A stretch of DNA of 64,000 bases from a bacterium (GTDB lineage Bacteria; UBA8248). The stretch lies in NCBI GenBank assembly GCA_965213685.1, contig CBDBZY010000003.1, positions 224,001 through 288,000 of the forward strand, read 5' to 3'. A model generated the notes under the pieces. It was given only the letters and a program-made list of their open reading frames with translations, did not search any database and had not been told where the DNA came from. A program made the translations under genes and the position numbers. Numbering within the stretch: position 1 is the stretch's first letter; the number at the start of each line of letters is the position of its first letter. This document shows, in pieces, positions 1-64,000 of this stretch.

Positions 1-77
1 CAGTGTTTCCGGAAGGCGGTATCGATGGGAGGCGCCGCTATGCCGGTCGCATGAATCACGCCGATGCAGGCAGACAT
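1..77 (-). CDS. 5' end of a probable Asp/Glu/hydantoin racemase-like protein (runs off the window start)
   Basis: Minus-strand ATG at 77 gives MSACIGVIHATGIAAPPIDTAFRKH; the IHAT...PI..AF N-terminus resembles this family; only about 25 codons are visible. Confidence 0.4.
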   Translation of the reverse strand, partial: MSACIGVIHATGIAAPPIDTAFRKH

Positions 78-282
78 GGTTTCGGCCAAAATCCTCTATC
101 TAGAACAGAAAAAAATATCGAACAGAAAAAATACCTGGCTGACGGACGGCGACGCCAGGAAAAAGGAGGCTGGGGGTGGCAAGCCGCACCCCGCCCGAAG
201 GCCCCTCCCCCCGCGCCATGGCGGGCGGCGAACGGAGCGCTGCGCGCGCGTGACGCCTCCCGCGCCGCTTCTTCTCGGTTCG

Positions 283-2052
283 CTATTTCGGCGGCACCAA
301 CGGCAGCATGATGTAGGAGGGATGCCGGGGTCCGCAGTGCAGCGTCACGTCCCCGGAGAAAATCTCCTCCGGCCTGTCGGTCGGGTCGTCATGCAGGAAT
401 GGCCCGCAGCCCCGGAACACGTTTTTCATGTTCGAGAGCCTGTGCGTCGTGGCGCAGCTGTATTCATAGTCCTTGCCCCGCACGCTGAGAGCGAGCCGAT
501 AGCCGGGAGGCACCACGATGCAGGTGGGCCAGACCTCGACGTCGAGTTCGTATATCTCCCCGGGGGTGAGGGGCTGCTTCTCGTCGTGTGCCTGGTATGG
601 CTTCCACTCGGTCGACAGCTCGGGAACGAGCTTTCTGTGCGACGCCCTGAGCCAGCCCTGGGCGATGGGCGTGTTGGGGTCGAGCGTGCCCTGGAAGGTG
701 ATCTCCTTCATGTCGGGCGTGAAGAGGCGCACCACCAAAAACAAGTCCGCGTCGGCCGTCTCCGATGACACGAAGAGCTTGGACGCGATGGGGCCGGTGA
801 TCTCCGTCTCGGCGTCGAAGGGCGGCAGCATGAAGGTGACGCCCTCGCCCATGCCTCCGTAGGCGATGGATTGCGCAACGTCGGCGGGCGCGGCGTCCAG
901 GCTCATGTGGTGCGGGTTCAGATAAAACTTCGTCCATCGCGTGCGCGCGAGCGGCCACTCGTTCTCGGTGCGGTTGATGAATTTTTCTCCCACGTGGCGC
1001 ACCTTGAGCATCACGGGCGGCCTCTCCTTCCATCCGTTGTCCGCCCCCTTGAGGTAGTGGCCGAAAAACTGCTTCTGGAGATTCTCCCCGTAGGGAGTAT
1101 AAAACTCCGTCCAGTGCTCGAATCCGTGGACTTCCAGCCATTTCTCTTTGGAGGCGGCGCGCATGAAGCCCTCGTAGTTTCCCCTGGGGTGCAGTCCCTG
1201 CCCGCCCCAGCTCGCCGCCGAGAGGAAGGGCGTTTCGATCTTCTCCCAATGGGCGGAACGCTGGCGATGCCAGTCGTCATCGAGTGCGTGCTCCAGAATC
1301 TCTCCCCCGTAATCGGAGCGGTTTTTCGCCAGCGCCTCCGCACTCAAGGTCTCGGGGCCGCAGACCAGGCCGCCGTGCACGCGGCTTTTCGGGCCGTTCT
1401 CCCCCAGCCCGTGCTGCACGGTCTTCACCTGCATGTCGTACCAGTTGGCCAGGAACGTGGTGAGGATTCCTCCCTGGTGGCTCATGTCGCGGTAGAAGTC
1501 GGCGGCCCCCTCCCAGACGCACATCGCCGCCAGGTGCCTGGGTCGGAGGCCCGCCACGTGCCATTGATTGATGGCGTAGTAGGAGATGCCCGTCAGCCCC
1601 ACCTTGCCGTTGCACCAGGGCTGCGCGCCCGCCCAGTCGATGCAGATGGCGAAATCCCGCGTCTCGCGCATGGAGAAGTGGTCGATATAGCCTGGCGAGC
1701 GGCCCGCCCCCCTGGAATCCACGCGGACGCAGATGTAGCCGTCCGGCACCCATTTCTCCGGGTCCACGACCTCCCAGCTCTGGTGCGCGTTCGAGGAGCC
1801 GGCGATGGCGTCGGGATGCGCGGCGGAGAACAGCTCCCACGCCGTCTCGTAGCCGTCCTGCCAGGCGAGGTCTTTCGCGTAGGGGCCATAGCTCAGGATG
1901 ACCGGGTATCGCCCGCCGTCGTCGGGTCGATAGACGTTCGCCCGCAGCACCAGGCCATCGTCCATCCGGACGGGGACGTCCCATTCGATCAGAAAGCCGT
2001 CGCGCCTCTCGCTGCGGTATTGCGGGTCCGCGCCCAAATCCGTATCGCTCAT
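283..2052 (-). CDS. CocE/NonD family serine hydrolase (peptidase S15)
   Basis: 589 aa; YPVILSYGPY, VRVDSRG, nucleophile motif GISYY, PepX-like C-terminal domain. Confidence 0.92.
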   Translation of the reverse strand: MSDTDLGADPQYRSERRDGFLIEWDVPVRMDDGLVLRANVYRPDDGGRYPVILSYGPYAKDLAWQDGYETAWELFSAAHPDAIAGSSNAHQSWEVVDPEKWVPDGYICVRVDSRGAGRSPGYIDHFSMRETRDFAICIDWAGAQPWCNGKVGLTGISYYAINQWHVAGLRPRHLAAMCVWEGAADFYRDMSHQGGILTTFLANWYDMQVKTVQHGLGENGPKSRVHGGLVCGPETLSAEALAKNRSDYGGEILEHALDDDWHRQRSAHWEKIETPFLSAASWGGQGLHPRGNYEGFMRAASKEKWLEVHGFEHWTEFYTPYGENLQKQFFGHYLKGADNGWKERPPVMLKVRHVGEKFINRTENEWPLARTRWTKFYLNPHHMSLDAAPADVAQSIAYGGMGEGVTFMLPPFDAETEITGPIASKLFVSSETADADLFLVVRLFTPDMKEITFQGTLDPNTPIAQGWLRASHRKLVPELSTEWKPYQAHDEKQPLTPGEIYELDVEVWPTCIVVPPGYRLALSVRGKDYEYSCATTHRLSNMKNVFRGCGPFLHDDPTDRPEEIFSGDVTLHCGPRHPSYIMLPLVPPK

Positions 2053-2120
2053 CGCTCCCTCATGCGGTCAAGGTGGAAACAAGACGCCCCCAATGGGCCG
2101 CACTGCCGGTTCGTCTTCCT

Positions 2121-3878
2121 CTATTTCTCTGGAATCACCGGAAGCATCAGGTAGGCTCCGTGCTCCCCGCCGCAGTGGAGGGTGACGTTCTTCCCAAACA
2201 CGTCGGCCGGCCTGTCCCTGGGGTCGTTGTGAATGAAGCAGCCGCAACCGGTGAACTCGTTTTTCATGTTGGAGAGGCCAGCCCCCGTCGTCCCGCCCGG
2301 GTAGGTGTAGTCCTTGCCGCGCACGGTGAAGGCGACCCGGTGGCCCTGCGGAATCACGATGCAGGTCGGCCATATCTCGACGTCCAGCGCATAGACCGCC
2401 CCCGGCGTCAACGGCTGCTCCTCGTCATGCGTGTGATAGGGCCTGTAGGGGAGAGATTTCTCCGCGTCGAGCTTTCTGTGCGACGCCCGGAGCCAGCCTT
2501 GCGCGATGGGGGTGTGCGGGTCGAGCGCGCCCTGGAAGACGACTTCTTCCATGTTCGGGGAGAACACGCGGACGACCAGGAAAAGGTCGGCGTCGGTCGT
2601 CTCCGAGGACACGAAGAGTTTAGCCGCGATGGGGCCGGTGACCTCCGTCTCCCGGGAGATGGGCGGCGTGAGGAAGGTGACGCCCTCGCTGAAGCCGGCG
2701 TAGGTGGCGGTCGCCGCCTCCTGCACCGGGCCGTTCTCCAGCGCGTGCGTCCGCGCGTTGAGGTAATACTTGGTCCATTGCGTTCGCGCCAGGGGCCATT
2801 CGCTCTCCTGGCGCTCGACGAAGCGCTCCCCGGGGTGGCGAACCTGGAGCAGCACCCTGGGCTGCTCCCCCCAGCCGGTGTCCTCCCCCTTGAGGTAGTG
2901 GCCAAAGAACCTCTTCTGCAGGTTGACGCCGTAGTCGGTGTAAAACTCCGTCCAGTGCTCGATGCCGTGAACCTCGAGCCACTTCTCCTCGCACCCCGTC
3001 TCCAGAAAGCCCTCGAAGTTTCCGCGGGGGTGGAGGCCCTGCCCGCCCCAGTTGGCGGAGGAGAGGAGCGGCACCTCTATCTTCTGGAAGTCGGGCATTC
3101 TCGATTGCCAGTAATCGTCCGTGTCGAGTTTGTGGGAGAAGCAATCCTCCCCGAAATCGTGGCGGTTCGCCCCGAGCTCCTCCTCGGTGAGCGTGGGGGG
3201 GCCGGACACCCAGTCGCCCGTGAACCGGCTTCTGAATCCGCGCTTGCCGCGCCCGTGCTGGACGCTGTAGACCTGCATCTCGGGCCAGTTGCGCGCGAAG
3301 CCGTTGCAGAAGATGCCGCCGTGGTGGGCCATCTCGCGGTAGAAGTCCGCAGCCCCCTCCCAGACGCACATGGCGGCGAGATGCGGCGGCCGGAGCGCGC
3401 CCACCTGCCACTGGTTCATGCCGTAGTAGGAGATGCCGTTCAGTCCGATCTTCCCCGTGCTCCAGGGCTGAACGGCCGCCCATTCAATGCACTGGTAGAA
3501 GTCCTGCGCCTCGCGCGCCGACCAGATGTCGATGACGCCGGGCGAGCGGCCCGCCCCGCGCGAATCCACGCGAATGACGACGTAGCCGTCCGGCACCCAC
3601 TTCTCCGGGTCGACGACCTCCCAGTTCTGGTATTTGTTGGTGGAGCCGGCGGGGACGTCGGGGTGCTCCTCGACCATGCGCGTCCAGCAGGTCTCATACA
3701 GGTCTTCAAAGTGCAGGTATTTGCCGTAGGGGCCGTATGTCATGATGACGGGGTATTTCCTCCCCTCATCCTGCGGCCGGTAGACATCGCACCGCAGGAC
3801 GACGCCGTCCTCCATGGGGATGGGCACGTCCCAGTCGATGCGCATCCCGTCCCTGTCGTCCGTCCTGAAGTCGTTCAT
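2121..3878 (-). CDS. CocE/NonD family serine hydrolase, tandem paralogue
   Basis: Same motifs (YGPY, VDSRG, GISYY); start moved to ATG 3878, which follows a GAGGGAG RBS. Confidence 0.92.
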   Translation of the reverse strand: MNDFRTDDRDGMRIDWDVPIPMEDGVVLRCDVYRPQDEGRKYPVIMTYGPYGKYLHFEDLYETCWTRMVEEHPDVPAGSTNKYQNWEVVDPEKWVPDGYVVIRVDSRGAGRSPGVIDIWSAREAQDFYQCIEWAAVQPWSTGKIGLNGISYYGMNQWQVGALRPPHLAAMCVWEGAADFYREMAHHGGIFCNGFARNWPEMQVYSVQHGRGKRGFRSRFTGDWVSGPPTLTEEELGANRHDFGEDCFSHKLDTDDYWQSRMPDFQKIEVPLLSSANWGGQGLHPRGNFEGFLETGCEEKWLEVHGIEHWTEFYTDYGVNLQKRFFGHYLKGEDTGWGEQPRVLLQVRHPGERFVERQESEWPLARTQWTKYYLNARTHALENGPVQEAATATYAGFSEGVTFLTPPISRETEVTGPIAAKLFVSSETTDADLFLVVRVFSPNMEEVVFQGALDPHTPIAQGWLRASHRKLDAEKSLPYRPYHTHDEEQPLTPGAVYALDVEIWPTCIVIPQGHRVAFTVRGKDYTYPGGTTGAGLSNMKNEFTGCGCFIHNDPRDRPADVFGKNVTLHCGGEHGAYLMLPVIPEK

Positions 3879-4063
3879 TCGCTCTCCCTCAATCATCCGC
3901 AACGCGCTTTGCCCGGGCGGTGCGGGCGGTCGCCATGAAAGGCCATGTTATTGTCGCGTCAATGAGCGAGGCGATTATACCGGGTTTGCGCCCCCTGATC
4001 CAGGCGGGCGGCGCGTTCCGCGCCCGTTTTTCCCTGGCCGGGCGATGGGAGGAGAGAGACGCC

Positions 4064-5101
4064 TTATGATGAATCCGTGCGATAGGCCCGCGTGATCGCC
4101 TGGCTCGACGTGTTCCAGCCCGGAATGGCCAGGCAGGAGGGCCCGGGGACGCCGCCGGCGACGAGGAGCAGGATGTCATCCGCCTCATGCACCATCGGGG
4201 CGAGGGAATCGTCGTCCGCGTGGTCCACCCAGTCCGGCCAGCGCGACAGCCCGGGGCCCCGGTAGCGCCCGCCCTTTTTGAGGATGCCCACCGGCATTCT
4301 CGCCCGCTCGAACAGCTCCTGCTTGACGTCCGCCCGGCCCATGCCCCCCCTGGCGAGGATGTCGGCGTGGTCGGGGCCGACCACGATGACCCAGTTCGTC
4401 CGGGTGTAGGCGGTCGTGGCGCCCATGGAGCACATCGTGTTGGCCAGGGTGGTGAGGACGCCTTCGGGGGCTGCGCTCACGTCGTCCATGGACATGCGCG
4501 GGGCCTCCGCGTTGCAGACCGTGATGACGTCCTCGCCACCCTGGAAGCCGAAGTCGGTCGGCAGCGGCTCCCAGGGGCTTTGCTCTTCGTTCTCCCGGAC
4601 GCAGTAGGTGAATTTGGAGGGACTGCCGAAGGTGCTCATGTCGGAGACGCCCGGGAGGCCGCCCCCCGTGTTCATCATGATGAGCCGTATCGCCCGGCCG
4701 ATGGTGGCGTTCGCCCGAAAGCCGGGGCCGAAGCATCCCGAGCCTGCGCGCACGCCGATTTCTCGCGCATACGGCCCGTTGAGGATCAGGAGGGGGCCGC
4801 CGGTGAACATGGTGGCCTGAATGCCCACGAGGTTGAAGCACTCGACGAGCATGGCCTCGAGCGCGCCCAGCACCACGGGCAGGTATTCCGGCCTGCAGCC
4901 CGCCATCAGGGCGTGAAGGGCGACGCTCTCCACCGTCGCCCGGTTCATCGAGGGCGGAACCTCGCCCAGAACCTCTCCGGGTGCCCGGTCCGCGCCGTCC
5001 AGCATCCAGGCGAGGCGATCGGGCGTGGGCGTCACCACGGGAAGCCCGTCCGACCAGGGCATATCGAAGAAATGCTCAAAAGGGTCTGTCGTCTCGTCCA
5101 T
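4064..5101 (-). CDS. Conserved hypothetical protein of the 'W-S/T-DGLPVVxPT ... RANATIGRA' family (usually the partner of UGSC/thioredoxin-like proteins)
   Basis: 345 aa; WSDGLPVVTPT, AxMAGCRPEY, GPGFRANATIGRAIRL motifs. Confidence 0.7.
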   Translation of the reverse strand: MDETTDPFEHFFDMPWSDGLPVVTPTPDRLAWMLDGADRAPGEVLGEVPPSMNRATVESVALHALMAGCRPEYLPVVLGALEAMLVECFNLVGIQATMFTGGPLLILNGPYAREIGVRAGSGCFGPGFRANATIGRAIRLIMMNTGGGLPGVSDMSTFGSPSKFTYCVRENEEQSPWEPLPTDFGFQGGEDVITVCNAEAPRMSMDDVSAAPEGVLTTLANTMCSMGATTAYTRTNWVIVVGPDHADILARGGMGRADVKQELFERARMPVGILKKGGRYRGPGLSRWPDWVDHADDDSLAPMVHEADDILLLVAGGVPGPSCLAIPGWNTSSQAITRAYRTDSS

Positions 5102-5110
5102 GGCTCGTCC

Positions 5111-6004
5111 TCACAGGGAAAGGCCGTAAAAACGCTTCGCGTTCTCGAAGGAGACCCTGCGAATCGTCTCGTCCGGGAGGCCGGCGTTTCGCATGGCGCG
5201 CAGCGTTTTCGGAACCGAGAGGATGTCGATGGGCCGATAGCCCAGATGGTCGGAGTTGAGCATGATTCGCTCCGGACCAAAGGTTTTCACCCACGCGATG
5301 ACCTCGGCGGGCTGGATGGGGCGGAGCGCACTGCCGATGCTGATGGCGCACATCGCCCGCGTGTTCCGATGGATGTAGTCGATGGTCGTGCCGTCGGTGT
5401 GATCGACCGCGACGCGGGCTTCGTCAAAGCCGGCCCGCCCGAGCACCTCCAGGTCTTCTTGCAGGTAATGCAGGCGAATGCGCTCTGGCGCGACGCCCTC
5501 CCGCACAGCGACTTTTCCCAGAAAATCCTCGCTTCTCTTCGGCGTGGGCGTGTGCAGGATGATGGGCTTGCCGTGCGCTTGGGCGATCCGTGCCTGCGCC
5601 TCCAGGCAGGCGGCCTGCTCATCCATCGCCCACGCGAGGGAGAAATATTGCGTGGGGTCGAGGCCGACCTCGCCGAGGGCGACGACGTGCGGGTCCTCCA
5701 GGAAGCCTGCGAGTTCGGGCAGCAACTTTTCCCAGTCGCGAACTCTCGTCATCGAGCTGATGCCGACAGCACAGCGGATGTGGATGAAATGCTGCGCCTC
5801 CGAGGCCTGGGCCATCGCGACGGGCCCCTCCCAGAAGCGCATCAGGTCATCAAAGCCCGGCGCCTCGTCCCATACCTCGCGATAGAGGTGGGGGTTGCCG
5901 CAGGAGAGCACGGCCGCGCACATGCCAGTGGTGCCCAGAAGCTCCCAATCGTCCCAGCTCAAGGCGTGCATGTGGTTGTGGCTGTCGATGTATTCGCCGA
6001 ACAT
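5111..6004 (-). CDS. TatD-related metal-dependent hydrolase
   Basis: IDSHNH, ALGEVGLD, ILHTP, VDH, LNSD and ENAKRFYG motifs. Confidence 0.85.
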   Translation of the reverse strand: MFGEYIDSHNHMHALSWDDWELLGTTGMCAAVLSCGNPHLYREVWDEAPGFDDLMRFWEGPVAMAQASEAQHFIHIRCAVGISSMTRVRDWEKLLPELAGFLEDPHVVALGEVGLDPTQYFSLAWAMDEQAACLEAQARIAQAHGKPIILHTPTPKRSEDFLGKVAVREGVAPERIRLHYLQEDLEVLGRAGFDEARVAVDHTDGTTIDYIHRNTRAMCAISIGSALRPIQPAEVIAWVKTFGPERIMLNSDHLGYRPIDILSVPKTLRAMRNAGLPDETIRRVSFENAKRFYGLSL

Positions 6005-6039
6005 CGCGCGCCCTCCCGTCCGCCGCTTGGCGGCTTGCC

Positions 6040-6115
6040 TGGTGCGCGTGGCAGGAGTCGAACCTGCGACTTCCTGCTCCGGAGGCAGGCGCTCTATCCT
6101 CTGAGCTACACGCGC
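6040..6115 (-). tRNA. tRNA-Arg (anticodon CCG)
   Basis: Reverse complement GCGCGTGTAGCTCAG-AGGATAGAGCG-CCTGC-CTCCGGA-GCAGG...GGTTCGACTCC...CACGCGC-A-CCA; 76-nt cloverleaf with encoded CCA. Confidence 0.97.
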
Positions 6116-6140
6116 ATTTCAGGAGTCGGTGGCCTCAGCC

Positions 6141-6380
6141 CTAGAGCCTGGAGTGGGAGCCGTCGCACATGGGCGCGTTGCCCGTCTGCTTGCAGCCGCA
6201 AAAGGCGCAGGTTTTTCCCGCCTGAACATCGACCACGACGGGGCGGAAACCCGAGCCTTTGTGCGAGCCGTCGCAAAAAGGCTGCGATTCGCTGAGACCG
6301 CATGCGCACCATGCGACTTTTCCGTCCTTCTCCGGCGTGTGGATGTATGGCGATTTTTGGGCCACGCGGGGGTCGGCCAT
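6141..6380 (-). CDS. CDGSH iron-sulfur domain protein (two CDGSH motifs)
   Basis: WCACGLSESQPFCDGSH and FCGCKQTGNAPMCDGSH; AAGGAG RBS before ATG 6380. Confidence 0.93.
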   Translation of the reverse strand: MADPRVAQKSPYIHTPEKDGKVAWCACGLSESQPFCDGSHKGSGFRPVVVDVQAGKTCAFCGCKQTGNAPMCDGSHSRL

Positions 6381-6546
6381 CAATTCGTTCTCCTTCTCTC
6401 TCTCCAGCATGATAGGCGATGTGGACACCATCCGCTATTCTATCCGGAATCGGCGTCCTTGAAAAGAATGGCACGGGCACAACGGCGACGGGTGCCGCGC
6501 GCCCAAGAGGCGAGACGCCTGTCCGTGAAGACGAAACGGAGGCCAC

Positions 6547-7170
6547 ATGTCCGCATCCCCGCCCGCCCGCGTCCTGCGCGTGCTGGAGAAAGCCTACCCC
6601 GATGCGCGATGCGCGCTACGCTACCGGAATCCGCTGGAGCTGCTGGTGGCGACGATGCTCTCTGCCCAGTGCACGGATGAGCGGGTGAACGGGGTCACCC
6701 CCGCCCTGTTCGCCCGGTATCCGGACGCCGCTGCGTATGCGGCGGCGGCCCCCGGGGAGCTGGAGGAGCGCATCCACTCTTGCGGGTTCTACCGCCAGAA
6801 GGCGAAGGCCATTCGCGCGTGCTGCGGCCGCATTGCGGAGGAGTTCGGCGGCGAGGTGCCGACCCGCATGGATGATCTGATCACGCTGCCCGGCGTCGGT
6901 CGGAAGACGGCCAACGTCCTCAGGAACGAGGCCTATGGCCAGCCTGCGATCGCCGTGGATACGCACGTCTTGCGCACCGCCGGCCGACTGGGCTGGATAT
7001 CCACGAAAGACGCGGTGAAAGCCGAGTTTCAGCTCATGGACGCGGTACCGGAGAAGTGGTGGGGCCGCGTCACGCTGCTGTTGATCCATCACGGCAGGAA
7101 TTGCTGTGCTGCGCGGAGTCCCCGCTGCGCGGATTGCCCGCATGCGCAGGGGCTGGTTTTCGCCGGGTGA
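6547..7170 (+). CDS. nth: Endonuclease III
   Basis: LSAQCTD, HhH motif LPGVGRKTANV, AVDTHV, partial C-terminal Fe-S loop. Confidence 0.92.
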   Translation: MSASPPARVLRVLEKAYPDARCALRYRNPLELLVATMLSAQCTDERVNGVTPALFARYPDAAAYAAAAPGELEERIHSCGFYRQKAKAIRACCGRIAEEFGGEVPTRMDDLITLPGVGRKTANVLRNEAYGQPAIAVDTHVLRTAGRLGWISTKDAVKAEFQLMDAVPEKWWGRVTLLLIHHGRNCCAARSPRCADCPHAQGLVFAG

Positions 7171-7210
7171 GACCCGGCGTCTTTCGCCGTCCCGTCCGGC
7201 GGATCGTCGG

Positions 7211-7248
7211 CACGCGACTGGACAAGAGGTTTCGCGTGTCTTTATAAT
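7211..7248 (+). promoter_or_regulatory. Sigma70-like promoter with an overlapping palindromic operator
   Basis: TGGACA (7219) N18 TATAAT (7243); inverted repeat CACGCGA...TCGCGTG (7211-7238) flanks the -35 element. Confidence 0.5.
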
Positions 7249-7305
7249 GAGGCCTCTGTCCACTTGTCTCGCTCGACGCGGAAGCCCGCAACCTGGAGGA
7301 CGCCC

Positions 7306-8304
<999 letters not shown>

Positions 8305-8531
8305 CCAGCCGCCCGCCTCCCCCCTGCAGGCCGCATGGAATCATTTCCTTCCCTCCTCTTGGAAAAGATGTCGGTTTTGGGATATAGTCGCCTACTTGTG
8401 GAAGCAATCATCCGCACGGATTGACCTGAATCTGAATGAGCGTAGTGGACGGCCGGAACCCGTATGGACTCCATTGCGGAAGCGTTTCTACGGGGCCGAA
8501 GCGACTACATGGGAAGAAAGGAAACTCGGTT

Positions 8532-9677
8532 ATGTCTCTGATTCGCATCGCCATCGCTGGCGTCGGGAACTGCGCGAGCTCTCTGCTCCAGGGCATTGAG
8601 TACTACCGCCACCATCCAGAAGAAGAGTCGGGCCTCATGCACCGGAATCTGGGTGGCTACGCACCGGAGGACGTCCAGGTCGTGGCCGCTTTCGACGTCG
8701 ACGTCCGCAAGGTGGGCCAGCCGCTGCACGTCGCCGCCTTCGCCAGGCCCAACTGCACGAAGACGATTTGGGAGAACCTGCCCAACTACGGCGTGAACGT
8801 TCGGATGGGGCCCATCCTGGACGGGGTGGCTTCCCACATGGCGGAATACCCCTCAGATCGCTCCTTTCTGCCCGCCGAGACCGAAGCCTGCGACGTGGCG
8901 GCCGAGTTGCGCGAGAGCGGCGCGGAAATCCTCCTGAACTTCACGCCGGTGGGCTCGGAACAGGCGGCGCGTCATTATGCCGAGGCGGCCCTGGAGGCGG
9001 GCGTCTCCTTCGTCAACTGCATGCCCGTCTTCATCGTCTCGAACCCCGGGCTCGCAAGCCGCTTCACCGAGGCGGGCATCCCCGTGGTGGGCGACGACGT
9101 GAAGGCGCAGTTCGGCGCCACCATACTGCATCGCGCGCTCGCGAAGCTGTGCGTGGACCGGGGCGTGCAGATCAAGCGCACCTATCAGCTGAACACGGGC
9201 GGGAACACCGATTTTCTGAACATGCTGGAGCGATCCCGCCTCAAATCGAAGAAAATATCGAAAACCGACGCCGTGCAAAGCCAGCTGCCCGAGCCCCTGA
9301 ACGCGGACAACATTCACATCGGTCCGTCCGACTACGTGCCCTGGCAGGAGGACAACAAGATATGCTTCCTGCGAATCGAGGCGGAGGGTTTCGGCGGCGT
9401 GCCCCTGGAGATCGAGGCGCGCCTCTCGGTGGAGGACTCCCCCAATTCTGGGGGCGTCGTCATCGACGCCGTTCGCCTGACGCGCGTCGCGCGCGACCGG
9501 GGCGAGGCGGGGCCGCTCTACCCGGTCAGCGCCTACCTGATGAAGCATCCGCCGGTGCAGATGCCCGATTCCGTCGCGCGCCAGATGATCGATGAGTTCA
9601 TCGCGGGCGATCTGCGCGCGAGCGATCACGTCGAGTGCAACGGAAACGGCCTGCCCGCCAGATACGATCACAAGTAG
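8532..9677 (+). CDS. ino1: myo-inositol-1-phosphate synthase
   Basis: IAIAGVGNCASSL, GDDVKAQFGAT, YQLNTGGNTDFLNM, EDSPNSGG. Confidence 0.95.
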   Translation: MSLIRIAIAGVGNCASSLLQGIEYYRHHPEEESGLMHRNLGGYAPEDVQVVAAFDVDVRKVGQPLHVAAFARPNCTKTIWENLPNYGVNVRMGPILDGVASHMAEYPSDRSFLPAETEACDVAAELRESGAEILLNFTPVGSEQAARHYAEAALEAGVSFVNCMPVFIVSNPGLASRFTEAGIPVVGDDVKAQFGATILHRALAKLCVDRGVQIKRTYQLNTGGNTDFLNMLERSRLKSKKISKTDAVQSQLPEPLNADNIHIGPSDYVPWQEDNKICFLRIEAEGFGGVPLEIEARLSVEDSPNSGGVVIDAVRLTRVARDRGEAGPLYPVSAYLMKHPPVQMPDSVARQMIDEFIAGDLRASDHVECNGNGLPARYDHK

Positions 9678-9754
9678 GCGCCCCGGCTTCGGGGCCTGCT
9701 CGCGTCCCGCGCCCCGGCTTCCGCCGCCTGCCTGCCTGGAGAGCGCGCCGCCTC

Positions 9755-10165
9755 TCATCCGCCGCCGCAGGTTTCTCCCGCGCGCTCTGAAATCTCGATG
9801 CGAACCCCCTCCGGACCGCGGATGTAGGCTGTCGTTCGGCCCCCCATGCCCGAGGGCCCCGGCTCCCGGATGAAGTCCGCCCCGGCCGCCTTCAGCCGCC
9901 CCGCCAATTCGTGGACGTCGGCGGCGGCGAACGAGAAGTGGTCGAGGCCCATGACGGCGTCCGGGTGGTTTTCTCCCGTCGCCTCGCCCGGCCGCACCCC
10001 CCGGAGGAAGAGCCTGGCGCAGCCTACGCGGACGACGGCGTTGGGTGCCCCGTGGAAGTTTTCCTCCCGGTAGACGACCTCGCCGTCAAAGACGCTCTCA
10101 AAGTAGGCGACCATCGCCTCCAGGTCCCGGCAGATGATGTGCACGTGATCGAAGGACAGGCGCAT
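9755..10165 (-). CDS. VOC/glyoxalase family protein
   Basis: FDHVHI, GLDHFSF, YIRGPEGVRIEI. Confidence 0.88.
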   Translation of the reverse strand: MRLSFDHVHIICRDLEAMVAYFESVFDGEVVYREENFHGAPNAVVRVGCARLFLRGVRPGEATGENHPDAVMGLDHFSFAAADVHELAGRLKAAGADFIREPGPSGMGGRTTAYIRGPEGVRIEISERAGETCGGG

Positions 10166-10287
10166 GGGCGTTCTCCTTTTTTTCCGGGCCCGGGCGTCAC
10201 GTTCGGGGGCGGGTTCGTTTCGCCCGGGCGGGTCGCGTGGTGAAACGCTCCTCCCAGTGTAGAATACACCGAAAAAAGGAGACGGCC

Positions 10288-11190
10288 ATGCGCGGAATGC
10301 AAAAGGTGCCCGCGAGATGGAAGACGGGGTTGCGCCGCGTGGCGCGCGGTGCCTACGCCTACGTCCAGGCGGGCGGGCTGAACGTGTCGAACGCCGGCCT
10401 CGTCGTGGGGGACGCCGAAGCCCTCGTCGTCGACGCGCTGTATGTGCGGTCGATGACGCAGGCCTTTCAGCTGGCGATTCAGAAAGCGACAAAAAAGCCG
10501 GTGCGGAAAATCGTCTGCACCCACCACCATGCGGATCACACCCTGGGGCTCGCCTGGTTTGATCGGAACATCCCCGTCATCGCCCACCGACGCATGCGCG
10601 AGCGGATGGAGGAAACCGGGCTCGACCTCGCCCACTACCGGAGCGTGAACCCCGAGTGGGCCGGGGAGCTCAAAGGACTCAGGCAGCACCTCCCCACCAT
10701 CACCTACGAGGGGGGGATGACGCTGCACTTGGGCGGGCGCGCCGTGGAGCTGCACCATCTGGGACATGCGCATTCAAAGGGCGACACCATCGTCTATCTG
10801 CCTGCGGAGCGGGTGCTCTACACGGGCGACGTCTGCTTTCATTTCGTGACGCCCGCCACGTTTGACGGCCACGTCGGCGGGTGGATTCGAATCGCCGAGA
10901 GAATCCTGAAATCCTTTCCCGTCGAGGTCATCGTTCCCGGTCACGGGCCGCCGGGGGACAGGCGGGCGCTCCAGGAGACCTTGGGCTACCTCCGGCTGGT
11001 GCGCCGGGAGGCGAAGAAGCGCTTCGAGAGGGGGATGCCCGCCGGGCGCGCCGCGCGGGAGATTCCCCTGGGCGGGTATGCGGGCTGGATGAAGCCGGAC
11101 CGCGTGGAGCAGGCGGTGATGAAGCTCTACAACGAGTTCCGGGGCAAGGGCGAGGAGGGCATATCCCTTCACGCCGCCCGGGGCGGGTGA
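10288..11190 (+). CDS. MBL-fold metallo-hydrolase (cyclase-like)
   Basis: SNAGLV, THHHADHTLG, AHSKGD, TGD, VPGHG. Confidence 0.9.
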   Translation: MRGMQKVPARWKTGLRRVARGAYAYVQAGGLNVSNAGLVVGDAEALVVDALYVRSMTQAFQLAIQKATKKPVRKIVCTHHHADHTLGLAWFDRNIPVIAHRRMRERMEETGLDLAHYRSVNPEWAGELKGLRQHLPTITYEGGMTLHLGGRAVELHHLGHAHSKGDTIVYLPAERVLYTGDVCFHFVTPATFDGHVGGWIRIAERILKSFPVEVIVPGHGPPGDRRALQETLGYLRLVRREAKKRFERGMPAGRAAREIPLGGYAGWMKPDRVEQAVMKLYNEFRGKGEEGISLHAARGG

Positions 11191-11202
11191 GGAGGCTCGG
11201 CG

Positions 11203-11331
11203 GCCGCTGCCCTGTCCGACCGGTGGCGGACGCGCCCGGATATGGTGAGCCGCCCGGGCCGAGCTTCTCTCCTTTTTCTCGGAACTCCTCCGCAGCCGCT
11301 GCCCTGTCCGACCCGTGGCGGACGCGCCCGG
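11203..11331. repeat. Two 37-bp direct repeats (11203-11239, 11295-11331) around a 55-bp spacer
   Basis: GCCGCTGCCCTGTCCGACC(G/C)GTGGCGGACGCGCCCGG, 1 mismatch; internal palindrome GTCCG...CGGAC. Confidence 0.9.
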
Positions 11332-11386
11332 GCTCGAGGAGATTTCGTGGAGTTGAAAAGCGCCCTGGACAAAAGGAGATGATGGC

Positions 11387-12292
11387 ATGAGCCGTGTTGA
11401 CGAGACGGGGCAGACGGTGAGCGAACTCCGCAACCGCGAGGAGAGCGTGGAGGCTGCGGGCTATCGCTTCTACAATCGCTCGTGCCTGAGCATGCCGGAA
11501 TGCGCGGATGAGTCCATCGCACTCACGGTCACCTCTCCACCTTACTGGAACGCCATCGACTACGACATTCATACGAACCGGGGGAAAGGAGCGTGGCATC
11601 GGGAACGCGAATACGGGTCGTTCGGGAAAACCTTTGACGACTATCTCGTCCACGTTCAACAGGTATTCCGGGAAGTCCACAGGGCGACCCTGCCCGGCGG
11701 ATTCTGCGCCATCGTGGTGGGCACGATTCTGCACAAGGGCCGACACTATCCCGCGCCCATGCTGATTACGAGCCGCCTGCTAGACGTCGGATGGGACTTT
11801 CACCAGGACATCGTCTGGAACAAGGTGACGGGCGGCGTGAAGCGCGCAGGCTCCTTCATCCAGAACCCCAGGCCGGGATATTACTACCCGAACATCATGA
11901 CGGAATACATCCTGATATTTCGCAAGCCGGGCGAGCCGAGGCGAGGCGCCAAGCAGACGCTGGACATTGACGAACTCTTCAAGCGCGATATTGCGAACAA
12001 CGTATGGCACATCGCGCCTGTGCCCCCCAACGTCATAGACCACCCTTGTCCCTATCCCGAGGAACTGGTGCGCCGCCTGATCCTCCTCTACTCGCAAGAG
12101 GATGACGAGATTCTCGATCCGTTCCTCGGAAGCGGGCAGACGGCTATCGCGGCGTTGCGCGCGGGGAGGCGATGCGCAGGCTATGACATAGAAGCCGATT
12201 ATCTGAGGCTGGCGGAGAGTCGCATGCTGGAAGGCGGGTCCATCCGGAAATACAACCTTCTGCCTCGCTGGGAAAAGGTGGCGGCCAGATGA
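11387..12292 (+). CDS. Site-specific DNA methyltransferase (beta-class, N4-C/N6-A)
   Basis: Catalytic TSPPY near the N-terminus; HPCPYPEEL; C-terminal SAM motif ILDPFLGSG. Confidence 0.93.
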   Translation: MSRVDETGQTVSELRNREESVEAAGYRFYNRSCLSMPECADESIALTVTSPPYWNAIDYDIHTNRGKGAWHREREYGSFGKTFDDYLVHVQQVFREVHRATLPGGFCAIVVGTILHKGRHYPAPMLITSRLLDVGWDFHQDIVWNKVTGGVKRAGSFIQNPRPGYYYPNIMTEYILIFRKPGEPRRGAKQTLDIDELFKRDIANNVWHIAPVPPNVIDHPCPYPEELVRRLILLYSQEDDEILDPFLGSGQTAIAALRAGRRCAGYDIEADYLRLAESRMLEGGSIRKYNLLPRWEKVAAR

Positions 12293-12909
12293 GCGGCTAC
12301 GCGCGGGAAAGGGGCACCTTCGAGCGATTGCGGTCCGATTGTTCACCGCAGGCCAAGCGGGAGTATGAGCGGGCGTTTAATGCCCTCATGGAACGCTACA
12401 ACACCATGATCTATGAGAATCGCTTTATCACCGGCGGTGCGGTGAAAGTGTTCACCTGCGCGCTTCTCTGCTCCGTGGGAATTGATTGTACGCTGTATGG
12501 CGATCAGTCAAAGTCGGGCGATATTCTCCTGCCGAACGACCGCAAATTGTCCGTCAAGGGAACGTTCACCGGGGGGCCGAACGACGTAAAATTGATGAAC
12601 AAACTGGGGGAAGGGCACAGGGAATGGAACACCGCCACCTTGTTCGTCATCTCAGAGGTGGGCATCGTCTATGGGGCACCCGACATGGTTGACCCTGAAC
12701 ATGTCAAGGATGTGAAAGACGGCACGGCCCTCAAGAAAGTTGCGGTCGTGAATCTGATGCGGGACGCCTCCAACGTGTTCGAGATGGAACTCGCACGCAA
12801 ACCGCCCACTGAAATGACGGGTTTCAGTCATAAAGCCAGCACTGCGGTCGCGCGCCGGATTCTGCTTCAAACGCAATCGGTCGCTTTGCTCCAGACGCTT
12901 CCGGGATGA
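12289..12909 (+). CDS. Hypothetical protein, putative type II restriction endonuclease
   Basis: ATGA overlap with the MTase; GDILL...LSVK resembles a PD-(D/E)xK variant. Confidence 0.5.
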   Translation: MSGYARERGTFERLRSDCSPQAKREYERAFNALMERYNTMIYENRFITGGAVKVFTCALLCSVGIDCTLYGDQSKSGDILLPNDRKLSVKGTFTGGPNDVKLMNKLGEGHREWNTATLFVISEVGIVYGAPDMVDPEHVKDVKDGTALKKVAVVNLMRDASNVFEMELARKPPTEMTGFSHKASTAVARRILLQTQSVALLQTLPG

Positions 12910-12982
12910 TCCCCCCCTCCCCAGTGAGGTCGCTCTCCAACGCAAGCGTGTCCGTCTCTGTGGCGCTCGCACCCGCGCGTTC

Positions 12983-13945
12983 ATGGCTGCCTCGACGTCC
13001 GGCAGCGGCCGGCCGTGAGCTGGGGGAGCCCGGCAGGTAGCGCTCGCCCAGCTCGGCGGCGAGGCCGCGCAAGGCCGGTAGCAGGCCCTCCATGCCGCGC
13101 CCGTCGTCGTCGTAGCACAGCAGAAGCGCACCGTCTGCCCGCTCTTCGCTCACCTCTATGCAGGGGTCGCCGCCGATGCGGTGCGCATTGGCGTTGGCGA
13201 CATGCATGCAGGTCTCGGCGCGCGGCGCGCGGGATATGGCCGAACGCCAGGCAGCGGCCTTGGGCCGGGGCGCGATGGGGTCGCCCCGGCCCAGCACCTG
13301 CTCGGAGAAGGGGGTCCAGACCGCGTCCGCGAAGTCGCCGCCGAGGGTGGCCAATCCGGCCACGGCGTGCCAGAGCAGGAGGAAGCCGGCCAGCACCAGC
13401 ACGCCGCCGTTGAAGACGAAGAGCATGTCGCCGAGCACGGCGTGGCGGGCGACATCCACATCGCTCAGGAAGGAGAGCAGGTCGCGGGTGGCGTTGTCCG
13501 CGGTCGCGAATATGTCCGGGTCGATGGTCTGGGCGTCCGCAGCACCGGAGACCAGGCCGGAGGCGCCGAGGGAGAACTCCCGCCGGAGCGCGCGCGCACG
13601 CTTTGCCCCAGGCGCCGGGCGGCCTGGCGCATGTCGTGCAGGCAGCGGCCAAGCTCGGGCGCGAAGAGGAAGCGCAGGAGACGCATGCTCATCGGGGCGC
13701 CGCCCCGGGATCGGTGAGGTCCGGCAGGCGGCGCATCTCCTCGGTCGCGAGAGCCAGCCGCGCCGCCTCCATAGCGCCCCTGCGCTCGTCCATCCTGAAG
13801 CGCTCCCAGTCGAGCATGAGCGAGATGGAGGTCAGCATCGCCAGCTCGCGGAGCAGGTTGTCCGTGGACATTTCCTGCAACGCCACGAACCGGCCGGGAT
13901 CCTCGAAGCGGCGGATCGCCAGCAGCTCCAGCAGCGCGTAGCGGC
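12983..13945 (-). pseudogene. Relics of type IVB/IncI-type conjugation genes: TraW C-terminus, possible TraX start, internally deleted TraY/DotA N-terminus
   Basis: LLAIRRFEDP...LQEMSTDNLLRELAML (TraW-like); VLGDMLFVFNGGVLVLAGFLLLWHAV (DotA/TraY-like transmembrane segment); pieces are short and abut each other. Confidence 0.6.
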
Positions 13946-13974
13946 TGACCGGCGAATCGGGGTCGGGTGCGCGC

Positions 13975-14441
13975 GTCTGCGCCGCACCCCACGCTTTACC
14001 CCGCCCAATCTTCCCGGAGCGCCGCTCGCCGCCGTCGCCGAGACGGCCGTCTCCGCCTCCGCCGGTCCCGACGCCCTCGCCGAGGACAATGCCGCCGAGA
14101 CGGCACGCTGGTACCTGCCCGAGGCCATGCTTCGCCACGAGGGACGCACCGCGCCGGAAAACCTGCGCATCCTGGGCGCGCGCGGTGACTCGATGGAGCC
14201 TCTCATCGGCGAGGGCGACAGGATCGTCGTCGACCCTTCCTGCCGCACTCCCGTCACCGGCGAGATGGTCGTGCTGTGGGACGGCGGCGGCCTCGTGGTC
14301 AAGCGGGTCGGGAGGCTCCCCCGCTCAGAGCCTCCTGCGCTTCGACTGATCTCCGCAAACCCTGCGTACGAGCCCTACACATGCCTCGCCGACGAAGCCC
14401 ATATCGTCGGAAAAGTCGTCTGGACCATCAGGAGAGTCTGA
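13975..14441 (+). pseudogene. S24 peptidase domain of a CI/LexA-like repressor, HTH domain missing
   Basis: ARGDSMEP, GDRIVVD, LVVKRV, LISANPAY, IVGKVVW. Confidence 0.75.
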
Positions 14442-14516
14442 GCGGTGCCGGGGCGGTTCGGACAACTTTGGCAGCCACAGCAAGGTCAACTACAAGTTGA
14501 TCAACGATCTCGTCCA

Positions 14517-14593
14517 GGCAACGGCTCGCCGATCGCGAAGGAGGGTCTGAAGCGGATCGCGCAGCTCTACAAGATCGAGGACTTGTACCGCGG
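14517..14593 (+). mobile_element. IS66 TnpC fragment
   Basis: GSPIAKEGLKRIAQLYKIE. Confidence 0.6.
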
Positions 14594-14779
14594 CTCGGGC
14601 AGGAAGTCCGCCCGGCAGAGGTTCCGCCTTGAAATCCGGCAGACTCGGTCGGAACGGGAATCCGCCCTGCCGACAAAGCTCTCCATGGGCATCGACACGC
14701 CCCGGCCGGAGCGCCGGACACCGGCGAGTTGACGTGAACGGGCGCACTCGCTATCGTTGCGGAATTCTGCGCCGGCGTG

Positions 14780-14991
14780 GACGTTTCAGCGCCTGGAACC
14801 CGAGCGGATTGTCGGCGGCTCCTCTCGAAGCTGGCCGGTGATCGGCAACCGAAGCCGGAATGGCGACGGTGCGGGTTTTGCTATCCTTCGACCTGCCCGA
14901 GACTCGCCATGCGAACCTCGGGCCAGACAGGGAACTTGGGACGGTTGATGAGGTCGCTTTCGAGGGTGGCGAAGAGGCTCTCGGCCATCGC
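14780..14991 (-). mobile_element. IS3-family transposase C-terminal fragment (degenerate)
   Basis: AMAESLFATLESDL...EG*QNPHRRHSGFGCRSPASFE, with an internal stop. Confidence 0.75.
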
Positions 14992-15067
14992 CCCGCCGCG
15001 AGCTTCGTCGCCGGCGGTACACTGGAATGACACGACACAATGCGGCTACAAGCGTTGCCTGGATGCC

Positions 15068-17156
15068 ATGTCAGGTAACGAGGGGATGGACAACGGGGGG
15101 GGGGGGGCGGCCAGCCATTCCTCCCCCTGGGCCTGCTGTTGCTGGCGCTGTCGACCGTCTTCGTCTTCGGCGGCGACCGGGGTCATTTCTACCGGCCCGG
15201 CCACCACGACTGGGTGTCGTCGGAGCATCTTGCGGTTGCCGTGAACCTCTCTCCCGAGCACGGCTTTCTGATGTTCCAGAGGCAGGTTCCGAATCCGGGG
15301 GGGGGGGGGGGGGCACTACCGGCTACAAGCCATACAACCGCTTTCCGATGGGCGGTTACGCACTCCTGAAGCTGGCCACTCTGCCCTTCGGCGACGACCT
15401 GTCGGCGGCGATCCACGCCGCCAGAATGCTGATGCTGCTGTTCTTCGCCGCCGCCGCGGCTCTGGCGTACCTTGCGATGCTCAGGCTCATCGATTCCACA
15501 TCCAACCGGTGGATCGCCCTGACGGCCACGCTCCTGGCGTTCTCTTCGCCCTACAGCCTGTATTACAACGACATGATCCACCCCAAGACGGCCATGGATC
15601 TGTTCGGGATCATGTTGACCTTTCACGGCATGGTCGTCTTCGTCCAGGAGGGCCGCTTCCGGCAGTTGCTGGCCAAGGCCTGCGTGTCGCTGCTGCTGGG
15701 CTGGCACGTCTTCGCGTTGCTTCTGGCGTTCATCGCGCTCGGCGTGGTCAGCGAGCTTGTCCGTGTGCGTTCGGCCGGGCCCGATCACGTCAGCCGGAAG
15801 CACTTGACGGCTTCGGCCGCCGCGCCCCTTCCCGGTCGTTACCTGACGCTCGGCGCGGTGGCGTTGCTTGTCGGCGTGTCGATCCTGACCTTCAATTTTG
15901 CCAATGAATGGCGTGCACTGAACGGTAGTCCCACACTGACGGAATTGCCGTCCTTCCGGTCGATGCTGAGGCGCATCGGGGTGGATACGGCCTACTACTA
16001 CGGTGGCCTGGACTGGCCGTCATTCCTGAAGTCGGAGTTCTCGCGCATCGGCGGCGGTATCTCGCTTCCCTTCTCCGTGGCGAGTCGCGTGAATGATGCC
16101 GCGGCGATAAATCCGACCACGCAGTGGGGACCGCAGGGCGCCATCATCGGCGGCGTCATGTCCATAGCGTGCCTGGCGTCCCTGATCGGCCTGACGCTTG
16201 TCCGCCGGCTCCGCCATTGGCTCCTGCTGGCGACCCTGGTGCTGTCCGGCTTCTGCTGGTCGCTGCCCATGCGCTACAACGTTGCCTTCCACGACTACGA
16301 GAGTCTGTTCCATCTCGGTATTCCGCTGGTCCTGTTCTCGCTCGTTCTGCTGGGCGTACGCCGCTTGGCCGGCGGCCGCGCGATCATCGGTCTGGCCATC
16401 GCCGCGTTGCTGGTTTTCGTTTCTTCCGCCTACGAGATGGGCCGGATCGGTCACGACGCGGAGACGGCGGATTTCCAGGAAGCGCTCGTCGCCGACTTCG
16501 AAGTCATCCGGGAAATCACGGCGGACAGGAGCGTCGCCATCGCGATGCACTACAACTCCGCCAAGGCAGTCACCCGGTTCGCCGGCGCGCGCCACGCGCT
16601 GCACTACTATCTGTCCGGAAACCTCATTGCATACAGCGGCACTCTCGATGAGACCGACTTCCTGCTCACACGCGACCGCGCCGCGGGAGTCCCCACGCTC
16701 ACCCCGGACAACCGGGTGATGTTTCTGTACGACTCGGCCAGCCTGATCGAGGCGTTCTGGTCGGCGTACCAGTCGATTCGGTCCGGCAGACCCGCGGGGC
16801 GCTCGCGCTTCGACATGTATCTCCATCGTTCCGGCGGCACCGGCACCAACACCTTGTCCTACGTCAAGGAACCACCGTGTTCCTGGAGAGACGTAAGGGG
16901 ACCGTTCTTTCTGAACATCATGCCCGTCGATCCGGACGACCTTGCGGAAGACTTTGCGCAGCGCGGGTTCGAGTCCCGTAATTTCGACTTCTTCGACGAA
17001 TCCGGTCTCATATTCTCCCGCGTGTGCATGGTGACCGTCGATCTTCCCGATTACGAAATCGCCAGTATCACCACCGGTCAGTTGGCCCCTCGGCCCCTTT
17101 TTTCCGGCAAGGACGAGGACAGATCATGGGAGGCAAGTTTCAATCTCGGCGAGTGA
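15068..17156 (+). CDS. Polytopic membrane protein, GT-C (ArnT/PMT-like) candidate with a soluble C-terminal domain; out of frame at two poly-G tracts
   Basis: Many transmembrane segments; YNRFP and LAFSSPYSLYYNDM motifs; G13 (15095-15107) and G17 (15297-15313) each shift the frame. Confidence 0.65.
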
Positions 17157-17162
17157 CGGTGC

Positions 17163-17276
17163 CGGCCATCAAGGACGTCCGAGAAAAAAGATGACGCGAG
17201 CAGGCTCTCACGAAGCAGTTGGGGAGCAGACCGCATTTGTGCCAGCGGGGTGGGCTTAGTCGTAGTTCATGGAAGG
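17163..17276. repeat. 114-bp repeat, copy 1 (copy 2 at 21123-21236)
   Basis: CGGCCATCAAGGACGTCCGAG...CGTAGTTCATGGAAGG, 4 mismatches between copies. Confidence 0.9.
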
Positions 17277-17603
17277 GGAGTTGACCATTCAGTAGCATTG
17301 GCTCTTCTTTCAACCGCGCTTACCCATGCGGTTGATGAGGTAAGACGATACGCCTACGGTGGGATTGGCGCCTTTTTGACGGAGGAGCACAAAGAGCTGG
17401 TGCTACGTTGTGCCGCGGTGGCAGCGTATGAGCAGAGGCTGATTGAGAACTGTCGGAGAGAGGAAGAAGCTTTACCATACATGGAACGAACGAGAGAAGG
17501 CGAATTGGTGGAGCGCGCAAGGCCGGAGCTTAGAAGAGTAGTTGTGACGGGCGGGCTGAATAGCGTTAGGGAAATTGAGCTGTTAGACTTTGACGCTCCA
17601 TGA
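17250..17603 (+). pseudogene. Lower-GC gene fragment of unknown family
   Basis: Protein-like C-terminal segment whose start lies inside the 114-bp repeat; a C14 tract follows. Confidence 0.35.
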
Positions 17604-17946
17604 GCGGGACGGACGCACTCCCCCCCCCCCCCCGTCGCAGATGGCGTAGTAGACCGTCGTCTCCGGGGTGGTAACCACAGCCCAGGAGCGGATCGCGGGG
17701 TGGTGGGTCATGCCGAACGCCAACTCTGCGGGCTGGGCTACGCCGATGGACGCATCTACTTCGTCACCCCGAAGCCGAACTACGTCTACGCGCTCCCTCC
17801 AGCGCGCAACCGAGGCGAGCAGCCCTGAAGGCGGTGCTCTACTTCGACGCCCTGCGGCTGGTCCGATGACGCCACGCATTTCCGTCCCGCCCCGGCGTTC
17901 GAGGCCGGGGTGGGGGGAATGGAAAGATGACCGAGAGGAAGAGAGG

Positions 17947-19713
17947 ATGACCGGAAGTGCGCTAATAGGGACTATCGTCCGCATCGTCCGCCTGAGAGAA
18001 CGCTCCGCATTGCGCGGCTGCCTTCTTGCGATGCTCGCCCTCTGCGCGGTGGCTTTCTGGCTACGCACGGCGCACATCTCTGCGTCTCTACCCTATCCGC
18101 AGCATAGCGATGAACTAAATATAGCGAATAACGCGGCCAACATTCTGAGGACTGGGAATTATTATCCGACCAACTTCAACAAGCCGTCCCTCCCCATATA
18201 TCTTGCGACGGCGGCGATGGGAGTCGGGTTCATCAGCACCGCGCCCGAATTGGAGGTTGAAAGCAATCACCGTATCGACATAAGGAATGATCTTGGGAAA
18301 GTAGCTTATCCATTCTATACCCTTCCGGGCGTTGTTGAGAAAGCGCGGTGGCTGTTTGCGCTATTGTCGGTCGTGGCGATGGCGGCGGGTGGAGTCGTGG
18401 CCTGTCAACTGCTGGGTCGGCCCGGTGCTTTGATACTTGCGCCGCTCGTGCTTGCACTCTCCTCCTTCTTCTTTCGTATGTCCCATAGTTATCTGAATGT
18501 CGATATCGTCGGTACTTGTTTCGTCGCACTGGGCATGGCCGCAGTGCTGCAAGGCACCAGCCGCCCTTGCCCAACCCTACGCGGACTCGCTGTCAAGCCG
18601 TCAATCTGTGTCGGCTTGGCCGCCGGCTGCAAGTACACCCACGGCCTTCTTCTTTTTTCCGTCATGCTTGCAATCTGGCTGTTCATGGAGCGCGGTCGCC
18701 GGCTTCAAGCGACGGTCATCGCCATAACGACAGCCGGCCTGTCGTTCCTCGCTGTCGCTCCATACAGCGTAATCGCTCTGCCGGATTTTGTGAACGGACT
18801 CGCCAGACAAGCGCACCATTATGCCACCGGACATCCGGGTTATGAGTCCGACCCCGGACTGGACCAGCTCGTTTACTATGCGTCTTTCCTTATCTCGGAT
18901 TTCGGGGTCGCCGGCCTTGTTCTCTGTTTGATTGGTCTGATTTCCGCCACCTTATCGGACTGGCGCAGGACGCTTGTCCTCATCTCGTTCCCAGTGGCTT
19001 TGTTTGCTCTACTCGCAGCGCAACGAGTCCACTTCCTGCGCACTATACTGCCTGTCTTCCCATCGGTCGCAGTATTTATTACTTGCGGTATTTTCTTCCT
19101 TCATGGGCGGTTGATGCGCGTTCCCTGGATCCGCCGGATAGAGATTCGCGGGCTTCAAAGCGCAATTGGGGTGGTCGGTTTTCTGGGGCTCTTTGCACTC
19201 GGCTTGAACGCGCCGCTCGGCAAGTTCGCCGCACAAATGGAAGTCGCCGGCGAGAATCGCGTGCGAGCCGTGGCTTGGATAAAGAAGCATGTCTCTACGG
19301 ACGCGACTGTGATCGTCCCGGAGGAGCTCTATCTCGACACCCGGCCGCTGGCCTCCAGCGGCTATCCGATACGGGTAGTGGAATTCAAGGCGCTTGACAC
19401 GGCGCAGAGCATTGACTCGCTCATGACGAAGATTCCCGGGCCGGTGGTTGTGCTCGTTCCGCGGTGGGTTGCGGCGCGCCGGTTCTCGGATTCAGACGGC
19501 GCCCAAGACAGGGCGGCGGCCCTGAATGAAGCGTTGATGCGGGCGCAACTTGTGCCGTTGGCCGACTTTGGCCCCGAGCGTGGCGTGTTGCTCCATAGTC
19601 CCAGGTCGCGGCTCTATATCACTTGGGGGAACCCTGGGCGGAACCCCGGATTCAGCATCGCCAGGGTGCCGGGCCGGAAGGACGCACGGCGATGCGTGCC
19701 ACCTTGTCGATGA
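17947..19713 (+). CDS. ArnT/PMT-family (GT-C) lipid-carrier-dependent glycosyltransferase
   Basis: HSDE loop, FNKPSL, SHSYLNVD, GLAAGCKYT, multiple transmembrane segments. Confidence 0.85.
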   Translation: MTGSALIGTIVRIVRLRERSALRGCLLAMLALCAVAFWLRTAHISASLPYPQHSDELNIANNAANILRTGNYYPTNFNKPSLPIYLATAAMGVGFISTAPELEVESNHRIDIRNDLGKVAYPFYTLPGVVEKARWLFALLSVVAMAAGGVVACQLLGRPGALILAPLVLALSSFFFRMSHSYLNVDIVGTCFVALGMAAVLQGTSRPCPTLRGLAVKPSICVGLAAGCKYTHGLLLFSVMLAIWLFMERGRRLQATVIAITTAGLSFLAVAPYSVIALPDFVNGLARQAHHYATGHPGYESDPGLDQLVYYASFLISDFGVAGLVLCLIGLISATLSDWRRTLVLISFPVALFALLAAQRVHFLRTILPVFPSVAVFITCGIFFLHGRLMRVPWIRRIEIRGLQSAIGVVGFLGLFALGLNAPLGKFAAQMEVAGENRVRAVAWIKKHVSTDATVIVPEELYLDTRPLASSGYPIRVVEFKALDTAQSIDSLMTKIPGPVVVLVPRWVAARRFSDSDGAQDRAAALNEALMRAQLVPLADFGPERGVLLHSPRSRLYITWGNPGRNPGFSIARVPGRKDARRCVPPCR

Positions 19714-19932
19714 TCGACTGCGTCGTCGGGACCTTCTGGCGATGGTGCCGGACGCAGTGCCATCGCCCCGAGCTGCTGCCGAAGAGCCCGCTGGCGAAGC
19801 GAGCCATCGAACTCACTCCACGGATGTGGAAATCGCTGTTCGCCGACGTGCTATGCGCTCTGACCTCGGCCACCACGACCCGCCACTACACGGAGCTCGC
19901 TCCCACAACCACGGCTCAGAATGCCCGCTTAC
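19710..19932 (+). mobile_element. IS66 remnant with an internal deletion and right terminus
   Basis: ELLPKSPLAK fused to RAIELTPRMWK; ends in CGCTTAC, the reverse complement of the IS66 terminus GTAAGCG. Confidence 0.7.
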
Positions 19933-19993
19933 CCCTGGTGCTGGGTGTGCTGGGACAACTGTTGCTGCCCGTTGCGGTTCCAAAGGCTCTTCG

Positions 19994-20995
19994 ATGAACC
20001 AGGCAACCGTCTCTGTCGTCATCCCAGTCTACAATGAAGAAGACAACGTGATGCCGCTGGCGGAATCCCTGTTGGCGGCGCTCCGGGATTTCCCCCATCC
20101 TTGGGAAGTGATATTTGTCGACGACGGCAGTTCCGACCGGACCCGTGAAAAGCTGGATGAGGCCTTGCAGGCCATGCCCGGCTTTGCCAGCTTGGTGGAG
20201 CTGCAGCGCAATTTCGGCCAGACCGCCGCCACGCAGGCAGGCATGGACAAGGCTCGCGGAGAAATCCTGGTGACCCTGGACGGGGATCTGCAGAACGACC
20301 CCGCCGACATTCCTTCCATGGTGCAAAGACTGATCGACGAGGACCTGGACCTGCTGTCCGGCTGGCGCAGGGATCGTCAGGATGACTATCTCAGCAGAAA
20401 GCTGCCCTCGAGGCTTGCCAACTACCTGATTGACCGCTTGGCCGGCGTGCGCCTCAACGACTACGGGTGCCCCCTCAAGGTCTACCGGGGGGACATCATA
20501 AGGCATATCAGAGCCTACGGCGAGATGCACCGTTTCATTCCCGCGCTGGTGGCCATGCACACGAAAATATCGAGAATCAGGGAGCAGGTCGTCAGTCATC
20601 GCCCCCGGCGGTCGGGTCGCTCCAAGTACGGCATTTCGCGTACCTGGCGAGTGCTGCTCGACCTGCTGTCCGTGTATTTTTTCATGTCCTTTCGCAGCCG
20701 CCCCGCGCATTTCTTCGGGAGCATCGGCCTGGTGCTGGCCCTGCCCGGTGGTCTGATCCTGGGCTACCTGCTCTATGTGAAGACGATCCTGGGTGAAGAT
20801 ATAGGCGACAGGCCGTTGCTGCTGGTCGGGATACTCCTGGTGATCATGTCGGCCCAGTTCTTTTCCACGGGGATTCTCGGGGAATTCATCGCCCGCATCT
20901 ACCATGAGGCAACGGACACACCCACCTATACGGTCAGATCCCGAGGGTCGGTTTTCGCAACGACCTGGAAATGCAAGGGAAGCCCTGATTCATAG
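19994..20995 (+). CDS. GT2 polyprenol-phosphate glycosyltransferase (ArnC/GtrB-like)
   Basis: VVIPVYNEE, VDDGSSD, RNFGQTAA, DGDLQNDP, two C-terminal transmembrane segments. Confidence 0.92.
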   Translation: MNQATVSVVIPVYNEEDNVMPLAESLLAALRDFPHPWEVIFVDDGSSDRTREKLDEALQAMPGFASLVELQRNFGQTAATQAGMDKARGEILVTLDGDLQNDPADIPSMVQRLIDEDLDLLSGWRRDRQDDYLSRKLPSRLANYLIDRLAGVRLNDYGCPLKVYRGDIIRHIRAYGEMHRFIPALVAMHTKISRIREQVVSHRPRRSGRSKYGISRTWRVLLDLLSVYFFMSFRSRPAHFFGSIGLVLALPGGLILGYLLYVKTILGEDIGDRPLLLVGILLVIMSAQFFSTGILGEFIARIYHEATDTPTYTVRSRGSVFATTWKCKGSPDS

Positions 20996-21122
20996 CAGGG
21001 CTGATTTGTTCTCTCGACCGTGTCCAATGAATTCAAGGAGCTATGTCGATCGCGGACCTCTTCGCCCGAAGTCGTCGTCAACCGAGGAAAGAGCCCCCGC
21101 ATCAAGGAGCCACGCCGCCCGG

Positions 21123-21236
21123 CGGCCATCAAGGACGTCCGAGAAAAAAGATGACGTGAGCAGGCTCTCACGAAGCGGTTGGGGAGCAGACCGCATTTGT
21201 GCCAGCGTAGTGGGCTTAGTCGTAGTTCATGGAAGG
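21123..21236. repeat. 114-bp repeat, copy 2, directly abutting the right 61-bp island repeat
   Basis: Offset 3960 bp from copy 1. Confidence 0.9.
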
Positions 21237-21372
21237 CGCGCCGGATTCTGCTTCAAACGCAATCGGTCGCTTTGCTCCAGACGCTTCCGGGATGATGCTC
21301 ACCCCCCCCCCCCCCCGTGCATCGTGGCCGGGGGGCGCATGCGCTCTCCCGTTCGCGCCGCCCGGCTCGCCC

Positions 21373-22575
21373 CTATGAACCTCCGTTGGCGGCGGCTCCT
21401 GCCGGGGCCTCCGTGAGGCCGCAGAAGAACTCGTAGTCGATGAGCTCCGTGATGGAGGGGCTGTCTCCGCACACGGGGCAGGCGGGGTCCCGCCGAATCT
21501 GGAGCGTTCGGAACTGCGATTTGAGCGCGTCGTACATCAGGAGTTTGCCGATGAGCGGCTCGCCAAAGCCCACGATGAGCTTGGCGGTTTCCGTCGCCTG
21601 GATGGATCCCATGGTGCCGCAAAGCGCGCCGAGGACGCCGGCGTCTTGGCAGGAGGGCACCATGCCGGGCGGCGGCGGTTCGGGATAGAGGCAGCGGTAG
21701 CAGGGGCCGCCGGCGCCCGGGTGGTAGACGGTGGCCTGGCCCTCGAACTTGAAGATGGAGGCGTCGACGATGGGCTTGCCGAGGAACACGGCCGCGTCGT
21801 TGACGAGGTAGCGGGTGGGGAAGTTGTCCGCCCCGTTCACGATGACGTCGTAGTCTTTCAGGATGTCGAGCGCGTTGTCCCGGTGTAGCCTCTCCTCGTG
21901 CGCGATGATGCGCACGTCGGGGTTCAGCGCGGTGAGGGTGGCCCTGGCGCTTTCCACCTTGGAGGTGCCCACGCGCTCGTTGCTGTGAACGATCTGGCGC
22001 TGCAGGTTGCTCATGTCCACCACGTCGAGGTCCACGATGCCGATGGTGCCCACGCCCATCGCCGCCAGATACAGCCCGGTCGGCGAGCCGAGGCCTCCCG
22101 CGCCTATCAGGACGACCCTGGCGTCCAAGAGCTTGGCCTGTCCCCTCTCCCCTATCTGGGAGAGCAGAAAGTGGCGGCTGTAGCGGTTGAGCTGCTCGGC
22201 GCTCATCTGCTTGTCCACCTGGACGGGGAATCCCAAATCCTTCCATTTCCCATAGCCGCCGGCCATGGATTTCACGTTCTGGTAGCCCATGGACTGCAGC
22301 GCCTGGCCCGCGAGCAGCGAGCGCACGCCGCCCGCGCAGTAGGCGATGATGGGCGTCCTCCTGTCGGGGACGACCTGCTCGATCTTGAGCTCGAGGAATC
22401 CGCGGCTCACGTGCTCCGCCCCCGGCAGGTAGCCGCCCCGGAATTCGTCGGGTTCGCGCACGTCGATGAGCGCGACCTCCGCCCCGGCGTCCACGGCGGA
22501 TTTCACCTCCTCCGCCGCGATCTCGGGGACGTCGCCCCGCGCGGCCTCGAGCAGGTCTCGTCCTGTTTTCGCCAT
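21373..22575 (-). CDS. moeB: Rhodanese-MoeB fusion (molybdopterin-synthase adenylyltransferase/sulfurtransferase, MoeZ-like)
   Basis: IDVRE...YCAGGVRS rhodanese domain; RYSRH, GAGGLGSP, SNLQRQ, CYRC...CPVC. Confidence 0.93.
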   Translation of the reverse strand: MAKTGRDLLEAARGDVPEIAAEEVKSAVDAGAEVALIDVREPDEFRGGYLPGAEHVSRGFLELKIEQVVPDRRTPIIAYCAGGVRSLLAGQALQSMGYQNVKSMAGGYGKWKDLGFPVQVDKQMSAEQLNRYSRHFLLSQIGERGQAKLLDARVVLIGAGGLGSPTGLYLAAMGVGTIGIVDLDVVDMSNLQRQIVHSNERVGTSKVESARATLTALNPDVRIIAHEERLHRDNALDILKDYDVIVNGADNFPTRYLVNDAAVFLGKPIVDASIFKFEGQATVYHPGAGGPCYRCLYPEPPPPGMVPSCQDAGVLGALCGTMGSIQATETAKLIVGFGEPLIGKLLMYDALKSQFRTLQIRRDPACPVCGDSPSITELIDYEFFCGLTEAPAGAAANGGS

Positions 22576-22775
22576 TTTCTCCTCTCCTTGATTGCCCAGG
22601 GTTTCCACGGGATGAATCTGTGGGATGAAACCAGCGTCTCGTCCTTCGCGGGCGACGCCGTGCGCGGGACCCGCAATTCCGCAAAATACTAAACCAAATT
22701 GCTCAAGAATAGCAAGCGCTTTACGCCAAAACGACTCCGAAACGGGAAAACGCCCTCGCCCGGCATGGGCGCGCG

Positions 22776-23655
22776 CTAGTCCATGCCGGCGCCCTTTTCA
22801 AAAAACGACAATATGGCGTTCTGGTCGGCCTCCCCGTGTCCGAGGGCGGCCGCGCTCATGTAGACCTGCCGCGCGGCGGCGCCCAGGGGAATCGGCGTTG
22901 CGAGGGCGTCGGCCATCGCCGCGATGATGCGGAGGTCCTTGAGCATCAGGTTCACCGTGAAGGTGGGCGCGTAGTCCTTGGCGATCATGGGCGAGGCCTT
23001 GTATTCGAGAATCTTGGGGATGACGCTCGCCTTCAGGAACGCGACCATCTGCGCGGGGTCCAGCCCCCCCTTCGTTCCCATGGTCAACGCCTCGGCGATG
23101 GCGGAGATGTGGATGGCGAAGATGTGGTTCGTCACCAGCTTCATCTGGAGGCCCGCCCCGTTCGGGCCGAAGTAATGGATGGAGGCGCTGAAGGCTTCGA
23201 GGACGTCGCGGTGGGCGTCGAGTGCCGCTTTCTCGCCGCCGGCCATGACGGCGAGCGTTCCCGCCCTCGCGTGGGGGACGCTCCCGCTGACGGGGGTGTC
23301 CAGAAACCGGGCCCCCGCGCCTTTTCGCCTCCGCCGCCAGCTCCTGGCTCCCCTCGACCGTCAGGGTCGACAGATCAAAGCAAACCACGCCCCCGGGCGC
23401 GGTCGCGAGCGCGCCGGCTTCGCCCAGATACGCCCGCCGCGCGTGCTCGACCTCCGGCACGGAGCTGCAAATCACCTCGGCCCCGGATGCGGCTTCCGCC
23501 GCCGTGTCGAAGACCCGGATGCCGGCGGCGGCCGCCCGCTCGCGCGCGGAGGCGGCCGGGTCAAACCCGCGAACGTCGAAACCCGCCCGCACCAGGTTCT
23601 CCGACATGCCCGAACCCATGTTGCCCAGGCCGAGAAAAGCGACCGACTTTGCCAT
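22776..23655 (-). CDS. 3-hydroxyisobutyrate dehydrogenase-family oxidoreductase (frameshift near 23312)
   Basis: FLGLGNMG, LDTPVSGS, MKLVTN, KDL; split across two ORFs. Confidence 0.85.
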
Positions 23656-23721
23656 TTCTCATCACTCCCGAAAGTGGACGAGGGGGTCGCGCACCGCCCG
23701 CCGCGACCTCCCCCGGGAAAC

Positions 23722-24631
23722 CTATTTTGTTTTCGGCCTCATTCCCATGGCGTTCAGGAAGGATTCAAAAACCGCGTTGAAATCCGCCCCCTCGAGTCCG
23801 AGTGCCACGGCGGAGGTGTATTGCTGCCGCGCGGCGGCGCCCAGGGGGACGGGAACGCCCAGGTCGTTCGCCTCCTCGATGCTCAGCCCCAAATCCTTGT
23901 AGCTGATGCCCACGTTCGCGATGACGTCGGAATAATCGCGCGCCGCCATCGTCGCGCCCTTGTAGTACATCAGCTGGGGAACCACGCTTCCCTGCAGGAA
24001 TTTCACCATTTCCTGGCCGCCCAGCCCCGCCTTCATGCCGAACGCCAGCCCTTCCGCCATTCCGGCGTGGTGGATGTTCAGGATGTGGTTCGTCACCAGC
24101 TTCATGATCAGGCCGTTTCCCGATTTCCCCATATAGGTGATGGATTTGCTGAACGCCTCGAGCACGTCGCGGTGCTCCTGGAGCGCCGCCCGGTCCCCGC
24201 CCACGATGGCGGACACCTCCTTGCGCTCGAGATGCGGGATGCTGCCGCTGACGGGAGCGTCCAGGAAGGCGATTCCCCTCTTCCCGGCCTCCGCCGCTAT
24301 CTCTTTCGCCAGGCTGACGGCGCTCGTCGAAAGTTCGAAGCAGACCGCGCCGCGCCGCATCGCACCGAGCGCGCCGCCTGTGCCGAGATAGACGCTGCGC
24401 ACGGCGGGCGGGCGTGGGGAGCGAGCTGCACGCCACGTCGGCGCCCCTTGACGGCGGCGGAGACGCTTCGGGCGATTTTGGCGCCGTTTTTTCTGCGCTG
24501 CCGCAGCGGCTGCTGGGGACGGGGTCGTAGCCCGTTACGTCGAAGCCGGCGTCGATCAGGTGTTTCGTCATCAATCCGCCCATGCGCCCCAGACCCAAGA
24601 ATGCGATTTTCTTTGTCGTTTCGCGCGCCAT
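23722..24631 (-). CDS. Second 3-hydroxyisobutyrate dehydrogenase-family oxidoreductase (several indels at 24400-24530)
   Basis: FLGLGRMG, FLDAPVSGS, MKLVTN. Confidence 0.8.
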
Positions 24632-24640
24632 TCCGTTCTC

Positions 24641-25521
24641 CTATTTCCGTAGCCCGAGCAGTTCCAGGGGATTGTCCACGAGTATCCTGTGGCGAACGCT
24701 CTCCTCCGGTGCCCAGTCGAGCAGCTGATCCAGCAGATCGCCGTCGTTGGGCATCGGAATCCTGCAGATGGGGTGCGGCCAGTCCGTGCCCCAGATGACC
24801 CCGCTCGGGCGCCGCTTCGATGAGCGCCTCGGCGACGGGATTGACGTCCGCGTATGGCGTCCGCCGGAGGCTCGTGATGCGGTAGGCGCCCGTGAGCTTC
24901 ACCCACGTTCTCCCCTCTTTGAGCAAATCCAGGAATTCCTGGAGCGGCCCCAGCCCCTCGGCGGCCGGGACGTAGCCCATATGGCCAAAGACGCAATCGA
25001 CGGGCAGGGCGGAGAAGGTTTTTCGGAAATCGGGGAACGCATGGGCGTGGACGAGAAACTCCATGTGCCAGCCCATGTCCCGGAGGCGCTCTCCCATCGA
25101 CTGGACTTCCGAGAAGGAGGCGAAGGGGTTCCCGCCCTTGTCGGCCAGGTTGACCCGTATGCCGCGAACGCCCGCGTCGTGCAGGTCGGCCAGCGTTTTG
25201 TCGCTCGCGTTCCCGTCCACGGCGGCCACGCCCATGAGACGTCCCTCCGAGCGGGCGATGGCGTCGAGCATGGCGTTGTTGTCCACCCCGTAGACGCTGG
25301 GCTGGGTGAGGACGCCGCGCTCCACCCCGAGCGTCCGGTGGAGGAGCGCATACGCCTCGAGCGGCGCATCGGGAGGCGTGTAGCCTCTCTTCGGGGAATA
25401 GGGGTATTTGCTCTCGGGGGCCGAACACGTGGGCGTGGGTGTCCCAGGCACCGGCGGGCAGCCGGAAGCGGGGCGCCCGCGGGCGAGGATCCGCCGGTGG
25501 GCAGTGGAGCATGTCTGGCAT
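24641..25521 (-). CDS. Amidohydrolase_2 / LigI-like lactonase (frameshifts near 25420 and 24805)
   Basis: WDTHAHVFGP, QPSVYGVDN, GVRGIRVN, WVKLTG, WGTDWPHP, LVDNP. Confidence 0.85.
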
Positions 25522-25533
25522 CCGCAATTCCCT

Positions 25534-25833
25534 TTACCCGAGGTTGTCCTCGCGGCCATAGAGCTTGTGGCTTGGACGGCTGGCCAGGATGTTGGCTTTT
25601 CCCCAGTCCGTGACGGCGCGAAACGCATCGCTCCGGATGAAGGTCATGAAATCCTCCCGCGCGCCCCACTCCGAGAGGATGGTATAGGAATTCGGTTTTT
25701 TCACCTGCTGATACAAGAGGCTTTGCACGTGGCCCGCCTGTGCCTCCAGGGCGCCCGCCACGGCCTCGAATTTCTCTTCAAACTCCTTCTCCTTGCCCGG
25801 CAGCACCTCATAATACATGCCCACGGTGATCAT
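25534..25833 (-). CDS. Antibiotic biosynthesis monooxygenase (ABM) domain protein
   Basis: 99 aa; VLPGKEKEFE, YTILSEW, FIRSDAF. Confidence 0.85.
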   Translation of the reverse strand: MITVGMYYEVLPGKEKEFEEKFEAVAGALEAQAGHVQSLLYQQVKKPNSYTILSEWGAREDFMTFIRSDAFRAVTDWGKANILASRPSHKLYGREDNLG

Positions 25834-25876
25834 GTTCCGCTCCTTGCGTGACGCGAGGCGTCCTCATAGGCGCTCT

Positions 25877-26743
25877 CTACAGATACTCTCTTTCCCACGC
25901 CTGAATTTTCGAGATGCCCAGGGCGTCGTTGTACTCCCGGAACGTGGCCATCATCCCGCGCGCGGTGCGCGTGGAGCCCTCCTCCCGGAGAATGCGCAAG
26001 ACGTCCTGCACCGCCTTGAGGTAGGTGCAGCGCACGATGCCGGGGTAGATGATGATGCGGAAGCCGAGTTCTCCCAGCTCCTCCACGCCCAGTGCCGCCT
26101 CGCGCCTCGACTCATCCAGCGTGGTGACGTGGGGCGGCGGGACCTCGGCCGCGATTCTGCGCAACTCCTCCTCCGTTCCCTCCACCTCGATGAACGTGAG
26201 GTCGGCCCCCGCCCGCCTGTAGGCGACCGCCCTGCGAATCGCCTCGTCCAGTCCATGATCCGCAGCCGCGTCCGTCCGGGCGAGGATGAGGAAATCCTCG
26301 CTCCTGCGGGTGTCGAGAGCCGCCTTCAGCTTGCCGAGCTGCTCCTCCAGGGAGATGACGGGAACCGAGCCGGGCAAAAACCCGCACCTTTTCGGCGTCG
26401 ACTGATCCTCGATCTGGATGCAGGCGACGCCCGCCGCCTCGAGTTCGCAGACGGTCCGAATCACGTTGACGGCGTTGCCGTAGCCGGTGTCGGCGTCCGC
26501 GATGAGGGGGATCGAGGTGGCCTGGACGACGTTCCTGCAAACGTCGGCCACCTCGCGCAGCGTCATAAAGCCCACGTCCGGCTTGCCGAGAAGCGCCGCC
26601 GAGGCGCCGTTGCCCGTCAGGTAGTTCACCGAGAAGCCCGCCTGTTCGACCATCCGCGCGCTGAATGCGTCGATGCAGGCGGGAGCGAGCACGGGCCGTT
26701 GCGTCTCCAGAAGGGATCGGAGGCGCGCGCCGCGATCGTTCAT
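25877..26743 (-). CDS. Isocitrate lyase/PEP mutase family protein (PrpB-like)
   Basis: IADADTGYG, IEDQ...KRCGF, ARTDA. Confidence 0.9.
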   Translation of the reverse strand: MNDRGARLRSLLETQRPVLAPACIDAFSARMVEQAGFSVNYLTGNGASAALLGKPDVGFMTLREVADVCRNVVQATSIPLIADADTGYGNAVNVIRTVCELEAAGVACIQIEDQSTPKRCGFLPGSVPVISLEEQLGKLKAALDTRRSEDFLILARTDAAADHGLDEAIRRAVAYRRAGADLTFIEVEGTEEELRRIAAEVPPPHVTTLDESRREAALGVEELGELGFRIIIYPGIVRCTYLKAVQDVLRILREEGSTRTARGMMATFREYNDALGISKIQAWEREYL

Positions 26744-27106
26744 GGGTTCCTCCCGCCGACAGATGGATGGAAGATGGACTCCCCGGAAAATCCCCCGCCC
26801 GCCAGGCCCGTGTCAAGCGAGCGTCGTGTTTTCCCCGGTTGCGGGGACGGGGCAGAGGCCGCTTTCCGCCTCGCCCCCGGCATGGAAAACGGAGTGCGCA
26901 GGACCATCCTGATTATGGGATAATACCACCTTTGATTCCCCTGCCCAAGGTGGCCGCCTGCCCAAGGCGGCCGCGCCCGGTGCGGCGACAGGTCCGACGC
27001 CGCCCGCGTGGCTCCCCTCGGGCGGATGGGCGGCTTTTGCGGTGCGCCGTCGCAAAGTCTTGCGGGGCGGCAGCGGCGGAAACGCCGGCAGCGTGGGGAG
27101 AGCCGG

Positions 27107-27700
27107 ATGCGCGTTTTGGTCTTCTCCCGCTTCTGCGCGCGAAACCGACCCATCGGGCGAAGTTCGCCGCACCCGCCGGCGTGGCCCCCCTCGGGCTGGA
27201 GGTTTTTCTGCTCGTGCCGGCGAATGGGAGGAAGGGGGGTCGCGCGTTCATCTCCCGGGAAGGCTGAGGAGGACGGATGCCAGATTTTTGCCGGCCCGTC
27301 GCGCTGCGGCGGCAGGGTGGGCGGCCGTCTCTACCCCGCCGGGGACTCTGGAGAGCGCACCGTTAGGCGCGGCTGGACGTCATGCACATGGAGGAGTGCT
27401 CCTACGGCTTCGCGGCGGCCCAGGTTCTGCTGTATCTCTCCGTGCCGGGAGCGCGCCCGAAGCTGATGGGCAACCACTCGGGGAATTCCCGACGTTTCCC
27501 TGCCCTGGTGCGCCCAACACGATCGAAAAATCGTTTTCCGCCGGGCGGGTGCGCTTCTCGTCCGCGCCCATACCGCACTGGACGGGAAAGGCTGTTGGGG
27601 GCTTGGCACACCGCCGGAGAGAGTGCGAACGCTCTCCCAATGGGGATTGGACCCGGAGCTTTTCCGTCCGCCCGCACCGAATGAACGCGCGAAAGCGTTC
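27107..27700 (+). pseudogene. Degraded GT4 glycosyltransferase N-terminal part
   Basis: MRVLVFSRF, KFAA...LEVFLLVP and LDVMHMEECSYGFAAAQ lie in different frames. Confidence 0.5.
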
Positions 27701-27744
27701 ACCATCGGATGCGCTGACAGGCTCGTCGTCGCCCGCGCCCGGGA

Positions 27745-28500
27745 GTGCGCGTTTATGGGCTATGCGCGCTCTGCCCCGCCCTGCTGAACGTCGCGCTGAA
27801 CGCCCTCTGCGCATCCCCCGGTTCGATGTCACCGGCGCGCGCCGGGCGAGCCGCATCGCCGAGGGCGTCATGGCGTGCGCCTGCGTGGCTGTATGGGGGC
27901 GATGGGTTGCGGCGCGGCTCCCGTGCGGGCCGCCCCCACGGGCGAAATCCCGTTTGTCGTAGGGGGCGAGCGGTTTCGTGTTTCCGGAAGATGATGAGCG
28001 GGCGTTCAGGGAAATTCTCCGGAAACGGAGAGACGAACTCCGCGAACGCGGGCGAATGGCGGGGGCGGGCCGCAAGAGAGTTCTCGAGGAATTTGCCTGG
28101 GATGCGCTGGCCGGGAAGACGCCTCTATGCGGATGTTTTGGGGATGGGGGCTCGAGCGCCTCGTCCGGCTGGTTGTCATCGTCGCCCTGGTGCGCATTCC
28201 CGGGGTTCGCGGCTTTGGGGCGTGTGCCTCGGTCTTCCGTTTCTCGCAATCGCTCCCTGTTTTTTTGCTCTCGGTTGGCTGTCCTTTCGGGAGATGCGGC
28301 CGGAATGTGGCGGGCAGTGCACGCTTTGGAGGAGTTTGCTCGTCAGCGCGTTGTCCCTGGTCGCCGTCGCGTCCCTCCCGTTGGCTTTGGCTGCGTTCAT
28401 ATTCTCTGACGTGATCATCTCCCCGGTCTGTGGGGGGCGCAATATATCGCGTCCATCATGCGCGCCTGCCTTGCGGCGGCGTTGTATGTGTTGCGGGACT
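27745..28500 (+). pseudogene. Remnants of Wzx-like polysaccharide flippases (a C-terminus followed by an N-terminus)
   Basis: LLNVALNAL / IPRFDVTGA..AS.IAEGV; RLVRLVVIVALVRIPGVRGFG; multiple frameshifts. Confidence 0.45.
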
Positions 28501-28651
28501 CATCCGGGGCGGCGGAATTTCCGCGGGGGGTCGGGGCGCGCTATACTCCCCCTTTCCTGCGAAGTGGAAATTCGTTTTGGGAACGCGCGACGCACAGACG
28601 GGAGGACGCCCAGAATCGGGACGCGGGGCGCGCATACGAGGCGGTGGGATA

Positions 28652-29746
28652 GTGCGTGTAGGGATTGACGCCCGGATGATAGCGAAGGGCGGCGTCGGAA
28701 CCTATTTGAGAGGTTTGCTCGCCGGGCTGGACAGGCGGGATGACGACGCCGAGTATGTCCTCTTCCTTCCCCCGGGGGAGACGGAGGCTTGCGCTGGCCT
28801 GGGCGCGAATTTTCGGCGGGTGGTTTGCGCAGCGGCCGCGCCATACTCGGCCGCCGAGCAGGTGGCGCTGCCCCGGCTGCTGGAGCGCGAGTGCCTGGAC
28901 CTGATCCATCATCCGCATTATTTCGCTCCCCTGTTCGGCAGGACGCCGATGGTGGCGACGATTCACGATTTGCTCCATCAGCTGTTTCCGGCGTTTTGCC
29001 CATCGCCGCTCCACTGGCGCGCGTCGAAGTGGATGATCGGCAGAACGACGCGGAGGGCGCGCCTGATTCTCGCCGTCTCCGGGCATACGAAAAAAGATGT
29101 CGTGGCGCATGTCGGCGTCCCGGAGGAGAAGGTTCGCGTGGTGCATAACGCCCTGCCGCCCGGCTGGGGAGAGGCGCGCGCCCCCAGGCCGGAGGCGTTG
29201 AGGCGACTGGGCGATGCGCCCTATTTCCTGTATGTGGGAAACCGCAAGAGGCACAGAAACCTGCCCCTGCTGCTCCACGCCTTCGCTGGCCTCCTGCGGG
29301 AGAGGGACGCGCGTCTCGCGCTCACGGGCGACGGAGGCGACCTCGACGGCGTTGTGCGCCGCCTGGAGCTGGACGAGAAGGTGATATTTCTGGGGCGGGT
29401 GCCACAGGAGGCGTTGCCCTGCGTCTACCGGTTCGCGCAGGCGCTGGTCTTCCCCTCGCTCCATGAGGGGTTTGGCTATCCTCCCCTGGAGGCCATGACG
29501 TGCGGCGCGCCGCCGATTGTCTCGGACGCCGCCGCCTTGCGCGAGGTGGTCGGGGACGCCGGCCTCATCGTTCCCCGGGGGGATAAGGACGCCCTGCAAG
29601 GCGCGATGCTGCGGATGCTCTCGGAGCCGGGACTGCGGGACGCTCTGAGCGAAAAATCGAGAGAGCGGGCGCGCTTTTTCCGGTGGGAGAAGCTGGCCGC
29701 CGGAACGTATGACGCCTACCTGGACGCCCTCCGGCTCTCGTCCTAG
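28652..29746 (+). CDS. GT4 glycosyltransferase
   Basis: VGIDAR, GGVGTY, TIHDL, FPSLHEGFGYPPLEAM. Confidence 0.92.
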   Translation: MRVGIDARMIAKGGVGTYLRGLLAGLDRRDDDAEYVLFLPPGETEACAGLGANFRRVVCAAAAPYSAAEQVALPRLLERECLDLIHHPHYFAPLFGRTPMVATIHDLLHQLFPAFCPSPLHWRASKWMIGRTTRRARLILAVSGHTKKDVVAHVGVPEEKVRVVHNALPPGWGEARAPRPEALRRLGDAPYFLYVGNRKRHRNLPLLLHAFAGLLRERDARLALTGDGGDLDGVVRRLELDEKVIFLGRVPQEALPCVYRFAQALVFPSLHEGFGYPPLEAMTCGAPPIVSDAAALREVVGDAGLIVPRGDKDALQGAMLRMLSEPGLRDALSEKSRERARFFRWEKLAAGTYDAYLDALRLSS

Positions 29747-29796
29747 CGGATGCGCGCCCCCGCCGGCCCCCGGGCCGCGAAACTTCAGGATCCCAC

Positions 29797-30993
29797 ATGC
29801 GGGTAGCGATAGTACACGACTGGCTTGCGGGTATGGGAGGCGGGGAGAAGTGCCTCGAGGCGTTTTGCGAGATATACCCGGAGGCGGACGTTTTCACCCT
29901 GCTTCACGTGCCGGGCGCGGTTTCGGGCGCCATCGAACGCCACCGCATCCATACCAGCCCCTTGCAGTGGATTCCCGGTGCGGCGCGCCGCTATCCGCGC
30001 ATGCTCCCCCTGATGCCGACGGCCGTGCGGATGCTACCGCTCGGAGAGTATGACTTCATCCTCTCCAGTTCGCGTTGCGTGGCCAAGGGGGCGAAGGGAG
30101 GCCATGGCGCCTACCACCTCAGCTATTGCCACACGCCGATGCGCTACGCCTGGAGCGCTTATGAGGAGCGTCGCGCGCGTCTGGGCGGCGCGGCCAGATG
30201 GCTCTTTCCCCACCTCGTCGAATACCTGAGGAGGTGGGACAACGAGTCCAACAAGGGGGTCCACGATTTTGTCGCCAACAGCCATACGGTGGCGGAGCGC
30301 ATCCGCCGATATTACGGCAGGGAGGCGGAGGTTCTCCACCCGCCGGTGGATACGGAATTCTACCGGCCGCAGGGCGGGCGCGCCTCGGATTACTATCTGA
30401 TGGTCACGGCCTTTGCGCCCTACAAGCGCGTCGACGCGGCGGTCGAGGCCTTCGGTCGGCTCGGGCGTCCGCTCAAGGTGGTGGGAGCGGGCCCGGATTT
30501 TGAGCGCGTGCGCGCACTCGGGAAGTCCAACGTGGAGTTCCTCGGATGGCAGGATGACGAAACCATCCGGGAGCTGTACGGCGGATGCCGCGCCTTCATC
30601 CTGCCGGGAGAGGAGGACTTCGGAATCACGCCGCTCGAGGCGCAGGCTTGCGGGCGGCCTGTCCTCGCCCTGGGCGCCGGCGGCGCGCTCGAGACCGTCG
30701 TGGGCGTGAATGCGGAAGAATACGAAGCGCCTCCGGGCTTCACTCCGGCGGGAGAGGCCACCGATGGCGAGACGGCGCCTACTGGAATGTTTTTCCCCTG
30801 TTCGGCACCGGAGCACATCGAGGAGGCGGTCCGGCGTTTTGAGAAGATGGAGGACCGCTTCTCCCCGGAGGCTGCGCGCAGGCAGGCGGAGCGGTATAAC
30901 CGCGAGGATTTCAAAAAAGCGGCGGAAGCGCGTTTTCAGCGGGGCTGGCGGAGGCACCAGGAGCGCCTGAACAGGTGGGACGGGGCGTCCTGA
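29797..30993 (+). CDS. GT4 glycosyltransferase
   Basis: VAIVHDWL, GGGEK, YCHTPMRYAW, EEDFGITPLEAQACG. Confidence 0.92.
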   Translation: MRVAIVHDWLAGMGGGEKCLEAFCEIYPEADVFTLLHVPGAVSGAIERHRIHTSPLQWIPGAARRYPRMLPLMPTAVRMLPLGEYDFILSSSRCVAKGAKGGHGAYHLSYCHTPMRYAWSAYEERRARLGGAARWLFPHLVEYLRRWDNESNKGVHDFVANSHTVAERIRRYYGREAEVLHPPVDTEFYRPQGGRASDYYLMVTAFAPYKRVDAAVEAFGRLGRPLKVVGAGPDFERVRALGKSNVEFLGWQDDETIRELYGGCRAFILPGEEDFGITPLEAQACGRPVLALGAGGALETVVGVNAEEYEAPPGFTPAGEATDGETAPTGMFFPCSAPEHIEEAVRRFEKMEDRFSPEAARRQAERYNREDFKKAAEARFQRGWRRHQERLNRWDGAS

Positions 30994-31099
30994 GCCGCGT
31001 GCGGGGACAATGCGCGCGCAGGCGGAGACGTTCGCATCCGGAAGCGTTTGGCCGGCGCGGCCCGGACGGGGAGAGCGGCATCGTGCCGAAAGAGTATGG

Positions 31100-31484
31100 C
31101 CAACCGAGCGCGCTCCTCCTCCGACATCGTTCGAACGCATGCGGCTGAACGCCGGAGTCGGGGAGTGGGACGGCTTGCCGGCCATTCTCCCGTCGCAAGC
31201 CCCTCCTCCGGGCTGGAGCCGCTGCGGGTAAAGGGCGGGTGCCGGATGATTTCCCGGGGACCCTCGCCCCGGTCATTCCCTGTCCGCTGCCGGGCGTCCG
31301 CGCCCTCCTCGTTGAATGGATGAGGCAGGTGCCTGCCCTCTGTCGACGGGAGAGGGCGGGTCTGGACGGCGTTCGGTTTCGGATGTACAAGTTCCGTGCG
31401 ATGAAGGTGGGCGCGGAGGCGGAATCGGGCGCGCGGTCCGGGCTGGGCGCAAGCGAACGGCCGGCGCGAAGACGCCTCGATTAG
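31100..31484 (+). pseudogene. Fragment of a WcaJ/WbaP-like priming sugar transferase
   Basis: RERAGLDGVRFRMYKFRAMKVGAEAESG; the rest is deleted or frameshifted. Confidence 0.7.
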
Positions 31485-31619
31485 GGAAGAGGACTGGGCG
31501 CGATTTGCGCTATGTCGAGCCCTGATCCCCGGGCTTTTGACGGCCAGATTCTGCGGCGCACCATCTGGAAGGGGCGGACAAGCGAAAATGCGTACCAGAC
31601 GGAATCGCGGGCCGGGAAA

Positions 31620-34042
<2,423 letters not shown>

Positions 34043-34089
34043 GCGTCCCGCCGGTCGCGCGGGGCGGGGAGCGTGGGAATGACAGGAAG

Positions 34090-34926
34090 ATGACAGCGGC
34101 GCGAGTGGTGGTGAAAATCGGGGATGTCGCCTTCGGGCGGGCGGGAGCGATATGCGTCATCGCAGGCCCCTGCCTGATCGAGAGCGAGGAGCTGGTGGCG
34201 CATTGCGCGAAAAAAGTGAAAGAGGCGGTGGACGCATGTGGCGTCGGCGGGGTTTTCAAGGCTTCGTATGACAAGGCGAATCGCAGCTCGGGGAGGTCTC
34301 CCCGCGGGCCCGGCATGGATAGGGGATTGAAAATACTGGAGATGGTGAGAAGGGAGACCGGCCTGCCGGTGATGTCGGACGTGCACAGCCCGGAGGAGGC
34401 CGAGCGGGCGGCCCGCGTTCTGGACGCCATACAGATTCCCGCTTTTCTGTGCCGCCAGACGGACCTCCTCCGCGCGGCGGGACGAACCGGAAAGCCCGTG
34501 AACGTGAAAAAAGGGCAGTTCATGGCGCCCGAGGACATGAAGCATGTCGTGGGAAAGCTCGAGGAGGCGGGTTGTCGGCAAATACTTCTCACGGAGAGGG
34601 GAACGAGCTTCGGCTACCATGACCTGGTTTCCGATATGCGCGCGCTCGTGCGGATGCGCGAATCCGGCTATCCCGTCGTCTTTGACGCGACGCACAGCGT
34701 TCAGGCACCGGGCGGGCTTGGCGAAATCTCGGGAGGGGACAGGAGCATGGTTCCCCATCTCGCGCGCGCAGCGGCCGGCGTGGGCGTTGATGCGTTCTTT
34801 CTCGAATGCCACCCGAAGCCGGACGAGGCGCTCTCCGACGGTCCCAACATGGTGGACGTCGACGACCTCCAGCCCCTTCTCGCCTCTTTGCGCGCCATAG
34901 ATTTGGCGCGCCTCCGCTCCCGATAG
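34090..34926 (+). CDS. kdsA: Kdo-8-phosphate synthase
   Basis: IAGPC, KASYDKANRSS, QIPAFLCRQTD, FDATHSVQ. Confidence 0.96.
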   Translation: MTAARVVVKIGDVAFGRAGAICVIAGPCLIESEELVAHCAKKVKEAVDACGVGGVFKASYDKANRSSGRSPRGPGMDRGLKILEMVRRETGLPVMSDVHSPEEAERAARVLDAIQIPAFLCRQTDLLRAAGRTGKPVNVKKGQFMAPEDMKHVVGKLEEAGCRQILLTERGTSFGYHDLVSDMRALVRMRESGYPVVFDATHSVQAPGGLGEISGGDRSMVPHLARAAAGVGVDAFFLECHPKPDEALSDGPNMVDVDDLQPLLASLRAIDLARLRSR

Positions 34927-35348
34927 ATCGGCGCCCCCCCTGCGTCCACATATCTCGCGGGTTTTGCCCCCCCTGTGTCGCCGAGGCGTTTTTCGTCCGA
35001 CGCGCGCCCGGTTCCGGCGGGAGGCGGGAAACGGGAATTGGCGCGCCTTTCGGGTGTTTTGGTAGAATGGCGACAAATATGGTTTGCGCCGGCGCGTTCG
35101 AGAGCTCACATGAGCGCTTTGGCGGGAGAGTCCGATGCGGCGTCCGCTGTGGGCGCGCCGCCCCGGATGAAGCTGGGTCGCGGCGGGGATGGCCGGGCGG
35201 GCGTATGGGAATCGGTCGTCCTCCACCGGAAGATGCTGGATGCGGTGCTGGATGCGATGATGGACAACAGGCGGTATAAAGGATGCGGAGGGTTTTGTTG
35301 TTTGGCCCGCACCGCGGGAATGGTCGCCACCTTTAGCGGGGAGGGTTG

Positions 35349-36185
35349 ATGATGGGCGTTCTGACGATCTCCAGAGAGCTCGGGAGCGGTGGTGATGGGA
35401 TAGGAAAGGTGGTCGCCCAGGAGTTGGGGTGGTCTCTCCTGGACAACGATGGATTCGCGGAGGCTGCGCAATCCTACGGGTATGTTCGGGCGGAGCTGGA
35501 GCAGGTGGACGAAAGAAAGCCCGGCTTGATCGATCGCTTCTTTCGGGACAGGCAGCTCGTGTATCTCGATATCATGCGCGCCATCGTGTATGAGTCGGCC
35601 TTGAAAAACGATTTCGTCATATTGGGGCGCGGTGCCCACATCCTCCTGGAGGGAATCGAGGGCGTCTTCCGGACGCGCATCCTAGCCCCGGAAGATTACC
35701 GGCGGCGCACGCTCGTGAAGAACGAGGGGGTTACGCCGTCGATGGCGGAGCAGTTTATCCATCACAACGATCATGAAAGAATGGCGTATACGCGCCATTT
35801 CTTTGACGTCCGATGGGGAGAGCCGAGCCATTTTGACCTGATGTTGAATACGGGATTGTTTCATGAGGACATGGCGACGCGGCTGCTGGTGAACATCATG
35901 AAAGAGGAGAAATTCTTGTGCCTGCAGCCGTCGGAGTCCCAAAAGCTCCGGAACCTGGCGTTCGGGCAGAAGATCAAGGCGACGATCATGACGGACGAGC
36001 GGATTGACGCGAGCGGCATCGTCGTGGAGTGTCCCGAGCCCGGCAGGTTGTTGCTGCACGGGCGCGTCAACAGCGACGAGGAGAAGGAGTTGGCGGAATC
36101 CATCGCCAGGGGATACGCCGGCGTCCGGGAATTGCAAAGCGAACTGGTTGTGATGCCCCCTATCGAGGGATGGTATCCCGTATGA
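35349..36185 (+). CDS. Cytidylate kinase-like protein with a C-terminal BON domain
   Basis: TISRELGSGG, VILGRG, FDLMLNT; LHGRVNS...AESIA...GV BON-like tail. Confidence 0.85.
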   Translation: MMGVLTISRELGSGGDGIGKVVAQELGWSLLDNDGFAEAAQSYGYVRAELEQVDERKPGLIDRFFRDRQLVYLDIMRAIVYESALKNDFVILGRGAHILLEGIEGVFRTRILAPEDYRRRTLVKNEGVTPSMAEQFIHHNDHERMAYTRHFFDVRWGEPSHFDLMLNTGLFHEDMATRLLVNIMKEEKFLCLQPSESQKLRNLAFGQKIKATIMTDERIDASGIVVECPEPGRLLLHGRVNSDEEKELAESIARGYAGVRELQSELVVMPPIEGWYPV

Positions 36186-36811
36186 GCCGGACAAATGCGC
36201 TGCGAGCCAGGCTGCTGCCTGAAAAGCGCCCCGCATTCCGGGCGTGCCTCGCTTGCGGTCTTGCGATGTTGGTTTCCGGTTGTGGCCTCGTCGTGCACCA
36301 GGCCCTCTACGAGAAGGACAGGGAGCAGACCCAAAAGGAGGTGAACGCGATCCGCAGCCAGCTGCTCGCCCACACGCAAATACTGGCGAATCACGGCAAA
36401 TCGGTGAACGAGTTCAAGTTGCAGCTGCGCGACGCGGTGATGGACGTCAAAAAGAAGGTGGCGGCCTTGCAAGCCGCACCCGGGCGCGTGGCGGCACCCC
36501 CGAAGCGGACGCAAAAAAAGGAGCCGGCCAGCGGGCCCGCCAGCCGGGGCGGGGCGTCCGGAGAGACGAGATATGTTCGCCGCACATACCAGGGCATCCC
36601 GCTCAACTACGCGGGCGGCTATCGCGAGCCGCGCGGTGCGCGCTATCCATACAGACTGGCCCCGGGCACGCGCATGGCCGTCCTCTCCCGGGACAGGCGC
36701 GGCTTCACCAGGGTACAGGTGCAGTCCGGACGTTGGAAGGGAAAGAAAATGTGGGTGCGCACGCGCTGGCTGACGGAACGGGCGCCCGGGAGCGGACGCG
36801 GGGAGAGTTGA
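36182..36811 (+). CDS. Hypothetical lipoprotein (coiled coil plus SH3-like tail)
   Basis: Lipobox LVSGC; ATGA overlap with the upstream gene. Confidence 0.65.
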   Translation: MSRTNALRARLLPEKRPAFRACLACGLAMLVSGCGLVVHQALYEKDREQTQKEVNAIRSQLLAHTQILANHGKSVNEFKLQLRDAVMDVKKKVAALQAAPGRVAAPPKRTQKKEPASGPASRGGASGETRYVRRTYQGIPLNYAGGYREPRGARYPYRLAPGTRMAVLSRDRRGFTRVQVQSGRWKGKKMWVRTRWLTERAPGSGRGES

Positions 36812-36815
36812 TTTT

Positions 36816-37958
36816 CTAGATGTTTGCGAGGCCTTCGACGAGGTCGTCTCTCAAAACCTCGAAATCCTCGAGTCCAACGGAATATCGAATCAATTCCGCC
36901 GACACCCCGCGACTTTTCGCCCCCTCCATCCCGATATCCGCATACGCCATCCGGGCGTGGTGCTCCACCTGGCTTTCCGTGCCCCCGAAGCCCGGAGCGA
37001 GGACAGGAATTTGGAGCGCGTCCACGAGCGCGCCCGCCTTCTCCGGGCCGCCGTCGAGCTCGAAGCTGAGGAGCCCGCCGAAAGCGTCCATATATCGCGC
37101 GGCCTGGGCGTGATCCGGGTGAGAGGCGAGGCCCGGGTAATGAACGCGGGATACTTGGGGTTGGGCGGAAAGAAACTCCGCCAGCCGCAGCGCCGTTTCG
37201 CTCATGCGTCGGACGCGCAACTCGAGCGTCTTTAGTCCGCGCTCGACCAGGAACGCCTCCTGCGGCCCCAGAATCGAACCGAGCAGCGTCTGTTGCTCGC
37301 GCAGGGCGTTGACCATCTCCTGGCGGCCGGAAACCGCGCCTGCGATGACGTCGTTGTGCCCGCCGATATATTTCGTCGCGCTCTGAATCGCCAGATCGGC
37401 CCCCCGCTCCAGCGGGCGAAGCAGGGCGGGGGACGCGATGGTGGAGTCCACGATGAGCAGGGCGCCGCGCTTGCGGGCCCATTCGGCCATTTGCTCGATG
37501 TTCGGCGTTCGCAACGTGGGGTTGGAGGGCACTTCCGCAAACAACACCCGAACCCGGGCGTCGGAGATCGCCTCCAGGGATGCGGCCGCATGATCCGGCA
37601 GGATGTCGACGCGCACGCCGTAGCGTGAAAGGAGACCCTCCACGATGTCCCTCGTGTGCCGATAGGATTCCCGAGGGATGACCATTCGCGCCCCGGGTGC
37701 CAGGAGAGAGAGGAATACGGAGGCGACCGCCGCCATGCCGCTGGAATACAACAGGGAGGCTTCCGCCCCTTCCATGAGGGCGAGCCTGCGTTCGGCGGCT
37801 TCGTTTGTCGGGTTGCCGACTCGCGAATAGAAAAACCCCCCCCTCTCGCCGCGATGGAAGCTGTCCAGGTCGGCCGAGCTCCCGAAGGTGAAGGTGGCGG
37901 TCTGGAAAATGGGCGGTGCGAGCGCGTTTTCGGCCTGGCGGCGATCGGCTCTCCTCAT
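36816..37958 (-). CDS. Cystathionine gamma-synthase / trans-sulfuration enzyme
   Basis: YSRVGNPT, SSGMAA, PLP-lysine motif QSATKYIGGHND, IRYSVGLED. Confidence 0.92.
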   Translation of the reverse strand: MRRADRRQAENALAPPIFQTATFTFGSSADLDSFHRGERGGFFYSRVGNPTNEAAERRLALMEGAEASLLYSSGMAAVASVFLSLLAPGARMVIPRESYRHTRDIVEGLLSRYGVRVDILPDHAAASLEAISDARVRVLFAEVPSNPTLRTPNIEQMAEWARKRGALLIVDSTIASPALLRPLERGADLAIQSATKYIGGHNDVIAGAVSGRQEMVNALREQQTLLGSILGPQEAFLVERGLKTLELRVRRMSETALRLAEFLSAQPQVSRVHYPGLASHPDHAQAARYMDAFGGLLSFELDGGPEKAGALVDALQIPVLAPGFGGTESQVEHHARMAYADIGMEGAKSRGVSAELIRYSVGLEDFEVLRDDLVEGLANI

Positions 37959-38028
37959 TTTTTTCGACAACGTGGCGCGTCTCCCGGTTCGTGGATGCGG
38001 CGGGAAAGGGGAAGCCGAGCGGCGAAGA

Positions 38029-39372
38029 CTACTTGCAGGACAATGCCCCCAGCGTTTTCTCGACGGCCTCCTGGACGGCGTGGATATCATCGGGAAGTTC
38101 GACGGGGGCGTTGGCGAAGCGGCTGTCGATGCCCGGAATGTCCTTTTGGTGATAACGGACCTTGAATTCGGTAAATTTCAGCCCATGGGCCGTCGAGATG
38201 ATCACGACGCGATCCCGGGGATGGACTTCTCCGCGCGCGACGATTTTTTCCAGAGCGGCCAGCGCCACGCCGGTTTGCGGGCAGTTATACATCCCCGTCC
38301 TGTCGGCCCGGGCGGCCGCGTTGGACAACTCCTCCTCGCTCGCCTGCTCGACGGAGCCCTCGAATGTCTTGAGGGTACGGATGGCCCTCTCGACGCTCAC
38401 CGGATTCCCGATCTGGATGGCTGTCGCCAGCGTGGGCTCGGCGTCTATGGGATGAAATTCCCGGAAGCCGGTCATATAGCTTCGGTACAGGGGGTTGGCC
38501 TTCTCCGTCTGGGCGCAAACGACGCGCGGGAGCTTGTCAATCAACCCCAGGTCGCGCATCTGCAGGAAACCCTTTCCCAGTGCGCTCACGTTCCCCAGGT
38601 TTCCGCCCGGAATGATGATGAGGTCGGGAACCTCCCAGCCGAACTGCTGGACGAGTTCGATGCTGATGGTTTTCTGCCCTTCGATGCGAAGGGAGTTCAT
38701 GCTGTTGGCGAGGTATATTCCCTGCTCTTCGCACACTTGCCGGACGATGCGCATACAGCCGTCAAAATCGGTGTCGATGGCCATCACCAGCGCGCCGTTC
38801 GCGATGGGCTGAATCAGCTGCGCCACGGACACCTTCTCGCGCGGCAGAAAAACGATGGCGGGGATGTCGGCCGCGGCGGCATACGCGGCGAGTGCGGCGG
38901 AGGTGTCGCCCGTCGATGCGCAGGCGAGTGCGCGAAGCTTTTTCCCGTCGGCCATCATCTGCCGGGCGGCGGACACCAGGACCGTCATGCCGAGGTCCTT
39001 GAAAGAGCCCGTGTGGCTGTTTCCGCATTGCTTGATCCACAACTCGCCGATTCCGAGCTCCCGCCCCAGGCGATTCGCCCAAAAAAGGTTTGTCCCGCCC
39101 TCGTAGAAGGAGATGATGTTTTCCGCGTGGATCAGCGGGCAAACCCATTCCTTCTTCCCCCAGACGCCGCTGCCATACGGCCAGGTGTTGCGCTGGTAGC
39201 GGTCGTCGAACAGATGGCGCCACTCGGATGCGCTGCGCATTCGCAGGGTTTCCAGATCGTGCGTGACCTCGAGGAGACCCCCGCATTCGCGGCATTGATA
39301 TACGGAGTCGAAGATGGAATAGGTCGCCCCGCATTCCGGGTGGATACATTGGAACCAGCAGTTGCAATCCAT
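38029..39372 (-). CDS. thrC: Threonine synthase
   Basis: [34 protein letters not shown]. Confidence 0.95.
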
Positions 39373-39505
39373 ATCTTCCCCAAGAGCGAAGGGCGAGGCC
39401 CGGCGTCGCCCGAAGGAAGCGGAATTATCGCAGGGGCACCCCCGGGCCGCAAATCGGCGGACGCCCCGCGCGGTGCGCCATGCCGGGGCGTTGCGCGCCT
39501 CAGGC

Positions 39506-40762
39506 CTAGGTGGCGGCGGGCTGAACGATGCGCACCTCTTTTTCGTTGATGAAACTGACGATCACGGCCGCCTGGAAGCAGAGGTAGGCGGCCAGGGCGA
39601 ACGCGAGGTCGTAGCTGCCGGTCACGTCATAGATGTATCCGCTCAGCCAGGCGCTCAGGCCCGAGCCGAGCTGGTGGCTGAACGTGATGAGGCCAAACAA
39701 TATCGCCACGTTTCTGGCGCCGAAGAAATCTCCCGTCAACGCCGAGGTAAGGGGGACGGTCGCTATCCAGGAGAGGCCGATTATCATGGGCGTCGCCCAG
39801 ACGGTGAAATCGTTTTTGAAAAAGATGAACAGAATGAATCCGAGGCCCCGGAAGGCGTAGATCATGCCCAGTGGAATTTTTCTGCCGATTTTGTCCGACA
39901 GCGGGCCCACGGCCAGAACGCCCACGGTGTTGAGGCCGCCGCCCAGTGCGAAGGAGGTGGCGGCGACGGCGGCGGAGAACCCCACGTCCGTCGCAAACGG
40001 CACCCAGTGGACGGAAACGACGGTCACGGTGAAGCCGCAGGTGAAGAAACTGGTGAGCAACAGCAGAAACGGCGCCTTGTGGAGACACTCTATCCAGGGC
40101 AAGTCATAGGGAACGACCATCTGGATGTGCTTGCCGAAGGTCGTCGCCTTCCGCTGGGTTTCTTGGGCCCCGGGAGAATTCTTGACGACGAACACCGAGA
40201 TGGGGATCAGGGTGAACAGGAAGATGACGCCGATGACGAGCGAGGTCGTTCTCCAGTCCAGAAAGCCGATGAGATACGCGAAGAGGGGGAGCAGCATGAG
40301 TTGCCCCATGCTTGACCCGGCGCTGACGATGGACATGCCCAGCCCGCGCCTGTCCGGAAACCAGCTCGACACCAGCGGGGTATAGGCCGTCACGCTGTTC
40401 CCGATCCCCCCGACGCCCAGCAGGATGCCGAAAAACAGGTACACGCCCCACAGGGAGTGCACCTGGTGGATTCCCAGCATGGAGATCGTCGTGAGGACCG
40501 ACCCCCAGATGATGATCGTCTTGGGCCCCCAGCGCCGCATCATCAGGCCGCCCAGCGGCTGGGACGCTCCGTAGAGGATGAGGCAAAGGGAAAAGGGGAG
40601 GGACAACGCGGCGCGGCTCAGGTTGAAATCCGCGATCATCGGCTTCAGGAAGAGGCCAAAGGAGTTTCTGGTGGCCAGCCCTAGGAACATCATCGTGAAG
40701 CAGCCGGCGAGGATGAACCAGCCGTAGTATATCCTGGGTGGGGAAGTGTTTTCTTCGCTCAC
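39506..40762 (-). CDS. MFS transporter
   Basis: [23 protein letters not shown], about 12 transmembrane segments; GTG start after GGAGG. Confidence 0.9.
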
Positions 40763-40898
40763 GGGCACCTCCGTGATGTTTTCAAGTGTCGGGAATTTCC
40801 GGTTTGTCCCGCATCTTATACCACGAAACGGGCGCATGACACGCACCCGGGGCGCGTTTCCCCCGGAATGGCCCGGAATGGGCGGAGCGATTCCTATT

Positions 40899-41672
40899 GT
40901 TTTTCAGAATGTGATACAGATGTGGGGAATCGCGAGGAGGGCACCCCTGCATGAAGCGTGTGGAAGCGCGGGATTTGGTGGAATGAGCGTGTTTCCGGCC
41001 GATTGCCCGCGCTGTGGCGTCAAGCGCGTGGCGTTCACGGTAAAAGGTGAGTGGCGATACGAGGAATATCCGCCGCGGTGGGATACACTTGCCGTCTGCG
41101 GCCATTGCCGGCGCGGGATCGTGGCGACATTCGAGGTGGTGCTTGCTTCGGACTCTCCGATGGAAACCAGGACGCTCTCCAGCGAGTCATATCGTCTTTT
41201 GGCGATTGCTCCCAAACCGCCCGGCACCCGTGCGCCGCCTCATACGCCCGACACCGTCGCCGAATTCTTCAGGCAGGGTGCGGACAATCTGCCACGGAAC
41301 CCGGACGCCGCCGGTGCCATGTTCCGCAAGGCGCTCGAAGTCGGCCTGAAGGATAAATATCCGGCGCTCGAGGGCAGCTTGAAAAAGCGCATCGACAAGG
41401 CGGCGGCGGACGACTATTTGACGCGCGATCTGGCGGATTGGGCGAATCAGATACGGCTCGACGGCAACGAGGCCGTTCACGGCGAGGCTCCGCTCTCCCG
41501 GGAAGATGCGTCCCGCCTGCATGAATTTACCAAACTCGTATTTTGGTATCTGTTCACCTTGCCCGGCAGGTTGGAAAAGGCGCGTGGCACCGCTGCGGGT
41601 CAAGGGTAGTTTTTCAGAATGTGATACAGGGGAATCGCGAGGAGGGTGCCTGCATGGAGCGTATGGAAGCGC
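40899..41672. repeat. Imperfect direct repeats (40899-40969, 41609-41672) flanking the DUF4145-like gene
   Basis: GTTTTTCAGAATGTGATACAG...GGGAATCGCGAGGAGGG...CTGCATG(A/G)AGCGT(G/A)TGGAAGCGC, i.e. the upstream region, RBS and first codons of the aminotransferase gene. Confidence 0.9.
40983..41609 (+). CDS. DUF4145-like (HEPN-related) protein with N-terminal CxxC pairs
   Basis: CPRC...CGHC; AAGAMFRKALE, LKKRID, IRLDGNEAVH (Rx4-6H-like). Confidence 0.85.
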   Translation: MSVFPADCPRCGVKRVAFTVKGEWRYEEYPPRWDTLAVCGHCRRGIVATFEVVLASDSPMETRTLSSESYRLLAIAPKPPGTRAPPHTPDTVAEFFRQGADNLPRNPDAAGAMFRKALEVGLKDKYPALEGSLKKRIDKAAADDYLTRDLADWANQIRLDGNEAVHGEAPLSREDASRLHEFTKLVFWYLFTLPGRLEKARGTAAGQG

Positions 41673-43000
41673 CGAATTTCCTGGTTCCCCATCCCGGCCC
41701 CAGGACGCGGGCGGAACTCGCGCGCCTCCGGAATGCGGAAAGCCGCGCGGCGCTCAGCTTCGGCATGAGCCCGGAGACCGTCGTGGCGGAGCGGGCGCGG
41801 GGTGCGGTGATCGAGGATGTCGACGGCAACCTGTTCCTGGATTTTGTCGCCGGATTCGGTTCCCTGAACGCGGGCCACTGCCACCCCGGGGTTGTCTCGG
41901 CGATGCAGGCGCAGGCGGAGAAAGTCCACCAGGCTATGTCGCTGGGCTCCAGCGTGAGAAACCGGTTTCTGGAGAAGGTTCTCTCGCTGCATTCCGGGGC
42001 CGCGCCCAAAAGCGCGATTCTCGGCTCCTCGGGAAGCGAGGCTGCCGAGATCGCCCTGAAGATGGCCCGCCGGGCGACGGGGCGGGATGAAATCGTCGGC
42101 TTCACGGGCGGGTTTCATGGAAGAACCCTGGGCGCCCTGGCGCTGATGGGCAGAAAAAACCAGCGCGAGGGGCTGGGAGCGCTGGTTCCGGGGGTGCACC
42201 ACGTCCCCTATCCCTATCCGTATCGAAACCCCTTCGGCGATGGCGCGGAGAAATGCGCGGAGGGAACGATTCGCTACATCGACGAGTTTCTATCGAATCC
42301 GGTGAGCGGCTGGGGCGACGTGGCGGCCGTCATCATGGAGCCGGTACAGGGAAACGGCGGCATGATTCCGGCCCCCATCGGATTCTTGCAGGCGCTTCGG
42401 GAGGTGTGCGATCGCCACGGGGTGCTGCTCATCTTCGATGAGGTGATGAGCGGATTCTGCCGCACGGGAAGGATGTTCGCCTACCAGCATGAGGACGTGG
42501 AGCCCGATCTCGTCGTGATGGGCAAGTCGATTTCCGGGGGGTTGCCCCTGGCCGCCTGCGTCGCGAAAAAAGAGATTGCGGACGCCTCGGCCCCCGGAAC
42601 CGAGAGCAGCACCTATGCGGGAAACGTCATGGCGTGCGCCGCCGGGCTGGCGTCGATTGCGGTCTACGAGGAGGAGAACCTCGCCGCGCGCTCCCTGGAG
42701 ATGGGCGCGTATTTCCTGCGAAGGCTGGAGGAGCTGGCGGAGCGGCATTCCATCGTCGGCGAAGTGCGCGGGCGGGGGTTGATGGTGGCCGTCGAGCTGG
42801 TTGCCGATCGCGCGACGCGCGCGCCCTTGTCCGTCGCCAAAAAAGCGAGCGAGGCGGCTTTGAAGCGGGGCCTTCTCCTCTATCCGGGGGGGCATCATGC
42901 GAACGTTCTGGCGTTTTTGCCTCCGCTGATCGTCGAGAGGCACCAGATTGACGCGGCCGTTGGCGTCGTGGATGAGGTGTTGCTCGGGATGGGCGCGTGA
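41654..43000 (+). CDS. Class III aminotransferase (GabT-like)
   Basis: DVDGN, GGFHGRT, EPVQGNGG, DEVMSGFCRTG, GKSISGG. Confidence 0.92.
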   Translation: MERMEAPNFLVPHPGPRTRAELARLRNAESRAALSFGMSPETVVAERARGAVIEDVDGNLFLDFVAGFGSLNAGHCHPGVVSAMQAQAEKVHQAMSLGSSVRNRFLEKVLSLHSGAAPKSAILGSSGSEAAEIALKMARRATGRDEIVGFTGGFHGRTLGALALMGRKNQREGLGALVPGVHHVPYPYPYRNPFGDGAEKCAEGTIRYIDEFLSNPVSGWGDVAAVIMEPVQGNGGMIPAPIGFLQALREVCDRHGVLLIFDEVMSGFCRTGRMFAYQHEDVEPDLVVMGKSISGGLPLAACVAKKEIADASAPGTESSTYAGNVMACAAGLASIAVYEEENLAARSLEMGAYFLRRLEELAERHSIVGEVRGRGLMVAVELVADRATRAPLSVAKKASEAALKRGLLLYPGGHHANVLAFLPPLIVERHQIDAAVGVVDEVLLGMGA

Positions 43001-43088
43001 GGGACGCCATCCGCCTGGCAATGCGATGCTTCCTTTTGTGCTAATATCGTGGAGAAGACGTTCATCTTGCCGCTGCCTGGAGGACGGA

Positions 43089-44423
43089 ATGCGGAGGCGG
43101 AGAAAGTTTCCACGGAGGGCGCATCTGGTGCTCCCGCTCCTGTTGGCGGCGATGGGCGCGGTGCTGGCCGTATTCCACGCCGCCGCCGCGCAGAAGTCGC
43201 CTCCCGTCGTGGTGTTGGACGTGGCCGACGCCATATCGCCCGGAACCTCGGAGTACATCGCTTTCGGCATCGAGGAAGCCGCCCGAAAAAAGGCGCAGCT
43301 CCTGGTCATTCGCCTCGATACCCCCGGCGGCCTGGTCACCAGCACGCGGGATATCGTGAAATCCATTTTCGGCTCGGACGTGCCCGTGGCGGTGTATGTC
43401 GCTCCGGGAGGGGCGCGGGCCGCATCCGCCGGCACGTTCATCACCATGTCGGCGCACATCGCCGCCATGGCACCGGGCACCAACATCGGGGCCGCATCTC
43501 CCGTTTCGGGCGGGGGAAAGCAGATTCAGGGCGACATGCGCAAAAAGGCGATGAACGACGTGGCCGCCTTCGCGCGGGCGGTGGCCTCCCGCACGGGGCG
43601 CAACACCGAGTGGGCGGAGAGCGCGGTTCGCGAGGCGGTGTCCGTGGATGAGGCCGAGGCGCTCCGGCAGAAGGTGATCGACCTGGTGGCCGCGGACGTC
43701 AGGTCCCTTCTTCTGGCGGTTCACGGCAGAAAGATAAAACTCGCCAGCGGCGCCACCGTCACCCTGGCGACGAGGGGCGCCGCGCAGATCGTGCTGGAGC
43801 GCAGCTGGCGCCAAAGGGTGCTCACCCTTCTGAGCGACCCCAACATCGCCTATATCCTGATGCTTCTGGGCATGTACGGGCTGTTCTTCGAGCTGTCGAA
43901 CCCGGGCGCCATCCTGCCGGGCGTGGTGGGCGCCATCAGTCTCCTCCTCGCGCTGTACGCCCTGAAAGTCCTGCCGGTGAACTATGTGGGACTTCTCCTG
44001 ATGGGACTTGCCGTCATCATGTTTCTCCTGGAAATCCAGGTCGTGAGCTATGGGGGGCTCACCATCGGCGGAATCATCGCCATGACGCTCGGCTCGGTCA
44101 TGCTCATCGATTCTCCGGACCCCTATCTGCAAATCAGCCTCAAGGTCATTCTCCCCGCGGTCGCCGGAACGGCCATGTTCTTCGTCTGGCTCGTGGGGAT
44201 GGGCTTCCGCGCCCAGCGGAGGCGGGCGGTTTCGGGCTCCGAGGGAATGCTGGCGCAATCGGGAATCGTGAGCGTCTCGCCCGGGGGAGGCGCGCCGGCC
44301 AAGATTCGGGTGCGCGGCGAAATATGGCTGGCGGACTCCGAGGAGCCTCTGCAGGTCGGCGACAGGGTGCGCGTCGTTTCGGTGGAGGGCCTCAGGCTCC
44401 GCGTCGAGAAGGAGGGTGGATAG
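43089..44423 (+). CDS. nfeD: NfeD membrane-bound protease
   Basis: LDTPGG, AASAG, MAPGTNIGAASP, C-terminal OB-fold GEIW. Confidence 0.93.
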   Translation: MRRRRKFPRRAHLVLPLLLAAMGAVLAVFHAAAAQKSPPVVVLDVADAISPGTSEYIAFGIEEAARKKAQLLVIRLDTPGGLVTSTRDIVKSIFGSDVPVAVYVAPGGARAASAGTFITMSAHIAAMAPGTNIGAASPVSGGGKQIQGDMRKKAMNDVAAFARAVASRTGRNTEWAESAVREAVSVDEAEALRQKVIDLVAADVRSLLLAVHGRKIKLASGATVTLATRGAAQIVLERSWRQRVLTLLSDPNIAYILMLLGMYGLFFELSNPGAILPGVVGAISLLLALYALKVLPVNYVGLLLMGLAVIMFLLEIQVVSYGGLTIGGIIAMTLGSVMLIDSPDPYLQISLKVILPAVAGTAMFFVWLVGMGFRAQRRRAVSGSEGMLAQSGIVSVSPGGGAPAKIRVRGEIWLADSEEPLQVGDRVRVVSVEGLRLRVEKEGG

Positions 44424-45176
44424 ATGAATTTGAGCTGGATCATCGGCGTCGTCATCGTGTTGCTGTTTTTCGTCAGCGCCATCCGCGTCCTGAACGAGTA
44501 TGAGCGCGGCGTCATCTTTCGGCTGGGCCGCTTCTACGCCACCAAGGGGCCCGGTCTCATCATCGTGCTTCCGGTGATCGATCGCATGACCCGCGTGGGC
44601 CTGCGGCTGGTGACGATGGACGTGCCGCCGCAGGATATCGTCACGAAAGACAACGTGTCGGTGAAGGTGAACGCCGTGGTCTATTTTCGCGTGCTGAATC
44701 CCGAGCGGGCGATCATCGAGGTGGAGGATTTCCTCTACGCCACGGGCCAGTTGAGCCAGACCACGCTGCGGAGCGTGCTGGGCCAGATGGACCTGGACGA
44801 TCTGCTGTCCGAGCGCGAGAAGATCAACACCCAGCTCCAGGAACTCCTGGATCACGCCACCGACCCCTGGGGCATCAAGGTCACCAACGTGGAGCTGAAG
44901 CACGTGGACCTCCCCAGCGAGATGCAGCGCGCCATCGCCCGCCAGGCGGAGGCGGAGCGCGAGCGCCGCGCCAAGGTCATTCACGCGGAAGGCGAGTTCC
45001 AGGCGAGCGCGCGGCTTGCCGAGGCCGCCACCGCCATCGGGCAGGCCCCCGGCGCGCTGCAGCTGCGGTTCCTGCAAACCCTCTCCGAGGTCGCGACCGA
45101 GAACAACTCGACCATCGTCTTCCCCCTTCCGCTGGATTTGCTGCGCCCATTCGTGGAGGGAGGCGGACGTAAGTAG
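44424..45176 (+). CDS. Slipin/stomatin SPFH-domain protein
   Basis: [29 protein letters not shown]. Confidence 0.95.
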
Positions 45177-45263
45177 GGGGGAACGAGGGGGGAGGTCGGG
45201 GCCGGCGGCGGCTGGCGGATGCGGGCGGGGCCTCGTCGCCCGTTTCGGCTTCCGGTGGCGCGG

Positions 45264-45602
45264 CTATCGCTTCAACTTCCGGAGGAAGGCGGCCGCCTCC
45301 TCCGCACTGCGAAGCACCTTGTCGTTGTAGTGCGTGATTTGGTTGATCTCTATGCGGTTGCCCGATTCGTCGAGGAGAACCAGATCCTCCAAATGGACGC
45401 CGACGAACCCGTTGTCGCGCAAGGAGCGCATAATCGCCCCCGCGATGCAGAAGGCGCAGGCGAGTTCGTCGGAGCTGAGGGTCGGCGCCAACTCCCCGTT
45501 TTTCTTGCGGACCACGGCGAAATGGCCCTGAACCCACCCGACGTCCTCAAGCAGCCGGGCGGCGCCTTCGAGAACGTCATTTTGCTCTTCTCTGCTCAGC
45601 AT
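45264..45602 (-). CDS. Small hypothetical protein (DUF6197-like, phage-type)
   Basis: 112 aa; GWVQG...FCIAGAI...YND motif pattern; family name is from recollection. Confidence 0.55.
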   Translation of the reverse strand: MLSREEQNDVLEGAARLLEDVGWVQGHFAVVRKKNGELAPTLSSDELACAFCIAGAIMRSLRDNGFVGVHLEDLVLLDESGNRIEINQITHYNDKVLRSAEEAAAFLRKLKR

Positions 45603-45626
45603 GGCGGTTTTCTCCGATGGGCGCCC

Positions 45627-45731
45627 CGATCCCTTTCTGGCGTGCTTCCGCGCGTTTCAGGCTCCACGACGCCCGCCCCCTCATGGCCCATGACGACGAT
45701 TCCTTTCTGCTGTGCTTCCGTGCTTTTCAGG
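45627..45731. repeat. Repeat-spacer-repeat: two 35-bp repeats (30/35 identical) around a 35-bp spacer derived from a zinc-ADH gene
   Basis: CGAT(C/T)CCTTTCTG..GTGCTTCCG.GC.TTTCAGG at 45627-45661 and 45697-45731; the spacer reads VVMGHEGAGVVE on the minus strand. Confidence 0.8.
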
Positions 45732-45966
45732 GGGGTGAGGAGCAACGTTCCGGCGGCAGGTTTGCTCCCATGCAAGCGCGCAACCCGCTCTCGCCGCCTC
45801 GCTCGGATATGGAATGGCGGCGTGCGCGCCTTTCATATGCCAAACCAGAGAAACCGAGGAATAACCGTATCCATTATCACACACGCATGCAGATTGCCAC
45901 GCGACCCCATGTGCCGGCGGGACGGAGCGCCCTCCGCCGGGGTTTGTTCGCCCGCAGGAAGGTGCA

Positions 45967-46473
45967 TCAGTGGCGAAAGCCTGCGGGGTCGCGCCGGTCG
46001 AACGCATCCCCCCAGATGCCCCGCCGGAAGCTCCTGGCGACGTTCTCGGCTTCTATCAGCTCCTTGCGGTAGCGCACGTTGGGGTGCTTGACGATGGCGC
46101 GGCCCAGCCCTCTGAGCACCATCAGCACGTTCACGTGCGCCCCGTCCGGCAGGAAGACGTAGTATTGCGTCCGTCCGTGGTCATCGACGAGTTTCTTGTC
46201 GAGCTCGAGGGTCACGGTCGTGTTTTCGAGCAGGCGTCTCAGGAAGGCGCGCGCCTCGGTGCTGCCGGGTGCCCCCGGCCCGGGCGCGCCCACCCCGATG
46301 AGGGAGGAGCGCAGGCCGCCGCCCAGCTGGAAGCTCGCGCCGTCATACACCCTGGCGACGCGCGCGGTGAGGCGCTTTCGGAACGGCGCGTCATCCTGGG
46401 CGCGGGCGGCGGGCGCGCCGAGCAGGGCGGCCATGGCGAGCGCGCAGAGAAGCCGGGCGGTTTTTTGCGTCAT
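45967..46473 (-). CDS. Thermonuclease (SNase) family protein with a signal peptide
   Basis: RVYDGAS, LIGVGAP, DDHGRT, A...RRGIW; several catalytic residues look degenerate. Confidence 0.8.
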   Translation of the reverse strand: MTQKTARLLCALAMAALLGAPAARAQDDAPFRKRLTARVARVYDGASFQLGGGLRSSLIGVGAPGPGAPGSTEARAFLRRLLENTTVTLELDKKLVDDHGRTQYYVFLPDGAHVNVLMVLRGLGRAIVKHPNVRYRKELIEAENVARSFRRGIWGDAFDRRDPAGFRH

Positions 46474-46859
46474 CGTCTCATGGCCTCTTGGTGCCGGTGG
46501 TGATTCTTTCGGGCAGTCCGTTCGCGCGTCCTGCCCTCTCCCGCGCGGATGTTTGGTTGCGACGTCTGACGCCAAGGCCCCCCGGGCGAAACGCTCCGGC
46601 CGCCGCACCCGCAGCACCGCTCATGATACCACAGGCGGAGAGAGGCGGTTTTTGTCGGCCCACAAGAGATGTGGAAGCGGCGGATGCGCGCAGCGGATGC
46701 GGTTCTCTGGCGCCTTGCCCGGACGGCGGGGAAACGCGCGGCGTTTTCTTGTTGCGCCCCCTTTTTGTTGAGATTCCAGGCTGGTTGCCCCTACAATGCG
46801 GAATCGCGCCGGATGCGCTGCGCGCGCGGGTTCATCTTTTCTGGTTCCGGAGCGGGCAC

Positions 46860-47847
46860 ATGGCGAGGGCGGCGGAGATACAAGCGGGCGAGCGGTTCGA
46901 TTCCTTTTTCCGAATCCGCGAGTACGAGGCGCGCCTGAGCAGGACGGGCAGGGAGTATCTCGACTTGTCTCTGGAGGACGGGTCGGGGGACATCCCCGCC
47001 AAGGTGTGGGAGCCGTCCAGCCAGGTGGAGGGCGTAGTGGCGGCGGGGGACTTCATCAAGGTGCGGGCCGTGGCGGAGAACTACAAGGGCGGGCTGCAGC
47101 TTCGGGTGGAGCGGATGCGCCGGGTGAACGATCAGGATTATGCGAGCGGGTTCCGGCGCGAGGACTGCGTGCGGCGCACGACATACGACATCGACGTGAT
47201 GTGGAAGGAGACGAAGCGCATCGCGCAGAGCTGCCATCCCCTCGTGGCCGCATACCTCGTCGCGATACTGGATGCGTATGAGGAGAAATTCCGCGAGTGG
47301 CCCGCCTCCCAGTACATCCACCATCCCTACCTCGGCGGCTTGCTGGAGCACACGCTTTCGGTCACGAAAACGTGCCTCTATCTCGCCGATAAATATGCGG
47401 TCTCCCGCGACCTCCTGGTCGCGGGCGCGCTCCTGCACGACATCGGAAAGTTTGCGGAGCTCTCCACCGAGGGGGCCACGCACTACACGGCGCGAGGCCG
47501 GCTCCTCGGCCACGTGGTGATGGGGCGCGACGTCGTGCGCGACTGGGCGCGGCGCGAGGGCGTTTTCCCCGAGGGGGAGGCACCGGAAGGGTTTCTCCTG
47601 CATCTGGAGCATCTCATGCTCTCCCACCAGGGGCAGCCGGAGTGGGGGGGCGGCGAAGACGCCCATGTCGGCGGAGGCGCTCCTCCTCCACTACGCCGAC
47701 GACATCGACGCCAAATTCAACCTGATGAAGCGCGCGGTCGAAGAGGATCGCGGAGAGGGGGACTTCACGGAGAGGAACCGCGTCATGGGGCGCGCCTTCT
47801 ACAAGGGCGCGCCGTCCCTCCCCCCGGAGGAGGCGGGCGATGCTTGA
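46860..47847 (+). CDS. OB-fold/HD-domain 3'-5' exonuclease (YhaM/Cbf1-like); frameshift in the G-run near 47645
   Basis: YLDLSLEDGSGDIPAKVWE, HHPYLGGLLEHT, LLHDIGK, LLHYADDID. Confidence 0.9.
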
Positions 47848-48737
47848 GGCGATCCGGAACGAAAGGACGCGGCGAATCGTGATGCTGGCCGTCGATCACG
47901 GCTACTTCCAGGGGCCGACCTCGGGGCTGGAGGAGCCGGGGAAAACCCTCGGGCCCCTGCTGCCCCACTGCGACGCCGTGAGCCCGACGAAGGGCGTTTT
48001 TCTGCACTGCATGCCGCCGGGGAGTGCCGCGCCGGTCATCCTGCGGGCCTCGGGCGGAAACGCCGTCGTCTATTCGGACCCGGTGGCACTGGAGCGCGAG
48101 CTGGCCATTCGGGGCGCCGGCGTCGAGGACGCGGCGGACCGCGACGCCTTGCGGGGGCCGCATCGCCGAGGAGCTCGTGAGCCGCGAGCTGTCGAACGAG
48201 GCCATCACCGTCTCGGCGGCGGAGGCCCGACGCCTGGGCGCGGCGGGCGTTTCCGTCTCGGTCTACGTGGGGGCGCGCTACCAGAAGGAGTCCATCGTCA
48301 ACCTGGCGCGGATGAGCGAGGAGGGGCGCAGGGAGGGGCTGATCGTCCTCGGCATCACGGCGGTGGGCAGGGAGATGAAGCGCGACGCGCGCTACCTGGG
48401 GCTGGCCGCGCGCATCGCGGCGGAGCACGGGGCGGACGTCGTGAAGACGTATTTTTGCGACCGCTTCGAGGAGGTGGTTCGCGGATGCTTCGTGCCCATC
48501 GTCATCGCCGGGGGGAGGAAGATTCCCGAACGCGAGGCGCTCGCGTTTTGCCGCCGCGCGATCGACGCCGGGGCGGCCGGGGTGGACATGGGCAGAAACA
48601 TCTTCCAGAGCGCGCACCCCGTCGCCATGATCCGGGCGGTGCGCGGCGTCGTGCACGACGACCTCTCGCCCGACGCGGCATACGAGATGTTCCAGGATTT
48701 AATGGGAGCGGCCGGGCGCGGGGCGCCATCCGGATGA
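47840..48737 (+). CDS. lsrF: LsrF-like class I aldolase/thiolase (frameshift near 48155)
   Basis: MLAVDHGYFQGPTSGLE, ELSNE, GADVVKTY, IVIAGG, GVDMGRNIFQ. Confidence 0.85.
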
Positions 48738-49765
48738 GAGGGGCGATGCGGGCGGCGGTCTATTACCGAAACGATGACGTCCGGGTCGAGGAGGTGGCGA
48801 GGCCGCGGGCCGGGGCCGGCGAGTTGCTGCTCCAGACCCGCGCCAGCGGCATCTGCGGCAGCGACGTCATGGAGTGGTACCGCGTCGGGGGCGCGCCGCG
48901 CGTCCTGGGCCATGAGGTGACGGGCGTGGTCGCCGAGGCGGGCGGCGGGGTGGAGAATTTTCGGCCGGGGGATCGCGTGTCCGTCACCCACCACGTGCCG
49001 TGCAACCGCTGTGCGCACTGCCTGCGCGGAGACCACACGGCGTGCGAGACGCTTCGCGCCACGAATTTCGACCCGGGCGGCTTCTCCGAGTTCATTCGGG
49101 TGCCCGCGCGCAACGTGGCGGTCGGGACGTTTCATCTGCCCGATGCCGTCTCGGACGAGGAGGGCGTGTTCATCGAGCCGCTCGGCTGCGTCCCTGCGCG
49201 GCTGGAGGCGCTTGCGGATGACGCCGGGGCTGTCTGTCTTCGTGGTGGGGAGCGGCGTCTCCGGCCTGCTGCACGTCCCAGGCCGCCGCCGCCCTGGGCG
49301 CCGGCCCCGTTTTCGCGGCGGACGTCCATCCCTACCGCCTGGAGGCCGCCCGGAGGTTCGGCGCGCGGCCGCTCCCCCCGTGCGAGCGGATGGATGAGGC
49401 GCTGCGGGAGGCGAACGAGGGCCGCCTGGCGGATCGCGTCATTCTCTGCGCCGGCGCGCCGGCCGCACTGGAAAACGGCCCTCTCGTGCGTCGCGCCATG
49501 CGGCGTCGTGCACCTGTTCGCCCCCGCACCGCCGGAGCACCATCCCCCGGTGGACGTCCACAGAATCTGGCGCGAGCAGATCGCCATCACCGCCACCTAT
49601 GGCGCGGCCCCGCTCGATTTGCGGGAGGCGATGGCGCTGATTCGCGCGCGCCGCCTGCCGGTGGAGGAGCTGATCACCCACAGGTTGCCGCTGGGGGACG
49701 CGCAGGAGGGCTTTCGGCTTGTCGCCCGGGCCGGGGAATCCCTGAAGGTGGTGCTGACGCCCTAG
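48734..49765 (+). CDS. Zinc-dependent (sugar-alcohol type) dehydrogenase, several indels
   Basis: GICGSD, LGHEVTG, CNRCAHC...C, EPLGC, ITHRLPL. Confidence 0.88.
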   Translation: MRGAMRAAVYYRNDDVRVEEVARPRAGAGELLLQTRASGICGSDVMEWYRVGGAPRVLGHEVTGVVAEAGGGVENFRPGDRVSVTHHVPCNRCAHCLRGDHTACETLRATNFDPGGFSEFIRVPARNVAVGTFHLPDAVSDEEGVFIEPLGCVPARLEALADDAGAVCLRGGERRLRPAARPRPPPPWAPAPFSRRTSIPTAWRPPGGSARGRSPRASGWMRRCGRRTRAAWRIASFSAPARRPHWKTALSCVAPCGVVHLFAPAPPEHHPPVDVHRIWREQIAITATYGAAPLDLREAMALIRARRLPVEELITHRLPLGDAQEGFRLVARAGESLKVVLTP

Positions 49766-50730
49766 GGCGCGCGACCCCTCCCCCTCTCTCGGGCGAAAGA
49801 CGCGGGGCGCGGCCGCCTGCGGTTGGGGGGAGCGTCCGCGCGCGGGGCCGGGGGGGGGGGAGGCGCCTATTCCTCCATCGGGTGGTAGGTCAGCTCGCCC
49901 CTCCGGCCCGCCTTCGCCCGCGGCGGCCTCCTCCTCGTAGAGGGCGTCCGGCGGCGTGTCCTCGATGAATTCCGCCCCCTCTTCGGCCTCCTCCCCGACG
50001 GGTGCCGCCGCCTGCGGTTGGGGGGAGCGCTCCGCGCGTGGGGGCCGGGGGAGGCGCCTATTCCTCCATCGGGTGGTAGGTCAGCTCGCCCTCCGGCCCG
50101 CCTTCGTCCGCGGCGGCCTCCTCCTCGTAGAGGGCGTCCGGCGGCGTATTCTCGATGAATTCCGCCCCCTCTTCGGCCTCCCCGCCGACGGGTGCCGCCG
50201 CCTGCGGGTGGGGGGAGCGCTCCTCGCGTGGGGGCCGGGGGGAGGCGCCTATTCCTCCATCGGGTGGTAGGTCAGCTCGCCCTCCGGCCCGCCTTCGTCC
50301 GCAGCGGCCTCCTCCTCGTAGAGGGCGTCCGGCGGCGTGTCCTCGATGAATTCCGCCCCCTCTTCGGCCTCCCCACCGACGGGTGCCGCCGCCTGCCGGT
50401 GGCGGAGCTGATCACCCACAGGCTGCCGCTGGGGGACGCCCAGGAAGGCTTTCGGCTTGTCGCCCGGGCCGGGGAATCCCTGAAGGTGGTGCTGACACCC
50501 TAGGGCGCGCGACCCCTGGCCCCTCTCTCTCCCGGGCGAAAGACGCGGCCGCCTGCGGTTGGGGGGAGCGCTCCTCGCGCGGGGCCGGGGGAGGCGCCTA
50601 TTCCTCCATCGGGTGGTAGGTCAGCTCGCCCTCCGGCCCGCCTTCGTCCGCGGCGGCCTCCTCCTCGTAGAGGGCGTCCGGCGGCGTGTCCTCGATGAAT
50701 TCCGCCCCCTCTTCGGCCTCCTCCCCGACG
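49650..50730. repeat. Nested tandem duplications of the dehydrogenase 3' end (x2), the intergenic DNA and the recD2 3' end (x4)
   Basis: recD2 stop-codon copies at 49867, 50058, 50249 and 50598 (periods 191, 191, 349); ADH-end copy at about 50388-50503. Confidence 0.92.
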
Positions 50731-53084
50731 ACGGGCGCCGCCGCCGCGATGAGCGGCGCGAGATCCGCCTCCCGGCGGATTCGTTCCGGCAGGCCGCTCC
50801 ACCTCCTCCGCACGCGCGCGTTGGCTATCGCCATCCCCAGCGCCTTTTTCGCGCCGAGGAGGACCACCAGGCGCCTCGCCCGCGTGAGGGCGGTGTAGAC
50901 GAGGTTTCTTTGCAGCATCGGGTAGTGCTGGGTGTGAAGCGGGATGACGACGGCGGGGTATTCGCTCCCCTGGCTCTTGTGCACGGTGATGGCGTAGGCG
51001 TGCATCAGCTCGTCGAGTGCCCCGCGCGCGTATTCGATGAGACCCGAGTCAAAGGCCACGCGAACGCTCGCGGCCTCGGGATCGACGCCGCGCACGACGC
51101 CGATGTCGCCGTTGAACACGTCCTTCTCGTAGTTGTTCTTCACCTGGATGAGCTTGTCCCCGGTGCGGAACGTCCGCCCCCCGATCCGCAGCGCGGGCGC
51201 ATCCCCGGCGGGGTTGAGGGCTTCCTGCAGGCGCGCGTTCAGGCTCTGCACGCCGAGCACGCCCCGCTGCATGGGGGAGATGACCTGAATCTCCTCGATG
51301 GGGTCGAATCCGAATCGCTCGGGAATGCGCTCGCGGCACAACTCCACGATGCGGTCCGCGCACTCCTCCGCCTCCGCTTCCTCGATGAAATAATAATCAG
51401 ACGAGGGCCGCCCCTCCCGCCCCCCCTTCCCGTCCCGGGGCATCTCGCCCCGGTTCACGCGGTGGGCGTTCTCCACGATCAGGCTCTTGCGCGCCTGGCG
51501 GAACACCTCGGTGAGCCGCGCGACGGGCAGGGTCTCGGACTGGATGGCGTCGCTCAGGACGTTTCCGGGCCCCACGGAGGGGAGCTGATCCACGTCGCCC
51601 ACCATGATGAACGTCGCCGCGTCCTGCACCGCGCGCAGCAGGTGGGCCATCAGATGGACGTCGAGCATCGAGGCCTCGTCAACGATCACGATGTCCCCGG
51701 TCAGCGGGTTTTCCGCGTCGCGCACGAAGCCGCCCGCGTGCCAGCTGAACTCCAGCAGCCTGTGGATGGTGCGCGCCTCGTGGCCGGTGACCTCGGAGAG
51801 GCGCTTGGCCGCCCGGCCCGTGGGCGCGCCCAGGGTGACCTCCAGGCCGAGGAGGTCCTTGTATATCTCGGTGACGGCGCGCACGATGGTCGTCTTGCCG
51901 GTGCCGGGCCCCCCCGTCACGACGAGCACCTTTTCCGTGAGCGCGCCCTCTATCGCCGCGCGCTGATCCGCGGTGGCCATCCCGCCTTCGAGGGCGCTTT
52001 GCGCGAGGCCGCGCAGGCGCTCGCCGGTCGTTGCGCCGGGGACGCCCCGGCCCCGCAACGCGGCGTCCAGGCGAACCTCATCGCGCGGGGTGCGGATGAG
52101 GGTGGCGAGGCGGCGGGCGACCTCGCATTCCGAGGCGTAGAGCGGGCGCGCGTACACCCGCCTGTCCTCGGCCGAGGCGAGGTTCTCGAGCCGGTTCGCC
52201 GATTCGATCACCAGGGCGCCCGTCCTGCCCAGCCCGTCGATGGCGGCGGCGAGGGGCTCCGGGTCCGTCTCGAGCGTCCGGGCGGTCTCCACCACCAGCT
52301 CCCCGTAGGGCGAGAAGCAGTGTCCCTCGCGCTCTGCGAGCTGGTTCAGGGCGTAGACGGCCCCCGCCGCCAGGCGTTCGGGCGAGTCCGCCGGAATCCC
52401 CAGCTTCCGGGCGACTTGGTCCGCGCTCCGGAAGCCCACGCCGTGAATGTCCGTCGCCAGGCGGTAGGGGTCTTCGCGCAGAGTCTGGATGGATTCGTCG
52501 CCGTAGGTTCGCAGAATTTTCTCGGACAGGTGCAGCGGAATGTCGTATTGCTGGAGGAAGAGCATGATCTCCTTGACCTCGCTCTGGCTCTTCCAGCTCT
52601 CGACGATGGCCTCGCGCTTCTTCTCCCCGAGGCCGCTGATCTCGGTGAGCCGCTCGGGGTGCGCGTCCAGTATGTCGAGCGCACTCTCGCCGAAGCGCTC
52701 CACGATCCGTCTGGCGGTGGCGGGGCCGATGTGCCGAATGATGCCCGACGCCAGGTATTTCTCGATTCCCTCAACCGTCGTGGGCGGCAACGGGTGGGCG
52801 AGGTTGGCGTGGAACTGGCGGCCGAACCTCGGGTGATCCTTCCAACTGCCCCGGAACCGGACGCGCTCCCCCTCCCGAATGCTCGAGAGGTGGCCCACCA
52901 CCGCCACGCGCGGGAAGTCCGCGTCGTCCGGCTGGACGAGCAGAACGCTGTAGCCCGTGTCGTCCGCGCGAAAGCGAATCCGCTCCACCGCGCCGATCAC
53001 CTCGTCTCCCTCATGGGGGAACAGTCCCGTTTTTGGGGGCGGCGTCCGGTGCCTGCGGCGGTATCCTCCGGGTTTGCGCGTCAT
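50598..53084 (-). CDS. recD2: ATP-dependent RecD-like DNA helicase
   Basis: HPRFGRQF, TGGPGTGKTT, APTGRAAKR, VDEASM, AYAITVHKSQGSE; acidic tail. Confidence 0.96.
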   Translation of the reverse strand: MTRKPGGYRRRHRTPPPKTGLFPHEGDEVIGAVERIRFRADDTGYSVLLVQPDDADFPRVAVVGHLSSIREGERVRFRGSWKDHPRFGRQFHANLAHPLPPTTVEGIEKYLASGIIRHIGPATARRIVERFGESALDILDAHPERLTEISGLGEKKREAIVESWKSQSEVKEIMLFLQQYDIPLHLSEKILRTYGDESIQTLREDPYRLATDIHGVGFRSADQVARKLGIPADSPERLAAGAVYALNQLAEREGHCFSPYGELVVETARTLETDPEPLAAAIDGLGRTGALVIESANRLENLASAEDRRVYARPLYASECEVARRLATLIRTPRDEVRLDAALRGRGVPGATTGERLRGLAQSALEGGMATADQRAAIEGALTEKVLVVTGGPGTGKTTIVRAVTEIYKDLLGLEVTLGAPTGRAAKRLSEVTGHEARTIHRLLEFSWHAGGFVRDAENPLTGDIVIVDEASMLDVHLMAHLLRAVQDAATFIMVGDVDQLPSVGPGNVLSDAIQSETLPVARLTEVFRQARKSLIVENAHRVNRGEMPRDGKGGREGRPSSDYYFIEEAEAEECADRIVELCRERIPERFGFDPIEEIQVISPMQRGVLGVQSLNARLQEALNPAGDAPALRIGGRTFRTGDKLIQVKNNYEKDVFNGDIGVVRGVDPEAASVRVAFDSGLIEYARGALDELMHAYAITVHKSQGSEYPAVVIPLHTQHYPMLQRNLVYTALTRARRLVVLLGAKKALGMAIANARVRRRWSGLPERIRREADLAPLIAAAAPVVGEEAEEGAEFIEDTPPDALYEEEAAADEGGPEGELTYHPMEE

Positions 53085-53154
53085 GGGCCGATTCCGGTCG
53101 TTCGCGGGCGGGCGAGGCGGTCGTGCGGCGCGCGCGCCCCGGATCGGGTGGGGC

Positions 53155-53964
53155 TCAAGGGGCGCCCTCGTCCGTCCCGGCGCTTTTCGCCTCCTCCCAG
53201 AGCGCTTCGAGGGCGTCGGGCGGCGCGTTCTCGGGCGAGAGTCCCCGGGTGCGCAGGGCCGCCTCGATGTAGTGGAAGCGCGCGATGAAGCGTCCGATGG
53301 AGGCGCGCGCCGCCCCCTCGGCGTTCACGCCGAGCTTGCGGGAGAGGTTCACCGCCGCGAACAGAAAATCGCCCATCTCCTCCTCGGCCGCCCTCTCGTC
53401 CCCTGTGCGCATCGCCTCCCGGAGTTCGGCCCACTCCTCCTCCACCTTCTGCGCCGCCCCGGCCGCGTCCGGCCAGTCGAAGCCCACGCGCGCGGCCTTT
53501 CCCTGCAGCCTCTGGGCGCGCTGGAGGGCGGGCATGGCGAGGGGGACGCCGTCGAGAATCGAGGCGGCGGCCCGGGCGTTGTCCGAGCGGTTGTTTCTTT
53601 TGTTGATCTCCCAGTTCCGCAGCACCTCGCGGCTCGTCTCGGCGCGCGCGTCCTGAAACACGTGGGGATGGCGGTCGATCATCTTTTGCGCCAGGGCGCG
53701 GGACGCCTCCTCCGCGTCGAAGAGGCCCCGCTCCTTGGCGAGCTGGCAGTGGAAGAGCACCTGCAGCAGAAGGTCGCCCAGCTCCTCCTTCAGCATCCCG
53801 GGGTCGCCCGCCTCGATGGCCTCCATCACCTCGTAGGCCTCCTCGATCAGGTAGGGCTTGAGGGTGTGATGGTCCTGCTCCCTGTCCCAGGGGCAGCCGT
53901 CTGGTGCTCTCAGGCGCGCCATGACCTCCACCGCGTGCTCAAAACCGCTTTTCTTCTCGCTCAA
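53155..53964 (-). CDS. mazG: Nucleoside triphosphate pyrophosphohydrolase
   Basis: GCPWDREQ, EEAYE, EELGDLLLQ, RHPHVF; TTG start inferred. Confidence 0.95.
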   Translation of the reverse strand: MSEKKSGFEHAVEVMARLRAPDGCPWDREQDHHTLKPYLIEEAYEVMEAIEAGDPGMLKEELGDLLLQVLFHCQLAKERGLFDAEEASRALAQKMIDRHPHVFQDARAETSREVLRNWEINKRNNRSDNARAAASILDGVPLAMPALQRAQRLQGKAARVGFDWPDAAGAAQKVEEEWAELREAMRTGDERAAEEEMGDFLFAAVNLSRKLGVNAEGAARASIGRFIARFHYIEAALRTRGLSPENAPPDALEALWEEAKSAGTDEGAP

Positions 53965-54221
53965 GGCGCGCCTCGCGTTCGGGAGTCTGCTGCGTTCGGC
54001 CAGTGTCGGCCAATGTACACCGAACGCCTGGAAAAGCCAACAACCCTGCTTAACGGGGAGGGTGCCCATGGCGCGGGATGGGCGAACGCTCCGGGATTGC
54101 GCGCCCGGCCCATCATGTGGGATGACGAAATGCATATGAACACAAAATGTTGTGTTTCGCTTGACATTTCTCCCCGGATCGGGGAAATTCCCCTTCCGTG
54201 CAAACCCTGAGGAATTTCCCC

Positions 54222-56054
54222 ATGAAAGTAGCCTCGCGCATACGCATACTGCCGGAATCGCTCGCGAACCAGATCGCCGCCGGCGAAGTGGTCCAGCGCC
54301 CCGCCTCCGCCCTGAAGGAATTGGTGGAGAACAGCCTCGACGCGGGCGCGGGGCGGGTGGAGGTCGACCTCGAGTCGGGGGGCGTCGCGCGCGTGCAGGT
54401 CGCCGACGACGGGCATGGCATGAGCGAGGACGACGCGCTTCTTTGCCTCGAGCGCCACGCGACGAGCAAGATAGCGACGGACGCGGATTTGGGCCGCGTC
54501 GCCACCCTCGGCTTCCGGGGCGAGGCGCTGCCGAGCATCGCCGCCGTCTCGAAGATGGTGATCACCGCCAGGAGGCCGGAAGACGCCCTGGGCACGCAGG
54601 TGCGGGTGGAGGGCGGGAGGATACAGCGCGTCACCGAGATGGGGGCGGCGGTCGGCGCCCGGGTCGAGATGCGCTCGCTGTTCTACAACGTGCCGGCGCG
54701 GCGGAAGTTCCTGAAAAGAAGGGAAACCGAGCTCGCCCGCTGTCTGGAGGTGGTGAGCCAGGCGGCCATGGCGAACCCGAACGTCGCCTTCACCCTGCGC
54801 CACGGGAAAAAGACGCTGCTGGAGCTGGGCGGCTCCGGGGAGACTCTGTCCCGCGCGGCGGAGCTCGTGGGGAAGGCGGCGGTCTCCCACTTGATAGAGA
54901 TTCCGACCGCAACGTCCGGGAACATGCGGTTCGGCGGCTGGGCGGGAGCGCCCGGCCTGAACCGCTCCACCCGCGACGCGCAGTATCTCTTCGTGAACGG
55001 GCGCCCCATCCGCGACCGCCTCCTCGTCCACGCGGCGTATGCGGCCTACCGGGGCTTCCTGCCGGTGAAGCGCCATCCGGTGTTCATCCTCTTTGTGGAT
55101 GTGCCGCACGAGGACGTGGACGTGAACGTCCACCCCGCCAAACAGGAGGTGCGCTTTCGCTTCGCGTCCGGCGTGTATGACCTGGTGCGCGAGAGCGTCT
55201 CCGCCGTCCTGGGCGCGCGTCCACGGCCGAGGCCGAGGGGCGCGTTCGCCCGCCCGGCTCCCGCACGGGCGGAGGGGGCCGCGCGCATCCTGGCTCCCCG
55301 CCCGCCTGCGTCTGTGAAGCCCCCCTCCCTGGTGGGCGGCGGCGGATACTTCGGGGCGGGGGACGACGCCGCCTCCGCGCGGACGCTGGCCGGCTCCGCC
55401 TCGTCGGGTGCCCCGGCGGGGCGCTCCCCGCTGGAGCGAACCCTCGAGCCGCCTCATCCGGCGGACCCCGTGCTTTTGTCCGAATGCCGCTATCTCGGCC
55501 AGTGGGAGGGATGCTTTCTGCTGTTCAGCGCCCCGCAGGGGCTGGTGCTCGTCGATCAGCACGCCGCGCACGAGCGGGTGCTCTACAACCGGTTTCGGGA
55601 TCAGTTCCGAGACGGGTGCGTGCAGAGCCAGGCGTGCCTCGTGCCCGAGGAGGTGCGCCTGCGGCCCGAGGAGGCGCTGAGCCTGGAGGCGCATCAGGAG
55701 GACCTCCTGCGCTCGGGGTTCGAGCTGGAGCGCGCGGGGGCCGGCGAATACCGCATTCTGGCCGTGCCGGCGCTTCTGGCGGACAAGGACCCCGCAGGGG
55801 CTGTGCGCCAGATAATAGAGGGGCTGGCGGAGCTGGATCAGCCCGTCAGCTTCGCCGACCTGATCGACGGCGTCATCGCGCGGATGAGCTGCCGGGACGC
55901 TGTGAAGGCTGCGCAGCTCCTGCGCCCCGAGGAGGTGGCCGTCCTGGTCGAGGAGCTGGAGAGAACGCCGGGCCGGTGGACCTGCCCGCATGGCCGGCCC
56001 ATCATGCTGGTGATGGGCACGGAGCCGGTGCGGAGGCGCTTCCTGCGGAGCTGA
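54222..56054 (+). CDS. mutL: DNA mismatch repair protein MutL
   Basis: NQIAAGEVV, HATSKI, GFRGEAL, DVNVHPAK, DQHAAHER, CPHGRP. Confidence 0.97.
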   Translation: MKVASRIRILPESLANQIAAGEVVQRPASALKELVENSLDAGAGRVEVDLESGGVARVQVADDGHGMSEDDALLCLERHATSKIATDADLGRVATLGFRGEALPSIAAVSKMVITARRPEDALGTQVRVEGGRIQRVTEMGAAVGARVEMRSLFYNVPARRKFLKRRETELARCLEVVSQAAMANPNVAFTLRHGKKTLLELGGSGETLSRAAELVGKAAVSHLIEIPTATSGNMRFGGWAGAPGLNRSTRDAQYLFVNGRPIRDRLLVHAAYAAYRGFLPVKRHPVFILFVDVPHEDVDVNVHPAKQEVRFRFASGVYDLVRESVSAVLGARPRPRPRGAFARPAPARAEGAARILAPRPPASVKPPSLVGGGGYFGAGDDAASARTLAGSASSGAPAGRSPLERTLEPPHPADPVLLSECRYLGQWEGCFLLFSAPQGLVLVDQHAAHERVLYNRFRDQFRDGCVQSQACLVPEEVRLRPEEALSLEAHQEDLLRSGFELERAGAGEYRILAVPALLADKDPAGAVRQIIEGLAELDQPVSFADLIDGVIARMSCRDAVKAAQLLRPEEVAVLVEELERTPGRWTCPHGRPIMLVMGTEPVRRRFLRS

Positions 56055-56092
56055 GCCGGCTCCCCGGGCGCGCCCGCTTGGGGGAAACGCCC

Positions 56093-56122
56093 TTGACACC
56101 CGGGGCGCGCGCGGAGGACAAT
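56093..56122 (+). promoter_or_regulatory. Putative sigma70 promoter about 260 nt upstream of guaB
   Basis: TTGACA (56093) N18 GACAAT (56117). Confidence 0.45.
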
Positions 56123-56220
56123 GGCGAGGCAAGAAGGCCGGGTTGGGGGGGGACTGGACGTAAGGTTTTTGCCGCCGCCGCGTCCTGATGGAGAAGCCCG
56201 CTGGCTTCGGCTTCTTGTGA

Positions 56221-59591
<3,371 letters not shown>

Positions 59592-59700
59592 GCGCTGAAA
59601 ATCCGCATCGGGTTGTGTTTGTTGAACGGGATGGATATTTTGAGAGGCGCAATTCTGATCGCTGCGTGAAATGTCGCGTTGCCTGCTGTTTCGCGCCGCC

Positions 59701-59804
59701 GATGCCGCCGAATTAAGGCTTGCTTGCTTGCGTGCGGTGTCGGAGGCGAAGGGGGCGACGGGTTCTGAGATGCCGCCGACTAAAGTTTGCTTGCGTTCTT
59801 GCGG
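59701..59804. repeat. Two imperfect 36-37-bp direct repeats around a 31-bp spacer
   Basis: GATGCCGCCGA...TTGCTTGC...TGCGG at 59701 and 59769. Confidence 0.65.
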
Positions 59805-59831
59805 GGGGTGAGGAAAGTGGGTCGAACGAGG

Positions 59832-60344
59832 ATGGCGTCTGTCGTTTTCGCATCGGTTTTTCTGTGGGCGTCGGCGGTCTCGCAGGCGGCCGCCAGCGGC
59901 CATTCGGACCATTCGGGGCACGGGCACGGAACGCCAAAGCCCCATGCACACGGGGTGAATCCCCATGCACACGGGATGAAGGAGCATTCCGTCAGGGTGA
60001 TTCCGCCGAACGCCCCGAACCCGCCTGAAGTGAAGATACGCCTGGAGCGGGACGCGCACGATCCGAGCGGGGTCAACCTGTTCCTGGAGGTGAAAAACTT
60101 CCGCTTCACTCCGGAGGAGGTCAACAAAACCTCGAAAATTCACGAGGGGCACGCGCACCTCTACGTCAACGGGAAGAAGAGAACCCGGCTGTACGGGCGG
60201 GCGCATTTCATCCAGGGTTTGCCCCGGGGAGCGGTGCAGATACGGGTCACGCTGAACACGAACAAACACGAAGACCTCAGCCACAAGGGCAGGCTGATTC
60301 AGGACACGGCGGAGTTCCACAACAGGACGGAAAAACGCCTTTGA
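59832..60344 (+). CDS. Exported His-rich protein, probable metal (Cu) binding
   Basis: Signal peptide, HSDHSGHGHG, GHAHLYVNG, LNTNKH. Confidence 0.7.
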   Translation: MASVVFASVFLWASAVSQAAASGHSDHSGHGHGTPKPHAHGVNPHAHGMKEHSVRVIPPNAPNPPEVKIRLERDAHDPSGVNLFLEVKNFRFTPEEVNKTSKIHEGHAHLYVNGKKRTRLYGRAHFIQGLPRGAVQIRVTLNTNKHEDLSHKGRLIQDTAEFHNRTEKRL

Positions 60345-60381
60345 ACCTGGGAGGCCTGGCGCCTCCGGGCGCGTCGCCGCG

Positions 60382-60762
60382 GTGCGGGAGGGGAGACGTG
60401 TGCTGATATGGGCGCATTTCGTTCTGGCCGTGCTGGCGATAGCGCTCGGCCTCGTCAACCTCGCATCGGCGAAGGGGACGCCGCGGCACCGCGCCATCGG
60501 CTGGTGCTGGCTGCTCGTCATGTCGTTCGTGACGGTGTCGTCCTTCTGGATACGGGAGCTGAACGAGGGCGAATTCAGCTGGATACACCTCCTCAGCGTC
60601 TGGACGATCTTCTGCATGGCGGCGGCGGTCGTGGCGATACGGCGCGGCCGGGTGCGGACGCACGCGGCGTTCATGACGGGGACGATGATCGGCGCGTTCG
60701 TCGCGGGCGCCTTCGCCATGCTGCCCGGCAGGTTCATCAGCAAGCTGCTGGGCTATGGCTAG
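60382..60762 (+). CDS. DUF2306-like membrane protein
   Basis: KGTPRHRAIG, FSWIHLLS, FAMLPGR. Confidence 0.8.
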   Translation: MREGRRVLIWAHFVLAVLAIALGLVNLASAKGTPRHRAIGWCWLLVMSFVTVSSFWIRELNEGEFSWIHLLSVWTIFCMAAAVVAIRRGRVRTHAAFMTGTMIGAFVAGAFAMLPGRFISKLLGYG

Positions 60763-60920
60763 GCAAGCCGCCCGGGTCGATGGTGGGGGCGACCTGTTGA
60801 GGCGCCGCTGGAATCGCCGCATTTTCGGAACGCCGCCCGGCGCCACCCCCGGATGACGCCCCGCCCCGGCGGGAGGGCGCACAGAGCGCAAGCCGTTTTT
60901 TCCGCCGGATGGGAGGAGAC

Positions 60921-63900
60921 ATGCCAGCCGAGTTCGTTCATCTGCACCTGCATTCCCAATACAGCCTCCTCGACGGCACCACGCGCATCCATGACCTGGT
61001 GAAGCGCGCAGCCGCGCTGGGCCAGCCGGCCGTGGCACTCACCGACCACGGGAACATGTTCGGCGCGGTGAAGTTCTACGAGGCGGCGAAAAAGGCGGGC
61101 GTCAAGCCCATCATCGGCTGCGAGGTATACGTCGCCCCCGGCAGCAGGTTCGAGAAGGGGGCGACGAACGGCGGCGGGCGCGCCTACCACATGCTGCTGC
61201 TGGCCCAGAACCAGACGGGCTACAACAACCTGTGCGAGATGGTGACGCGGGGCTTCACCGAGGGGATGTATTATTTCCCGAGGGTGGACCGCGAGCTGCT
61301 GAGCCGGCACGCCGAAGGCCTCATCTGCACGTCCGCCTGCCTGCGCGGGGAGGTGAACGACCACCTGCTCCACGGCCGCGAGGAGGCGGCGCGCGAGGCG
61401 GCCGGGTTCTACAAGGAGCTTTTCCCGGGCCGGTATTACCTGGAGCTCCAGGACCACGGCCTGGAGGAGGACAGGCGGGTCATCCCCAAAGTCATCGCCC
61501 TCGCCAGGGAGATGGGGCTGCCGCTCGTCGCCACGAACGACGTGCATTACCTGAACAAGGGGGATCACAGCGCCCAAGAGGTGCTCATCTGCATCCAGAC
61601 CGGCAAGACCCTGAACGACCCCAAGCGCATGTCGATCAAGAGCGAGGAGTTCTACCTCAAGGACGCCGCCGAGATGGAGGCGCTCTTCGGCGAGACGCCC
61701 GAGGCCCTCGCCAACACGCTCGCCATCGCCGAGGCGTGCGATTTCGACTTCCGCTTCGGTGCGGCCCACTATCCGGATTTCGAGACCCCCGACGGGGCCG
61801 GGAAGAAAGAATACCTCCGCCGCGTCGCGGAGGAGGGGCTCGCGCGCATACTCGCGCGCTCGGGTGCGGAGGGGGCGGAGGCCCGCCGCTACCGCGAGCG
61901 GCTGCGGATGGAGCTCGAGGTCATCAACAGCCAGAATTACGAGGGCTATTTCCTCATCGTGGCGGATTTCATTCGGCACGCGAAGGAGCAGGGGATTCCC
62001 GTGGGCCCGGGCCGGGGGTCGGCGGCGGGGAGCCTGGCCGCCTACGCGCTCGGGGTTACGGGCATCGACCCGCTGCGATACGGTCTCCTCTTCGAGCGCT
62101 TCCTGAATCCCGAGCGCATCAGCCCGCCGGACGTGGACATCGACTTCTGCATGGACAGGCGCGACGAGGTCATCCGCTACGTGCAGGAGAAGTACGGGCG
62201 CGAGAACGTATGCCAGATCATCACGTTCGGGAGCATGCTGGCGAAGGGCGTACTGCGCGACGTCGGGCGGGTCATGGACATGCCCTATGGCGAGGTGGAC
62301 CGCATCGCCAAGCTGGTGCCCAACGAGCTGAAGATCACCCTGGACGACGCGATGGAGAAGGAGCCGCGCCTCCGCGACACCGTGGCGCGCGACCCCAAGA
62401 TCGGCAGCCTGATGGACACGGCCCGAAAGCTGGAGGGCAACATCCGCCACGCGGGGACGCACGCGGCGGGCGTGGTCATCGCTCCCTCGAGGCTCACCGA
62501 CTTCGTGCCGCTCTACCGGGCGTCGGGCGGCGAGGTGATGACCCAGTTCGACATGAAGGACATCGAGGGGATCGGCCTTCTCAAGATGGACTTTCTGGGC
62601 CTCAAGACGCTGACGGTGCTCGACCGCGCCGAGAAGCTCGTGCGCGAGGGGGGCGGGGCGCTCGACCTGGAGACGCTCCCGCTCGACGACGCGGGGACGT
62701 ATCGCCTGCTTGCCGAGGGCAGGACGACCGGCATCTTCCAGCTGGAGAGCCGGGGCATCCGCGAGTATCTGCGGAAGCTCGCGCCCACGGGGTTTGAGGA
62801 CTTGATAGCCATGGTGGCCCTCTACCGGCCCGGCCCGCTGAACAGCGGCATGGTGGATGCGTTCATCGACCGAAAGCACGGACGCGCCGAGATCGATTAT
62901 TTTTTCGACGAGCTGCGGCCCATCCTCGAGAGCACCTATGGCGTCATGGTGTACCAGGAACAGGTCATGCAGATATCGAACGCGCTCTCCGGCTTCTCCC
63001 TGGGGCGGGCGGACGTGCTGCGCAAGGCGATGGGCAAGAAGAGCCCGGAACTCATGGCGGAGCAGCGGCGCGACTTCGTCGAGGGGGCCGTCGAGCGGGG
63101 GCGCGAGAGAAAGAAGGTCGAATTCCTGTGGGATCAGATTCAGCAGTTCGCGGGCTACGGCTTCAACAAGAGCCACAGCGCGGCCTACGCCCTGATAGCC
63201 TACCGCACGGCGTATATGAAGGCGCACCATCCGCGCGAGTTCATGTCCGCCCTCCTCACGTGCGACCGGGAGAACGCCGACAAGGTGATCAAGGACATCG
63301 CCGAGTGCCGGAGCATGGAGATATCCGTGCTGCCGCCGGACGTGAACGCCAGCCAAAAGGATTTCACGGTGGAGGCGGACGCGATCCGCTTCGGTCTGGC
63401 GGCGGTGAAGAACGTGGGAGAAGGGCTGGTGGACGCCGTTCTGGCCAGCCGGAACGCGGAGGGGCCGTTCGCGAGCCTGGAGGATTTTTGCCGGCGCGTG
63501 CCGCACGCGCACCTGAACCGCCGGGCACTCGAGAGCCTGATCAAGGCGGCGGCCTTCGACTCTCTGGGGGTGGGGCGCGCCCAGGCGACGGCGTCGCTCG
63601 ATGTCGTGCTGGAGGCGGCGGTTCGCGAGCAGAAGAGCGTCGCCGTCGGGCAGGGCTCCCTCTTCGGGGGGGAGGAGGCCGCGCGGGGCGCGCTGCACCT
63701 GCCCGAGGTGGCGGAGTGGGAGGACAGCGAGCGTCTGGCGAACGAGCGCGAGGTGCTGGGCTTTTACGTGTCGGGCCACCCGCTCGACGATCACAGGGAG
63801 GTCATCGCCCGCTTCGCCAGCATCGACACGCTGCGGCTCGCCGAAGTCGCGGGCGGGCGGAAGATCAAGATGGCGGGGCTCATCCGCTCCTCGCGGCTGC

Positions 63901-64000
63901 GCACGACGCGCTCGGGTCGCCGCATGGCGAATTTCGTGCTGGAGGATCAGGTGGGCACGGCGGAGATGACGTTGTTCCCCGACGTGTTCGAGAATTGTCA
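60921..64000 (+). CDS. dnaE: DNA polymerase III alpha subunit (3' end beyond the window; absent from the ORF track)
   Basis: FVHLHLHSQYSLLDG, GPGRGSAAGS, PDVDIDF, YGFNKSH, LGFYVSGHP; GGAGG RBS. Confidence 0.98.
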   Translation, partial: MPAEFVHLHLHSQYSLLDGTTRIHDLVKRAAALGQPAVALTDHGNMFGAVKFYEAAKKAGVKPIIGCEVYVAPGSRFEKGATNGGGRAYHMLLLAQNQTGYNNLCEMVTRGFTEGMYYFPRVDRELLSRHAEGLICTSACLRGEVNDHLLHGREEAAREAAGFYKELFPGRYYLELQDHGLEEDRRVIPKVIALAREMGLPLVATNDVHYLNKGDHSAQEVLICIQTGKTLNDPKRMSIKSEEFYLKDAAEMEALFGETPEALANTLAIAEACDFDFRFGAAHYPDFETPDGAGKKEYLRRVAEEGLARILARSGAEGAEARRYRERLRMELEVINSQNYEGYFLIVADFIRHAKEQGIPVGPGRGSAAGSLAAYALGVTGIDPLRYGLLFERFLNPERISPPDVDIDFCMDRRDEVIRYVQEKYGRENVCQIITFGSMLAKGVLRDVGRVMDMPYGEVDRIAKLVPNELKITLDDAMEKEPRLRDTVARDPKIGSLMDTARKLEGNIRHAGTHAAGVVIAPSRLTDFVPLYRASGGEVMTQFDMKDIEGIGLLKMDFLGLKTLTVLDRAEKLVREGGGALDLETLPLDDAGTYRLLAEGRTTGIFQLESRGIREYLRKLAPTGFEDLIAMVALYRPGPLNSGMVDAFIDRKHGRAEIDYFFDELRPILESTYGVMVYQEQVMQISNALSGFSLGRADVLRKAMGKKSPELMAEQRRDFVEGAVERGRERKKVEFLWDQIQQFAGYGFNKSHSAAYALIAYRTAYMKAHHPREFMSALLTCDRENADKVIKDIAECRSMEISVLPPDVNASQKDFTVEADAIRFGLAAVKNVGEGLVDAVLASRNAEGPFASLEDFCRRVPHAHLNRRALESLIKAAAFDSLGVGRAQATASLDVVLEAAVREQKSVAVGQGSLFGGEEAARGALHLPEVAEWEDSERLANEREVLGFYVSGHPLDDHREVIARFASIDTLRLAEVAGGRKIKMAGLIRSSRLRTTRSGRRMANFVLEDQVGTAEMTLFPDVFENC

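Follow-up and report, generated by a model that had tools for sequence, protein, structure and literature searches.

The window, by which we mean the whole 64,000-nt stretch analysed here, corresponds to C3:224001-288000 of the assembly G000, and at 45627-45731 it contains a small repeat-insert-repeat unit (alias C3:269627). The gene neighbours of the unit encode NfeD, SPFH, DUF6197, SNase and HD proteins. Placed 25 nt upstream, the unit occupies the 5' leader of a DUF6197 gene that encodes 112 aa on the minus strand (45264-45602; PF19698, E 6.6e-12; phrog_762, function unknown). Both the gene and the unit are held by a species-specific insertion of about 680 bp (45250-45930, borders approximate, no strand assigned). 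On the left the insertion is flanked by an SPFH gene on the plus strand (44424-45176) and on the right by an SNase gene on the minus strand (45967-46617), both of which are conserved through the genus. The relatives match these flanking genes only, with a gap of 173 bp in the closest relative (G001) versus 829 bp here. The DUF6197 gene was found in none of the 41 other genomes of the family, and its protein was not found in genome_contigs or metagenome_contigs, from which its own record was possibly omitted. A single promoter-like site was detected on the minus strand at 45873-45900 (GTGGCA, a 16-nt spacer and TG-GATAAT), compared with a mean of 0.1 in shuffled sequences, and it is a match to the consensus only. 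If used, this site would put the unit in the mRNA leader of the DUF6197 gene, which is where an earlier interpretation of the same DNA (the sequence-only reading) had placed it.

The intergenic region between the SPFH and SNase genes is also a genus-wide hot spot of small repeats. In the relatives L018 (G022, ~640-900), L012 and L013, four to five tandem elements of about 55 bp (CCGTATGAATCGGCTGCAAAGGATT...) lie between the two genes.

The unit itself consists of three parts of 35 nt each, none of them assigned a strand. The first copy of a duplicated 35-bp target (R1, 45627-45661), used as the reference copy, adjoins the ribosome-binding region of the DUF6197 gene. It is followed by the insert, or 'spacer' (45662-45696), and then by the second copy of the target, which is decaying (R2, 45697-45731). 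A repeat search of the window aligned R1 and R2 in direct orientation with 30 of 35 positions identical (86%, five mismatches), and their starts are spaced by 70 nt, so that exactly 35 nt are enclosed. When up to three mismatches were allowed, R1 occurred once in the window, and none of 100 shuffles contained any match. Read on the minus strand, 45662-45700 encodes IVVMGHEGAGVVE, inside a 59-aa ORF at 45596-45775. The sequence-only reading had described two 35-bp direct repeats with five mismatches around 35 bp, as well as a minus-strand reading that resembles an alcohol dehydrogenase (ADH), and both descriptions were reproduced. It had also set the insert apart from the ADH gene inside the window (LGHEVTGVVAE). 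This distinction held as well: the in-window ADH is a different paralogue, and its DNA is 87% alike over 30 nt only (window 48901-48930).

A search of the whole assembly identified the origin of the insert at the nucleotide level. The insert matches C43:97172-97206 of its own genome at 34 of 35 positions (E 1.2e-9), and the parent ORF on C43 carries ADH_N and ADH_zinc_N domains, which identifies it as a Zn-ADH; the copied piece is the region of the GHE zinc motif. Within the 35 nt the identity is complete except for one base, and from the first base outside it falls to chance level on both sides. In a side-by-side alignment there was no extension past either border, so the ADH similarity ends at the repeats, as the sequence-only reading had maintained, and the parent gene whose existence it had left to be checked was found in the same genome. 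The plus strand of the insert is antisense to the coding strand of the ADH gene. Matches to the insert with up to three mismatches were present in eight of 51 genomes of the phylum, all of them from its own genus; a search of metagenome_contigs, from which its own record may be missing, gave no match. The sole mismatch between insert and parent falls on a synonymous position of a glycine codon, where the insert has G and the ADH gene of this genome now has T. The G is also found in six of the seven matching relatives of the genus. The simplest reading of this pattern is that the insert was copied from the ADH gene of this lineage and would preserve an older allele of it.

These borders bear directly on the possibility that the unit is what remains of a decayed pseudogene (ADH or other), or a chance likeness, combined with an unrelated local duplication. 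Motifs of the GHEGAGVV type are common and codon usage is biased, and a ketoacyl-synthase-like gene (C43:116326-116402) aligns over R1 and the insert together, at 75% with E 3.2e-4. However, this similarity across the junction comes down to a shared 17-nt stretch coding for EGAGVV with an extension at chance level, and R1 alone matched the synthase locus with E 0.41, equal to six other random matches; the synthase gene was rejected as a source. The sharp drop of the ADH identity outside the insert also speaks against a relic. Moreover, a simple tandem duplication would have repeated the insert too, and the insert is single. We therefore regard a pseudogene relic or chance likeness as extremely improbable and close to refuted.

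The duplicated target showed no sign of belonging to a dispersed repeat family. No copies of the repeat were found elsewhere in its own genome. With up to three mismatches it was present in none of the 41 other genomes of the family, and its exact degenerate pattern was present in none of the 185,579 species genomes of genome_contigs (own record possibly omitted). Many REP-like copies of the repeats, which the sequence-only reading had named as evidence against its proposal, were thus not encountered.

The history of the two copies was examined by comparing strains, for which contigs of public runs were aligned on the window at 44700-46500. In one run (X1) the unit is identical and lies in a 15.6-kb contig. 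A second strain (X4) carries the unit in a 17.2-kb contig that differs by 28 substitutions and 24 gap letters over 1.8 kb. In X6, a run of another study, R1 and the insert are covered by a 267-nt contig that stops at the start of R2. The unit is therefore real and not an artefact of assembly, since contigs of three runs contain it, that of X6 in part. No allele shorter by 70 bp, as expected for an empty site, was seen at the unit in four runs. Between strains, R1 shows one difference (T45634C, in two other strains) and the insert shows none. The R2 of X4 differs from that of the window at 45708, 45710, 45711, 45721 and 45724, and at 45710, 45711, 45721 and 45724 it has the base of R1, which accounts for four of the five positions at which R1 and R2 of the window differ. 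By parsimony, R1 and R2 in the common ancestor of the strains would have been identical at about 34 of 35 positions, with one position differing. Because the ancestral copies would have differed at only one of 35 positions, R1 and R2 appear to have begun as a duplication and to be drifting apart now.

The four substitutions of R2 at 45710, 45711, 45721 and 45724 are clustered within 15 nt, and the insert next to R2 is free of differences. On the plus strand, two of the four change base pairs of a small hairpin from G-C to G-U. In this strain, the four clustered substitutions exceed the rate of the neighbouring sequence, which counts against reading the unit as a scar.

The strain comparison also bears on whether the unit works as a mini-CRISPR, as a cr-like or antisense RNA acting on the ADH gene, or as a control element of the DUF6197 gene. 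Several features are in line with such a role: the insert's plus strand could pair with the ADH mRNA at 34 of 35 nt, the insert shows no differences between two strains and R2 shows five, R1 has a 5-bp hairpin that is partly kept in R2 through plus-strand G-U pairs, and the unit sits in a gene leader. Nevertheless, zero differences in 35 nt are a weak signal at this divergence, with too few sites for selection, and R2 is decaying. The sole promoter-like site transcribes the sense copy of the ADH piece. By global alignment score, the repeats of the unit resemble neither of the two resident CRISPR repeats, and no cas gene lies near. An Rfam search of the unit returned no match, and the predicted folds of the two strands are less stable than those of shuffled sequences (z = +1.28 and +1.08). 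The guide or antisense RNA unit that the sequence-only reading had offered as its second option thus goes unsupported, with repeats unlike the resident ones, no Rfam match and no unusual fold. We consider a functional role of any of these kinds highly unlikely, and the best reading is that the unit is decaying and shows no sign of function.

The genome does, however, encode machinery for spacer acquisition. The high-GC part of the assembly comprises 49 contigs (3.07 Mb) and holds two CRISPR loci; Cas1 is encoded at two loci of the genome. On C48 lies an array of 163 repeats of 36 nt, with spacers of 35-42 nt (mode 37) and a unit period of 71-78 (mode 73). Beside this array lie genes for Cas3g (E 3.2e-200), a Cas4g/Cas1g fusion (E 1.2e-224), Csb2 and Cas2, and the locus is a type I-G system. 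The locus on C5 has a 36-nt repeat, 30-nt spacers and the second Cas1, and represents a type II-C-like module. The cas1 and cas2 genes, which the sequence-only reading had proposed to look for, are accordingly both present, as Cas4g/Cas1g and Cas2 on C48, and the canonical lengths there (36-nt repeat, 35-42-nt spacers) fit the 35-nt parts of the unit. With its 35 nt, the insert suits the I-G module and not the one with 30-nt spacers. A spacer of 35 nt is found seven times among the 161 spacers of the C48 array; the period of 70 is just outside the canonical range (none of 162 array units), and the duplication is 35 nt long versus 36 nt for the repeat. None of the canonical spacers of the two arrays (161 of them from the I-G array) matches its own genome over more than 22 nt. 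Deriving a PAM from the canonical spacers was impossible for the same reason. The absence of such matches is consistent with self-derived inserts surviving only where no crRNA is made.

Two side observations concern the assembly and the array. A further 22 contigs (C2, C4, C7, C16, C18, C41, C51, C64 and others) amount to 4.9 Mb, more than half of the assembly, with a GC content of at most 0.60; they are rich in microsatellite-like repeats (CACACA, TCCCTCCC) and look eukaryotic. It seems that a high-GC bacterium of about 3.07 Mb has been binned together with host or other DNA. In the C48 array (C48:16385-28400), the first two repeat positions vary in long blocks (GC, GT or CA) and the last repeat position likewise changes block-wise (G, C or A), a record of how the array has grown.

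Globally, the unit is one of a group. We scanned the high-GC contigs (3.07 Mb) for isolated two-copy direct repeats with at least 26 of 30 identical positions, a spacer of at least 15 nt and periods of 36-200. The scan returned 28 loci, of which 20 had a period of 66-80 and ten a period of 71-75; compared with a uniform spread, the peak at 66-80 has a binomial p of 2e-15. Three more units, C24:78594, C24:79109 and C45:15431, came from other routes, giving 23 units; the two on C24 had been left out of the period scan, lying near each other. These two (C24:78594-78705 and C24:79109-79217) are independent units about 500 bp apart in one intergenic region. A further candidate, C29:98795, was considered as a three-repeat neo-array and dropped as an ordinary tandem repeat, since its 'spacers' also repeat. 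The window contains another direct repeat, of 44 nt (41/44) around a 48-nt spacer at 11196-11331 (C3:235196), whose period of 92 places it outside the CRISPR-like period class.

In about a quarter of the units (6/23), the insert corresponds in size to a spacer and is copied from a distant gene in the same genome. Apart from the unit in the window, whose parent is the ADH gene on C43, these are C29:36927 (parent C14:13168-13206, 36/39), C30:5188 (parent C31:91881-91917, 37/37), C1:561 (parent C12:62059-62099, 38/41 with one gap), C24:79109 (parent C19:31799-31837, 39/39) and C45:15431 (parent C43:50666-50700, 35/35). In these six units the repeats are 33-38 nt and the inserts 35-41 nt long. Four other units, C3:37176, C14:46503 and C59:1464 with a period of 66 and C58:88736 with a period of 67, fit the sum of a 36-nt repeat and a 30-nt spacer (66), and no self parent was found for any of the four. 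The units of period 66-67 may be ectopic integrations by the type II-C-like module.

As a control, we applied the scan to G001, a genome of the same genus that has no Cas1, covering 2,687,465 of its 3,087,465 bp (all but the 400 kb, or 13%, at 2.4-2.8 Mb). Among the relatives, G002, G010, G014 and G015 carry an I-G-like Cas1, others have the II-C-like Cas1 alone, and 12 lack Cas1 altogether. The scan found 15 isolated two-copy repeats, none of which had a period of 66-80 or, indeed, any period below 93. The difference between this genome (20/28) and G001 (0/15) has a Fisher p of 3.3e-6. An identical scan of the low-GC contigs gave a broad spread, with 24 of 116 loci at periods of 66-80, and because of this spread the peak is not a product of the scan method. 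A dependence of the units of period 66-80 on Cas1 is suggested by this one control genome.

For several siblings, the state before insertion was visible in relatives. A single copy of the target with no insert was present in all seven aligned loci for C30:5188, whose target is the last ~30 nt and the stop codon of a conserved gene, and in all five aligned loci for C24:78594, whose target spans the start codon of a gene. The same was true of all three aligned loci for C45:15431, where one further locus had no anchor. For C29:36927, a single target copy was present in one aligned locus, and four others had no anchor; where matches to both flanks were listed in relatives, they overlapped by 16-31 nt, which is the pattern that two copies mapping to a single stretch would give. 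These four sibling units with empty sites are therefore insertions that duplicated their target. Several sibling units coincide with the start or stop of a gene, which remains intact thanks to the duplication. At the unit in the window, the insertion target is the leader of a recently acquired small gene. No empty site was found at this locus in relatives, since the host island is unique to the species and absent from all of them.

An insertion can be built in more than one way. Template switching with microhomology, in which about 35-40 nt are copied and synthesis is re-primed upstream, or an unknown enzyme that adds about 72 nt, could also produce an insert between duplicated flanks, and the match to the CRISPR period would then be a mere coincidence. 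Microhomologies of 2-4 nt are indeed found at the junctions of the units on C29 (TG, GG), C24 (GATG) and C1 (GTC). However, template switching has no ruler, and the periods nevertheless cluster at 66-80, similar to the 71-78 of the array. The inserts are spacer-sized in all six units with a parent, and the Cas1-less genome of the same genus has no unit in this period range.

The choice of targets and of captured fragments speaks to both sides of this question. The duplicated targets, including that of the unit in the window, shared a mean of 14.7 identities with the I-G/II-C repeat, versus 15.2 for random 36-mers; targets that are not repeat-like would be expected from such another insertion process. 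A likeness between the repeat ends and the I-G repeat (9/16, top 0.9% of random) was tried as a signal, and it was gone across the 23 units. The lack of a PAM at this unit also favours another process: the ADH protospacer is flanked by CTC and CCA, with no TTN alongside on either side, so the flanking PAM that the sequence-only reading had suggested looking for did not turn up. By contrast, in five of the six self-copy units the parent has TTC at a distance of 0-3 nt from one end of the copied piece. In the parents of the C24 and C30 units, TT stands directly before a C that was copied, and in those of the C29, C1 and C45 units the offset of TTC is 2, 3 and 1 nt, respectively. The background of TTC is 0.16 per event, and five of six gives p = 5e-4 in a test that was defined post hoc. 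In the published work on the type I-G/I-U module of Geobacter sulfurreducens, Cas4/1 is described as selecting a TTN PAM, with spacers mostly of 36 bp, and a TTN PAM is given for 50% of the unique array spacers (PMC6547450). PAM-less spacers are thus common even in arrays. Overall, we regard template switching or an unknown enzyme as unlikely, if less so than a functional RNA.

Taken together, the unit is likely to be a scar left when a CRISPR integrase, most likely the type I-G Cas4/Cas1-Cas2, inserted a spacer outside the array (ectopic integration). The fossil ectopic integration proposed in the sequence-only reading is supported by the similarity that ends at the repeats, the parent at 34/35 and the lack of other repeat copies. 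The proposed sequence of events has three steps. The integrase would first have taken up a piece of 35 bp from the Zn-ADH gene of its own cell. The two ends of this piece would then have been joined to the 5' leader of the recently acquired DUF6197 gene, at staggered sites separated by 35 bp, and gap repair would finally have left a copy of the 35-bp target on either side of the insert. A crRNA is not expected from the unit, because its duplicated target does not constitute a CRISPR repeat; the self-matching insert would therefore be harmless there, and the unit would simply have drifted. We infer from these results that the agent was Cas1-Cas2, that the I-G rather than the II-C-like module was involved, and that the unit is functionless. 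The presence of about 20 unrelated units of the same build argues for a shared mechanism of origin and not for a shared function, which further reduces the appeal of a functional RNA.

For the genome as a whole we lean, with somewhat less assurance, towards the view that the I-G Cas4/1-Cas2 integrated off-array repeatedly, leaving at least 20 scars in a 3-Mb genome that form an unfiltered record of capture and could seed arrays. If this is true, scars that make no crRNA would record what the integrase captures, unfiltered by self-targeting, and they would also supply, in nature, a stock from which new CRISPR arrays could be seeded. The questions at issue are the origin of new CRISPR arrays and the natural miss rate of the integrase. 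This genome provides a clean natural case, with a parent identified, an age bracketed by strains, about 20 siblings, four empty sites among them and a Cas1-less relative that has none. For type I-G, the choice of off-target sites, the share of self-derived prespacers and the fate of the units become measurable. For annotators, an isolated repeat-spacer-repeat with a self-matching spacer need not be a functional array.

The arrangement can be compared with several known systems. Target-site duplications of transposons and casposons are 2-15 bp long and surround an element that has ends of its own and usually a transposase. The unit resembles them in that a staggered cut followed by gap repair would duplicate the target, and differs from them in having a 35-bp duplication around a 35-bp piece of a housekeeping gene. 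Viral mini-CRISPR arrays, solitary repeat units and repeat-like regulatory RNAs share with it the repeat-spacer-repeat order and a spacer that matches another locus. As described in the published accounts, however, mini-CRISPRs and repeat-like RNAs use recognisable CRISPR repeats, many of them in cas loci (PMC7099407, 10.1101/2023.03.03.530964), whereas the repeats of this unit are unique local sequence far from cas genes.

The I-G (I-U) system of Geobacter sulfurreducens, as reported, shares its gene set (Cas4g/Cas1g, Cas2, Cas3g and Csb2) and a spacer size of about 36 bp with the system found here, and its TTN PAM has a counterpart in the TT-containing motif beside five of six parents, all of them parents of sibling units (PMC6547450). 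By contrast, that study covers integration into the array, and here the parent of the unit in the window has no TTN and the motif of the siblings is offset by 0-3 nt. In vitro, Cas1-Cas2 of Pyrococcus furiosus was reported to perform full-site integration at non-CRISPR DNA with repeat-length spacing; the sites used were weakly repeat-like (best 43%) and kept positionally conserved repeat-like bases (PMC6698737). Our unit shares with that assay the non-CRISPR target and the repeat-length spacing, and departs from the plasmid assay in two respects, as the targets here are no closer to the repeat than random sequence and the events are fixed in a genome.

The closest parallel is the off-target Cas1-Cas2 integration that forms 'neo-CRISPR' loci, described by Nivala, Shipman and Church (2018, Nat Microbiol; via 10.1101/148544, PMC7054753). 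According to this account, the work used the type I-E system of E. coli with over-produced Cas1-Cas2, and the natural evidence it reported for off-target integration was circumstantial and came from two other species (10.1101/148544). Like those loci, the unit combines a spacer-sized insert with non-CRISPR DNA duplicated over the length of a repeat, and cas1-cas2 are present in the genome. Unlike the E. coli loci, it is natural, is probably of type I-G, can be traced to a parent gene of its own genome, and belongs to a set of about 20 units in one genome. The unit is thus a natural instance of the neo-CRISPR kind known from experiments in E. coli, and what is unusual about it is the number of its siblings in one genome.
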